The notes under the pieces were generated by a model. The model was not told the origin of the DNA and did not search any database. It was given only the letters and a program-made list of their open reading frames with translations. Below, piece by piece: positions 1-64,000 of a DNA stretch of 64,000 nt. The translations under genes and the position numbers were made by a program. The first letter of the stretch is position 1; each line of letters starts with the position of its first letter. Source of the DNA: an uncultured Gemmatimonadales bacterium (GTDB lineage: Bacteria; Gemmatimonadota; Gemmatimonadetes; Gemmatimonadales; GWC2-71-9); contig CAWJMT010000005.1 in NCBI GenBank assembly GCA_963844035.1, forward strand, positions 160,001 to 224,000, written 5' to 3'.

Positions 1-1114
1 GCTCGAGACGGCGCCCAAGGACCGGTCGCCGGTGCTCACGTTCATCGAGCCCTGGGACGACGCGTTGCTGGAGGAGGCGCTGGCGCGCGAGCTCGATCGC
101 GGGGGTCAGGTGTATTTCGTGCACAACCGGATCGAAACGATCGCGACGATCGCACAGCGTGTGGCGGCGTTGGCGCCGCCCCGCGCGCGTACCGCGGTCG
201 CGCATGGGCAGCTCAAGGAGGACGAGCTGGACGACGTGATGTCCCGGTTTGTGCGCGGCGAAGTGGACATCCTCGTGTCTACGATGATCGTGGAGTCCGG
301 GCTCGACGTCCCCAATGCCAACACGATGGTGGTGGACCGGGCGGACCAGTTTGGCCTGGCGCAGCTGTACCAGCTGCGCGGGCGCGTGGGGCGCAGCCAC
401 CGGCGGGCGTACTGCTATCTGCTCGCGCCCGATCTCATTGATCCGGATGCGGAGGAGCGGCTCCGCGTGTTGGAGCACCACACCGACCTGGGCTCAGGAT
501 ACCGCATCGCCCTGCGCGATCTCGAGCTGCGCGGCGCGGGCAACTTGCTCGGCGGCGAGCAGTCGGGTCACGCGCAGGCGGTCGGTTTCGACACCTACCT
601 GCGGTGGCTCGAGGAGACGGTGCGCGCGCTCAAGCGCGAGGGCGATCGCGCGCCGGCGAAGAGCGAGCCGCCGGATGTGACGCTCGATCAGCCGGCGTAC
701 CTCCCGGACGATTACGTCGGTGACGATGCGGCGAAGCTCGATCTCTACCGGCGGCTGGCGCGGGCCGACCAAGGGTGCGAGATTCAGGCGGTGCGCGAGG
801 AGTTACGCGATCGTTTCGGCCCGGTTCCGGCCGAGGCGGAGTGCCTGCTCCTCGTATCCGAGCTCCGCGCGCTTGGCGCCCAGGTGGGACTGGCGACGGT
901 CCTGATCAAGGGCGACGAGGCGCGGCTTACGTTTCGGGGTGGTGCACAGCCGCGGCTGGCGGGGCTCACCGCCGCGCTCGACGCGGTGCAGTTCGAGGCG
1001 GAGGTACGCCGGGCGATGCCGTTGTCCCTGCGGCTGCGCCGGCTGGGGGGAGAGGCGGTCGGGCCCGGACTGGTACGCGCCTTGACTGCCGTTCAGCAGG
1101 AAGACCGATCTTAG
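1..1114 (+). CDS. mfd: Transcription-repair coupling factor, C-terminal part (5' truncated by window)
   Basis: GGQVYFVHNRI, QLYQLRGRVGRS and DLELRGAGNLLG motifs; C-terminal TRCF domain (KLDLYRRLA). Confidence 0.97.
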   Translation, partial: LETAPKDRSPVLTFIEPWDDALLEEALARELDRGGQVYFVHNRIETIATIAQRVAALAPPRARTAVAHGQLKEDELDDVMSRFVRGEVDILVSTMIVESGLDVPNANTMVVDRADQFGLAQLYQLRGRVGRSHRRAYCYLLAPDLIDPDAEERLRVLEHHTDLGSGYRIALRDLELRGAGNLLGGEQSGHAQAVGFDTYLRWLEETVRALKREGDRAPAKSEPPDVTLDQPAYLPDDYVGDDAAKLDLYRRLARADQGCEIQAVREELRDRFGPVPAEAECLLLVSELRALGAQVGLATVLIKGDEARLTFRGGAQPRLAGLTAALDAVQFEAEVRRAMPLSLRLRRLGGEAVGPGLVRALTAVQQEDRS

Positions 1115-1121
1115 GAGACGG

Positions 1122-2568
1122 ATGCGACAACTGGGTTGCGCGCTGTTGATGCTGGCGCTCGCGGGGTGTGGCGCGCTGCGCGATGCCTTCTCGGCGCATG
1201 AACGTATCGTCGCTTCGTCCGCAGGACAGGATCTCACGGTAGAACAGCTCGCCGACTGGGTGATCCACGCGAAGAAGATTCAGCCGAGGCCGGAGACGTT
1301 CACGGCAGTCGCGACGCTGTACGTCGACTACATGGTCTACGCCGTGCAGCTTGCCAAGGGCACGGACATGTATGACTCCCTTCTCGTGCTCAAGGCCAAC
1401 TGGCCGCTGGCGTCGCAGCTCAAGTGGGATCAGTTTCACGAGCAGCTGCTGGCGACGCGCTCGGCGATCACGCCGGCGCAGGTGGATTCTGCCTACCAGG
1501 CGGGTACCATGCGCCTGTTCCAGCACATTCTCCTGCAGGTGCCCGCCGGCGCGGCACCCACGGTCCTCGATCAGAAACGCGCCGAGCTGGAGCGGGTGCT
1601 GCGGCAGGCGAAGGCGAAGCAGGGGAGCAATTTTGCGGCGCTGGCCAAGCTCCATTCCGACGATCCCGGGTCGAGGGCGGAGGGCGGGTACCTCCCGGCC
1701 TCGGGGAAGGGGCAGTTCGTGGTGCCGTTCGAAAACGCTGCCTGGGAGCTGCAGCCGGGGGGAATGAGCGGTGTGGTCCGCTCGCCGTTCGGCTTTCATA
1801 TCATCCGCCGGCCGCCGCTCGAGCGAGGTGCGGGAGCACTTCGGTGCCACCCTGGCCCAGCTGGCGGTGCAGCATTTCGACTCGATCTACGTGGACAGTC
1901 TCGCCGCACAGCGAAATGTGAAGGTCAAGGATGGGGCCCCCGCCCTGGTGCGCCAGGTGTTCCTCGACCTGGAGGGGGGCCGGAGGAACACCCGGACGCT
2001 CGTGACGTACAAAGGCGGGGCATTCCGGGTGAAGGATTTCGTGCGTTGGCTCTTTGCGCTCAATCCGGAGGAAGTACGGAGTCTCCCCAAGGCGAGCGAC
2101 GAGCAGCTGCGCAAGTTTCTCTTCGTGGCCACTCAGCGGGACCTGTTGCTCAAGCACGTGGACTCTTCCGGTGTGCAGCTCAGCGCCGACGACTGGAAAC
2201 AGATCCGCACCAGCCATGATTCCTCATTGTCGATTCTCAACGGCCAGCTCGGGATCTCCGCGAGCATGCTCACCGACTCCGGGCCCACGGTCGAGGCGCG
2301 CGTGCGGGTGGCGGCGGATCACGTGAAGGCCTATCTCGGTCGGCTGCTCAGCGGTGACGCGCGGTTTTTCCCCGTGCCGCCGTTCCTGGCCGTCAGCCTG
2401 CGGGAGAAGGAAACGTGGACTATCAATGCGGCGGGCGTGAGTGAGGCAGTCGATCGCGCCAAGGCGCAGCGCGCCTCACAGGACTCCCAGCAGCCGGGCG
2501 GCATGCGGCCCGCGCCCGGGCCTGCGCCGATCCCGCTCGATACGACCCCTCGTCGGACGATTCGCTGA
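1122..2568 (+). CDS. Parvulin-type peptidyl-prolyl isomerase lipoprotein (frameshift ~1825)
   Basis: Lipobox LAGC; HILL, SDDPGS..GG.L and SPFGFHII motifs; continues in ORF 1771-2568. Confidence 0.85.
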
Positions 2569-2569
2569 C

Positions 2570-3889
2570 ATGAGCCGCTCGGTGTGCCCCGTCCTGCTGG
2601 CGTTGCTCCTCGCGGGAGCCGGCACCGCGTCCGGCCAGGGCGAGACGACGGAGCCGCAATTCATCGACAAGATCATCGCCATCGTGGGCAACACGCCCAT
2701 CCTCGCGTCCCAGGTCGAGGAGCAGATCCTCATGGCCCAGTCGCAGGGGGGGAAGCTCCCCGACGATTCGGCCGGACGCGTGGCGATGCGGCGGCAGATG
2801 CTCGACAACATGATCGACGAAGAGCTCCTGGTGCAGCAGGCCAGCCGTGACACGAGCATCCGGCTGACGGAGCAGGAAATCCAGGATCAGGTCGAGAAAA
2901 CGGTGACGAACGTCCGCAGACAGTTCACCAACGAGCTCGACTTCGAGACCCAGCTGCGCGCGGCGGGGTTCGCGTCCGAAGAGGAGTGGCGTCGGTGGCT
3001 GGCGGACACACAGCGCCGCACGATCCAGCAGCAGCGCCTCATCGAGTCACTGCGGACCAGGGGGAAGCTGCGCCCGATCCCGCCCACCGATGAGCAGATG
3101 CGTGAGTACTGGGACGAAAGCGCCGCGCAGCGGCCCAAACACCCGCCGCTCGTTTCGTTCCGGCAGATCGTGATCGTGGTCCAGCCGGACCCCGCATCCG
3201 TGACGAGGACGCGCGCGCTGGCGGAGTCGCTCAAAGTGGCGCTGCGCGCCGGCGCCAGTTTCGCGGAGGTCGCGAGGGGATTCTCTGCCGATAGCGCCAC
3301 GCGGTCTCAGGGCGGCGAGCTCGGCTGGTTCCGCCGCGGCGTGATGGTCAAGGCCTTCGAAGACGCCGCGTTCCGGCTCCGGCCCGGCCAGATCTCCGAG
3401 GTGGTGCAGTCGCCGTTCGGGTACCACATCATCCAGGTAGAGCGGATCGAGCCCGCCGAAATCCAGGCGCGACACATCCTGCTCCAGCCGCGCATCCTGC
3501 CCCCGCAGGTGGAGATCGCGCGCCAGATCGCCGACTCCATCGGGAGGGCGCTCACCAACGGGGCGCACTTCGACACGTACCAGCGTATCTACTCCGATCC
3601 CGAGGAGCCCCCGTTACGGGAATCCGTGCCGATCGGCGAGCTGCATGCCGACTACGTCAAGGCCATCGGCAAGGACACGGTGCCCGGCGTCCTGCCCGCG
3701 TTCGAGATCGACGCGAATACCGCGCGGCCCAGATTCGTCGTGATCGAGATTACGAAGTGGGAGCCGGAGGGAGATCTGAAGTTCGAGGACGTCAAGGAAC
3801 GACTCCGCACCCAGGTGGGCCAACAGCTCGCCATCAAAGCGTACATCGCCAACCTGCGCCGCACGTACTACGTCGCCTTCTACCCCTAG
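2570..3889 (+). CDS. surA: SurA-like chaperone/PPIase
   Basis: Signal peptide, DKIIAIVG N-domain, GGELGWF..G.MVKAFE and SPFGYHII; lies directly upstream of pdxA. Confidence 0.85.
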   Translation: MSRSVCPVLLALLLAGAGTASGQGETTEPQFIDKIIAIVGNTPILASQVEEQILMAQSQGGKLPDDSAGRVAMRRQMLDNMIDEELLVQQASRDTSIRLTEQEIQDQVEKTVTNVRRQFTNELDFETQLRAAGFASEEEWRRWLADTQRRTIQQQRLIESLRTRGKLRPIPPTDEQMREYWDESAAQRPKHPPLVSFRQIVIVVQPDPASVTRTRALAESLKVALRAGASFAEVARGFSADSATRSQGGELGWFRRGVMVKAFEDAAFRLRPGQISEVVQSPFGYHIIQVERIEPAEIQARHILLQPRILPPQVEIARQIADSIGRALTNGAHFDTYQRIYSDPEEPPLRESVPIGELHADYVKAIGKDTVPGVLPAFEIDANTARPRFVVIEITKWEPEGDLKFEDVKERLRTQVGQQLAIKAYIANLRRTYYVAFYP

Positions 3890-4833
3890 CCGGCCGGCAA
3901 CCCCGCCTCGCCGTCACGCTCGGCGATCCGCGGGGGATCGGACCTGAAGTTGTCGCACGCGCCCTCGCCTCACCGCTGAACGCCGACATCACCGTGATCG
4001 GGGCGGATGACCAGATCGCGGAATTCGCCGCGGTACGGAAGATCGGTGTCGGAGTTTGGGGAAGAGGGAAGGGGGAAGAGGGAAGGGTGGAGCTCGACGG
4101 TACTCCTCCCTCTTCCCTCGTCCCCCTTCCCGTTCTCGCCGGCCAGATCGCCGGCCGCAGCGTCGAGGCCGCTGTCCGTCTGGCGCTCGCCGGGGAAGTG
4201 GACGCCATCGTGACCGGCCCGGTGCACAAGCATGCGCTGCACCTTGCGGGGTTTCGCTATCCCGGACTGACCGAATTCCTCGCGCATCTCGCGGGCGATG
4301 CCGATGTGGCGATGATGCTGGCCACCGGCGCGCTGCGCGTGGTGCTCGTCACCACCCACCTGCCGCTCCGCGACGTCCCTTCAGCAGTGACCACCGAACG
4401 CACCGTGCGGATCGGACGGATCACCGCGGCGGCGCTGCAACGCTGGTGGGGGATCAGCCGGCCCCGTCTCGCCCTGTGCGCCCTCAATCCCCACGCCGGG
4501 GAGTCCGGGCTGTTCGGCGACGAGGACGAGCGCGTGCTCCGACCGGCGGCGCAAACGTTGGGAGCGGCCGGCCCACTGCCCGCCGATACGGTGTTCGTGC
4601 GCGCGCTCCGGGGAGAGTTCGACGCCGTGCTCGCGCCGTATCACGACGTGGGAATGACCGCGATCAAGGTCGCCGGGTTCGGCAAGGGTGTGAACATCAC
4701 CCTCGGGCTTCCGTTTCCGCGCGTCGCGCCGGATCACGGAACCGCGTTCGACATCGCCGGGAAGGGAGTGGCGGACGCCGGGTCGATGCGGGCGGCCTTG
4801 GAGCTGGGGGTGGAGTTGGCGGGAAGAGGCTAG
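3890..4833 (+). CDS. pdxA: 4-hydroxythreonine-4-phosphate dehydrogenase (start codon not evident)
   Basis: TLGDPRGIGPE, LNPHAGE.G, PADT.F, YHD and PDHGTAFDIAG motifs. Confidence 0.93.
4058..4131. repeat. GGGAAG(A/G) heptamer tandem plus inverted copy, in-frame inside pdxA
   Basis: gggaagagggaagggggaagagggaaggg...tccctcttccctcgtcccccttccc. Confidence 0.8.
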
Positions 4834-4910
4834 ACGCCAAGACGCTAAGACGCGACGACGCTGCGACGTGCCGTCTAGCGTCGTCTTAGCGTCTTACCGT
4901 CGTAGCGTCT
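4830..4910. repeat. Imperfect AAGACGCT/AGCGTCTT octamer inverted repeat between convergent pdxA and hisG (possible bidirectional terminator)
   Basis: agacgccaagacgctaagacgc...gcgtcgtcttagcgtcttaccgtcgtagcgtct. Confidence 0.7.
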
Positions 4911-5527
4911 GACAGCTTCTTCAGCAACTGCTGGTGCAACTCTAGCTTCAGTTTCTGGCTCGCCCGATTCACCACCACCACCGCTCCCACGCGCAGGATT
5001 TCCGCCCGCTCCACGAGGCCGTTGTCCTTGAGCGTGCGACCGGTTTCGACGAGGTCGACGATCCAGTGGGACAGGCCGAGCAGCGGCGCGACCTCGACCG
5101 AGCCGGTCACCGTGATCACTTCCACGCCGAGCCCCGTCTCGGCAAAGAATGCCCGGGTGAGGTGCGGATATTTGGTCGCGACGCGCGTGGTCATCCCTCC
5201 CGGCAGCGATGGGAAGGGGACGTGCTCCGGGCTTGCGACCACCAACCGGCAGGCTCCGAACCCGAGGGCGAGCGGCTCGAGCACGTCACTATCGGCCTCG
5301 CGCAGCACGTCCGTGCCGACAATCCCCAGGTCCGCAGCGCCCGACTCGACATAGACCGGCACGTCGGCCGGCTTGACGAGCATGAACGCCAGCGCGCCGT
5401 CCGCCGACGGGACCAGCAACCGGCGCGTCGTGGCCAGGTCGGGGACGTCGACCCCCGCGTCACGGAACAGGGCGAGCGTCGGCTCGAGCAACCGACCCTT
5501 GGCGAGGGCGATGTTCAGCGGCTTCAT
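4886..5527 (-). CDS. hisG: ATP phosphoribosyltransferase, short form
   Basis: IALAKGRL, DVPVYVE.G.ADLGIVG.D, VATKYP and IVDLVETG.TL motifs. Confidence 0.96.
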   Translation of the reverse strand: MKPLNIALAKGRLLEPTLALFRDAGVDVPDLATTRRLLVPSADGALAFMLVKPADVPVYVESGAADLGIVGTDVLREADSDVLEPLALGFGACRLVVASPEHVPFPSLPGGMTTRVATKYPHLTRAFFAETGLGVEVITVTGSVEVAPLLGLSHWIVDLVETGRTLKDNGLVERAEILRVGAVVVVNRASQKLKLELHQQLLKKLSDATTVRR

Positions 5528-6468
5528 GGCACGGCTTCCGTGATGGCGTCGAGGTCGAGCGCCAGCCCGACCGCGGGGAGCGGCCTCCCGAACCGGGCCA
5601 CGAGGTCGTCGTAGCGCCCGCCTGCGCCGACGGCTGCGCCGGCGCCCGCGACGAACAGCTCGAACTGGATTCCCGTGTAGTAGTCGAGCCCCCGGACTTC
5701 ACCAAAGTCGTACACGACGTGGCGCCGCTCGTCGGCGGTGAGCGCGGCATCGATCGCGCGCAGCCGTTCGATCGCGTCGCGGGCCTCCGGCGCCACCTGC
5801 GTGGCGCGGTCCAGCGCGTCGCGCCGGCCGATGACGAACGGGAGGGTGCGGAGCGCGCCGGTGGCGACGGCCGCGAGCCCGGCGGCATCCTTGCGGTCGA
5901 TGAGCCGGCGCACCGCCGCGCGCTCGGCGGGGGGCAGCGCAGCCAGGGCCGGAGCGAGCGCGCCCACGTGGCCCAGGTTCACCTGGTATTCCTGGATCCC
6001 TGCGCCGCGCGTCAGCTCGAGCGCGAGCCGAATGATTTCCACGTCGGCCTTGACGCTGCCGTCCCCGAGCAGCTCGCCACCGGTTTGCAGGATCTCCCGC
6101 GGACGCCTGCCTTCGCGCCCCGGATCTTGCCGGAACACGTTGCCGGTGTAGCAGACGCGAAGCGGCGTGGCGCGGTCCGACAGCTTGGTCGCCGCCAGCC
6201 GGGCGGCGCTGGCGGTGAAATCGTAGCGCAGCGCCAGGAGCTGGCCGTCGAGATCCAGGAACCGAATGAGCTTGTCCGCCACGTCGGGCCCGCCGGCGCG
6301 CACGAACACCTCGGCGTATTCGAACGTGGGCGGGATGATCTCCTCGTAGCCGGCGGCCTCGAGGCGCTCCAGCATCTGGCGTTGCAGCTGTCGGCGGCGC
6401 CGGACCGCTTCCCCCGCCAGGTCGAGGGCGCCGGGCGGGATCGGGGCGATGCTCGAGCGCAGCTTCAC
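5524..6468 (-). CDS. hisZ: ATP phosphoribosyltransferase regulatory subunit
   Basis: HisRS-like motifs LRYDFT, REILQTG.E, RGLDYYTG and GGRYD; adjacent to short hisG. Confidence 0.93.
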   Translation of the reverse strand: MKLRSSIAPIPPGALDLAGEAVRRRRQLQRQMLERLEAAGYEEIIPPTFEYAEVFVRAGGPDVADKLIRFLDLDGQLLALRYDFTASAARLAATKLSDRATPLRVCYTGNVFRQDPGREGRRPREILQTGGELLGDGSVKADVEIIRLALELTRGAGIQEYQVNLGHVGALAPALAALPPAERAAVRRLIDRKDAAGLAAVATGALRTLPFVIGRRDALDRATQVAPEARDAIERLRAIDAALTADERRHVVYDFGEVRGLDYYTGIQFELFVAGAGAAVGAGGRYDDLVARFGRPLPAVGLALDLDAITEAVP

Positions 6469-7793
6469 GCCGACACCGCCCGCGTGAGCAGCCGCACCGT
6501 GCCGACCCGGCGGCCCTCCATCGTCACAATCTCGAATTCAGCGCCGGGCAACGCGATACGGTCGCCGATCTTGGGGAGGCGGCCCAGGGTCCCGAACAAC
6601 AGGCCCCCGAGGGTCGTGTACGCCGCGTCGTCGAGCGCGAGGCCGTAGGCATTGTTGACCTCCTCGATCGCCATCGAGCCCGGCAGCACCGGCGCGGATT
6701 CCGCGCCGGGGGTCGCGGGCCGGGGCTCGGCGCGGTCGTACTCGTCGTAGATCTGCCCGACGATCTCCTCGAGCAGGTCTTCCATGGTCACGAGCCCTGC
6801 CGTGCCGCCGTACTCGTCGAGCACGATCGCGAGCTGAATTTTCTGGCGCCGCATGTCGGCCAACACGTCTTCCACCTCGCGCGTGCCGGGCACGAACACC
6901 GCCGGCCGCAGAATCGCCTGCAGGGTGTCGCCGGTGCCGGAGCGTACGACGGCGAGCATGTCCTTGGCGTGCACGGTGCCCACGATGTCGTCGAGCGACT
7001 CGCCGAACACCGGGTAGCGCGAGCGCCCGGCCAGGGCCACGCGATCCGCGGCCTCCTCGCAGGTGAGGGTGAGCGGCAGCGCGATCATTTCGGTGCGGGG
7101 CGTCATCACGTCCCGCGCTTTCTTATTGCTGAATTCGAACACGCCCTCGAGCAGCCGCGCATCGCCCGAGTCGAGGGAGCCGCGCTTCTCGCTTTGCTCA
7201 ACCAGCATGCGGATCTCCTCCGGTGAGTGAATGCGCTCGAGCTCCGACGTGGTCCCGGTGAGACCGATCAGGCGCCCGGCGCGGCGCGAGCTCCAGTCCA
7301 GCAGGTTCGTGAACGGCCGCGTGACCCACGAGAACAGGATCAACGGGGCTGCGATCCAAAGGCTGGTCCGCTCCGGGTGCGTGATCGCCCAGGACTTGGG
7401 CAGCTGCTCGCCGACGACGACGTGCAGGAACGAAATTATCGTAAGCGCCACGGTGGAGGTGACGCCCGCCCGTGTGAGGAAGCTCAGCGCCGGCGGCAGT
7501 GCCGCAAACCACCCGCGAAACAACTCGGCGACCGTATCTTCAGCGACGAACCCCAGCATGATCGAGGCGACGGTGATGCCAAGCTGGGCGGCGGAGAGCT
7601 GACGGTAGAGGTCTTGCAGCGCCTTCAGCACCGTCTTAGCCTTCCGGTCGCCATCGCGGGCCAGCGCCTCGATCCGAGTACGCCGCGCGGCGACCAGTGC
7701 GAATTCTGCCGCCACGAAAAACGCGTTCGCCGCGACCAGCAAGACGACGGCGAGCAGACGGAGCGCGAGGGACCCGACTTCTGGTTCGGTCAT
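6465..7793 (-). CDS. Hemolysin/CNNM family protein (DUF21 + 2 CBS + CorC domains)
   Basis: NAFFVAAEFA, QLGIT, GEQLPK, VMTPR and DEYGGTAGLVTMEDLLEEIVG motifs. Confidence 0.93.
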   Translation of the reverse strand: MTEPEVGSLALRLLAVVLLVAANAFFVAAEFALVAARRTRIEALARDGDRKAKTVLKALQDLYRQLSAAQLGITVASIMLGFVAEDTVAELFRGWFAALPPALSFLTRAGVTSTVALTIISFLHVVVGEQLPKSWAITHPERTSLWIAAPLILFSWVTRPFTNLLDWSSRRAGRLIGLTGTTSELERIHSPEEIRMLVEQSEKRGSLDSGDARLLEGVFEFSNKKARDVMTPRTEMIALPLTLTCEEAADRVALAGRSRYPVFGESLDDIVGTVHAKDMLAVVRSGTGDTLQAILRPAVFVPGTREVEDVLADMRRQKIQLAIVLDEYGGTAGLVTMEDLLEEIVGQIYDEYDRAEPRPATPGAESAPVLPGSMAIEEVNNAYGLALDDAAYTTLGGLLFGTLGRLPKIGDRIALPGAEFEIVTMEGRRVGTVRLLTRAVSA

Positions 7794-7815
7794 GAGACTC
7801 GCGAAAAGCTAGCCG

Positions 7816-9115
7816 GTGCTCACTCGACTTCAAGCGCCGCCGTACGACGCCCTGGCGCCGCATCTTGCGAAAGCAGCCGCCGCTGATAGCGAAACGGCTG
7901 TCGCGGTGAGCGCCATCGTCGCCGACGTCCGGGCGCGCGGGGACGACGCCGTGCGGGACCACACCCGGCGGCTGGACGGCCGGGACCTCGCGCCGGCGGA
8001 GTGGGAGGTGCCAGGTGCCTGGCAGGCGGCGTCCGCAGCGCTCGCGCCGGCGCTCCGGCCGCGCTGCGTGCGGCGGTCGCCCGGGTCCGGGCCTACCACG
8101 AGCGCCAGGCGCAGGCGAACGCGGGCTTTCTCGACCGCGATGCGCAGGGCAACACCCTCGGTATGCGCGTCGTGCCGCTCGAGCGCGTGGGCGTCTACGT
8201 GCCCGGCGGCAAGGCTTCCTACCCGTCCACCGTCATCATGAACGTCGTTCCGGCCGTGGTGGCGGGAGTGACGGACATTGTGATGGTGACTCCGGCGGGC
8301 GGAGTGAACGACGCGGTGCTCGCCGCGGCCGAGCTCGCGGGCGTGACGCGCCTGTTCCAGATCGGCGGCGCGCAGGCGATCGCGGCGCTCGCATTCGGCA
8401 CCCGCACGCTGCCCCGTGTCGACAAGATCGTGGGGCCGGGCAACCGGTTCGTCACCGAAGCGAAGCGCCAGGTGGCTGGGGCGGTCGGCATCGACATGCT
8501 CGCCGGGCCCACCGAGGTCCTCATCATCGCTGATCGCACCGCCGACGTGCGGTACGTGGCGGCCGACCTGATCGCCCAGGCGGAGCACGACGAGGACGCC
8601 GCCGCGTGGTGCGTCACGCCGAGCGCCGAGCTGGCCGCCGCCCTCGACGGGGAGTTGGCGCGCCAGGTGGCGCGCTCGCCGCGGCGCGCGATCGTCGAGC
8701 GGTCGCTCGCCGCGCATGGCGTGCTGGTCCTGGTTCCCGACCTGGAGGCGGCCGTCGAGGTCGCGAACCGGCGGGCTCCCGAGCACCTCGAGCTCATGGT
8801 CGCGGATCCCTGGCCGCTGGTGGATCGGATCCGGCACGCGGGCGCCGTGTTCGTCGGCAGCACCACCCCGGAGCCGGTCGGCGACTACCTCGCCGGCCCC
8901 TCGCACGTGTTGCCCACCGGCGGCACGGCGCGGTTCGTGTCCCCGCTCGGCGTCTACGACTTCGTGAAGCGGATCAGCGTCATCTCCTACACGGCGGAGC
9001 GCCTGGCGGCGGATGCTGGCCACATCATCGCGCTGGCGGAGGCCGAAGGATTGCCCGGGCACGCGGAGGCGGTGCGAGTAAGATTGGAAGGGGAAGAGGG
9101 AAGAGGGAAGAGTGA
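7816..9115 (+). CDS. hisD: Histidinol dehydrogenase (frameshifts ~8055 and ~9090)
   Basis: VGVYVPGG, KIVGPGN, AGPTE, QAEHD, APEHLE and GPSHVLPTGG motifs. Confidence 0.96.
9086..9111. repeat. GGGAAGA heptamer tandem forming the hisD C-terminal tail
   Basis: ggaaggggaagagggaagagggaaga. Confidence 0.7.
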
Positions 9116-10009
9116 GCGCAACGCTGCCGTTCGAAGTGCAGTGCACGCACCGCGCGCCGCCCAGCCGCGAGAGCCAGCGGCGCATGGGGGTCGTGCTGGC
9201 GATTACTGCGGCCGTGATGGTCGCCGAAGCCGTCGGCGGTTGGCTGGCGCACTCGCTGGCGCTCCTGGCCGACGCGGGGCACATGCTCGCCGACGTGGCG
9301 GCCCTTGGCCTGTCGCTGGTGGTGATGGCACTCGCACGCCGGCCCGCGACAGCGGAGCGCACGTTCGGCCTGCTGCGCCTCGAGATTCTGGCGGCACTCG
9401 TGAACGGGGCGGCGCTCATCGCCATTTCGATCGGGATTGCGATCGAGGCGTATCATCGCTTCCACGCCCCGCGGGAAGTGCACGGCGGGACTGTTGATCG
9501 GCATCGCGGCGCTGGGCTTGGCCGCCAACGTAGCCGGCGCGGCGATCCTGCACCGCGGGCCACGATCACTCGCTCAACCAGCGCGGGGCCTACCTTCATA
9601 TCCTCAGCGACCTCCTGGGCTCGCTCGGTGCCCTCGCGGCCGGTGCGATCATCCTCACGACCGGGTGGGTGCAGGCCGACCCGATCATCTCGATTGTGAT
9701 TTCCCTCCTTATTCTTGGCGGCGCCTGGCGGCTGGTGCGGGAGAGCGCCGACGTGCTGCTCGAGGCGGCGCCGGCGCACATCCGCTGGGGGACGTGCACG
9801 ATCGGCTGGCATCGGTGCCGGGCGTCACGTCGGTGCACGACCTGCACGTCTGGACCGTGACGAGCGGCGTGATCGCGATGAGCGGTCATTTGGTGGTGCA
9901 AAACCCCGCCGACAACCAGCGCGTGCTCGAGGCCGTGCAGCGGCGCCTGGGCGCCATGGGGATCGGGCACGTCACCGTGCAGATGGAGAAGGACCCGACA
10001 TGTGAGTGA
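9112..10009 (+). CDS. Cation diffusion facilitator (CzcD/ZitB-like; several frameshifts)
   Basis: SLALLADAGHML.D, TFG..RLEILAA, HDLHVW and H.TVQME motifs. Confidence 0.92.
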
Positions 10010-10087
10010 CGGCGGCCCTTGACCGCCCTCCGCCGACCCCCCTATACTGCGCGCTCTCACAGCCTGCCCCCGAAGGATGCTAACTCC

Positions 10088-11935
<1,848 letters not shown>

Positions 11936-11970
11936 GGCTCGTTCAACCACAACCTTAGCTGGGGGTGACA

Positions 11971-12222
11971 ATGTTGTCCCGTGAGACGTCGGACTGGTCG
12001 CTCAAGCGTCGCAGCGGCGGTCATGACGATGAGAGTTTCGAGGAGTTCGAAGAGGACAAGGAACTCACCGACGACTTCGACGACGAGCTGGACGAGGACG
12101 AGCTCGACGACGACGATTCGGACGACCTGGACGAGTACGACGAGCTGGACGACGAGTTCGACGAGGACGACGACGACGACTCCCGCCCGAAGAAGGGCCC
12201 GCGGCGCGAGGGGTGGGAGTGA
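11971..12222 (+). CDS. Small, extremely acidic low-complexity protein
   Basis: Open frame with D/E tract in GAC/GAG codons, followed by a terminator-like hairpin. Confidence 0.7.
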   Translation: MLSRETSDWSLKRRSGGHDDESFEEFEEDKELTDDFDDELDEDELDDDDSDDLDEYDELDDEFDEDDDDDSRPKKGPRREGWE

Positions 12223-12229
12223 CGACGTA

Positions 12230-12266
12230 GACGGCCGGCGTGCATCCGCCGGCCGTCACGCGTTTT
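12230..12266 (+). terminator. Intrinsic terminator-like hairpin
   Basis: GACGGCCGGCG-tgcatc-CGCCGGCCGTC followed by a short T run. Confidence 0.6.
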
Positions 12267-12292
12267 AGGGCGAGCACTCCGGGTAGGCGGGA

Positions 12293-12796
12293 TCAGACTC
12301 GGATCTGTGGAGGGTGCGCCCGGCGGGCCCGGATGAGCTTGTCGCGCAGCTTGGGGTGCACTTGCTGCACGTACGCGCTCATGACGGCGACCGCCAGTAC
12401 GTTCGCGCTAATGACCTCCCAGATGCTCAGGCCGCTCCACTGAGCGCCCTGCGCCAGATTTACGACCGCCACCGATTCCAACACGATCGCGGTCATCACC
12501 GCCAGCAGCAGAAACGACGGCCTCCGCTCCAGCTGTTCCGCGATGAAAACAAAAACCCAACCAGCCAGGATGAACGCGACGGTATGGACCACCGTGTACG
12601 AGGCGATGATGCGGAGCGTCGCGTCGACCGGCATCGGCGCGTTGCGTCCGCCGACCATCACGAGACCGAGCGCCAAGGGAGTTCGGAACGGACGCCCCGC
12701 CATCAGGTCGAGACCAAAGAACCAAGCCGCCACCGTCGCCGCTCCGAGGAGCCCTGCGATGGCGCCGCGCTTCAGAACTGAGCCGGATCGTGTCAT
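12293..12796 (-). CDS. Hypothetical membrane protein (about 4 TM)
   Basis: Hydrophobic segments; GAGG upstream of the ATG. Confidence 0.75.
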   Translation of the reverse strand: MTRSGSVLKRGAIAGLLGAATVAAWFFGLDLMAGRPFRTPLALGLVMVGGRNAPMPVDATLRIIASYTVVHTVAFILAGWVFVFIAEQLERRPSFLLLAVMTAIVLESVAVVNLAQGAQWSGLSIWEVISANVLAVAVMSAYVQQVHPKLRDKLIRARRAHPPQIRV

Positions 12797-12909
12797 GTCA
12801 CACCTCGGTTCTCCTCTCGGGCTCTAGCATCACGAGATCAGATCGTATCGTGTACCCGTTGATCTACCCGGCGGGCGCCGTGGCGTTGCGTGCCCCGGGG
12901 CGGTTGGGT

Positions 12910-12925
12910 TGTGACTCTTGTCACG
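12910..12925. promoter_or_regulatory. CRP/FNR-family-like box
   Basis: TGTGA-ctcttg-TCACG, one mismatch to TGTGA-N6-TCACA, in intergenic DNA. Confidence 0.45.
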
Positions 12926-13183
12926 AGCTTGTCGGGCACGCATCCTGATCCCCATGCAACTCCCCACCGTGGGATTTGTCGTCACCGGCGCGCTATGTGC
13001 GTCGAGCGGCACGCCGCCGGCGTCGGGGCCCTGGTGTGCTTCAAGCGGCTGGGGGGCGTCAAGCGGGATAGTGTGGCCAGGATCACCTGGCTCGAAGGCG
13101 AGGCGTTTCTACGGTTGCCCTAAACGACAAACGGCGAGCGTCCCTGTAGCGCTCGCCGCCTGTCTTCCCGAACCTCTACTCAA

Positions 13184-13639
13184 CTAGCGGATTGTGAAGT
13201 CGATCCGGAACACGTCCCGCACGAAGTAGTCGCTATCGAGCAGAACGATGTTGCCGCCGATGATCGCGTAGCGATAGCCACGCGGGGCCGGACCGTAGAG
13301 GCGCACCAGATCGCCGGGCAGCCAGTACATCCGGCTGTAGAACATGCGATCGAGCCGCGCGCCGCGACGCAGCCGGCGCTCCATGCTGGGCGACAGCCGA
13401 TCTCTGTGGCCCCAACCCCGCCCGAGGTGATTGCGGTTGCGGAAGTACCAATCACGCGTAACCTGGCGGTCCCGATCATCGAACTTCGGGTGATTCGAAC
13501 GGTTCCAATCGTCCTTGTGCTGCGAGCCGCGCTTGTCATCGTTCCAGTCGCGGCCGCGGTACTGCGCGGAAGCGGTGCTGCCGGACAATGCGAGCAATGC
13601 CAAGGCCAGCGCACCGGTTGCGATCAGTCGTCTGTTCAT
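13184..13639 (-). CDS. Exported RcnB-like protein
   Basis: Signal peptide; L.PAPRGYRY..IGG..VL motif; GGAGG Shine-Dalgarno. Confidence 0.7.
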   Translation of the reverse strand: MNRRLIATGALALALLALSGSTASAQYRGRDWNDDKRGSQHKDDWNRSNHPKFDDRDRQVTRDWYFRNRNHLGRGWGHRDRLSPSMERRLRRGARLDRMFYSRMYWLPGDLVRLYGPAPRGYRYAIIGGNIVLLDSDYFVRDVFRIDFTIR

Positions 13640-13914
13640 ACACCCTCCTGTCGAAGGACCTGCCGCATGGCAGTGTCTCTGGTTCGACGGCCTGTCCAAT
13701 GCGAGAACCGTGCCTTGTTTGGGCCATGGCCAGGAATTGAGAGGGAACGGTGACGCAGCGCCCTTCGACCGGTGATGTAGCGCACGTCCTGTGAGGCGGA
13801 GGCGTATCGGGCGGAGGACGCTGCGGTGACACCTCCAGAGGACGGGTGCAGTACCGAGGTGCACGAAGCAGCACTATGTTAGGGGTCCGGTTGCGAGATT
13901 TTGGTGCGGTTTGC

Positions 13915-13988
<74 letters not shown>

Positions 13989-13996
13989 CTGAAGGC

Positions 13997-14028
13997 AGGT
14001 GTCAGGTGCTAGGTGTTAGGTGTCAGGG
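13997..14028. repeat. AGGTG(T/C)(C/T) heptamer tandem
   Basis: caggtgtcaggtgctaggtgttaggtgtcagg. Confidence 0.65.
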
Positions 14029-14032
14029 CCTT

Positions 14033-14069
14033 GGCCCGCCCATCGCTGCGATCGGCGGGCTCTTTTTTT
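14033..14069 (+). terminator. Intrinsic terminator after tRNA-Ile
   Basis: gcccgcc...ggcgggc stem followed by a T7 run. Confidence 0.8.
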
Positions 14070-14082
14070 AACCGCCAATAGG

Positions 14083-14143
14083 GCAACCGGGGGGTTGCGC
14101 ATCTTGGGCCCCCTCGGCTATCATGCAACCGTGCAGTTGCATG
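14083..14143. promoter_or_regulatory. Two GCAAC-N6-GTTGC palindromes, probable ArsR operators
   Basis: Copy at 14083-14098 and CATGCAAC-N6-GTTGCATG at 14122-14143, upstream of SRPBCC-ArsR. Confidence 0.65.
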
Positions 14144-14174
14144 TTGGCAAGCCCGCAAACGAGGAGAATCTGAT

Positions 14175-14649
14175 ATGACGGCCACGGAGAGTCGGACCAA
14201 TACCGATCGCATCGAGAAGCGCGTCACGCTGCGCGTGCCGCGCTCCCGGGTGTGGCGCGCCCTCACCCGGGCGGAGGAGTTCGGCGCCTGGTTTGGCGCG
14301 AAGCTCGAGGGTGCGTTCGCCGAGGGAGCAACCGTGCGCGGCAAAATCACCATCAAGGGCTACGAGCATGTGATGCTGGAGATGCTCGTCGAACGGATCC
14401 AGCCCGAGCGGCTCTTCTCGTACCGGTGGCATCCCTACGCGGTTGACTCCAAGGTGGATTACTCGGCCGAGCCGACCACCCTCGTCGAGTTCCATCTGGA
14501 AGAGGTGCAGGGCAGTACGCTGCTCACGATCGTCGAGTCGGGGTTCGATCGCCTCCCGGCCTCGCGCCGCGCCGAGGCGTTCCGCATGAACGACGCGAGG
14601 GTGGACCGGGCAGGCGAAGAACCTGGAGCGGTATGTCACCACGGGCTAG
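14175..14649 (+). CDS. SRPBCC/Aha1-domain protein (frameshift ~14598)
   Basis: RVWRALT..EF..WFG, FSYRWHP and LTIVESGFD motifs. Confidence 0.9.
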
Positions 14650-14977
14650 CGCGGTCCGGCGCGCGGATCCGGCTCCCGTCTTCGCCGCGCTCGGCGACCG
14701 GACCCGCCTGCGTCTGGTCACGCGTCTGTGCGATGAGGGCCCGCTCTCGATCGCTCGCCTGAGCGACGGCGCCGGCGTCACCCGCCAGGCGGTCACGAAG
14801 CATCTCAACGCACTCGGCCGTGCCGGCGTGGTGCGTGGCGCGCGGCGGGGACGCGAGCGCATCTGGGAGCTCGAGCCCAAGCGCCTCCAGATGGCGAGCC
14901 GCTATCTCGACGAGGTCTCGGGGCAGTGGGACGCGGCGATCGATCGGCTGCGGGCGTTTCTGGAGGGCGAGTCCTGA
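14633..14977 (+). CDS. ArsR/SmtB family regulator
   Basis: FAALGD.TR, VTRQAVTKHL..L and GRER.W motifs. Confidence 0.92.
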   Translation: MSPRASAVRRADPAPVFAALGDRTRLRLVTRLCDEGPLSIARLSDGAGVTRQAVTKHLNALGRAGVVRGARRGRERIWELEPKRLQMASRYLDEVSGQWDAAIDRLRAFLEGES

Positions 14978-15002
14978 CCAAGGGACGCCGGGCGGCGCCG
15001 GC

Positions 15003-15940
15003 TCAGAACGCGATCGCTGCCGCGATCTGAAAGGAGTACCCGAGGAACGTCGACGAGCCCGCGAACTCCCCGAAGTACCGGGCGCCCACGCTCACCCTAC
15101 GAGGCGGCAGCAGCACGGTGAAGCCGGCGCCGAGCGCGTTGACCTGGTAGCGCGCGGCGGCCTGCTCCGGGGTCACCGCCGGCCCGCTCTTCGCCGTCGT
15201 TTGCCACTGGCTGTACCCCACGAGCGCGAGCTGCAGGCTCATGTCGGGTTGCAGCGGCACGGTGTGCGTCACGGAATAGTCGATGCTCAGCGTCTGACCG
15301 GGGTGAAGCTCGGTGCCCTCCTGCGTGCCGTGGAACTCGTAGATCTCGAAGGCCGAAAGGGCGGTGGTCTTGCTCTTCGACAGCCAGAAAGTCTCCCCGG
15401 CCGACAGCGTGTGCGTCCAGTAGCCGGAGCCGACATTGTCGCTCGCGCCGGCCTGGAACCGTCCCGTGGGGGCCAGGAATCCGTAGACCGCCTTGAGGTC
15501 CGCGCGGGGCAGCTGCCAGCCGAGGATGGCCACCTGGTAGTAGGAGTCGGCGAACCCGCCGCCCCCGCTCATCGCCCCTAGTTCGTCGGAGGAAAGCGAG
15601 TTGTTGGCGATGGGCAATGTTGCAGCCATGGAGAACTTCGCGTTGCCCAACGCGGTGAGCGGCTTGGCGCTCACCCACACGAAGGTATTCATGTCCATCA
15701 GGACCGAGTTCTGACCCGTGGCGAGCACCTCGCCGTCGGGGCCTACGGACTCATCACGCGCGTAGAACAGAAACGCGTTGACGTAGCTGAAGCCGGGCTG
15801 GGCCAGGACGCCCTGAGTTGATCGCGCTCATGCCGAGCGGGTACACGCCCGCGCACCTGCGCGACGCCCGGGACGGCGGGCAGCGCGGCGGCGCAGGCCA
15901 GCACCCCGGCCGTCCGGATCAGCGCGCGCGGCCATATCAA
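15003..15940 (-). CDS. Outer-membrane transporter, SphA/phenol-MetA-like (frameshifted)
   Basis: GFAD, APTGRF....NVG.GYW motifs; beta-strand pattern and terminal Phe. Confidence 0.75.
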
Positions 15941-16783
15941 GCGGGCCCGCTCGGCGTGTGGAGAGGAACCGCGAGAGCCCCATCAGCACCAGGAGTCCTG
16001 CCAGGGCCACGACCGTGATCATCACGACCACCTGGGGATCCGTGAAGTTCTGACCGCCGACGACGAGGGCCGCCGCGATGTTGCGCTGCGCGGTCCCGAG
16101 CCCGAGGACCCACCGCGTATCGAGGTCGGGCCCACCGAGCAGGTAGCCGACGCCGACGCCCCAGGCGAGAAACAGGACCCCTGCGAGGATCGCCCCGGTG
16201 CCGAACACCGCGACCACGTTGCTCGAGATTCGTGATGGTGATCAGCGACATCACGAGGATCAGGCTGATGTTGGCGATCCGATCGAGGGTCGGCTTCACG
16301 GCCGGCGGCCGCGGTCGCGTACCGCGCCTTCACCGCGAGCCCGACGCCGAGCGGAAGCAGCATGAGCAGGACGAGCGAGCGGGCGATCCGCGCAACGTCC
16401 ACCGAGACGCCGGCGAGCAGCATGGGCAAGACGAGCGGCATGTAGCCGATCGTGAGCACCATGAGCAGCACCATCAGGCCGACCGCGACGGCCTGGTTCG
16501 CTTTGGCCACGCTCGCGAGCTTGGGGAGAAACGGCGCCCCGGCCGCGGCTCCGAGCACCAGCAGTCCGGCGGCAGGGCCCGGCTCGAGGTGCAGCAGTCT
16601 CGCGAGCCCGATCGCTCCCAGCGGCATAGCCACGAAGTTGGCGAGCAGCGCGAGTGAGACGAGCCGCGCATTGCGCAGCGGCTCCACGATCTGGCGGACG
16701 GTGAGACTGAGGCCCATGGCGAGCATGCTGGACACCACAAACGCCAGCATCGCGATCGGGACGGCCTTACTCAGCAATTGCAT
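15937..16783 (-). CDS. Bile acid:sodium symporter family protein (frameshifted)
   Basis: MLAMGL, LLANFV..P, GAPFLPKL and QRNIAAA motifs. Confidence 0.85.
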
Positions 16784-16802
16784 CGGTATCTCCGACTGCC
16801 CG

Positions 16803-17819
16803 TCACTTCATGAGCGCGAGGTTGCGCCAGAAGTTGGCGAGGCTGTCCGTGCCGCCGAACAGCGTCGTGAAGTTGGTCGAATCGACGAGCAGGATGTGGC
16901 CGGCGCGCGGGGCCTTGGGCGGCATCCATAGCAAGGTTGTGAACTCCTTGTTGCCGGCCGCAATGAAGGGATGGGGCCGATCGAGGTCGACGGGCTGTCG
17001 TGCGAGCACTTGCACGGCCTTGCTCTCTCCGGCGGTCAGCTCGTAGTGCGGCAGGTGGGGGTGGAAGTTGAACGTGGTGACGTTCCGGAGCAGGCCGAGC
17101 GCGTCCAGGTCCCGAAACGCCGTCAGCGGTGCGATCTCTTTCGTGCCCTTCACCACCGCGGGCCGGAGCCCGTACTTGTTGGTGACGGGGACGTCGAGCG
17201 CTCGCATGAGCGAGCGGGTGTACTGGCCGAACCGCTGCTGACGCGGCACGAGCGGGTCGCCGTGGTGCTGGTACTCCACCTGCCGCTGTTGCATGTCGGC
17301 GGTGAAGCCGACGTCGTGATGGGGCGCGAGCAACAGGCACGTGCCCTCGCGCTTGAGCCATTCCTGGATCGCCGCGACCTCGTCCGCGGTGGCCTCCTGC
17401 TCGGACAAGAGGTGGTCGAGGCCGAAGACCATGAGCGTGTCGGTGTCGGCCAGGATCCGCTCGTCGATGGGCTGCCTGTAGCCCGCCTGATCGATGCGCT
17501 GGAACACCGCGACCGGGTGGCCGGTGGCTTCGCCGGCGAGCCCCTGGAAGCTGAGGGTGGAGCGGTGGAACAGCTCCAGCGTACCGGCAATGCCCTGGAG
17601 GAACTGCGCCGCGCTGTACTCCGGCGTCTCGTAGGCGGGCCAGAGCGCGTTGCGCACCTCGGTGATGGTGGAGAAGCGGTTTTCCATGGCCGCGGGATCG
17701 CGCTGCGCCTCCCACGGGTAGCTCCACGTCCAGTAGATGCTGATGCGCCGCTTGCCCTTCGCGTACTTCCGAGGGACGTGGCTCTGATTGTAGGTGCGTG
17801 CCTGCGGTAGCGTGCTCAT
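16803..17819 (-). CDS. Conserved hypothetical protein (in frame with the upstream DyP, no stop between)
   Basis: Long ORF with GC3-rich codons; LLLAPHHDVG and NFHPHLPH motifs. Confidence 0.8.
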   Translation of the reverse strand: MSTLPQARTYNQSHVPRKYAKGKRRISIYWTWSYPWEAQRDPAAMENRFSTITEVRNALWPAYETPEYSAAQFLQGIAGTLELFHRSTLSFQGLAGEATGHPVAVFQRIDQAGYRQPIDERILADTDTLMVFGLDHLLSEQEATADEVAAIQEWLKREGTCLLLAPHHDVGFTADMQQRQVEYQHHGDPLVPRQQRFGQYTRSLMRALDVPVTNKYGLRPAVVKGTKEIAPLTAFRDLDALGLLRNVTTFNFHPHLPHYELTAGESKAVQVLARQPVDLDRPHPFIAAGNKEFTTLLWMPPKAPRAGHILLVDSTNFTTLFGGTDSLANFWRNLALMK

Positions 17820-19147
17820 GCTGCAGTCCTTCCCCAGGGCGGCGAGGTACCGGAGGGCCTTCAGTCCCGGCAGAAAGAAATACGCGCCGCCGCGCACGGT
17901 GGTGAACGCCGGCAGACCCTTGATCGTCTTGCGGATCGGACGTTTCGGGATCTTGTACTCGAGCGTGCCGTCCTGCAGCCCGATGATCGGGTCGCGCTCG
18001 TTGCCGAGCTCGTGGAAGTTGCGGTCGTTGATCCACACGTTCTGCGCGAACTCGAATTGGCGGATCAGGCTCGCACAGATCACGAACGCGGCGATGCCGC
18101 GCTCCACGCCGTCGTCGGGCGCATTCTCGGGCAGCGCGGGGCCGTAGGTGGCGCCGCGGCGAATCATGCGGCGGCGGTTCATGTTGGCGGCCGTGTCGCG
18201 CGGGTTCATGCGGCGGATATGGGAGCCGAGCGGCACGGCGTAGCCGTGCGGGTCCATCTCTTTGTAGTTGAAATCGTTGTTCCGGTTCGGGTCGGCGCCG
18301 AGCGCGGGATCGTCGTGGTCCGGCGCGAGCACGAGCGGCGCGCCGCTGCGCCAGCGTCCCATGAGCTTCGCGGCCACGAGCTCCTGCTCCTCGGGCGTGT
18401 TCCCGTGTTGACGCAGGAACTCGCGGAAGGCGCCGACGTGCTCCTCCATGCGGCGATACGCCATGAAGCTGCCGTTGCGGGACAGGATCTCGGGCTGCGG
18501 CAGCAGGGCCGGGGGTCCGTCTTCGTCGGGGTAGCCGAGGATGAACTCCCCCGGCTTGAGCGGCGCGCCGGAGCCGGGCGTCGGCTCCTCGCCGCTGCCT
18601 TCAATGACCGGCTGCGAGAGCCGATCGCGATAGCCGAAGTGGTCGTGGGCGTAGTCGAACGGCGGCGTCCCTTCGAGGTCCAGCGCGGAGAGCACCTTCA
18701 CTCCCTGGCACCGCGGCGACGAGCTTCTCGTGCTCGCTCTGACACCGCCCGCGCTCGGCGGCGTCGCGCGCGAAGAGGATGACAATGGCATGCAGGTCGG
18801 GGCTCGCGAGGCCTCCCACCCACGTGGGCGGGGTCGTTCGCGCCCGTGTCGCCGAGCACCTCCGCGCGCGCCGCCATCCCCTGCTTGAACTCCTCCGGAA
18901 ACGTCGCGAGCGATGTCTCATCGACGCCGAGCGCGCGCAGCCCGTTCGCCGTGAAAGCGACGGTGACCCAGCGAGCGTCCTTCTCCACCGAGGCCCGGAC
19001 CTGGGCAGCCGACTGCACCTTCTCGAGAATGCCGCTCAGCCACTGCCGTCCGGCGGCGGCGTTTTGAAAGGAGAGAAACTCGTACCGTCCCGTGAGCGCG
19101 GGCACGCGGGTGAGGAGGATGTGCTGGATGTCGTCGAACTCGAGCAT
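17820..19147 (-). CDS. DyP-type heme peroxidase (frameshifts ~18710 and ~18830)
   Basis: HFGYRDRLSQP, GEFILGY, NGSF..YR, GSHIRRMNPR, RRG.TYG and QFEF motifs. Confidence 0.88.
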
Positions 19148-19163
19148 GCGAGACGCGCGCCGG

Positions 19164-19730
19164 CTACTGCATCTGGTCGAGCATGTCCGAGAACGCGGCC
19201 TTGAGCTTGAGCGCCTTCTTGATTTCGTCGGCGCTCACGTACGGGTACTCGCCGTACTCGAGGAAGCTGGGACGCTGATGCTCGCGCACGAACTTGATGA
19301 ACGCCGGCGTGTTCGTCTTCCAGTCTTCCGGAAAGCCGTCGAGGTTCTCGAACACCGTGTTGAGCCCGTACTTCGAGAACAGGGCCACGGCGTCCTCGGT
19401 GTACTTGTCGAAGTCCGTGTCGAAGATGCCCTGATACATGAAGTAGGTGTCCTTGCCGATGTCGAAGAGCACCCAGCGCAGGTAGTGCAGCTTGAGCACG
19501 GCGAGGCCGTCCGGCAGGCCGGCGATCGTCTTCTCGATCACGTTGCCGTACTCGCGGATGGCGGCTTCCCGACCGGGCTTGATCTTGGCGATGATGGTGA
19601 ACCCGTAGCAGGCCGGCGTCTTGGGGTAGATCGGCCCGTACCGACCCTGCTCGAGCTTGAAGTATCCCTCCTTCGGGATCGCCATGGCGGCGGGCTGGGT
19701 CCAGTCCTTTTTCTTCGGAGCCTCTGACAT
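19164..19730 (-). CDS. Hypothetical protein, first gene of the DyP operon
   Basis: Intact 188-aa ORF with strong codon bias; LHYLRW..F and FDTDFDKY motifs. Confidence 0.8.
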   Translation of the reverse strand: MSEAPKKKDWTQPAAMAIPKEGYFKLEQGRYGPIYPKTPACYGFTIIAKIKPGREAAIREYGNVIEKTIAGLPDGLAVLKLHYLRWVLFDIGKDTYFMYQGIFDTDFDKYTEDAVALFSKYGLNTVFENLDGFPEDWKTNTPAFIKFVREHQRPSFLEYGEYPYVSADEIKKALKLKAAFSDMLDQMQ

Positions 19731-19840
19731 GGTGGTGCGCCTCTGGTGGTTGGGGGCCAGGGCGCAAGCTCATCTGGGCACGGGGGGCGGTGGTATTGGA
19801 CGAAAGGGCGATACAGACGAGGCGGGATTGCAGGAGGGAA

Positions 19841-20554
19841 CTACCGGCCGAAGTGATACCGGAGGCCCACGCGAGCACCCCCGTCGAATTCCTCCTTGGA
19901 GTTCCGCCATGAGGCGCCGAGCGACAGGTCCATGCGCGCAGCAATGGGAGCCTCAAGTTCGCCGAACACGCCACCCCCGAACCCCGACTCGTCGGAATAG
20001 GGGCTGGCGCTGAGCCCGGCGAACCAGCGCGTCCCGTGGTGCATGCCCTGATTGAATCCGACGCCGATCCGGAGCACGTCGCCGGTCGTGCCCATCGCTG
20101 TGGTCGGGTAGAACGTATCGGCCCGGAAGTGGAAACGGTCGCGACTGCCGAGCCGGAGATAGAGTGACGGAACGGCGCCCGTGATGCCCCCGCCGTTGAT
20201 GTCCTCAAACTGCACCGATGCGATCCCTACGCCCACCCCGACGATCCTTGCCTCGAGGGCTGCCTGCGCGCCGCCCCATCCCGTGTGACCACCGCGTTGC
20301 GTCAGGAAGCCGCCAAACGCCGAGAAGCGGGCGGTGCCGGAGGGCCGGAAATCGAGCTGGGCGCCACCGGCGTTGAACGGCACTGGATTTGTGCTGAGCA
20401 CGTCCCCCTCGCAGCTCAGCGAACGGTTCTCGAACTGGCCACCGCCCCAACCCAAACCGAGCTGGAACTTGCCTGTCGAATCGGGGCCGACCGAGACGGG
20501 TGCCACCTGCCAGGCGAGCAGGAGCAACGGGCCCTTGAAGGTTGCAAGGCGCAT
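19841..20554 (-). CDS. Hypothetical exported/outer-membrane beta protein
   Basis: Signal-like N-terminus, Gly/aromatic strands, ends GLRYHFGR. Confidence 0.6.
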   Translation of the reverse strand: MRLATFKGPLLLLAWQVAPVSVGPDSTGKFQLGLGWGGGQFENRSLSCEGDVLSTNPVPFNAGGAQLDFRPSGTARFSAFGGFLTQRGGHTGWGGAQAALEARIVGVGVGIASVQFEDINGGGITGAVPSLYLRLGSRDRFHFRADTFYPTTAMGTTGDVLRIGVGFNQGMHHGTRWFAGLSASPYSDESGFGGGVFGELEAPIAARMDLSLGASWRNSKEEFDGGARVGLRYHFGR

Positions 20555-20623
20555 GGGGTCCTATGATGTGCCTGAAAGCACTGTGGACACAAGAACCCGC
20601 CCTGGGACCAAGCCCAAGGCGGG

Positions 20624-21018
20624 CTACATACAGGCGGGATCTTCCTCGTGCTCCTCGCAGTAGCTGGGATCCGGGCCGCCGTCCGGCCCACCGCCGGTGA
20701 GCGCGTAGGCCATGCCACCGAACCCGACCGCGATCGCGCTCACCAGCAGGACCGTTCGCGAGGTCGCCGGCCGCTCCACCTGTATCTGCTTGACGAGGTG
20801 GCCGGGAGCTCCTCGTACGCCCCGTTGATGTAGCCCACGACGGTGTCACCGACGACCTGCGGGTCGGAGATGATGACCACCGATTGATCGCTCTGCGTTA
20901 GCCAGGCGCGTTCGGGCCTAATGGCATTCAATTCGTCCAGGGTCACCGGCTTTACGGTATGGCACGCCACGCCCGCCAGCGCGGTGAGGAGCAGGGCACA
21001 AGTCCACGTCGGACGCAT
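20624..21018 (-). CDS. Hypothetical lipoprotein (frameshifted)
   Basis: MRPTWTCALLLTALAGVAC lipobox; GGAGG upstream. Confidence 0.6.
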
Positions 21019-21130
21019 CGCTACACCTCCGGAATCGAAGACTGGATCACTCTCGCTCGTAGGTTGGCAGGAGCACGCTGGGATTTCAAGGGAGGGTCGA
21101 TCGAGCGAATCGGCTGGTTCGGGGTAGAGG

Positions 21131-21533
21131 ATGAACGTGCGTATGCGCACCCTTCCTCTTGCTTCGTTGATGTTCGTCTCGCTGCTCGGCTGCGCCGACC
21201 AGCCGATCGTCGCTTGCACAGAGTTGTTCGCGATGGTGCCGCTCACCGTACTGACCCAGGCTGGCGCCCCGGTGCCGGGACTGGCCATTTCGGCCACAAC
21301 CCTGCGCACGGGGCAGAGCTTCGGCGTCCCTCAGCAGATCGGGATCGGCGAGCCAGGGGAGTACGTCGTGTTTGACGACGGGCTACACGCTCGGATCCGC
21401 GCGAGCGGCGACTGCCGTGCGCGTCACGGGTTCGGATGCCGCACCGCGGTTCACCGCGGATTTCGTGTTCGATATTCCCGACGGGTGTCACGTGCGGAAG
21501 GTGGCCGGGCCGGACACGGTCCGGGTGCCTTGA
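21131..21533 (+). CDS. Hypothetical lipoprotein (frameshift ~21415)
   Basis: LLGC lipobox; CTE.F motif. Confidence 0.6.
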
Positions 21534-21626
21534 GCGAGCGCCATCGAATGGCGATCTAATGTCACGACACTGATCCACACGCGCAGGGTCCAGATTCTCC
21601 CGAGAGCGCAATTCGAAGCAAATCTG

Positions 21627-21720
21627 TGCATAAATTGCATGATATTAGTTACGTTCTGCAGATAGTCATAGCTATCGTAGTGTAGGACGTTGACAAATTC
21701 GTGCACGATTTGCATATTAT
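21627..21720 (+). promoter_or_regulatory. Sigma70-like promoter with two TGCA-N5-TGCA boxes upstream of the P-II gene
   Basis: TTGACA at 21690-21695, CATATT/TATTAT at 21713-21720; boxes at 21627-21639 and 21702-21714; AT-rich stretch. Confidence 0.55.
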
Positions 21721-21822
21721 TTGCGAGTCGACGCTGTTCGGTGGCAGGTCGGGGTCGATCGCATCGGTGTGATTGCTACCAGCACCGTGCTGGCTGGGGC
21801 GAAGGGTCAAATCGGAGGGGCC

Positions 21823-22218
21823 ATGAAACTGATCACCGCCGTAGTTCGCCCTGAAAGCCTGCCGCAGGTGAAGGCGGCCTTGTTTCGCGCGGGAGTTACG
21901 GGGATCACGATCAGCCGCGTGAGTGGGCACGGCGGTGAGCGCGAGCTGCTCGAAACCTATCGCGGGACGACCGTGGTGCTGGAATTCAAAGAGAAGGTGC
22001 GCCTCGAGATGGCGTGCTCCGAGCCATTCGTGGAGCCTACCATCAAGGCCATCCTCTCTTCGGCGCGAACCGGTGAAGTAGGGGATGGAAAGATCTTCGT
22101 GCAGCCGCTCGAGCGGGTCATCCGGATTAGAACAGGAGAACAAGACAACGCGGCCCTCACCGCGGTGAATGCAACGGCTGTCCAACAACGCGCAATAGTA
22201 GACGAAATGACGAGATAG
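21823..22218 (+). CDS. Nitrogen regulatory protein P-II (GlnB/GlnK family)
   Basis: MKLITAVVRP, YRG, TGEVGDGKIFV and RIRTGE motifs. Confidence 0.95.
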   Translation: MKLITAVVRPESLPQVKAALFRAGVTGITISRVSGHGGERELLETYRGTTVVLEFKEKVRLEMACSEPFVEPTIKAILSSARTGEVGDGKIFVQPLERVIRIRTGEQDNAALTAVNATAVQQRAIVDEMTR

Positions 22219-22319
22219 TCGGCCGGCGGGGATGGGGGGAGGGTGTGTATTGGACGTGCGCAATCTTCCCCCTCCCTGCGCGGCGCGAGGTGCTCCTCCC
22301 GGGCCGTTAGATTGGCCCC

Positions 22320-23293
22320 ATGCGTTTCCTCCAAGTCTCCATTCAATCCGAGCAGTACATCGGCGTAGTTGCCGAAACTCCGACCCCGGTTGCGGGACCC
22401 GGCGAGGTCCTGATCCGCGTCGCGGCCTCCGGTCTGAACCGCGCTGACCTGTCGCAGATCGCCGGCCGCTATCCGCCGCCCCCCGGCGAGTCCACCATCC
22501 TCGGCCTCGAAGTCTCGGGAGCGATCGCAACAACCGGTGAGCCGGTCTGCGCGCTCCTCGCGGGGGGCGGGCACGCCGAGTACGTGGCGGTGCCCGTCGG
22601 GCAGATCTTTCCGGCTCCCGCTGGGATGGAGGTGGCGACGGCCGCCGGCATTCCGGAAGCGTTTCTCACTGCCTTCGTGAACCTGGTGCTCGAGGGCAAC
22701 CTGCGCCCGGGCGGCACCGCGCTCGTGCATGCGGGGGCGTCCGGGGTCGGGCTGGCGGCGATCCAGCTGGCCAAGTTTCTCGGTGCACGGGTTGCCGCGA
22801 CCACGCGCAGCCGAGAAAAACTCCCCGCGCTCGAACGAGCCGGGGCGGACCTCGCGATCCACGCCCCCAACGACGACCTCGTGACCACCATCGAGTCGCA
22901 CTGGGGGGCGGGCGCGGTGAACGTGATCCTCGACCCGGTCGGAGCGGCAACGCTCGGTGCCGACCTGGCACTGCTCGCCACCGGAGGATCGGTGGTATTC
23001 CTCGCCACAATGTCCGGGGCCCGGGCGGAGCTCGACATCTCAGCGACTGATGAAACGGCGGGCACGCATCGTGGGTTCGACACTGCGGTCGCGCAGCCGG
23101 CCCGAGAAGGCGGCGATCGTGGCCCGGTTCCGCGATGAAATCCTGCCCGGGTTCGCGTCGGGACGGCTGAGCGTCACGGTCGACTCGGTGCTTCCCTCCC
23201 AACCGGGCGGCGGAGGCCTTTCAGCGGATGCGCGAGAACAAGAACACCGGCAAGATCCTGATCGACTGGGGAGGGCAGCAAAAAGCTCAGTGA
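22320..23293 (+). CDS. NAD(P)H-quinone oxidoreductase, PIG3 family (frameshifted)
   Basis: GLNRAD, YPPPPG, GLEVSG, HAGASGVG and GSTLRSR motifs. Confidence 0.9.
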
Positions 23294-23751
23294 GGCAGGC
23301 GAGGCCTCATCCAGCCGTAGGCGTAGGTCCCGGCCAGTGCCGCGAGCACCGGGACCAGGATGACCGTCAAGCCACTGCCGACCAGGGCGAACAGCGGACC
23401 CGGACAGGCGCCGGTAAACGCCCAGCCGATCCCGAACAGCGACCCGCCTGCCCAGTAGCGAACCCCGCGTCCCATCGCCTTCGGAGCGATCGCGATGTCT
23501 TCCCCGCGCAGCGTGGTTACGCGGTAACGCTTGATCAGGGCGATCGAGACGCCCGCTACGATGACCGCAGACGCGAGGATCCCATACATATGGAAGGACT
23601 GAAACCGGAACATCTCCTGGATACGGAACCAGGACACGGCTTCGGACTTCGTCAGCACGACGCCGAACAGGACGCCCAAAACAAAGTACAGGGTGAGATC
23701 GCGCGGGCCGTACCGGACGGGACGAGTGGGAGCGGCGAGGGTCGTCGTCAT
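23287..23751 (-). CDS. YeeE/YedE sulfur transporter subunit
   Basis: GGSLFGIGWAFTGACPGP motif. Confidence 0.9.
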   Translation of the reverse strand: MTTTLAAPTRPVRYGPRDLTLYFVLGVLFGVVLTKSEAVSWFRIQEMFRFQSFHMYGILASAVIVAGVSIALIKRYRVTTLRGEDIAIAPKAMGRGVRYWAGGSLFGIGWAFTGACPGPLFALVGSGLTVILVPVLAALAGTYAYGWMRPRLPH

Positions 23752-23761
23752 CGATCCGTCA

Positions 23762-24319
23762 TCACAAAATGCGCGGCAATAGGACGAAGGTCGCGAGCAG
23801 GCCGCCGGCAAAGAAGCCCAGCACGGCGACCAGGGACGGCCGCTCGAGGTTCGCGAGCCCGGCGATGCCGTGCCCCGATGTGCACCCTCCGGCATACGCT
23901 GTGCCGAAGCCGACGCAGAATCCACCGGCCACGAGCAACACAAGACCTCGCGCGCTCAGGACGCTTGACCAGGTGAACAGCTCGCGCGGGGCGAGGCCGG
24001 CGAAGTCGTGAATACCCAATGCCGCGAGATCGGCTTGTGTGGCGGCCGAGATGGCGACGGCGGGGGAGGCGAGCAGGTTGCCGCCGATGAACCCACCGAG
24101 CACCACGCCCGCGAGGAAGATGAGGTTCCACAGGCCGGCTTCTTTCCACTCATAGCGAAAGAATGAAACCCGTCGGGGGGCCAGCGCGGCGCAGAGGTGC
24201 CGCAGATTGCTCGAGATGCCGAGCGACTTGTTGTCCAGCACGAGGAGCGCGGGAACGAAAAGCCCGATGAGCGGACCGGCGACGTACCACGGCCACGGGT
24301 GGTGAAGTAGTGTTGTCAC
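23762..24319 (-). CDS. YeeE/YedE sulfur transporter subunit
   Basis: WPWYVAGPLIG and GFGT.YAGGCTSGHGI motifs. Confidence 0.9.
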   Translation of the reverse strand: MTTLLHHPWPWYVAGPLIGLFVPALLVLDNKSLGISSNLRHLCAALAPRRVSFFRYEWKEAGLWNLIFLAGVVLGGFIGGNLLASPAVAISAATQADLAALGIHDFAGLAPRELFTWSSVLSARGLVLLVAGGFCVGFGTAYAGGCTSGHGIAGLANLERPSLVAVLGFFAGGLLATFVLLPRIL

Positions 24320-24395
24320 CCGATGAACTTACCGCCCTTGCTTCGCAGCTTCCATCTTCGCAAACTCCCTGTCCCGTTCCCTCGGAGCTGACACC

Positions 24396-24927
24396 ATGAG
24401 CCCCCGATTCACAACGATCGCCGCGTGCTGCGGCGCTTTCTGCTTCACCAGCCTGCACGCCCAGAATCCCGTCACCAGTGCCACGCAGCGGCTCGCCACC
24501 CGCGCGGCCGGCCATCTGATCGGGGCCGCCGAGGAAATGCCGGCCGACAAGTACGGCTACAAGCCGACGCCCGCGCAGATGACGTTTGGCGAAGTGGTCG
24601 TGCACCTGGTGGAGGGAAACCGCGAGATGTGCGGGTGGGTGGCGGGCACAACGCCCGCCCAGCCGGCGAAGGTCACGCCGCAAGACACCAAGGAGACCCT
24701 GGTGCCGCAGCTCAAGCAGTCGTTCGACTTCTGTAGCACGGCGCTCAGCGGTGTGGACGACTCGAAGCTCGCCGACAGCGTTCCCTTCTTCGGCGGCAAG
24801 AAGGTGACGCGTGCGCTGGCGATGCTGGTCGCTGATCGACGACTGGGCGGACCACTACAGTCAGCTCGCGATCTACCTGCGCTTGAACGGGCTGCTGCCG
24901 CCCTCGGCCAAGAAGAAGCAGGGCTAG
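24396..24927 (+). CDS. Exported DinB-family protein (frameshift ~24838)
   Basis: AEEMPADKY.YKPT, F...V.H; in the shifted frame DHYSQLAIYLRLNG.LPP. Confidence 0.85.
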
Positions 24928-24935
24928 CGACGTCC

Positions 24936-25706
24936 GTGAATCGCGTGAAGGGCAAACTGGCGCTCGTGACGGGAGCGAGCTCGGGGATCGGCGCGGCGTG
25001 CGCGCGTCGTCTGGCCGCCGACGGCGCGCACCTGGTGCTGTGGGCGCGGCGGCGGGATCGCCTCACCGAGCTCGCCGCGGAGCTCGAGCGGGCGCACGGC
25101 ACCACGGTGCGGCTGGGAGCGGTGGACGTGCGCGAGCGCGCCGTGGTGAATCAGGCCGCGGCCGAGCTGGCCGCCGGCGGGCACGTTCCCGACATCCTCA
25201 TCAACAACGCAGGGCTGGCGGCGGGCCTGAACAAGCTGCACGAGGGCGACGTGGACGATTGGGATCGCATGATCGACACGAACCTGAAGGGCTTGCTGAA
25301 CGTGACGCGCGCCATCCTGCCGCACATGGTGGCGCAGCGGCGCGGCCACATCGTCAACATCGGCAGCACGGCCGGGCACATGTCGTATCCCAAGGGGAAC
25401 GTGTACAGCGCGACCAAGGCTGCGGTGCGCTCGCTGACCGACGGGATGAACCTGGACGTCGCGGGGACGCCGATCCGCGTGTCGAGCGTGGACCCCGGCT
25501 TTGTCGAGACGGAGTTTTCGGAGGTGCGGTTTCGCGGTGACGCGCAGCGGGCGAAGGCGGTGTACCACGGCTTCACGCCGCTCTCAGCGGCCGACGTCGC
25601 GGACGCGATCGCCTACGTCGTGAACCTTCCGGAGCATGTCAACATCATCGACCTGATCCTGGTGCCGACGGCCCAGCGGAACATCTACGTCGTAGATCGG
25701 GAATAG
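24936..25706 (+). CDS. SDR oxidoreductase (YdfG-like)
   Basis: TGASSGIG, NNAG, YSATK and PG.VETEFS motifs. Confidence 0.92.
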   Translation: MNRVKGKLALVTGASSGIGAACARRLAADGAHLVLWARRRDRLTELAAELERAHGTTVRLGAVDVRERAVVNQAAAELAAGGHVPDILINNAGLAAGLNKLHEGDVDDWDRMIDTNLKGLLNVTRAILPHMVAQRRGHIVNIGSTAGHMSYPKGNVYSATKAAVRSLTDGMNLDVAGTPIRVSSVDPGFVETEFSEVRFRGDAQRAKAVYHGFTPLSAADVADAIAYVVNLPEHVNIIDLILVPTAQRNIYVVDRE

Positions 25707-25763
25707 CCCCGCCCGTCAGGGCGGGCATGGCGACATCGATAGCCCCGCCGTGAGGGCGGGGCC
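25703..25763 (+). repeat. Two REP palindromes (G)ATAG-CCCCGCCC-GT(C/G)A-GGGCGGGG
   Basis: Copies at 25703-25726 and 25738-25761. Confidence 0.85.
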
Positions 25764-25788
25764 AGGGAATCAGGTCGGAGCGGTGGGG

Positions 25789-26227
25789 CTAGTCCGTCGC
25801 CCCATCCTCACGGATGGGGCGACCCGTTTGAGGGTGTCGGCCCTTCGGGCCTAGGTGGTGCGCCTCCTGGTTTCGGATGTACGCGATCAGATGCTCCTCC
25901 GAGAATCTCGACACCGAGAACGCGGAGTACCCTTGCTGCCAGGCAAACTGCCGCAGTCGCGGGAATGTCTCGTGGATCCAGCGCGATGAGTTGGCCTTGA
26001 GCGCGCTCACGAGCTGCGCGATGGACAGGTCGGCTGGGAGCGAGAGGTAGAGATGAACGTGGTCGCGGCATCCCGCCAGCGCAGATGAGCTTCGATCGCT
26101 TCCGTTGTGCCACCGCGCCGAAGTACCGGATACAGCCGATCCTGCCACTCCGGAGCGATCCAGGGCTGGCGCCGATACGTGCTCCACAGACGCAATGGAT
26201 GCGGACGCAGAGATAGGTGTGCGCCAC
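25789..26227 (-). mobile_element. tnpA: IS200-like/RAYT Y1 HUH transposase (about 3 frameshifts; possibly a pseudogene)
   Basis: Reconstructed HCVWST..R.P, DHVHL, KANSSRW, WQQGY.AFSVS and YIRNQEAHH; flanked by REPs. Confidence 0.88.
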
Positions 26228-26301
26228 GCGGACAACATTGATGGCGGTACGAGGCTCGACGCATCGTTTGGACGCCGGTCGGGTCAGAAAATTGCGAGAT
26301 C

Positions 26302-26328
26302 GATAGCCCCGCCCGTGAGGGCGGGGCC
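26302..26328 (+). repeat. REP palindrome, same family as 25703/25738
   Basis: GATAG-CCCCGCCC-GTGA-GGGCGGGG. Confidence 0.85.
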
Positions 26329-26358
26329 ACGCGAGGGACGAGGGTGGGAGAGCGGATC

Positions 26359-27124
26359 TCACGATCGCGCGAACAGCAGCAGCACGTCGTACAGCGCGTG
26401 GGTCCAGGCGGTGATGCCGAAGCCGCGCAACAGGTAGAGCGCGCTGAAGAACACGCCCGCAATCATCCGAAACACAAACGAGTAGAGCGTCAGGCGGTCG
26501 CCGTAGGCGCCGATGTAGTGCGCGGCGGAAAACAGCACGGCGCCGAGCAATGTGGCCCACACGCCCGCGACCGTGGCGCGCCATCCCAGCACCGTGTGCC
26601 CGATCCACGCGAGTGCGGTCACCAGGACCACGCGGAACAACAACTCCTCGTAGATCCCCGCACCGACCGACAACATGATGCGGCTGCCCCAGCCGAGGGT
26701 TTCGGCCGGGGCCTGCAGCATCATTGTCGGGTGGGTGCACGAGCTGCGACGTGAGCGCCGCGACGGCCATGCCGAAGCAGAACGCGAGCCCGCAGGACTC
26801 GACGAGCATCAGGGCGAACACGGTGCCCCGCAAACTGCCGCCATGTTTCCGCATGTCGCGCACAACCAGCCATAGACCGCCGGCGATGAGGCAAGTCATG
26901 AACAAGAGCGGGCCCTGACGTCCCACCAGGGCGACGAACAGGCTCTCGAGCACGACGTCGGCGCCGTTGCGGAGCGACCCCTGGCGCCCCACCGGCTCGA
27001 GGGTCGCGAGGACCTGGTACAGCACAAGCAGCGGGAGTGCGAACAGCAGGCTGTACCGGGGCGCCCGGCTCACCTCCCAGTACGAGGCGCGCCCGAGCAG
27101 GCTGCCGCGCGGCGTGGTTGCCAT
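26359..27124 (-). CDS. CPBP (Rce1-like) intramembrane protease (frameshift ~26725)
   Basis: EELLFR, FSAAHY and HALYD motifs. Confidence 0.88.
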
Positions 27125-27126
27125 TG

Positions 27127-29575
27127 TCAGGCTCCGGGTTTCTGCTCCTCGAGCCGCTGTCGCAGCCGAGTGACGGCTTTTTTCGTTTCAGGGTAACGGA
27201 GCGTGGGCTCGACGGCGCGCAGTTTCGCAATCGCGAGATCGCGCCGCAGGGTGGACCGGAAGGCCTGCAACACCCAGCGGCGCACATAGGAGCGCTCGTC
27301 GTCGAGGTGCTGACCCAGCACGTCGAGGGCCCGGGGGCTCCCGCGGTTCGCCAGCGCACCGAGCACATGCGGCGAGGCGCGCAGCTGCCCCATGGTCCCC
27401 TCGACCTGGCCGATGAAACTGGTGTCGTTCGACTGGGCGATGGCCCGCAACGCGGCCGTGGCGATCACGTCCTGGTAGGACGGCTGCGCGAGTCCGTGAG
27501 CGATCCACGCGCGCCGGTTGGTGGAATCGACGTGCGCCAGGGTCGCGACGGCGGCGGCCGCGCACCTGGTAGCTCGAGTCGGCGGTGAGGGCTTGCCGGG
27601 CGAGGGTGACGGCCCGGTCACCGCCGATCTCTCCGAGCGCCGCCATCGCGGCCTGCCGTACGTCGGCGGACGTGTCCCGCAGGGCGACTTCGACAGCGGG
27701 CAGGGCGACCGCGGGCGGGACGGCGGCGAGCGCCTCGACCGCGTGCGCCCGGGTGCGGAAGTAGTCCGCACCCGTCGCCGCCTGCACGAGCGCGGCGGCG
27801 GCGACCGTGTCGGCGCCGCGGGCAGCGAGCTGCTGAATCGCCCAGAGACGGTTCCACAAGTCGGGGTCGCGGCGCAGCTGGGCCGCGAGCCAGGCGGTGG
27901 GCTGCTCGAAGTTCAGCGTCTTGAGCAGCGTGTTGTCGTCGTCGAACACGACCATCGTGGGCGGCGTCGCGACGCCCGGGACGGCGATCGTCTGCTCGCG
28001 GGCATCGAGCATGACGCGCTTCACCACGTCGCCGGACGCAGTGCCGACGCGGATGGTGACGGGCATGCGGAACACGGCGGGCGTCGTGTATCGCAGGCCC
28101 GTGCTGTCGGCGGTGCTCGAGTCTACCTGCGTCTGTTGCACGGTCAGGTTGACTTGCCGGGCCGCCGAGTCGTACGCGGCGCTGACCGTGAACTGGGGAT
28201 AGCCGGCCTGGTAGACCCACTGGTCCCAGAACCAGTCGAGATTTTCGCCGGTCGCGAGCAGCACCGCCTGCCGGAAATCGTCCGTGGTGGCGTTGCCCAG
28301 CGCGTGGCGCGTGAGGTACGCGCGCAGCGACGCCCAGAAGCGCTCGGGGCCGAGGTAGCGCTCGAGCATCCGCAGCACCAGCGCGCCCTTGGGGTAGATG
28401 TTGTTCGACGCGAGCGCGGCGAGCGGCATACGGCGCCGCGCGTCGATGTCCATGAACTGCGCGTACTCGTCCAGGTAGTAGTCGTCTTCCGCGCGCGCGC
28501 CGAGCTTGACGCGCCAATACTGTCCCGGCATGTACTCGGCGAACCCTTCGTTGAGCCACATGTTCGCCCAATCGGCGGTGGTCGTGTAGTCGCCGAACCA
28601 CTGATGCGCGAGCTCGTGGGGGATCAAGACCCACAGGAACCAGGGCCGATCCTGGTAGGCGCGCGCGTCGGGGAGCCAGTCCACCAGCGTCGTGGCGCTC
28701 ACGTTCTCCATGCCGCCGAAGAAGTCGGCGACGGTGGTCTGGGCGTACTTCGCCCACGGATACTTGACCCCCGTGAGGCGCGAGAACACGTCGATCATGT
28801 CGGGGGTGACCCGGAACAGCTGCCGGGCGCGCGCGGTGTCTTCGGGATAGACGTAGTAGTCCACGGGGATGCCGCGCCACGAGTCGGCGAGCCGCGTGAG
28901 CGGCGCGACGATGAGGGACACCAGGTAGGTCGAGCTGGGCAGATCCTGGCTCCACTCCACGGTGCGGGTGCCGTTCGTGTTGCGGCGGTCGAGCACCAGC
29001 CGGCCATTCGAGACGACCGAGTATTGCGCCGGCACCGTCACCCGCATGGCCCAGGTCGCGCGGTCGTTCGGGAAGTCGTACGTGGGGAACCAGTAGTGGT
29101 TGTTCATGTCTTCGCCCTGGCTCCAGATCTGCTGCGGGCGGTGCGGCTGTCCATCGGTGGTGATGAACGTCAGCCCGCGGCCGCTTTCCACTCGGCCGCG
29201 GTACTCGATCGTGAACCGCGCGGTGTCGCGGAACGCGACCGGTTTGGCGGGAAAGACCACGAGCGTGTCGCCGTGCGTCGCGAAGCGCAGGGTCGACCCC
29301 GCGGCGCCGGTGACGCGGCGGATCGTGAGCAACTTTCCGGCGTCGAGGATGATCGAGTCCAGGCCGGGCCGCAGGGCGATCAGGGCCGTCGTCACGCGGC
29401 CGTTGAACGCGGTCGAGTCCCAATCGAAATCCCACAGCTCGATGCGCTGGTGCACGAGATCGTAGTCGTGCGAGCGCACGTAGGCACCCTGCGACACGCG
29501 GACTGCGTTCGACTGCGCGGTGAGGGGCGCAGCCAGGAGGACGCAGCAGGCGATCAGTCGGGCGTAACGGGGCAT
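27127..29575 (-). CDS. M1 family aminopeptidase with C-terminal HEAT repeats (frameshift ~27560)
   Basis: GGMEN, HELAHQWFG...WLNEG and YPKG motifs; signal peptide. Confidence 0.93.
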
Positions 29576-29682
29576 CGGCGGACCAGGAGAATGACGTGAG
29601 TGATGGTGGACGTCGGAGAATCTAGTGGGCGGGTAGGCGGGAGGGCGGGAGGTACCACGCGATTCCCGCGTCGGTCATGGGG

Positions 29683-31288
29683 CTACGCGCCTTCCCGGCT
29701 ACCCGCCTTCCGCCTGACATCCCGCAGGATCTCCCGCGCCGCGTTGTAGCCGCACGCACCCATCACCCCGCCGCCGGGATGCGTCGCGGCGCCGCACAGA
29801 TAGAGCCCGCGGATCGGGGTGCGGTAGTCGGCGTAGCCGGGGAGCGGGCGCTGGAAGAACAGCTGGTTCAGGGTCATGGCTCCCTGAAAGATGTTGCCGC
29901 CGGTCAGCCCGAAGCGCCGCTCCAGATCGAGCGGCGACAGCACCTGCCGATGAATGACGGCGCGCTTGATGTTGGGCGCATACTCGGCCAGCACATCGAG
30001 GCAGCGGTCGGCGAACGCCTCTTTGCGGTCGTCCCAGCTGCCGTCCCGCAGGGCGTAGGGCGCATACTGCACGAACATCGACATCAGATGCTTCCCCGGC
30101 GGGGCCACGGTGGGGTCCACCACCGACGGAATGGTGCACTCGAGCACGGGGGACTCGGAGGGACGGCCGTACTTCGCGTCGTCGTAGGCGCGCTCCACGT
30201 AGTCGAGGGTCGGCGCGATGTGAATCGTGCCGCGGTGCTGCGGGCCGGGCGCCGTGCCCGGGAGACAGGTGAAATCCGGGAGCTCGGAGAGCGCCACGTT
30301 GATCTTGAGCGACGCGCTGGCGTAGTCCACGTTCCGCACCGCCGCGACGAACTCCGGGTCCAGCTCCGGCGGGGTCGAGCAGCTTGAGGAACGTCACGCT
30401 CAGGTCGGCGTTCGAGACGACGCGCGACGCGCGGAATTCCGTGCCGTCCTCCAACACCACGCCCGTCGCCTGGCCCTCGCGCGTGAGGATCCTCGCGACC
30501 GGACTCGCCACACGGATCTCCACGCCGCGTTCGCGGGCGGCGGCCGCGAGGGCCTCGCTGATGCCGCCCATCCCGCCGCGGGTGTAGCCCCACACGCCGC
30601 GCACGCCGTTCGTCTCGCCCATCACGTGGTGAAACAGCACGTACGCCGTGCCCGGCATGGACGGCGAGGCCATCGCGCCGATGATCGCGTCGGTCGCGAG
30701 CGTGACCTTGAGCTGCTCCGACTCGAACCAGCGGTCGAGGATCGGCCGTGCCGCCCCGGTCAGGATCTCGAGGGCGCGCGGGCCGTCGGCGCCGAGGCGC
30801 GAGAAGCGCCAGGCGAGGGCGGCGAGGCGCACCAGGTCACGCGGCCGGAGCGACCAGGGGTTGGGCGGAGTCTCGAGCAACGTCGGCTCGACAAAGCGGG
30901 CGATGCGCTCGAGCATCGCTTCGTAGCGGGGCAGGGCGTCGGCATCCCGGGCGGAGAACTTCGCGATCTCGCGCCGCGTGAGGGCTCGATCGGGGCCCAT
31001 CATCAGCGAGCGACCGTCGGGGAAGGGCGTGAACGAGGAGGGATCGCGCGGCAGCAGCTCCAGGCCGTGGCGGGCGAGTCCCAGGTCGCGAATGATCTCG
31101 GGGCGGAGCAGGCTGTTCACGTACGCGGCGGTGGAGACGCGGAAGCCCGGCCAGACTTCCTCGGTGACGCACGCCCCGCCGACGACGTCGCGCCGCTCGA
31201 GCACCAGCACCCGCTTTCCCGCGCGCGCGAGATAACCGGCCGTGACGAGGCCGTTGTGGCCGGCGCCGATGATGATGACGTCGAACAA
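29683..31288 (-). CDS. Phytoene-desaturase-like FAD oxidoreductase (PYROXD2-like; frameshift ~30365)
   Basis: IGAGHNGL, GGMG and LYLCGA.THPGGGVMGA.G motifs. Confidence 0.9.
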
Positions 31289-31303
31289 GGAAACCGACGC
31301 TTA

Positions 31304-32418
31304 CTACGGTCGCGGCGCCTCGACCAACAGGTCGGCCAGCTCGGGTGGGAGGCCCGGGGGGAACACCTCCTCGGCCGGTACCGTGATGAGCTCCGGCCTG
31401 GGACCCGGCCGCCCGTCGCGGCCGACCGGGCCGGGCGCGCCCTTGCGACCCGCGACACCGGCCACCGCATCGGCGCACCGGGTGTTGTCACTACTGTTGA
31501 CGCCCTGACCGCCCTTTCCTCCGTCGCCCCCCGCGCCAGGAGGACCGCCGGGCCCTCCCGGACCACCGGGCGAGCGCGCCACGACGAGCCCGGCGAGGAA
31601 CGGCTGCTCTTCGGGGACGACGATCGTCACCGACCGCCCCGCCCGCCGGGCGCGCCAGGTCCACCATCGCCGCCGTCTCCACCGGGTCCGCCGGCCTGCG
31701 CCGGGCATCCCGACGCACCGGTGCGCCCGTCACGGCCGCGGGTTCCCTGGCTTCCCACACCTCCCCGTCCACCGCGCGATTCGATCGCCAGCCAGTCGGC
31801 GGGGGGGATGGTCCGGGCGTCGTACAACAGATAGAAGGGGGGAGCGATCCCGACTTCGACGCTCGCGACCAGGAGCTTTTCGTAGAACGGAGAATGTCCC
31901 ATCCCGAGTCGTACGATCACATCGGGGCCGTTCAGGCCGCCCTGCATCGCGTCGCCCCCGCCGCCCGCGAACGCGAACGCGTGCGGCATGCAGCTGTAGT
32001 CGGGCGCCACCTCCACGGTGTGCGTGATGCTCGGTTTCGCCTTGAGCGTCGCGGTGAGCCGGAAGCCGTGGGCCGCCGACGCGAGCGGGTCACCCGACGT
32101 GACCCAGTTGCCCTGTTGTGTGCCCCCCGCTTCCGGGCTCGAGTAGCTCAGGAAGACCACGTGGAGGCGTGGCGGATGCTTCTTGTCGTACGACGTGATG
32201 AACGGCACGCGGGTGCCGTCGTCGATCACCGCCTGGTACGAGGCCTGGATCATCCCGCCCGGGCACACCGAGTTCTGCATCAGGGTGATTTCGATGTCGC
32301 GGATGTGTGCCAGGAGCCCCGGGTCGGGAGCGAAGTCGGCGGGAGGCGCATGCGAGCATGCGGCGACCAATGCCGCCAGCGGGAAGAACAGCCACGATCG
32401 ACCGAGCAATTTTGCCAT
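31304..32418 (-). CDS. Lipoprotein with Gly-X-Y (collagen-like) segments (frameshift ~31640)
   Basis: LVAAC lipobox; GG.GG.G and G-X-Y runs. Confidence 0.7.
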
Positions 32419-32515
32419 ACCCTACAGTAGAAGTTGCCCTCGAACGCGCAAGCGGTGCGGCGTGCCGGCGGGTGCCGCCTTGCCGGCGTACCCGGGCGGG
32501 CCGTAGGTTGGCGCG

Positions 32516-33175
32516 ATGGTACCGGTAGGTCTCATCGAGACCATGCGCGTGCGTGAGGGACGGATTCCGTTCCTCGATCGTCACCTCGCCCGGCTCGCGC
32601 GCTCACTCGACACGCTCGGCATGCCGCGTCCGTCCCGGGACCTCGCCAAGCTGGTCACACCGTTCGCAGGCACCGGGGACGCCGTGCTCCGGCTGGAGGT
32701 GTGCGAGGGCCGCGCGGCGGTGACGGTGCGCGAGCTGCCGTCGCTCGATCCACCGGCGGTGATCACCGCGTCCGAGCCCCATGCGCCGTATCCCCACAAG
32801 ACCACGGAACGGGACTGTTTTGCGGATGCCGCGCGCGAGGCCGTCGTCGCCGAGGCGGACGACGCACTGCTGCTCACGCATGAAGGATGGGTCGCCGAGG
32901 GAACGGTGTGGAGCGTGTGCTGGTGGGAGGGAACTGGGCTGCAGACGGTGCCGCTCGCGCTCGGAGTGCTCCCGGGGATCGGGCGGGCGCGTGTGATCGA
33001 GTTGACGCGGGTCGAGGAGCGGCGCTGCGCGCGCTCGGAGCTCGAAGGGAAGGGGCTGCTACTCGTGAACGCGGTACGCGGCGTGGTGCCGATCGCGTCG
33101 CTCGACGGGGAGCGCGTGCCGGAGGACGCGCGCACGGAGGACCTCGCGCGACGCTTCTGGCCGGCACCGGCCTAG
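32516..33175 (+). CDS. Aminotransferase class IV (PabC-like)
   Basis: ETMR, HLARL..S, HKTT, EG and LPGI.R motifs. Confidence 0.85.
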   Translation: MVPVGLIETMRVREGRIPFLDRHLARLARSLDTLGMPRPSRDLAKLVTPFAGTGDAVLRLEVCEGRAAVTVRELPSLDPPAVITASEPHAPYPHKTTERDCFADAAREAVVAEADDALLLTHEGWVAEGTVWSVCWWEGTGLQTVPLALGVLPGIGRARVIELTRVEERRCARSELEGKGLLLVNAVRGVVPIASLDGERVPEDARTEDLARRFWPAPA

Positions 33176-33489
33176 CGCGACAGGATCCAACTCACAATCG
33201 CCGTGACGTCGGCGTCGGCCAATTTCGGAAACGCCGGCATTGGGGTAGGCCCCCACACCTTGGCGCTGCCCTTCTTGATTCGTTCGGCGAGCAGCGCCGG
33301 GGCGTCTGCGTCCTTGCCGTATTCCGCCGCCATTTTCTTGAACGACGGGCCGGCACTCTTGGCGTCCAGTTTGTGGCACACGGTACAGCTATGCTTCTTG
33401 AGCAGGGCCTCCACGTCTTGCGCATGGGCGGGTGTGGCGGCGAGACCTGCAGCACAGGCAAGGATGGCGGCGGTGGCGACGATTCTCAC
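33172..33489 (-). CDS. Cytochrome c551/c552
   Basis: Signal peptide, CTVCH, GPSF and WG..PMP motifs. Confidence 0.92.
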   Translation of the reverse strand: MRIVATAAILACAAGLAATPAHAQDVEALLKKHSCTVCHKLDAKSAGPSFKKMAAEYGKDADAPALLAERIKKGSAKVWGPTPMPAFPKLADADVTAIVSWILSR

Positions 33490-33602
33490 AAGGACTCTCC
33501 TGGACGAGGTGAGCTGGGGAAGAGTACCACGGGGCGCTATTCGCGGATAGATTGGTGGCGCGTCGCGGGTCGACCCCGGCGTAGGTCGTTGCTGGACAAC
33601 AT

Positions 33603-33677
33603 GGTGGCTGTAGCTCAATTGGTTAGAGCGCCGGACTGTGGCTCCGGAGGTTGCGGGTTCAATCCCCGTCAGCCACC
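33603..33677 (+). tRNA. tRNA-His(GTG) with encoded G-1
   Basis: G-GTGGCTG/CAGCCAC-C; anticodon arm ccgga-ctGTGgc-tccgg. Confidence 0.97.
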
Positions 33678-33761
33678 CCTTGGGCGGTTAGTCGGTCAGG
33701 CGGGCAGCCGGTGCGGCGCTTCCGGTTCTCCACTCAATTGGCGGTGAGCGGTGGCTGACTG

Positions 33762-34282
33762 ATGAAGCCGGCATTCATCACGCTTGCACTGTTCGCAACC
33801 GCGTTCGCCTCGACACTGACCGCACAGGTGGAGGAGGGGGATGCACGGAAGACCCTCGCCGGCCTGCGGGGCGTCTACGTCTCGGTCGTGCCGGTGGTGG
33901 AACAGGCCCCAAAGAACGCGGCTCGTGGCGGAGCAGATTCAGGCCGAGGTGGAGACGCAGGTGCGGCAGGCCGGCATTACGGTGCTCAAGAAGGACGACC
34001 TGCGTCGCACGCCCGGGATGCCGTACCTCTTTGTCCTGCCAATCGTCCAGCGCCCGGACTCCGCCGGCAAGCCGGTACCCGTACCGCGTCGAGGTCGAGG
34101 TCTTCCAGCTGGTGGTGCTCTCCCGGAACCCCGACGTGTTTGCCCTCGCCCGCACCTGGAATTCCAAGGGTGGTCTCGGCACGGCGGCGGAAGAGAATCT
34201 CGTCACGTCCATCAAGGACGCGGTGCGGACCATGACGGACCAATTCATCGCGGCGTACCTGGACGCGAATCCCAAGCACTAG
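33762..34282 (+). CDS. Hypothetical exported protein (frameshifted)
   Basis: Signal peptide, TLAGLRGVYV and C-terminal DQFIAAYLDANPK across frames. Confidence 0.65.
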
Positions 34283-34314
34283 CCGACCGAACCCGAACCT
34301 CACACAGGAGACGG

Positions 34315-35657
34315 ATGGCCACTCGAACCAATCTCCCCTGGGGTCGCTCGCTCGTACTCGCGGCGAGCCTTCTCGTGATCCTCGCACCACGAGTGACCGC
34401 CCAGGACGTGGCGGCCCAGACGCCGGCCGACACCAGCGCCGACACCACCGCCACTACCGACTCGGTTTATCAAACCAGCATCGCTGGGGAGTTTCGACCC
34501 GCCAAAGGGTTTCGACGTCGTCCGCACGAAGGTGGCCAGCCTGAACATCAGTTTCTACGGACTGTTCCGGTATGTGAATCAGCTCCCCGGGGATCAGGAC
34601 TTCATCGATCACCTGGGGGGCGTCCGCACCGTCAAGACGCGCAACGATCTGTACTGGCACCGCACGATGGTGTGGCTCACCGGGTTCTTTCACGTCCCCA
34701 GGTTTCGCTACAACATCACGATGTGGTCGCTGACGACGACGCAGCAGGCGCTGCTGTTCGGGAATCTCCAGTACACGTTCGCTCCCGCCCTTACCGTCGG
34801 TGTGGGAATGCTCCCCAATCTGACGATACGTTCGCTGCAGGGTTCCTGGCCGTTTTGGGCGGGCAGCGATCGGCAAATGGCGGAGGACTTCTTCCGCGGG
34901 GGATTCTCGTCCGGTGCCTACGTCACGGGTCAGCCAGTGCCACGCCTGTACTACACCGCCTCGGTCAACACCAATTTGAGCCAGCTCGGCGTGACCGCGT
35001 CCAACGACACGCGCGACCTCGCGTACAGTGCCAGCTTGAACTGGATGCCGACCACGGGTGAGTTCGGACCGCGCGGCGGACTCGGCGATCTCGAGTATCA
35101 CGAGCGTCTGGCCACTCGGTTCGGGATATCGGCGGGCCACAGTCGCGAGGGGCGCTACGCGAACGACAGCGTTCCGCCCAATGCCGCCCAGATCAAGCTC
35201 TCGGACGGCGTGAACCCATTCGACACGGGCGCGCTGGCCGCGGGGTGACGGTGCAGAAACTCGACTACGACGAGATGGCGATCGACGCGGGATTCAAGTA
35301 TCGCGGGTTTTCGTTTCAGGGCGAGTATTACCTCCGCCGGCTCTCGAACTTTCTGGCCACGGGCCCCGTGCCACTTCGTCCATCACCGATCACGGGTTCC
35401 AGGTGCAGGGCATGCACATGGTGGTGCCGAAGCGGCTGGGGGTTTACCTCACCTACGGTGTGGTGATGGACGAGTTTGAACGGCACCCCTGGGAGGTGTC
35501 GGGGGGAACGACCATCTACCCGAGCGGCACGCGGTCCTGGCGCTTGAATGTGCACGTCATCCGGGTCGAGCGGTGTCCGGCGTCTTCCACGTTCGGGTAC
35601 TACACGTCGGGTCAGTCCGGCACGACGATTTCCATCGGGACGGATATCCTGATGTGA
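34315..35657 (+). CDS. Probable outer-membrane porin-like protein (several frameshifts)
   Basis: Signal peptide; DAGFKYRGFSFQGEYY and aromatic beta-strand pattern. Confidence 0.7.
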
Positions 35658-35665
35658 GGTGCTTC

Positions 35666-36760
35666 ATGCGCGTTGTCTCAGGGCTCGTGTTGATCGGTCT
35701 CGCCGTGGCGCACCCCGGCGCCGCGCAGACCGCCGATTGCGATTTCAACGACTCGCATTTTCATCTCACCAACTACGTACAGGAAGGCCCGAGCGTGCGG
35801 GACTTCCTGAAGATCATGGGGAAGCGCGTCTGCCGGTCCACGCTGTTCGGAATCCCGCTCCAACAGGCGTGGGTGTATGGGAACTCCGGGGATTACGCGC
35901 CGACGTACTACCTCCAGACCGACGCGCCGCTCTACTATTACTCGTTCACGGACGCGGCGACCGCCATGGCCTACCGCTCGCTGTCGCCCGAGGAGCGCGC
36001 CCGGTTCGATCCGATGATCACGGGCTTCAATCCGGCGGACATGTACGCCGCGGATCACATCAAGCGGGTGCTCCGCACATTCCCGGGCGTGTTCGAAGGC
36101 ATCGGCGAGTTCACCATTCATAAGGAGTTCGTGTCCGGCAAGATCGCGGGCGGAGCCGCGAGCCTCCTCGACCCGGCGCTCGACCGGATTCTCGATCTTG
36201 CCGGTGCTTCCGGACTCGTCGTGCTGATTCACAACGACATGGACATGCCGTTCGCCAAACCCGGCACCGAACCGCTCTTTCTCCCTCAAATGAAGTCCCT
36301 GCTGCGGCGGCATCGCGACGCGACGATCATCTGGGCCCACATCGGCCTGGGACGCGTGGTGCATCCCACCGTGCCATCGGCATCGGTCCGCGCGGCCGAG
36401 CGCAACCCGACGTACGGCATGATCGTCGAGGGCATTCTCTCCGACTCGACGCTGCGCCACGTGTACTTCGACATCAGCTGGGATGAAGTCGCGAAGTATC
36501 TGCTCGCGAGCCCCGAGGTGACCCGCCGCTCAGCCGATCTGATCAACCGGTATCCCGACCGCATTCTGTTCGGCTCGGACGTGGTGGCGCCGCGCGATAC
36601 CAGCGCGTACTTCGCGGTCTTCAACGACTATGCCCCACTGTGGGCGCTGCTCACCCCCGAGGCGAGCGCGAAAGTCCGTAAGGGCAACTACGAGCGGCTG
36701 TTCGACGCCGCTCGCGAGCGCGTACGGGCGTACGAACGGAAGCAGGGCTGGTCAAAGTAG
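35666..36760 (+). CDS. Exported amidohydrolase-superfamily protein
   Basis: DSHFH, GIGE, IHND, WAH.G and FGSD motifs. Confidence 0.85.
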   Translation: MRVVSGLVLIGLAVAHPGAAQTADCDFNDSHFHLTNYVQEGPSVRDFLKIMGKRVCRSTLFGIPLQQAWVYGNSGDYAPTYYLQTDAPLYYYSFTDAATAMAYRSLSPEERARFDPMITGFNPADMYAADHIKRVLRTFPGVFEGIGEFTIHKEFVSGKIAGGAASLLDPALDRILDLAGASGLVVLIHNDMDMPFAKPGTEPLFLPQMKSLLRRHRDATIIWAHIGLGRVVHPTVPSASVRAAERNPTYGMIVEGILSDSTLRHVYFDISWDEVAKYLLASPEVTRRSADLINRYPDRILFGSDVVAPRDTSAYFAVFNDYAPLWALLTPEASAKVRKGNYERLFDAARERVRAYERKQGWSK

Positions 36761-36821
36761 GGGGACAGTAGGGAGTTGCCGGGGCAGGTTGAATTGCTAA
36801 CTTCCAGCCGCATTACTTCCT

Positions 36822-36894
36822 AGGTCCGTAGCTCAATTGGTAGAGCACCGGTCTCCAAAACCGGGGGTTGCAGGTTCGATTCCTGCCGGGCCTG
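36822..36894 (+). tRNA. tRNA-Trp(CCA)
   Basis: AGGTCCG/CGGGCCT; anticodon arm ccggt-ctCCAaa-accgg. Confidence 0.97.
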
Positions 36895-36895
36895 T

Positions 36896-37549
36896 TTGCA
36901 AAACGTCGCTCCGCGCACATGGGCTCACCTCGCTACGGCGGCCGTCGCTGCGTGTGTCATCCCCTCTACCGCACCAGCCCAGCCGGGGACCCCGGACTCG
37001 GTAGTGTACGTCCTCTCACCATCGAGCCGCTTCGAGGTAACGACCGGCAAGGGCGGTCTGCTCGGCTTCGCAGGTCACACGCACGTGATTCGCGCGCGGG
37101 CGTTCTCGGGGCGGGTCGTCTTTTACCCGCACAAGCCTGCCGCCTCCCGCGTAGAGATCGTGGTGCGCACGGACAGCCTCCAGGTCCTCACGCCTCCGGA
37201 CACGGCCGAGATCCGCAAGGTGACGGAGGCGATGCGCACTGAGGTGCTCGACGTGCAGCGCTATCCTGAGATCCGCTTCGTTTCGAAGACACTGACGGCC
37301 ACTGACGGTGGGTTTGTCATCGTCGGGGATCTGACCATGGCGGGCCGCACGCGGGAAGTGCGGGCGGAGGTGAAGGCGAATATCCACCCGGACAGTTTGC
37401 GGGCGACGACAACGTTCACCGTGAAACAGACCGACTTCGGAATCCGGCCGTTCCGCGGTGGCCCGGGCGGCACTGTCCGAGTCGCCGACCCGGTCGTGTT
37501 CGAGGTCGAGGCAGTGGCGGTCCTTGCGGACGGCGCGGCGGGACGATAA
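36896..37549 (+). CDS. YceI family protein
   Basis: LD..YPEIRF.S, GDLT..G.T and Q.DFGI.P motifs. Confidence 0.85.
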   Translation: MQNVAPRTWAHLATAAVAACVIPSTAPAQPGTPDSVVYVLSPSSRFEVTTGKGGLLGFAGHTHVIRARAFSGRVVFYPHKPAASRVEIVVRTDSLQVLTPPDTAEIRKVTEAMRTEVLDVQRYPEIRFVSKTLTATDGGFVIVGDLTMAGRTREVRAEVKANIHPDSLRATTTFTVKQTDFGIRPFRGGPGGTVRVADPVVFEVEAVAVLADGAAGR

Positions 37550-37608
37550 ATCCGGTCTCCCAATTGGACAGTTCGCCAGCTACCAGGCATTTCATCCAAG
37601 GAGGACGC

Positions 37609-38205
37609 ATGGGTGTCGCAGCGAGAATCTCCGTCGTGGCGCTGGCGGTCGCCGGCCTCTCACTCGGGGGGCGGACCGCGGCCGCGCAAGCGGCGTCGGC
37701 CGACGCGCAGATCGCGCAGGCCAAGGCGGCACTCGCCCAGTACCAGGACCCCATGGCTGCGGTGCGCGACGGCTACTTCTCGACGGTGGGGTGCATCGAG
37801 TTCCCGTCGGGGCACGGCGCGCACGGCGAGATGACGTTCAAGGCCGGCGGCATGGGCGTGCACTTCTTCAACTGGGCGACGATTGGCCCGACCATGGACC
37901 CCACGAAGCCGCAGGTGCTCATCTACGAGCCGGTCGCCGACAAACTGCAGCTCGTCGCCGCCGAATGGTTCGCTCCCGTGGAGCCTGGTGTGAAGGAGGC
38001 GCCCAAGATTTTCGGGCGCGCTCTCGAGGGTCCCATGGAAGGCCACGCGCCGATCATGGATCCGGGGATGCACCACTGGGATCTTCACGTCTGGCTGTGG
38101 AAGAACAACCCGAGCGGGATGTTCAGCCCGACCAATCCCGACCTGAAGTGTCCCAAGACCGGGTACTCCTACGTCGGAGAGCCGCCGAAGATGGTGACGC
38201 CGTAG
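37609..38205 (+). CDS. Exported His/Met-rich hypothetical protein
   Basis: Signal peptide; MGVHF, P.VLIYEP, HWDLHVWLW..NP.G.F..NP motifs. Confidence 0.75.
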   Translation: MGVAARISVVALAVAGLSLGGRTAAAQAASADAQIAQAKAALAQYQDPMAAVRDGYFSTVGCIEFPSGHGAHGEMTFKAGGMGVHFFNWATIGPTMDPTKPQVLIYEPVADKLQLVAAEWFAPVEPGVKEAPKIFGRALEGPMEGHAPIMDPGMHHWDLHVWLWKNNPSGMFSPTNPDLKCPKTGYSYVGEPPKMVTP

Positions 38206-38214
38206 CGAGGCTTG

Positions 38215-39564
38215 ATGGTGCGTTATGCCGCGCTCAGCATCCTGGCACTTGGCCTGGCGGGATGTGAAACCCCCATAGAGGCCAACGCACCGGACGCGAC
38301 CGTTCAGGTCGCGACCGTTCAGGTCACGGCCGCGACGGACACCGCGACCGCGCTCGGGAGCATCGTGCAGTTCAGCGCGCTCGTGAAGGACGCTGCGGGC
38401 AATATCCTTTCAGAAAAGACTGTGACGTGGAGCTCGACCGCTCCCGCGGTAGCAGTCGTGAATCCGACAAGCGGCCTGGCCACGACTGCGGCGAACGGCT
38501 CGACGAGCATCCGGGCCACGGTCGACGGCGTGACGGGGGCGCGCACCCTCACGGTGGAGCAGGAGGTGGCGGCGGTCACCGTCACGCCCGGCACGTCGAG
38601 TATGAATGCCGGCACCACGTGCCAGTTCACCGCGACGGCGAAGGACGGCAACGGGCACACGGTGGCCGGCGCCAAGTTTCTCTGGGTTTCCTCGAACACG
38701 AACATCGCCGTAGTCGATTCGACCGGCCTTGCCAGGGGCGTCGGCCGCGGAGGGGTCGTCATTACCGCCGCCGCCCAGGGTCAGCCGGGCAGCGCGCTGT
38801 TGAGCGTGGTGTTTCCCGCCGGCCGGCTCGTCGTGGCCAGTATGAGCGACAACGCCGTCTACCTGTACGATCCGATCACGCTGGCCCGCCTCTCGACATT
38901 CGCAGTGACGGCGCCCCTCTCGGCGGCGGTCGGACCGGATGGTCGCATCTACGCCGGCACCAACGGGGGCCAGGTCGTAGCGATCGACCCGGCAACCGGG
39001 GCGAGCAACGCCCTCGGCGCCACCATTCTTGCCGGTCCCATCTACGGCACCACGGTGAGCGCAGGCGGGGTGATCTACGCTACGGGGTACTCCATGCCCG
39101 ATGTGCGGACAATGGACCTGACCGGCGCGTCGCTCGGGAGCATCGCTTCGCCTGGCGGCACGAATCTGCGGGGCACCGCGTTCGGGGCGGACGGCAGCTT
39201 CTATCTGGCCACCCTGGCGGGCGGTCCGGTGCAACGCTGGCTCGCCGGCTTCGTGTACGACACGGCGTTCGGGGCGGCCGGCCTCACCGGCGCCTTCGGC
39301 GTCGCGACGCGGGCCAGCGGCGAAGTGATCGTGACCGACCAGAACGCGGGGGCCTACTTTCGCTTCACCAGCGCGGGCGTCTTCCAGGACAGCGTGACCG
39401 TCAACTGCTCCGGACAGATTCGCAACCTGGCGGTGGATCTGGACGACAACCTGTGGATCGGCTGCTACGGGTCCAACGCGGTCGTGAAGTTCGACGCCTC
39501 GAACCACGAGGTTGCCCGGTTCACCGTAGCCTCCCCTTCGGGAGTCGCGTTCGAGCGGCCGTAG
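38215..39564 (+). CDS. Lipoprotein with two Big_2 Ig-like domains and a beta-propeller
   Basis: LAGC lipobox; WSS...VA.V..G repeats; GPDG.IY and D.DDNLWI blades. Confidence 0.8.
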   Translation: MVRYAALSILALGLAGCETPIEANAPDATVQVATVQVTAATDTATALGSIVQFSALVKDAAGNILSEKTVTWSSTAPAVAVVNPTSGLATTAANGSTSIRATVDGVTGARTLTVEQEVAAVTVTPGTSSMNAGTTCQFTATAKDGNGHTVAGAKFLWVSSNTNIAVVDSTGLARGVGRGGVVITAAAQGQPGSALLSVVFPAGRLVVASMSDNAVYLYDPITLARLSTFAVTAPLSAAVGPDGRIYAGTNGGQVVAIDPATGASNALGATILAGPIYGTTVSAGGVIYATGYSMPDVRTMDLTGASLGSIASPGGTNLRGTAFGADGSFYLATLAGGPVQRWLAGFVYDTAFGAAGLTGAFGVATRASGEVIVTDQNAGAYFRFTSAGVFQDSVTVNCSGQIRNLAVDLDDNLWIGCYGSNAVVKFDASNHEVARFTVASPSGVAFERP

Positions 39565-39610
39565 TTCTCGACGCGGCTCGCTCCGAGATCGTCACCTCCA
39601 AGGGCATCAC

Positions 39611-40081
39611 ATGATCGAGATCGCAGACCTGCATCACGTCAGTCTCGCCGTCACGAATCTCACCCGGTCCAAAGCGTTCTACGGCGACGTGCTCGGACTG
39701 AAAGAGATCGAGCGCCCGGCATTCGAGTTCGCGGGGGCGTGGTACGCCGTGGGCGATCGCCAGCTGCACCTGATCGTGCATGACAAGCCGACGCTGCGGA
39801 CGCGCGGGATCGATTCGCACGACGTGCATTTCGCGCTGCGGGTGAAGAGCTATCAGGAGACGGTGGCCTACCTCAAGTCGCTCGGGTATTCGAGTGACAC
39901 GCGGGATGACGTCAAGCGGCTGCGGGAAAATCAATGGGGCAAGGCGGGCTTCCCCCAGGTGTTCATTCTCGATCCCGACCGGCACGTGATCGAGCTGAAC
40001 GCGGACCGGGTGGACGAGGGGACGACGCGCAACACGAAGGCGACGACGCACAGCGGCCGCGGGTTCGATTCCGCGCCCTGA
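39611..40081 (+). CDS. VOC/glyoxalase family protein (stop codon supplied by the repeat)
   Basis: LHHVSL, FYGDVLGL, HFAL and DPD.HVIEL motifs. Confidence 0.9.
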   Translation: MIEIADLHHVSLAVTNLTRSKAFYGDVLGLKEIERPAFEFAGAWYAVGDRQLHLIVHDKPTLRTRGIDSHDVHFALRVKSYQETVAYLKSLGYSSDTRDDVKRLRENQWGKAGFPQVFILDPDRHVIELNADRVDEGTTRNTKATTHSGRGFDSAP

Positions 40082-40152
40082 GAGGGCGCGCTCGGCTGGG
40101 GGTGCGCCCTTACAGGGCGCACTGGCGCCGAGCCCGGGCTCTCAGCCCGGGG
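40072..40152 (+). repeat. Composite REP repeat R1
   Basis: GCGCCCTGAGAGGGCGC + GTGCGCCCTTACAGGGCGCAC + CCCGGGCTCTCAGCCCGGG. Confidence 0.9.
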
Positions 40153-40252
40153 AATCCGATCCCGAGCGACACGTCGATCGAGCTGAACGCGGAGCGGGTG
40201 GACGAGCCAGCCCCGAGCGCGTAGCAACCCACCCTTTTACGGAGTCGTATTC

Positions 40253-40334
40253 CGCGCCCTGAGAGGGCGCGCTCGGCCGGGGGTGCGCCCTTACAGGGCG
40301 CACGTGGCGCCGAGCCCGGGCTCTCAGCCCGGGG
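40253..40334 (+). repeat. Composite REP repeat R2
   Basis: Near-identical to R1. Confidence 0.9.
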
Positions 40335-40739
40335 AGTCTCGAAGCAATGTCCGACTCCTCCAAAGCAAGCTCGGGATGCCTCGTTGATTGGGTGCGCACG
40401 TAGCGAATCGCCTGCTTGAGATCCCGGACGCCCAGCGAGCGCAAGTCGTATCCATCGGCCCAGCGCAACTTCGCACGCGGCTGGATCCGGTCGCGGTTCG
40501 CGACGCGCGCGCTTGCGCCTTTGAGACCTTGAAGGAGGCGGGGGATATCGATTCGCGGAGGGAAGCTCGACGACCATGTGTACGTGGTTCCGCACGATGC
40601 CGATTTCAATCACCTTCGCGCCGTGGCGGGAGGCGATCGCGGGCAGCATGCGACGCAGGAACGCGGCAGTAGCTGTCTGGATGAGCGGCAGTCGCCGCTC
40701 GGTGGTCCACGTCACCAGCGCGTAGAGACGGAAGGGCAT
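40335..40739 (-). mobile_element. tnpA: IS200-like/RAYT Y1 HUH transposase (frameshift ~40557; frame runs on into R2)
   Basis: VTWTT.RR.PLI, NHVHM, LKGAS, WADGY..RS and YVRTQ..H motifs. Confidence 0.85.
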
Positions 40740-40805
40740 CGGACCAGTGTGTCGCGATGATGCATCCACACCAAACCATTCGATTGCGAGATGGGATCGG
40801 AGTTA

Positions 40806-40887
40806 CGCGCCCTGAGAGGGCGCGCTCGGCCCGGGGGTGCGCCCTTACAGGGCGCACGAGCGCCGAGCCCGGGCTCTTAGCCCGGGG
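40806..40887 (+). repeat. Composite REP repeat R3
   Basis: Near-identical to R1. Confidence 0.9.
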
Positions 40888-40972
40888 AATCCGATACCAG
40901 CTGCACGTGATCGAGCTGAACGATGGGTGCACGGACGAGTGGGGGACGACGCACGGCTGTCGTGGGTGATCA

Positions 40973-41053
40973 CGCGCCCTGAGAGGGCGCGCTCGGCCCG
41001 TGTGCGCCCTTACAGGGCGCACAATGCGCCGAGCCCGGGCTCTTAGCCCGGGG
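40973..41053 (+). repeat. Composite REP repeat R4
   Basis: Near-identical to R1. Confidence 0.9.
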
Positions 41054-41094
41054 AATCCCGCGTATACTTAGGCAGCCACGAACGTCGAGGCTCC

Positions 41095-41881
41095 GTGCGG
41101 AACCGTTGGATCGCAATCGCGCTACTCGCTGTAGTGCTCGCGTGTAAGTCGAACGACGCCACGGCCCCGGAAGTGTGTGCCGCCACCAACGGCGCGCCCG
41201 CACCGGTACCGGGGCCCGCCCATGCGCCGTTCTCGGTCCTCGTCTTCTCCCGCACCACCGGCTATCGCCATGCCTCGATCCCCAGCGGCATCACCGCGAT
41301 TCAGGTGCTCGGTGCGCTCAACAACTTCACCGTCGAGGCGACCGAGGACCCCACCGCGTTCAGCGACGCGAACCTGGCGCGCTTCGGCGCGGTCGTGTTC
41401 CTCAGCACGACGGGCGAGGTGTTGGACGATGCGCAGCAGGCGGCGTTCGAGCGCTACATCCAGGCCGGACACGGGTCTGGTGGGCGTGCACTCGGCATCC
41501 GACACGGAGTATGGCTGGAGCTGGTACCACACCCTGCTTGGCGTCACGTTCGCGTCTCATCCCCCGATGCAGCAGGCCAGCGTGGTCGTCGTGGACACGG
41601 GCCAGCGGTCCACGCGCTCCCTCCCCGATCCCTGGGTGCGCACCGATGAGTGGTACAACTACACGGCGTTGCCGGTGAGCGTAACGGTGTTAGTCCGGGT
41701 GGACGAATCGACGTATTCCGGCGGAACGATGGGAATCCACATCCGATCAGCTGGCAGCGCGAATATGACGGTGGCCGGGCGTGGTACACGGCGATGGGAC
41801 ACTCGTCGTGCAGCTTCAGTGAGCGGCCGTTCCTCGACCACCTGCTGGGTGGTATCGAGTGGGCGGTGGGAGTCTCCCTGA
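41095..41881 (+). CDS. ThuA-domain lipoprotein (frameshifted; end approximate)
   Basis: VLVFSRTTGYRHASI, VFLSTTG, DEWYN and GRAWYTAMGH motifs. Confidence 0.88.
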
Positions 41882-41893
41882 GCGACGGCGCGA

Positions 41894-42253
41894 CTACCGG
41901 CGCCCGAGGTACTTCTCATCCCAGGCGACCGGATAGCGTCCCTCGCATCGTTCGCAGCTCAATTCGTCGGGCGATTCCTCGAGCGATATGCGATTGCTGC
42001 AATTGGGACAGACGCCGTATTTGTCGCCCCAGGTCTCCGGCAGCCGCATCGCGTCGCGGGGACGCGGCACGACGGTCCAGCGGAGCGGTCGCCGGTCGAC
42101 TACCTCGATGTAGGAACGCGGCACGCTGACGGTCCTCCACTGCACGTCGAGGATGATTTCGTGGCGCTCGAACTCCGTGACGCGATACCACGCGCCGCGG
42201 CGGAGCGGGTACGGGCCTTCGGATTTCAGGCGAGCCCAGTGGAGTGCATGCAT
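41894..42253 (-). CDS. Small protein with a C-terminal zinc ribbon
   Basis: CPNC...CERC. Confidence 0.7.
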   Translation of the reverse strand: MHALHWARLKSEGPYPLRRGAWYRVTEFERHEIILDVQWRTVSVPRSYIEVVDRRPLRWTVVPRPRDAMRLPETWGDKYGVCPNCSNRISLEESPDELSCERCEGRYPVAWDEKYLGRR

Positions 42254-42323
42254 GGATCGGGAGGTTAGACACTACAACGTAAGTCGCTTTTCGACAATGC
42301 GTTAGAAGCGACACGGCGCCGGC

Positions 42324-43850
42324 ATGTTGGTCGTTCGCCCGGCGAATTGCATATTGTTCCCCCCTATGACGAGCAGCGTGAAGGACTTCTGGCTGTTTCG
42401 GATCGTCCACCAGGACACGGGTAAACCCGCCCAAGGGGTTCCCGTGACGGTGCTCGACGGGTCCGGTAATGCGGCCGGATACTGGGTCAGCGAGCCTGAC
42501 GGCACGGTGCGGATTCCCCGTCGCGACGGCTCGCGGCTCAGGCTGCGGGTGGGGCTCCGCAACGAAGAGCCGATCGAGCTGAACACGGCCACCCTGGGAG
42601 ATGGCCCGACCGACCTCGCGGCGCCGAGCTGGGTGCCGTTCACCTCGTCGCCGGCGAACGCGGCGAGCGCGAGCCGATCGGCGGCTCCCGCACCGCATGC
42701 CGCCGAGTCGCGCGAGGTGCCGGGGCACGTCCTCTACTTCCAGCGCCTCGCCATGTTCGGTGAGCCGGCGTCGCCGTCGCCCGCCGGACCTCAGGATAAC
42801 GTCGCGGACTTCTTTGCGACGCCGACCGATCCGACCGCTGTGCTGCGCTACGGTGTGGTGATCGAAGTCGAGCAGCTGTGGCAGTCCACCGGAGTGCAGT
42901 GGGGGGAGCTGCTCTACAGCGTCTCGCTCACGCCAGGGGACGAAGCGCGGCTCACCGTGCTCGACGGCCGCTGGCGCCGCGACATCGAGGGCCGGGAGCG
43001 CCCGCTGCAAATTCTCGCCCGGATGGTGGGGACCTCCATGCTGGGCGACCTGGTGACGGCGCTCCGGCCCGAGCTGCAGGTCGAGTCGTGCACCCTCTCC
43101 GACCCGAATCTCGAGGCGGCAGCCACCGGCACGATGCACATGATCCGCGAGCGTACCGAGCGGATGAGCCAGGCGTTGCGCCGCCGTCCGTTGGGCGTGG
43201 TGGACGGCACGCAGGAGACCTCCGACCACGCCGCGATCCGCACCGTGCGCAACACGGCGCGGGACCGGGTGGTCACGTTCCACTTTTTCGAGCCGCTCGA
43301 GCACTTCCGGGTGGTGGTACGCAGTCCGCGGATCCGTCCGGTGATCTTCGTCCCGTTCCGGCTCCCCAACGTGGCGACGCCGGACGTGGTGCAGCGGTTC
43401 GGGTACATCTTCCGGCGCACGCTGCTCGACCGCGGCATGGTGCCGGATCTCGAGCGGTTGCTGAACGGCGAAAGCGCGGGGAGCGGGAGAAACCGGCTGC
43501 TCGAGCACGTCGAGGCGAATCTGCTGTACTACTCGACCGCGATCATCGCGGCCGGCGACCACGCGGCGCGCCATTCGGCACTCTCGAAGGTGCGCGACGC
43601 GTCGGGTGTGCCGCTGACCGACCTGGTCGAGAACACGGTGCTGGGGCGGGTGGGGAGCGCGATCGCCATGCCGCTGCGCTCGCTGGCGCAGCTGCCGCGG
43701 GAGTGGCGTGAGGCGCTCGCGGCCTACACGACGCGTCCCCCGCGGCTCACCGAGGAATTCAGCGTCAACATCCCCCACCCGGGCGTGTGGGTCACCGCTC
43801 AACCGCACGCGCCGATGCAAAGCTCGGCGACGGAGAGCGCCGCAGGCTGA
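42324..43850 (+). CDS. Hypothetical protein, 508 aa
   Basis: Intact ORF with typical codon bias, divergent from 42253. Confidence 0.75.
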   Translation: MLVVRPANCILFPPMTSSVKDFWLFRIVHQDTGKPAQGVPVTVLDGSGNAAGYWVSEPDGTVRIPRRDGSRLRLRVGLRNEEPIELNTATLGDGPTDLAAPSWVPFTSSPANAASASRSAAPAPHAAESREVPGHVLYFQRLAMFGEPASPSPAGPQDNVADFFATPTDPTAVLRYGVVIEVEQLWQSTGVQWGELLYSVSLTPGDEARLTVLDGRWRRDIEGRERPLQILARMVGTSMLGDLVTALRPELQVESCTLSDPNLEAAATGTMHMIRERTERMSQALRRRPLGVVDGTQETSDHAAIRTVRNTARDRVVTFHFFEPLEHFRVVVRSPRIRPVIFVPFRLPNVATPDVVQRFGYIFRRTLLDRGMVPDLERLLNGESAGSGRNRLLEHVEANLLYYSTAIIAAGDHAARHSALSKVRDASGVPLTDLVENTVLGRVGSAIAMPLRSLAQLPREWREALAAYTTRPPRLTEEFSVNIPHPGVWVTAQPHAPMQSSATESAAG

Positions 43851-43865
43851 TCTCCCTCGGGCGGG

Positions 43866-45082
43866 TCAGGTACGGATGCGGTTCCGCCCGTCTTCCTTCG
43901 CACGATACAGCGCCTGATCGGCGGCCCGGATCACCTGATCCGGCAGGCCGTGGCGACTGTTCCGCTCGGCCACGCCGATGCTGACGGTGATCGCCGCCTG
44001 GCGGCGCTTGCCTTTGCTCTTCTCGCGCTTGCGCGCGACACGGATGCGGCCGCGGATCGTGAAGGCGGTGTCCGCGATCGCTTCGCGCACGGCTTCGAGG
44101 TGGGGCAGGGATTCGTCCACCGACTTGCCCGGGAACAGGATCGAGAACTCCTCCCCGCCGTAGCGGTACGCGCTTGCCCGCCGCCCTCGACGTGGGCCAG
44201 CTTCGCCGCCACCATCTTCAATACGTGATCGCCCACGTCGTGTCCGTACTCGTCGTTGAAGCGCTTGAAGTGATCCACGTCCACCATCGCGATCGCATAC
44301 TGGCCGCCGAGGCGCTGCATCGCTTCGGTCAGAGCACGGCGGGTCGGCAGCTGGGTGAGCCCGTCCTGATAGGCCAGGAGGTAGGAGGCTTCAATGACCG
44401 AGACGACGAGCACCAACCCGGCGGTGCCGAGGTAGATCGCCGCCCCGGGGCCGGGGCGGTACGCGGTGAGGGCGAGAAACGCCGCCAGGATGGCCCAGAG
44501 GAATCCGCGCAGTGTGGCGTTGGTCTCGAACAGCAGCGGCGTGACCACGGCGCCCAGGGCGAGCGCGAACGCGAACAGCGCCGGCTGCCGCAGCGGCGCC
44601 CACGCCAGCAGCTTCGCCGGGAGCATCGGGTGCGCCAGCAGCGCCGCGGTCGCGGCCGGCGCGGTGCGGCTGAACATCACCACCAGGGTCACCTGCACCA
44701 CGATGGCGCCGAGGCGCAGCAGGCCGATCGGCGTGAGCGTGCCGCGGTCGGGGAGCAGCGCGAGCGCGGCGAGGTTCAGGGGCAGGAGCACCGCGGTGGC
44801 GCGGATAATCACCTGGACCGTCGATCCGCGACCGGGCGAGCCGAGGGCGAGCGGTGGCGAGGGCCAGCACGACCAGGGCGAGCAGCAGGCGGTTGCGCTC
44901 GAACCGCCACGCCAGCAGCGCGCCCACCACGAACACGGCGTAGGGATAGAAGCGCGCGAAGGCGGGCAGCCGTCGCGCAGCGCATCGAGCTGCAGCACGA
45001 CCACGGCCGCGAGCAGCAGCACCCCGTCGGGTGCTACCAGCGACAGCACTCGTTTCCACCAGCTGGCTTTCGCGCGTGCCAT
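43866..45082 (-). CDS. Membrane diguanylate cyclase (frameshifted)
   Basis: DGLTQL..RR, DVDHFK.FND.YGH..GD, RYGGEEF (shifted frame) and ADQALY.AK.GRN motifs. Confidence 0.92.
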
Positions 45083-45219
45083 GGGTTCGCGGTTGCGGTG
45101 GCCATAAGGGTACGCAAGACGGCGTGACAGGTCAACACAGGGGAGGCGGGCACGCGGGTTGCGTGCTCCCGCGGCGGGTGGTGATATTCAGCCCGCCGGC
45201 TCCTCTCCGGCCGAGCTAC

Positions 45220-45292
45220 GGCGGTATCGTCTAGGGGACTAGGACGGAGCCCTCTCAAGGCTCAAACACGGGTTCGAATCCCGTTACCGCTA
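45220..45292 (+). tRNA. tRNA-Glu(CTC)
   Basis: GGCGGTA/TACCGCT; anticodon arm gagcc-ctCTCaa-ggctc. Confidence 0.95.
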
Positions 45293-45312
45293 CTGTCAGC
45301 GCTCGCGTTTCC

Positions 45313-45384
45313 GCCCCCATCGTCTAACGGTTAGGACACCACTCTTTCAAGGTGGGAACAGGGGTTCGATTCCCCTTGGGGGCA
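45313..45384 (+). tRNA. tRNA-Glu(TTC)
   Basis: GCCCCCA/TGGGGGC; anticodon arm ccact-ctTTCaa-ggtgg. Confidence 0.95.
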
Positions 45385-45390
45385 CTAAGA

Positions 45391-45423
45391 AAGAGGGAAG
45401 AGGGAAGGGGGAAGGGGGAAGGG
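45391..45423. repeat. GGGAAG(A/G) heptamer tandem
   Basis: aagagggaagagggaagggggaagggggaaggg. Confidence 0.75.
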
Positions 45424-45430
45424 TAGGAGG

Positions 45431-45823
45431 GTGCCGCCGTCGGCTGTCCAGGTCGAACAGATTGCGATCATCGTGCACGACGTGGACCGGGCTGTGACGT
45501 TCTACCGCGACGTGCTCGGCCTGCCGTTCCTGTTTCAGGTCCCGAACATGGCGTTCTTCCAGTGCGGTGAAGTGCGTCTCATGCTCGGGATCCCGTCAGC
45601 GCCCGAGTTCGATCATCCCTCCTCTATCATCTACTTCAGGGTTGCCGACATCGAGGCAGCGCACCAGGCGCTGGTGACCCGCGGCGCCAGCTTTCGCAGC
45701 GCGCCGCATCTGGTGCACCGTGCTGCGGATCACGAGCTGTGGATGGCGGAATTCCAGGATCCCGACCGCAACAACCTCGCGCTGATGAGCCGCAAGGCGC
45801 CGGGATCGCCAAGGGTTGCCTAA
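45431..45823 (+). CDS. VOC/glyoxalase family protein
   Basis: QIAI.V.D, FYRDVLGL and F.DPD.N.L motifs. Confidence 0.9.
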   Translation: MPPSAVQVEQIAIIVHDVDRAVTFYRDVLGLPFLFQVPNMAFFQCGEVRLMLGIPSAPEFDHPSSIIYFRVADIEAAHQALVTRGASFRSAPHLVHRAADHELWMAEFQDPDRNNLALMSRKAPGSPRVA

Positions 45824-45852
45824 CGTTTTGTGGGTAGCGATGTTTCCGCCGC

Positions 45853-45925
45853 GCGCCGATAGCTCAATTGGTAGAGCAAATGACTCTTAATCATTAGGTT
45901 CTCGGTTCGATTCCGAGTCGGCGCA
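45853..45925 (+). tRNA. tRNA-Lys(CTT)
   Basis: GCGCCGA/TCGGCGC; anticodon arm aatga-ctCTTaa-tcatt. Confidence 0.97.
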
Positions 45926-46007
45926 TGACGTCGTTCCAACCCCCCGGGCCTCCCACTCGGGGGACCTCCTGCTGCCAAATTGCCTGGGAGCATCGCAGCG
46001 TCCTCCT

Positions 46008-46360
46008 CTAATAGCCCTGCGGCGCTTCCACTAACGCCCTGGCGAACAAGGCTAGAACGAAGATGCCGAGCGCGAGCCCGATCGTTCTTCCAGCATCGAC
46101 CTGGTGGATCGCGACCTGTATGACGTCCGAGACCGCGACCTTAGATGGCGTTCCGTGGAGGACCCCCGCTACGCTGTCGCCCGCAGCGATTCGGGGCTCA
46201 AGGAGATCCATCGCGAGCCGTCGGCCAGGGTCAGGCGCACGGCAGTGGGGTGCTTGGTGGAGATCATCTGCGACGGGCTGACCCCCTTCTCGACGTGCCA
46301 CGTGGTGCACGCGGCGAGATACCAGAGGAGGAGCGCACAGGCGATCGGTCGGCGCAGCAT
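46008..46360 (-). CDS. Hypothetical lipoprotein (frameshifted)
   Basis: LAAC lipobox; C-terminal TM segment in a second frame. Confidence 0.55.
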
Positions 46361-46557
46361 GGGTGACTCCCTTGTGGGTTCGCCAGCAATAGACGCTCGC
46401 GCTCTCAAGCGAGAATCAAGGAAGCCAGACCGCGCGACTCACCCCATCGGGCGATCTCCCTACTCCACCCCTCCACCGAACGAGGCATGCCTATTGAGCC
46501 CCGCCCCTTACATGTTGCAGCAGGCCGGTCGTACGCCGTCGTCCACTGGAGGTTTCC

Positions 46558-47273
46558 GTGAAACGCTTCTGGGTATTCGTACTCTTGATCGTGGTTGCCT
46601 GTACCAGACACGTCGGGCCCGTCCACCGTGCCCGTGACAATCGTTGTCACGAACGACCTGATCGACCCCGTCACCATCAATGTGAATGGACATAGCCGTA
46701 GGGATTACTGCAGCGAGCGCTACTCAGCAGGTGACCGTCAACGTTGCCGGGAGCCTCACGGTTTCCTTCGATCTGAACCGTCCCACGACCACCGGGGGAA
46801 CTCCGCTTGGTGAGCAGATGTTCGGCGACTTTGAGACAATCTCGAACCCCAGCGGCACCTACACGTTCACCGTGGACAACTTTGTAGGCACGCAAGAATA
46901 CTTCTCCCCGTTGATTTCAAACTCCGGCGCATATCCAATCCTCATGGCAGTCAACTGGGGTCTCGTTTCAGAAAACTGGTGCAATTGCACCGCTCCTTCG
47001 GGTGGGTTGGACATCAACATCGGATACTATCGCTTGTTCGCCAACACCGAAGTCAGAGGTTATGGGACCGTGAGCGGCTATGGAAACGGCACCTATGCCT
47101 TCTGGAACGTTTCAACCTTTGGTCCCGACGTAGAGGTCGGAACCGGCGTCGTGCTGCTCGCCAATAGCTCGAACATCCTGTCGCCGCCGATCGGGGTGGC
47201 GGGAGTTGCCGGAACGGTCACAAGAGGGACAGGTCGCCCAACATTGGGTCGGGCACTGACGAATACGCCGTAA
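46558..47273 (+). CDS. Hypothetical lipoprotein, lower GC (frameshifted)
   Basis: GGAGG then GTG-KRFWVFVLLIVVAC; continues in ORF 46686-47273. Confidence 0.55.
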
Positions 47274-47438
47274 GCCGCATTCTTGGAGCGGACCCGGGCA
47301 CCTAGCCCGGGGGAATGGCGCGTTCCGAGTGGGCCGCGTTCCCTGCTTCATGAAGACCCCTTCCTTGACAGACTGCAGACCGCCAGCAGCTTAGCCCCTC
47401 ATCGACAACGAGCACCCTCCAGCCCGGGAGATCCAACC

Positions 47439-47892
47439 ATGCGTCGCACGTTCGCTTCTCCACTCATTGGCATGGCGTTGGTCGCAGTCGTCTGTGCTCC
47501 CGTGGGAGCCCAGGCGAAGGGGAAGTCGCTTACGTCCGGCTCGGGGGCAAGACGGCCATCACCGCCGTGGTCAACGAATTTGTTTCCGGGTGGGCGCCGA
47601 CAACCGCATCAACAGGTTCTTCGCGGCCACGGTGGCCGACACCGCTCGGTTGGCGGCCCTCAAGGGAAAGCTCGTGGATCAGATTTGCCAGGCGACCGGC
47701 GACCACTGCCACTACATGGGGAAGGACATGAAGACCGCCCATGCAGGCATGGGAATCACGCACGCCGACTTCGCCGCGCTGGTCGAGGATCTGTCGGGCG
47801 CGCTGGACAGTTACAATGTGGCGCCGGCGGACAAGGCCGAGCTTCTCGGCGCGCTCGCACCAATGGAAGAGGACATCGTCGAGGGCACCTGA
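47439..47892 (+). CDS. Group I truncated hemoglobin with signal peptide (frameshifted)
   Basis: D.RI..FF, LVDQIC..TG, Y.GKDMK.AH.GMGIT.ADF motifs. Confidence 0.88.
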
Positions 47893-48129
47893 CAGCCCGG
47901 GAACCCCTCGGCCGAGTGGGCGCCCTGGTGGACGACCCCCGGCCTGACCTGTAGCTTGTCGGGTCTCTTCCAATTCGGCCCATCAATTGACGGATCGTGG
48001 CACCGCACGACCTACAGTCTGACGATCTCGACCCCGCACGCGGAGTCCTGACTGGCGTCCTCCTGGGCCTCGGGCTGTGGGCGCTGCTGATCGCCACCTG
48101 TTTCGCGGTGAGAAGGGGCTAGCCCCGCA

Positions 48130-49309
<1,180 letters not shown>

Positions 49310-49333
49310 GGCTACCAAGCGAAGGATTCGACG

Positions 49334-51067
<1,734 letters not shown>

Positions 51068-51098
51068 GGCTACCAAGCTAAGGGTGGTGCCGCGTCAG

Positions 51099-53294
51099 TT
51101 ACCGGTCAGAAATCACACGAACGACGGTCCCTGTACGCATCCACCACATAGATGGGACCACGGCGGATGTCGTTACCCAGGGAGAGTGGCGGGGCGCCGC
51201 CCGTGCGGCGGGGCCGTGAAGATGTGCGTGTACGTGTCCGCCGCACCGTAATTCACGGTGTAGCCGATGTCCTCCTGCGCGGCGATGGATGCGATGCTCA
51301 AGCGGGTTGCTGCCGCCGTTCACGTACCCCGTCATCAGCTCGTTGCCGAGCACGACCTCGCGCCAATGGCCGTTGACGGTGCCGCCGCCGCACACGGGTG
51401 AGACAAAGGGCGACGTGCCGCAGTTCTCGACCGGCACCTTGTTGCCGGCCGGAGGACTGCTGCCGCCTCCCGTGTAGGTCGTGCCGCCTACGGAGTCGAA
51501 GGCGGCGCGCGCCTTGGGACAGCTGAAGTAGGTGTCCTGAATCGTGCCCGGCGGGCTGGACGGCGAGCGCCAGCAGGCGTTGGGCGACTGGTCCCACAGG
51601 GTTCCGAACCCGAGCACGTGGCCCATCTCGTGCAGGATGACCGTGTTCGAGCTGGCCGTTGCCGATCAAGCGTGGCGACGTCGGCCGAATCGAAGACCAT
51701 GACGCCCGACCACGGTCAGGCCGTTGGACATCCTGATGAAGCACGGACCCGCCTGGCCCAGGATCTGGCCGGGTCCGTCGATCGAATCGAACTTCGCCAG
51801 GATCAGGAGGTCGGTCACGGTCTGGTTGATCGGCCGGCTCTCCGGCGCCGCACTGCGTCCCGCTGCATCGGTGACCGACGACCGGCGGACCGACGTGGCG
51901 GTAGATGATGGACTGCCACTTGGCGACCGCGGAGGTCGAACGCGGCCTGTCGCCCGCGGCGACGGCGTGGGACCGTAGTACTGGATCTGATGGTGTAACT
52001 GCGCCGCCACCCCCGTGTCCGCGAAGGTGACGGGATTGCCGGAGATCCCGCTCCCCGTGACGGTCGCGGTCATGGTATTGGTCGCCGGCGCCGCTGCCGA
52101 GCGTCCAGCTGCCCACCTGCGCCACGCCATTGGAGTTCGTGGTCGTCGTGCCCAGGGTGAGGCTGCCGCCGCCCGTCGCGACCGCGAAGGTGACGGCGGC
52201 GCCCGGGATGGGGTTGCTGCCGCCGTCCGTGACGCGCACCGCCGGCCGCGTGTTGACCGGATAGCCCACCAACCCCACCTGGTTGTTGCCCGACGAACGC
52301 GGCCACGATGGCTGACTGCGACGTGGCGGTGAAGATGGCAGGATTGCCGGTGATGCCCGTTCCAGTGACGGTTGCGGTCAACGTGTCTTCCCCGGCGTTG
52401 CCGAGCGTCCAACTGCCCACGGTCGCGATACCGAGGGCGTTGGTGGTCTGACTCGCCCCGGTCACCACGCCGTGACCAACGCCCGCGGCGAACGTCACCG
52501 TGGCGCCCGGCTTCACATTGTTGAACGCATCCTTGACGAGCACCGCGGGACGGACCGGGACCACCTGGCCGCTGAGACCCGTCTGCCCGTCTCCCGCCTG
52601 CTTCGTAACACTGGCGGGTGGGCCCGCGGTCGCGGTCGCGGTGAACGTTTGCGCCGGACTCGTACCCACGGTCGCGGTTGCCGACTGGTTGCCCGCGGTC
52701 TGGCCGAGGGTCCACGTGGTCTGCGCTTGTCCGGTCCCGTCCGCCGTTACGGACGCAGTCGCCACGCTCCCCGATCCGGTGGCTGACGGCGAAGGTGACG
52801 GTCGCGCCCGCAACCGGGTGCCCGGTCGCGTCGCGCGCCTGCACGACGATCGGCTGAGGGAGCGTCTGCGCGACGGTGTCGGTCTGCAGGTCCCCGGAAA
52901 CCTTGAAGACCTGCGAGGCGGTCTGCACGACGGTGACGGCGACGTTCGCCGACGCGCTCCCCGACGTCACGCTCAGCTGCGCGGTGCCGTTCGCGACCGC
53001 CGTGGCGAGGCCGGTCGAGCTCACGGTGACTACGCCTGCGTTGTTGGTCGTCCACGCGACGCTGGCGCCCGTGATCGGGGTGCCGGTTTGGTCCTTGACG
53101 ACAGCGGTGAGCTGCTGGGAGCCGCCGATCGCGGTGAGGGTGATGGCGGCCGATGGTGCGACGTCGATGGTGGTGGGGGCGGGCGGCTCGGAGCTTTCTT
53201 CGCAGGTGCTGAGGACCAGCGGGAGCGCGATCAAGACGGCGCCCAACCGAAGGGGGTAACGGCACAGCGTTATCACACGGGAATAATAGGTCAC
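51099..53294 (-). CDS. Ig-stalk protein with a leishmanolysin-like (M8) zinc metallopeptidase domain (frameshifted)
   Basis: IDGPG..LGQAGPC, HEMGHVLGFG, VPVEN and HWRE..L..ELMTG motifs. Confidence 0.85.
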
Positions 53295-53373
53295 GTCCTC
53301 ACCACACCCAAATAGCTAGATCATCCGACGCATGATGCGGTGCCGCCGCACCCCAATTAGGTAAATCCACTTT

Positions 53374-53397
53374 CATCCCGCCGACGGATGTACCCCG
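53374..53397 (+). promoter_or_regulatory. CATCC-N7-GGATG palindrome, putative regulator site
   Basis: Recurs at 54790, 62470 and 63666. Confidence 0.55.
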
Positions 53398-53456
53398 GCG
53401 CCCAGCGCGGACAGCTTGTAAGGAATCTCTGTTCACATCAACCGCTGGGAGCAACC

Positions 53457-54428
53457 ATGTATTCTCTGCCACGACTGACGGCCCGACTCGCCGTCGCTGC
53501 CTCGTTTGCCGCGCTGCTGACCGCAGCGTGTAGCCCCGACTCCAAAGACGTCTCCTCACTTTCCGGCCCAACCCTGTCCGCGGCCCGCCAGGCCGGCGGT
53601 GGGGCAGCGGCGTCGGACTTCGTGGTGCTCGCAAACGCTGGGGTGACCTGCACCGACGGGACCATTAACGGCAGCGTGGGCACCTTCCTCGCTCCGCCGA
53701 CCGGTGCGTTCACCAATACCCGGTGCGTGATCACGGGGACGAGTCACCTCGGCGACGCAGCGGCCGTCGCGGCCTACAACGCCTATCGCACCGAGTACGC
53801 AGCGCTCGCGCCCGTACTGGGGGACTGCGACGCCGCCCATACCTTGCCGAGCACGATCGCGGCCTCCCTGACGCTGGCGCCCGGTGTCTACTGCACCGGT
53901 GCGGCATTGACGGCAACGGACGTCACGTTGACCCTTGACGCGGGTGGTAACCCCAACGCGACCTGGCTGTTCAAGATCGGGTCGAGCGGCACGGCCGGCA
54001 CGGGCGCCCTCACGGGCACCAACTTTTCGGTGATCATGGCCGGCGGCGGGCAGGCGTGCAACGTGACGTGGTGGGTCTCTCAGGCCGCGACGATCACGAC
54101 GAGCATCGCCACTCCGACGACCTTCTCGGGCAACATTCTGGCGGGAGCGGCTATCACCCTGACCCAGGAGATCTTCAACGGCAACGCGTGGGCAGGAGCT
54201 TCCGGGGTCGGCGACGTGACGATGACCGGCACGACGATCAACGGCTGTGCGGACGGCGCCGCTGACAACGGCAAAGACTGCCATAGGAAGGGCCACCACC
54301 ACAAGAACCATCACGACAAGGGCCACCACCACGACAAGCACCACGACAAGCACCACGATTCCAAGGGCCACGACTCCAAGGGCCACGACTCCAAGGGCCA
54401 CGACTCCAAGCACTCGGGCCGCTACTAG
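53457..54428 (+). CDS. DUF3494 ice-binding-like lipoprotein with a His-rich tail
   Basis: TAAC lipobox; TL.PGVY, LTLDAGG.PNA.W.F, V.W.V and F.GNILA...IT motifs. Confidence 0.88.
   Translation: MYSLPRLTARLAVAASFAALLTAACSPDSKDVSSLSGPTLSAARQAGGGAAASDFVVLANAGVTCTDGTINGSVGTFLAPPTGAFTNTRCVITGTSHLGDAAAVAAYNAYRTEYAALAPVLGDCDAAHTLPSTIAASLTLAPGVYCTGAALTATDVTLTLDAGGNPNATWLFKIGSSGTAGTGALTGTNFSVIMAGGGQACNVTWWVSQAATITTSIATPTTFSGNILAGAAITLTQEIFNGNAWAGASGVGDVTMTGTTINGCADGAADNGKDCHRKGHHHKNHHDKGHHHDKHHDKHHDSKGHDSKGHDSKGHDSKHSGRY
54290..54411 (+). repeat. Coding tandem repeats (HHDK and 15-bp SKGHD units)
   Basis: tccaagggccacgac x3. Confidence 0.85.
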
Positions 54429-54444
54429 CCCCCGCGGAGAACGA

Positions 54445-54474
54445 CGCGGAGGGGCGCAGTCCCGCCCCTCCGCG
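54445..54474. terminator. 12-bp stem hairpin after the first IBP gene
   Basis: CGCGGAGGGGCG-cagtcc-CGCCCCTCCGCG; no T run. Confidence 0.5.
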
Positions 54475-54503
54475 GCACTCCAGGCCTGACGTTGGGAGGA
54501 CGC

Positions 54504-54599
54504 ATGAGTGATCCCAGGAAAACTTTCATGCTCTACGCCCTGATCCTCGTCATTATGTCGATCGGCGCGGTGGTGTCCGCGTCCGCCTGGCGGTGGTGA
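54504..54599 (+). CDS. Putative 31-aa single-TM small protein
   Basis: GGAGG SD; MSDPRKTFMLYALILVIMSIGAVVSASAWRW. Confidence 0.5.
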   Translation: MSDPRKTFMLYALILVIMSIGAVVSASAWRW

Positions 54600-54919
54600 T
54601 GACGGATGGTACACGAGCCCCGGCGCACCCCTCAGGTTGCCCGGTTGTTGGGAGGAGGTGGGCGGCCAAGACCGCCCTCTTTCTTTTCAACCGGCAGGGA
54701 TGACACAGGGAGACACCTACCTCAAAGGAGCTAGTGCGTTCGGGCGACAACCGTCTCGCGGCGTCGCCCTTCGTTTCTAAATCCTCTTTCGTCCGCCTGA
54801 GGGATGGGCGCTGAAGCACGCGCCAGCGAGGTTTGAGACACTTGGGCGAGGAAGTTTCCGACCGCCACACGGATCCCGGGATGTATTGGCAGGGACACGA
54901 AATACTTCGGAGGCAGCAA

Positions 54920-55915
54920 ATGTTCACTCTTTCCCGACACATGGCTCGACTCCTCGTCATCGTCCCGCTCGCCGTGGCGCTTGCCGCTGCGTGCGAGCAC
55001 ACCGAAGGCCCACCGGTTGCCGGTCAATTGCTGGCCATCACGGTCACGCCCAACCCGGTCACCCTGCCCCCCAGCGGCCCCCAGCAGTTCGCTGCCGCGG
55101 GCACCGACATCACGGGCGCGGTCGTTTCCATAACGCCGGTGACCTGGTCCGTCGTGGCGAGCGGGGGAACCATCAACAGCAGCTCGGGTTTGTTCACCGC
55201 GGGTGCGACGCTCGCGACGTTCCCCAGTACGGTGCGGGCGTGCAATAGCCTCGGTGACACGTGTGGCTTCGCGACCGTGATCGTAGCCAACACCGCCCCG
55301 GTCGGGCCAACCCTGGGAACGGCGGCGACCTACGGGATCCTGGCCGGCGCGTCGGTCACCTGTGCCGGCGCTCCGGGCACCATCAACGCCGATGTGGGCA
55401 TCAGCCCGGGCAACACGCTCACGGGCTTCCCGCCGTGCACGATCACCGGCGTCCAGCACCTCGGGGACGCGACCGCGCTCACGGCGCAGAACGACCTCAC
55501 CGCGAACTACAACGCGCTCGTCGCCCTGAATTGCACCAGCACCATTGTCGCCGATCTGGGCGGCACGACGATCACGCCGGGTGTGTATTGCGGCTCGTCG
55601 TCGGTGGCAGTGACGGGCACCCTGACGCTCGACGGCCAGGGCAACGCCAACGCGCTGTTCGTGATCAAGGCCGGGTCCACGCTCACGACCGGCACGGGCG
55701 CGAATATCGCGCTCACCAATGGCACCCAGGCGAAGAACGTGTGGTGGCAGGTCAGCAGCTCCGCGACGCTCGGGACCGGCACGACGTTCCGAGGCAACAT
55801 TATCGCGTTAACGACCATCACCCTCGCCGGCACCGCCAACATGACCGGCAGGGCCTTGGCGCGTAACGGGTCCGTGAGTTTGGCGGCCACCGGCAACACC
55901 ATCACACTGCCGTAG
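54920..55915 (+). CDS. Big_2 + DUF3494 ice-binding-like lipoprotein
   Basis: LAAAC lipobox; LG.AA.YGILAG, DLGG.T.TPGVY, NVWWQV.SSATLG and GRALA..G.V.L motifs. Confidence 0.92.
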   Translation: MFTLSRHMARLLVIVPLAVALAAACEHTEGPPVAGQLLAITVTPNPVTLPPSGPQQFAAAGTDITGAVVSITPVTWSVVASGGTINSSSGLFTAGATLATFPSTVRACNSLGDTCGFATVIVANTAPVGPTLGTAATYGILAGASVTCAGAPGTINADVGISPGNTLTGFPPCTITGVQHLGDATALTAQNDLTANYNALVALNCTSTIVADLGGTTITPGVYCGSSSVAVTGTLTLDGQGNANALFVIKAGSTLTTGTGANIALTNGTQAKNVWWQVSSSATLGTGTTFRGNIIALTTITLAGTANMTGRALARNGSVSLAATGNTITLP

Positions 55916-56014
55916 GCGTCCGTTCGCACGCTGGCGCGGGAGCCGGAGACCAATCCGGTCGCCGTCTCCCGCACCCGCCGGAAGCCGTGACTTTACACAG
56001 ATTGGGGAGAAGAC

Positions 56015-57060
56015 ATGCGTGATCAAATGCTGAAGAGTGTGCGAACGCTGGCGGCGTTCCTGCCGGTGCTGGTGCTGGCGCAGCCGGTGGCGGCCCAGCA
56101 GGCGGCCCATCGCGAAGGCAGCTGGGAATTCAGCCTGGGCGGCGGCGCGATGTTCGCTCGACAACGGACCTCGCGACCTATCTCGGGAGCGCAGGGTTCG
56201 CCGACAACGCCGACCCGAGTGGCACCGTGCCCGGCGGGGTGGTGCGCTTGGGCTACAACATCGACAAGCACCTCGGGTTCAGCGGCGGTGCCGGATTTGG
56301 CACCGGGTCCGGCGTGAAGTACCTGACGCCGTTCGGCGACTTCACCTACACGATCAACCTGAACGCGAAGACGAGCCCCTTCCTCACCGGCGGCACGCAG
56401 TTCACCCGCATCACCGGCAACGACCGCGTCACACACCCCGTCTGGGGCGGGCGCGTCGGCCTCGGTGTCCGGCACATGCTCAGCGAGAACCTGGCGCTGC
56501 GGCTCGAGGCCCGGGCGGGGTTCGAGCACTACGCGGAGATTGCCGGGACCCAGATGAACCCTGTCGTGACGCTGGGCATCTCGTACTTCACCGCCGGCCG
56601 CCAGCCCCCGGTCGCCGTGGTGCCGCCGCCGTGTCCGGTGTGTGCGCACGCGCGGGTGGATACCGTGTGGCGGACGACGCCGGCGCCGGCCCCCATCACC
56701 ATCGTGCTTCGCGATACGCTGGTGCTCGAGGGCGTCAACTTCGACTTCGACTCCTCGGCCCTGACGCCCGAGTCCCACTGGGTGCTCGACCGCGTGGCGC
56801 AGGAGATGCTCAAGCCCGAGTGGGTGAACACCCGCTGGGAGATCGCGGGTCACACGAGTAGCATCGGCACGCACGAGTACAACATGGCGCTGTCGCAGCG
56901 CCGGGCTGAGGCCGTGCGGGCGTACCTCGTGTCGCGCGGTGTCCCGAACACCCGGCTGACCCCGAAAGGGTACGGCGAGACGAGCCCCATGTACCCGAAC
57001 GACAATGAGGGGCGCAACTGGCGGAACCGGCGCGTGGAGCTGCGGCGCATCAAACCGTAA
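56015..57060 (+). CDS. OmpA family protein (beta-barrel + OmpA_C; frameshifted)
   Basis: LEGVNFDFD, I.GHT..IG..YN..LSQRRA and NRRVE motifs. Confidence 0.92.
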
Positions 57061-57083
57061 CGCCCAACGCAGTCTGATCGACG

Positions 57084-57119
57084 TCGAGCCTCGTTCCGGA
57101 CCATCGGAACGAGGCTCGA
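57084..57119. terminator. Perfect 15-bp stem hairpin between ompA and kaiC
   Basis: TCGAGCCTCGTTCCG-gaccat-CGGAACGAGGCTCGA. Confidence 0.6.
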
Positions 57120-57191
57120 TGTATGTTCGGGGTGGGGGCGCTACCGTTCGAGGACCACCATTTGTTAGGGCCACTGTGCGCTGGTGAGTGC

Positions 57192-58764
57192 ATGACCGAC
57201 AACCGTTCGTAGCCGCACGCCGACGCCGACGCAACGAGCCGGAAACGGGAGCCGGTCTCCCAGGCGCCCGCTCGCCAAGGCCCCGACCGGCATCCCGGGG
57301 CTCGATGAGATCACCAACGGAGGCCTGCCCCGCGGGCGGCCCACGCTGGTGTGCGGCGGCGCCGGCTGCGGCAAGACGCTGCTCGCCATGGAATTCCTCG
57401 TGCGCGGCGCGCTCGACTACAACGAGCCGGGCGTCTTCATGTCGTTTGAGGAGACCGCCGAAGACCTGGTGGAAAACGCCCGGTCGCTCGGTTTCGACCT
57501 GCAGCGGCTGAGCGCCCGCCGGCGGCTGCTGCTCGATCACGTGCGCCTCGAGCGCACCCAGCTGACGGAGGCCGGCGAATACGATCTCGAGGGGTTGTTC
57601 ATCCGGCTGGGCCACGCGATCGATTCGATCCGCGCCAAGCGGGTCGTCCTGGACACCATCGAGCTGCTCTTCTCCGGGCTCTCCGACGCGTCTGTGCTGC
57701 GCGCCGAGCTGGCCCGGCTGTTTCGGTGGCTCAAGGCGAAGAAGGTCACGGCCATTGTGACGGGCGAGCGGGCGGGCGATCGCCTGACGCGCCACGGTCT
57801 CGAGGAGTTCGTTTCCGACTGCGTGATCGTGCTCGATCACCGGGTGACCGAGCAGAGCGCCACCCGGCGGTTGCGTATCGTCAAGTATCGCGGCTCGGGG
57901 CACGGCGGCAACGAGATGCCGTTCCTGATTGACGACCATGGCGTGTCGGTACTGCCGATCACTTCGCTGGGACTCGCGCACCAGGCGTCCACCGCACACG
58001 TGTCCACCGGGGTGGCCGGGTTGGACGGGATGTTTGGAAAGAAGGGATACTTTCGCGGCAACAGCGTGCTCGCGTCGGGAACGGCGGGCACCGGCAAGTC
58101 CAGCTTGGCGGCCCACTTTGTGGCGGCCGCGTGCCGGCGCGGAGAGCGCTGTCTGTACTTCGCCTTCGAGGAATCGCCGAGCCAGATCATGCGCAACATG
58201 CGGTCGATCGGCATCGCCCTCGAGCCCTGGATACGCCGCGGCCTGCTGCGCGTGCACGCCGAGCGGCCGACGGCCCTCGGCCTGGAAGCGCACCTGGTGG
58301 CGATGCACCGGCTCATCGACCAATGGCAACCCCGGGTAGTCATCGTGGACCCGGTCACCAACCTGATCGCGGTCGGCAGCGAGCTCGAAGTGAAGGCGAT
58401 GCTCGCGCGGCTCATCGATTTCATGAAGCTGCGGCAGATCACCGCGCTCTTTACCTCCCTGACCGAGGGCGGCGGCGCGGCCGAACGCACCGACCTGGGC
58501 GTGTCGTCGTTGATGGACATCTGGATGCTGCTCGGGAACCCGGAGGCGAACGGCGAGCGCAACCGGACGATCCAGATCGTCAAGGCCCGCGGCATGGCGC
58601 ACTCGAACCAGGTCCGCGAGTTCGTGATGAGCGACCGCGGCATCACGCTGGTGGACATCAGCCGCCGCGCCGACGGGAGCGTAGCCATCGGGGCGGCCCG
58701 CGGTGCGCAACAACAAGCGCGTGCCGGCGATCCCAAGCCCAGGCGCGGGCGCCGGGTCGAATGA
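57192..58764 (+). CDS. kaiC: Double-domain KaiC ATPase (KaiC2-like; one-base shift right after the ATG)
   Basis: [24 protein letters not shown]; second P-loop [17 protein letters not shown] and [13 protein letters not shown]. Confidence 0.95.
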
Positions 58765-59063
58765 AGAACGGAGCGCGCCGGACTTGGCGGCTGCGGCTGT
58801 ACGTGGCGGGGCAGACGCCAAAATCGATCGCCGCCCTGGCCAATCTGACGCGCCTGTGCGAGGGCCACCTCGCCGGCCTATACCGCATCGAAGTGATCGA
58901 CCTGGTGAAGCAGCCACACCTGGCGCGCCGGGACGACATCGTCGTGCTCCCGACCCTGGTGCGACAGCTGCCGCCGCCGATCCGCAAGATCATCGGCGAT
59001 CTGTCGAACGAGGAGCGGGTGCTAGTCGCGTTGGAGATGCTGCCGCATGATGACACGAAGTAG
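58761..59063 (+). CDS. kaiB: KaiB
   Basis: [40 protein letters not shown] overlap with kaiC. Confidence 0.95.
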
Positions 59064-59075
59064 GCAACGCTCGCC

Positions 59076-60245
59076 GTGACGAAGAGACGCAAGGCGCCGC
59101 GCCGCCGCTCTCCGGCTCGACTGGCCAAGCTGCAGACCCGGCTCCGAGCGGCCGAGGACACCCTGCGTGCCCTCCGCGTCGGAGACGTCGATGCGCTGGT
59201 GACCACCCGCGGCGGGGACGAGCATGTGATCACGCTCGATGGTGCCGACCTCCCCTACCGCATTCTGCTGGACCAGATGTTCGCCGGCGCGGTCACGCTG
59301 ACGCCGGACGGTGTCGTCATCTACTGCAATACCCGGTTTGCCGACATCGTGCGGACGCCAATTGCACGCGTCCTCGGCTCGGCGATGAGCCGCTTTGTGC
59401 CGCCCTCTGAGCGGCCAACCCTCGAGGCGCTGCTCGCACGGGGGCTGGAGGGCCGCGCGGGGAGCGAGCTGGAGCTCCGGGTTGGCGATGGCGCCCGGGT
59501 GGCGGTCTCGGTCACTTTCGCTCCCCTGCGGTTGGCGGGGAGCGCCGGGGTCAGCGGCGTGATCGGCGTGGTCGTGGATGCGACCGAGCGGAAACAGCAG
59601 GAGGATCTCCGTTCCCGGCTGATCGAGCAGGTGATGACCGCGCAGGACGAGGAGCGGCGGCGGATCGCCCGTGAGCTCCACGATGAGACCGGGCAGTCGC
59701 TCACCGCGATGTTGGTGGGGCTGCGGACGATCGAGGAGTGCAGGACCGCAGCGGAGGCAGCCGGGCTGGCGCAGCACCTGCGCGCGGTCGTCGCCCAAAC
59801 GCTCGTGGACGTCGGGCGGCTCGCGCGGGGACTGCACCCGAGCGTCCTCGACGATCTGGGGCTCGCCGCGGCCGTGACCAACCAGGCGCACGATCTCGAG
59901 GAAATGCACGGAATCGCCGTGGACGTGCGCATCGAGGGACTCGATGCCGAAGCGTTGCCGCCCCTGCTGCAGACGACGGTGTACCGCCTCGTCCAGGAGG
60001 CGCTGACCAATGTGGCACGACATGCCAAGGCACGGCGGGCGACAGTGCGGCTGGTGCGAGACGAGGCGACGGTCGAGCTGCGCGTGCAGGATGACGGCAT
60101 CGGCTTCGCTGCGCGAAATCAACGGGGCCTCGGCCTGCAAGGCATGCGGGAGCGCGCCGCCCTGCTCGGCGGCTCGGTCGCGATCGAGTCGCCCCCGGGA
60201 GGCGGGACGACCGTCGCGGTCCGCTTTCCCGTGCGCGGCGTCTAG
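59076..60245 (+). CDS. Cytoplasmic PAS histidine kinase (HisKA_3)
   Basis: GDVDALV-PAS, ERRRIARELHDE.GQ, QEALTN, DDG.GF and GL.GMRER motifs. Confidence 0.93.
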   Translation: MTKRRKAPRRRSPARLAKLQTRLRAAEDTLRALRVGDVDALVTTRGGDEHVITLDGADLPYRILLDQMFAGAVTLTPDGVVIYCNTRFADIVRTPIARVLGSAMSRFVPPSERPTLEALLARGLEGRAGSELELRVGDGARVAVSVTFAPLRLAGSAGVSGVIGVVVDATERKQQEDLRSRLIEQVMTAQDEERRRIARELHDETGQSLTAMLVGLRTIEECRTAAEAAGLAQHLRAVVAQTLVDVGRLARGLHPSVLDDLGLAAAVTNQAHDLEEMHGIAVDVRIEGLDAEALPPLLQTTVYRLVQEALTNVARHAKARRATVRLVRDEATVELRVQDDGIGFAARNQRGLGLQGMRERAALLGGSVAIESPPGGGTTVAVRFPVRGV

Positions 60246-60250
60246 CACGC

Positions 60251-60913
60251 ATGCCGAAAATCCGCGTGCTCGTCGCCGACGACCACACCGTCCTCCGGGC
60301 CGGCCTGACGCTGCTCATCAACGCTCAGTCCGATATGGAAGTGGTGGGCGAAGCCGCCGACGGCGCCGAAACGGTGAGCCGGGCGCGGGACCTCGGGTGC
60401 GACGTCGTCCTCCTGGACCTCACCATGCCCGGCTCCTCCAGCACCGCGGTCATCGGATGGCTGAGGCGACTGGACCCAATGCCGCGCATTCTCGTGCTCA
60501 CCGGGCACGACGATCCGGCCTACCTGCGCTCCGCGCTCCGGGCCGGCGCGTCCGGTTACATCGTCAAGAGCGTGGCGGACGTCGACCTGTTGGCCGCGAT
60601 CCGCGTTGTTTACGACGGCGGCAGTTTCGTACGGTTGACGCGTTTCGGCGAACCGACGGGGGGGGATGTGGTCCGGCGTGGCTCCGGCGACTCGCCGGCT
60701 GTTGCGCCGTCCCGGCCGCTCAGCCGGCGGGAGGTCGAGGTGCTGCGACTCCTGGCGCAAGGGCATACGAATCAAGAGGTTGCGGATCGGTTGACCGTGA
60801 GTACCAAGACCGTCGAAACGCACCGCCGGCGCCTGACCGACAAGCTGGGGCTCAAGAGCCGCGCCGAGCTGTTCAGCTTTGCCGTCGAGGCTGGCCTGTT
60901 CGAGAAGTCGTAG
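60251..60913 (+). CDS. NarL/LuxR family response regulator
   Basis: ADDH, LLDLTMPG, GY..K, LS.RE and KTVETHR motifs. Confidence 0.95.
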   Translation: MPKIRVLVADDHTVLRAGLTLLINAQSDMEVVGEAADGAETVSRARDLGCDVVLLDLTMPGSSSTAVIGWLRRLDPMPRILVLTGHDDPAYLRSALRAGASGYIVKSVADVDLLAAIRVVYDGGSFVRLTRFGEPTGGDVVRRGSGDSPAVAPSRPLSRREVEVLRLLAQGHTNQEVADRLTVSTKTVETHRRRLTDKLGLKSRAELFSFAVEAGLFEKS

Positions 60914-60926
60914 CGGCTCGACGGTG

Positions 60927-60942
60927 TCAGGGATTTTCCCGA
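60927..60942. promoter_or_regulatory. Imperfect palindrome upstream of the second regulator
   Basis: TCAGGGATTTTCCCGA. Confidence 0.35.
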
Positions 60943-61043
60943 CGCCTGTCTCTATCGCGTTACAGTTCCCCTATACCCACCGCCCCCCAGTTTGCTGTAG
61001 TATTCATGCTCTGTGAGCGCGTGTCACGCGGGCCGCGCCCGAA

Positions 61044-61760
61044 TTGCCCCGCGAAGATCACTCAAGGATCCTGCAACTGCCGAAACGCCCTCAGGTCGAA
61101 CGCATCCAGGTGGTGGTCATCGACGACAACCGCCTCGTACGCGAGGGGCTCAAGGCCCTGCTCGATGCGATGCCAGACTTGAAAGTTGTGGCGACCGCGG
61201 AAGATGTGACCGACGGACTGCGCCAGGTGCGGGAGTTGACACCCCAGGTCGTGCTGCTGGATGCGACGATGGACAACGGCGACACCGCTCGCTGCGTGGA
61301 AACGCTCCGCAAGACCACCCCGACAGCCAAGGTGATCGTGATGGACCTGCTGGCCGGGCCTGAAGACGTGATCGAGTTCGTCAAGGCGGGGGCCAACGGA
61401 TTCGTCATGAAGGACGCGACGCTCGACGATCTCGTGCGCACGATTCGATCGGTCGCCGAGGGAGCGGACGTGGTTCCCCCCGCCTTGACCGGGACGCTGC
61501 TGTCGCACATCGCGCAACAGGCGGTGACCCGTCATCTGCCGGGCGTCGAGCAGGCCGTGCGCATGACGAAGCGTGAGCGGCAGATCATGGATTTGATTGC
61601 GGAGGGTCTGAGCAACAAGGAGATCGCGCAGCGGCTCAACATTGCGACCTACACGGTCAAGAGCCACGTGCACAACATTCTGGAAAAGCTGGCGTTGCAC
61701 AGCCGGCTGCAGATCGCCGCGTATACCCACAAGGCCGGAGCTGTTCCCGCCGCGACGTAG
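61044..61760 (+). CDS. Second NarL/LuxR family response regulator (start uncertain)
   Basis: IDDN, LLD, GFVMK, T.RE, SNKEIA and TVKSHV motifs. Confidence 0.93.
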   Translation: MPREDHSRILQLPKRPQVERIQVVVIDDNRLVREGLKALLDAMPDLKVVATAEDVTDGLRQVRELTPQVVLLDATMDNGDTARCVETLRKTTPTAKVIVMDLLAGPEDVIEFVKAGANGFVMKDATLDDLVRTIRSVAEGADVVPPALTGTLLSHIAQQAVTRHLPGVEQAVRMTKRERQIMDLIAEGLSNKEIAQRLNIATYTVKSHVHNILEKLALHSRLQIAAYTHKAGAVPAAT

Positions 61761-61779
61761 TCCCCTTCGATTGGCCGAC

Positions 61780-62216
61780 TGTACTGCGAACGCGCGGGTC
61801 AGGCCCCGCGTGGGCCGCCGTTTGCGGCAACGACTTTTTTCGCCGTGCGTGGGCCACCGTTTGCGGATGCGACTTTTCGCCGTGCGACTGCCTGCCCGGG
61901 CAACGGGTAACGCAAACGAAAACTTCGCAGGTCCCGTGAGGGCGAAGTCCATGTTCAGCTGCTTCAGCTGCGTCTCGATCGCCCGATCGACGTCGGGCAC
62001 CTGCGCGGGGTTGTCGGTGACGACAAGGATGTGGGTGATGTTGGTTTCGAGCACGATCCGGCCGGTCCACAGGCGTCCTCCACGCAGCGCCGCCGACTGG
62101 GCCCGGCGGAGCAGGGCCTTGATCTTCTTGAACCGCATCTCGGGCTGAGGCGGATTGAGCTCATAGGCGTAGACCCAGCGGGTCTTGGCCGCTCGCCGCG
62201 GTCGCTTGAGAACCAT
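61780..62216 (-). CDS. Hypothetical basic protein (3' end uncertain)
   Basis: AAGGAGG SD before MVLKRPRR; globular-looking N-terminal half, repetitive R/K tail. Confidence 0.55.
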
Positions 62217-62469
62217 CGAACTCCTCCTTCTCGTATTCATCAGCTATTCATCAGCCGCGCACTTCCGGCGTAATGCTGTCAGTACTCGCAGTACGCGCGC
62301 AGCATCGCAGCCTCTCCTACCAGATCGCAACCTATCGCGCCCGTGTTGTGTGGCGCCATCCATCATGAGGACGACACTCACCTCGGTCGAATAGACCTCC
62401 ATCCTACGACGTAGTCCGTTCGATGCGCAGTGACCCCGTCCGCTCGGCAAAAATCTCTAACTCATTTCT

Positions 62470-62493
62470 CATCCCATCTGGGGATGTTCCCCG
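62470..62493 (+). promoter_or_regulatory. CATCC-N7-GGATG palindrome
   Basis: Matches the 53374 site including the downstream TWCCCCG. Confidence 0.55.
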
Positions 62494-62621
62494 CGGGCCG
62501 GCATGCGCAGGTTGCGTGCAGGGATTTGGCAGTCCACAGCGGGACGAATTGCGGGAGCACACATGAACCCCATCACACAGAGCAGCAGCACGGGAACGAT
62601 GCTGTACGCGGGAGACCGGGT

Positions 62622-62843
62622 ATGAAGCCGTTAGCGCTGGCGGGAATCGTCCTGGCGGTACTTGGCGGCTTCATCGTGTTCAGAGGCATGAGCTACGGCT
62701 CTGAGCACAACGTGATGAAGGTCGGCGACCTGCAGGTCTCCACCAAAGAGCAGCACACAATTCCCGCCTGGATGGGCGGCGTAGCACTCGTTGCCGGCGT
62801 GCTGTTGGTCGCCGCCGGCGTTGGCAGACGGCGTAGCGCATAG
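62622..62843 (+). CDS. Small 2-TM membrane protein (DUF3185-like)
   Basis: GIVL..LG, K.GDLQVS and IP.W.GG.ALVAG motifs. Confidence 0.75.
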   Translation: MKPLALAGIVLAVLGGFIVFRGMSYGSEHNVMKVGDLQVSTKEQHTIPAWMGGVALVAGVLLVAAGVGRRRSA

Positions 62844-62855
62844 GGAGATAAGAAC

Positions 62856-63005
62856 ATGATTTGGACACTCGCACTCGTCTTGGTCATTCTCTGGGCCCTT
62901 GGCCTGGTGACGTCGTACACGTTCGGGGGAATGATTCACCTGCTCCTGGTCGTGGCGCTCGTGGTGATCGTCATTCGTGCCCTCCAAGGTCGAAGGGTTG
63001 TGTAG
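62856..63005 (+). CDS. lmo0937-family small membrane protein (49 aa)
   Basis: MIWTLALVLVILWALGLVTSYTFGGMIHLLLVVALVVIVIRALQGRRVV; GGAG SD. Confidence 0.88.
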   Translation: MIWTLALVLVILWALGLVTSYTFGGMIHLLLVVALVVIVIRALQGRRVV

Positions 63006-63024
63006 GTCTCCGGACGGAGGACGT

Positions 63025-63654
63025 ATGTCGAAGACATTGCTCACAGCGGTCCTGGTGCTTGGCGTTGCGGCGTGTTCGCCCGCCTCCGGCAAGAATGCGG
63101 AGGGCGGCGGCGCGTCCGCGTCACGCACCCTGGTCGAGGGGACGCGGATCGAAGCGACGACTGGGGATGCGCTGTCCTCGCGCCACAACGAGGCGGGCGA
63201 GACGCTCGCGGCAACCGTGAGCGCTGACGTCGAGGATGGGAGCGGCCACGTGGTCATTCCCGCGGGTTCCGCGGTGGCACTGCGGATCGTGCAGCTCGAA
63301 CCGGCCACCAACAAGAGTCAGGACGATGGGAAGATCGCGCTCGAGGCGACTGCTGTGACGGTCCGCGGGCAGGTCTATAGCATGAACGCGCGGCTCGACC
63401 CCGTCACGCACCAGCTGCACGGGCGGGGTGTCACGACCGGCGAAGCCGAGAAGGTTGGTGCTGGCGCGGCGATCGGAGCGGTGGCGGGTCGGGTGTTTGG
63501 CGGCGACACCAAGGGCGCGGTGATCGGCGGCGCGATCGGCGCCGGTGCGGGAACGGCCGTGGCCGTGCATTGGGCGAGCCGGGACGTGGTCGTCCCGGTT
63601 GGGACGCGCGTCACGTTTTCGCTGCCGCAGTCGCTCACCATATCGACTCGTTAG
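63025..63654 (+). CDS. Lipoprotein with a glycine zipper
   Basis: VAAC lipobox; GAGAAIGA..G and GA.IGGAIGAGAG motifs. Confidence 0.8.
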   Translation: MSKTLLTAVLVLGVAACSPASGKNAEGGGASASRTLVEGTRIEATTGDALSSRHNEAGETLAATVSADVEDGSGHVVIPAGSAVALRIVQLEPATNKSQDDGKIALEATAVTVRGQVYSMNARLDPVTHQLHGRGVTTGEAEKVGAGAAIGAVAGRVFGGDTKGAVIGGAIGAGAGTAVAVHWASRDVVVPVGTRVTFSLPQSLTISTR

Positions 63655-63687
63655 AGCGAATCTCTCATCCAATCAAGGGAAGACGTC

Positions 63688-63990
63688 ATGATCCGTGTTG
63701 CAACGATCTTGCTGGCCGCGCTGTGCACCGCCGGCGCCACGCAGCTCCTGGGTCAACAGCCCATCCTCGCACCGGTGGTGGAAGGGCGCATTCCGCAGGC
63801 GAGCGCGCCCGGCGCACCGTTGCCCGGCCCGCGTCTCGCGCCGGAGTTGCGCAGCTACGAGCCGACCTTTGCCGACAACCGCGCCACGGGGCAGCCGTTG
63901 CTCATGAGCAGCGGTTCCAATAACACCTTCGTGATCTCGACGCTGTCGCTCGTGCTGATCGCCGTCATCGTGGTGCTGCTGGTGGCGTAG
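63688..63990 (+). CDS. Hypothetical exported protein with a C-terminal TM anchor
   Basis: Signal peptide and hydrophobic C-terminus. Confidence 0.65.
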   Translation: MIRVATILLAALCTAGATQLLGQQPILAPVVEGRIPQASAPGAPLPGPRLAPELRSYEPTFADNRATGQPLLMSSGSNNTFVISTLSLVLIAVIVVLLVA

Positions 63991-64000
63991 TCGGAGCGGG

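Follow-up and report, generated by a model that had tools for sequence, protein, structure and literature searches.

An apparent BIME-type rearrangement at the end of a VOC gene next to a REPtron-like repeat family in Gemmatimonadales

The window, the whole stretch of 64,000 nucleotides of a contig from an uncultured Gemmatimonadales soil bacterium to which all positions refer, contains a VOC/glyoxalase-family gene followed by four composite repeats (R1 to R4), which flank a Y1 transposase gene (tnpA) in pairs. A ThuA-like gene begins at 41095, past R4. The features and the evidence for each are as follows.

39611..40081, plus strand: VOC/glyoxalase-family gene (156 aa) with a derived 21-residue tail reading into the TGA of R1 (ORF, Pfam, homologues)
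39970..40018, plus strand: S0, the 3' coding segment copied in S1 and S3 (alignment)
39988..40005, plus strand: 18-nt segment identical to 40176-40193 and putative crossover window of a 188-bp unit (alignment)
40019..40071, plus strand: derived tail and linker (type B), akin to the S3 tail (26 nt, 81%; alignment)
40072..40155, plus strand: R1, composite repeat with both outer hairpins CCGAG-footed (repeat comparison, folding)
40157..40252, plus strand: S1, a mutated left part, then the native end ERVDEPAPSA* (stop 40222-40224) and a native-type linker (alignment, homologues)
40253..40337, plus strand: R2, left repeat of the repeat-tnpA-repeat unit (repeat comparison, locus survey)
40352..40739, minus strand: Y1/HUH transposase of the IS200-side clade (D/NHVH, WAxGY, Y---Q) in two frames, split near 40560-40570 (PF01797 in both halves)
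40806..40890, plus strand: R3, right repeat of the repeat-tnpA-repeat unit (repeat comparison, locus survey)
40892..40972, plus strand: S3, a diverged gene-end copy with the junction and one substitution of the S1 left part and the tail of S0 (alignment)
40973..41056, plus strand: R4, then an ancestral-type right flank toward the ThuA-like gene (repeat comparison)

The composite repeats (n = 4, each ~84 bp, starting at 40072, 40253, 40806 and 40973) lie in direct orientation and match one another at 76-81 of 83-84 columns. Each is predicted to fold into an outer stem enclosing three hairpins (z = -5.8, 0/200 shuffles equally stable) and, read on both strands, consists of two REPs, the first of them inverted, on either side of a central hairpin, with a CCGAG foot on each outer hairpin pointing towards the centre. 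Alignment and folding thereby confirmed the original prediction of four direct repeats of three palindromes each, two per side of a HUH/Y1 transposase. The assembly (3.47 Mb, 84% complete) holds 10 full repeats and one partial; three of the full copies and the partial one lie on C21 (1-27436), a syntenic sister-strain contig of the same assembly (86-91% identity to window 33700-51000) that shows, for several repeat events, the site with and without the insertion. The repeat gave no Rfam match at gathering level, and no sigma-70 promoter or terminator consensus was found. No listed sequencing run contained half of the stretch, and no RNA run containing it was listed. In four sequencing runs just repeat-sized or short pieces matched, none across the array, which has no bearing either way.

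The VOC Pfam domain spans residues 7-129 of the protein, and the tails considered here fall past its end. The stop codon is the TGA within R1, as first proposed and as borne out by the ORF. Two further copies of the S0 segment (39970-40018) were found in the array, one in S1 (40157-40206, 92% over 50 nt) and a more diverged one in S3 (40903-40952, 78% over 50 nt). Local alignment scores of 78 for S1 and 49 for S3 lie above those of every random 501-nt stretch of the window (highest scores 31 among 1936 stretches for S1 and 29 among 1929 for S3), which upholds the claim that the R1-R2 and R3-R4 segments are copies of the VOC 3' end. The reading frame of S1 is IELNAERVDEPAPSA*, following one extra base, and S3 likewise closes with its own stop codon. 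The alignment of the window to C21 has 32 non-triplet gaps in 5,053 nt; given this indel rate, the extra base in S1 and the tnpA frameshift were left without a biological reading. Frequent single-base indels between the two contigs also split genes, the ThuA-like and GGDEF genes among them, within window 34000-51000, with sequencing error likely in one or both. Across 200 surveyed loci, VOC-like DNA beside the repeat was limited to the window and L045/L132. The segment is therefore host-derived, as predicted for the spacers, and the alternative that it forms part of the element was rejected.

We used 86 VOC homologues to assess which gene end is native. Most (69/86) stop 5-6 residues past an IELN-type motif, and the +2 position is E in 76/86 and the D of the window's gene in 0/86. 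Three homologues carry an EPAPSA end (ERVDEPAPSA in P0094 and P0098, ERADEPAPSA in P0002), and an EPAPNP end (ERVDEPAPNP) was found in P0004, P0005, P0095, P0096 and at L045; other ends are ERAEG, EQLEG or ERVD. In P0003, the VOC protein of another strain, an EGT-type tail continues into the repeat. The VOC gene of L045 is 89.6% identical overall to that of the window and is followed by one repeat behind a native-type end, with a ThuA-like gene next, and the repeat is absent at the VOC site of C21. As the tail of S1 equals the end of these close homologues, the present 21-residue tail of the window's gene is derived, and S1 holds the native gene end of the clade. This agrees with the earlier suggestion that the 40158-40224 copy may be the ancestral gene end. 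The new VOC tail is probably without function and its effect on the glyoxalase is probably small, and no sign of selection or of programmed switching or variation of VOC tails was seen. The proposal that the repeats and spacers form a working set of alternative C-termini was not sustained, given that the tails lie past the domain and that so many homologues stop shortly after the motif.

We assessed the wider distribution of the element with repeat pattern scans, which yielded 122 stretches from metagenomes and 48 from genomes; nearly all of the genome stretches carry Gemmatimonadales or Gemmatimonadetes in their titles. Homologues of tnpA occurred in 45/301 family genomes (E <= 1e-25). CCGAG hairpins lay <=300 nt from tnpA at 27/30 loci, and their density was far higher near the gene (91 in 17.6 kb) than farther away (11 in 47.2 kb); the hairpin stems vary between lineages. 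The repeat-tnpA-repeat unit was found in at least 10 neighbourhoods of Gemmatimonadales-like genomes. Among the 32 tnpA loci with enough flank there were 15 left-flank and 10 right-flank clusters, with no fixed partner gene, which suggests that the unit is mobile as a whole. Plasmids gave only 4 distant IS200 matches. At one locus (L109:947-2168) a repeat-tnpA-repeat-tnpA-repeat arrangement occurs in tandem, the transposase unit itself being duplicated. As for VOC, the TGA of the first hairpin ends a long ORF at 9/59 de-duplicated solitary repeats (L002-L209), some of which may be spurious GC-rich ORFs.

Duplication of flanking DNA was not confined to the VOC locus. In a survey of spacers that omitted 18 locus ids (16 same-place duplicates, 2 arrays off edge), 7/29 tnpA-free spacers, at 4/18 loci, matched their upstream flank, a count obtained at a strict threshold that is itself inflated by homologous loci. 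The corresponding figure for spacers holding tnpA was 0/19, and one of 27 spacers matched the downstream flank. Two of the four positive loci belong to the window's own assembly, and at C4a and L037 a different palindromic repeat forms part of the match; duplicates of 20-24 nt at C21a and L184 fell just below threshold. On the question originally raised, whether inter-repeat DNA elsewhere also copies the flanking gene, flank duplication does recur at other loci, and most short spacers there show no match to flanking genes (22 of 29 below threshold). Spacers elsewhere are mostly short non-coding linkers recurring within a locus. The repeat family often forms tandem units whose linkers are specific to the locus and identical within it, each unit carrying two inverted REPs as in BIME and REPIN clusters.

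Several other sites carry duplicated or additional DNA beside the repeats. On the minus strand of L178:440-5045, and also in L177, a repeat terminates each of four paralogues of ~300 aa that lie in tandem and are 64-74% identical in DNA; the two that were scanned both have a FIMAH domain. An 817-aa protein lies upstream and the tnpA array downstream, giving a cassette-like look. At G000:C21:8900-13260 (L027), two tandem ~1.9-kb paralogues occupy about 4 kb between two repeats, an exact 20-nt copy of the 3' end of the upstream gene precedes the second repeat, and the cargo is absent at window 39564. Window 47280-47340 is a degenerate half-repeat. At the orthologous site, C21 carries an additional segment of about 2 kb bordered by one half-repeat and one full repeat, and ~35 nt of right flank are duplicated. 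Two repeats at G000:C4:408984-410300 lie 976 bp apart and have ~64 nt of upstream flank in common, another palindrome included; by eye, a tRNA-Val between them appears partly duplicated. Long target-site duplication was rejected as a general rule, with 2/59 de-duplicated solitary repeats (of 110) scoring >=30 against a null 99th percentile of 32, one of the two being another palindrome. Locus-specific pairing of left and right flanks was not supported: over 101 copies left after de-duplication of 169 the value was -7.0 kcal/mol, and permuted flanks gave -6.73 ± 0.17 kcal/mol, although window R1 and R3 ranked high. A CRISPR-like memory array would have unique, foreign-derived spacers of regular length; the spacers here share homology with the adjacent gene or among themselves and range from 30 to over 4000 nt.

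The transposase itself was compared with known Y1 classes. The window's tnpA, a single copy in the assembly with like composite direct repeats on both sides, is 72-79% identical to P0001, an intact 132-aa protein from a same-genus genome that also lies within a repeat-tnpA-repeat unit. Members of the family are about 130 aa long with the motifs D/NHVH, WAxGY and Y---Q--[RH]H, and the HUH and catalytic tyrosine core is present (H52, H54 and Y113 invariant in 22/22). In the classification of Quentin 2018 (PMC6006769), as its motif descriptions give it, class 1 is marked by Y---Q, class 2 (RAYT) by Y---NP, and class 3 by Y----Q together with a CnGA foot. All 22 members have Y---Q in place of the Y---NP of class 2, and the GT[AG]G-footed high-copy REPs of that class are replaced by CCGAG feet and 10 full copies. 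P0001 scored below cut-off against both the RAYT model NF047646 (29.3 bits, cut-off 80) and the IS200 model NF033573 (40.8 bits, cut-off 55). Against solved structures, the family profile gave E-values of 1e-13 to 1e-17 for IS200/IS605 transposases, the only structures with meaningful scores, and matched no TnpA_REP entry (PDB 4ER8) at E <= 10. Like IS200/IS605 subclass 1.1 the family has Y---Q and a short protein; the small subterminal hairpins and many near-identical copies of that subclass were not found. Like class 3 it has the 5' CnGA foot on the flanking hairpins; it lacks Y----Q and the 155-aa core, and no Y1 protein was found for reference in 79 loci matching the class-3 REP pattern. 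By these sequence features the transposase falls outside RAYT class 2 and is best described as a class-1-type enzyme with class-3-type feet and apparently REPtron-like behaviour. The label RAYT, used in the original prediction, therefore does not apply in the strict sense, because of the Y---Q motif, the sub-cut-off scores and the nearer match to IS200/IS605 structures, although the action appears REPtron-like.

Two other Y1 genes were seen in the assembly. A second member of the family (43-45% identical) at G000:C23:11300-12160 has a different CCGAG-footed composite repeat on each side. At window 25700-26330 (minus strand; PF01797 at 25867-26082) lies another Y1 transposase with subclass-1.2-like motifs (DHVH, WQQGY, YIRNQEAHH), beside which another, unlike palindrome occurs three times on its flanks; subclass 1.2 is listed without REPs.

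The reading we favour, with moderate confidence, is that a REPtron-like element duplicated a repeat together with ~100 bp of flank and that a 188-bp unit was then re-inserted into the VOC 3' end. It retains the part of the original prediction that proposed REP-directed capture and amplification of host coding DNA, in that the spacers are VOC-derived and flank duplication recurs, and drops the set of alternative C-termini. In the order of events that we infer, a single repeat would first have stood directly behind the VOC gene, as at L045. A cut-and-join may then have fused the right edge of the repeat to a gene-internal site, giving gene-S-R-S'-R and capturing ~100 bp of flank (the last 50 coding bases of VOC plus linker), most likely through a Y1 enzyme acting on single-stranded DNA. 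The tnpA unit would next have entered at a repeat, with S' decaying into S3. Finally, a circle of S' + R, or unequal exchange, would have crossed over in the common 18 nt (39988-40005), leaving gene-S/S'-R1-S'/S-R2-tnpA-R3-S'-R4, the VOC tail replaced and the native end displaced into S1.

The sequences at the junctions are consistent with these steps in several respects. Homology between the repeat edge and the gene-internal junction is near zero, which fits a nuclease cut-and-join. S0 and S1 are mosaics in opposite senses. Three changes fall within the first ~20 nt of S1, and its next 39 nt are identical to L045, although the two VOC genes agree at only 89.6% overall; in S0 the left part resembles the gene and the right part is derived. 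Moreover, S1 and S3 have the repeat junction and one substitution in common, and S0 and S3 the tail. The mosaic is carried by few sites, one of them perhaps a sequencing indel, and a whole-unit comparison was tied, the permuted insert and R1+S0 each having 149 matches to R3+S3. The reading is further favoured by the native end lying in S1, by the CCGAG hairpins close to tnpA, by the upstream-flank copies elsewhere and by the four L178 paralogues ending at repeats; against it also stand the many short spacers elsewhere that match no flanking gene and the frameshift of the window's tnpA as assembled. E. coli TnpA_REP has been reported to cut at sites distant from the REP and to join strands in vitro (PMC3333891), and guide-directed choice of site has been described (PMC8266576). 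By analogy with this cleavage and strand joining, the Y1 enzyme of the VOC locus most likely performed the cut-and-join.

The strongest competitor, which we consider possible yet distinctly less probable, is a BIME-type tandem duplication in place, from gene-S-R to gene-S0-R1-S1-R2, in which no unit ever entered the gene, the gene tail drifted, and S3 is a later S0/S1 recombinant placed at R3. The repeats themselves speak for it: R1 and R2 are the most similar pair (81/83, compared with 78/83 for R1 and R3 and 76/84 for R1 and R4), and this counts against the circle, which predicts that R1 resembles R3 and R4. Hypervariable linkers are also in its favour (37/56 between the S1 and L045 tails), as is the frequency of tandem units with identical locus-specific linkers both here and in the REPIN clusters described in PMC3116915. 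However, duplication in place requires that the coding copy shed its stop and almost its entire tail identity and that ERVDEPAPSA* stayed unchanged in the non-coding copy, the opposite of the expected asymmetry.

A more ambitious reading, which we regard as improbable, is that this IS200-side Y1 family uses the 84-bp cloverleaf repeats as att-like sites, excising and re-integrating circles of host DNA plus repeat. If true, the family would act across Gemmatimonadales as an integron-like editor driven by an HUH enzyme, exchanging gene ends (VOC) and building paralogue arrays (L178). Slightly less probable again is a programmed cassette system in which the Y1 enzyme stores or swaps C-termini or whole genes at att-like repeats to the benefit of the host. 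The apparent gene-end swap at VOC, the EGT-type tail of P0003 running into a repeat, the four L178 paralogues each ending at a repeat, and the 4-kb cargo of C21 with its 20-nt gene-end duplicate are all compatible with such a system. Nevertheless, the tails lie outside the VOC domain and are absent from most homologues, S3 has degenerated, the tnpA unit keeps no constant partner gene (32 loci form 10-15 neighbourhood clusters), and other spacers are mostly short and non-coding. A chimera of strains in an error-rich metagenome assembly is very improbable: the bin does contain the sister-strain contig C21 (86-91% identical), single-base indels are numerous and none of the read pieces spans the array, but the copies are not identical, having diverged by 8% and 22%, two diverged forms of the repeat-to-gene junction are present, independent records match the S1 tail, and C21, with no repeat at its VOC site, cannot be the donor.

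The re-insertion we favour bears on how REP and BIME sequences amplify and pick up host DNA in the cell, for which models still come chiefly from in vitro work. At the VOC locus the donor still stands next to both the native end that was displaced and a copy that has decayed, and relatives give the ancestral state, so that the predicted junction and 18-nt crossover window are testable; the intact P0001 and its cognate repeat are suited to biochemistry. A literature search, with subscription journals mostly outside its scope, returned no account of the repeat family, nor of any gene end replaced by a REP unit. The feature is real and amounts to a BIME-type rearrangement by a seemingly undescribed REPtron-like family, with an unusually legible gene-end replacement. 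It is a clear snapshot of a known kind of repeat amplification and no proven diversification system.

Among known systems, the closest in organisation is the E. coli REPtron/BIME (TnpA_REP; Ton-Hoang 2012, PMC3333891), described there as a Y1/HUH gene bordered by REP doublets of variable number, with tandem amplification, variable linkers and BIME units able to sequester flanking genes or gene fragments. The Gemmatimonadales family differs in its Y---Q motif, its CCGAG foot (GTAG in E. coli), the central hairpin between the REPs and a repeat with only 10 full copies in the assembly. Furthermore, the E. coli REPtron is seemingly immobile as a unit in that account, whereas the repeat-tnpA-repeat unit occupies its several Gemmatimonadales neighbourhoods. 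REP units in tandem with flanking DNA have been described before (PMC3116915, PMC3733652, PMC2817692). The REPIN clusters of P. fluorescens SBW25 (PMC3116915) and the REP clusters with flank (PMC3733652) are, as described, similar tandem repeat-plus-flank units, but the flank at the VOC locus extends into coding DNA and the gene end is apparently replaced. TnpA_REP-driven diversification of lanthipeptide genes has been proposed and later qualified by its authors (10.1101/2020.03.09.984088), and further context is given by PMC5581495, 10.1101/2021.07.10.451892 and 10.1101/2024.07.17.603846.

On the enzyme side, the family resembles TnpA_Y1 class 3 (PMC6006769) in its CnGA/CCGAG foot, NHVH and W[TA] motifs and REP-like flanks; it has Y---Q and about 130 aa where the class is described with Y----Q and a 155-aa core, and its perfect hairpins are joined into an 84-bp composite. 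It resembles subclass 1.2 of the same classification, and IS200 Group 3, which is RAYT-like (Bertels 2017, PMC5581495), in its short core, its Y---Q--[RH]H end and its single tnpA copy in the genome. Judged by the motif descriptions, it is set apart from subclass 1.2 (WQ, listed without REPs) by WA and cognate hairpin repeats. Class 3 has been placed between insertion sequences and the REPtron (PMC6006769), and the combination seen here of an IS200-side enzyme, REP-doublet repeats and apparent unit mobility similarly suggests a state between an insertion sequence and a domesticated REPtron.
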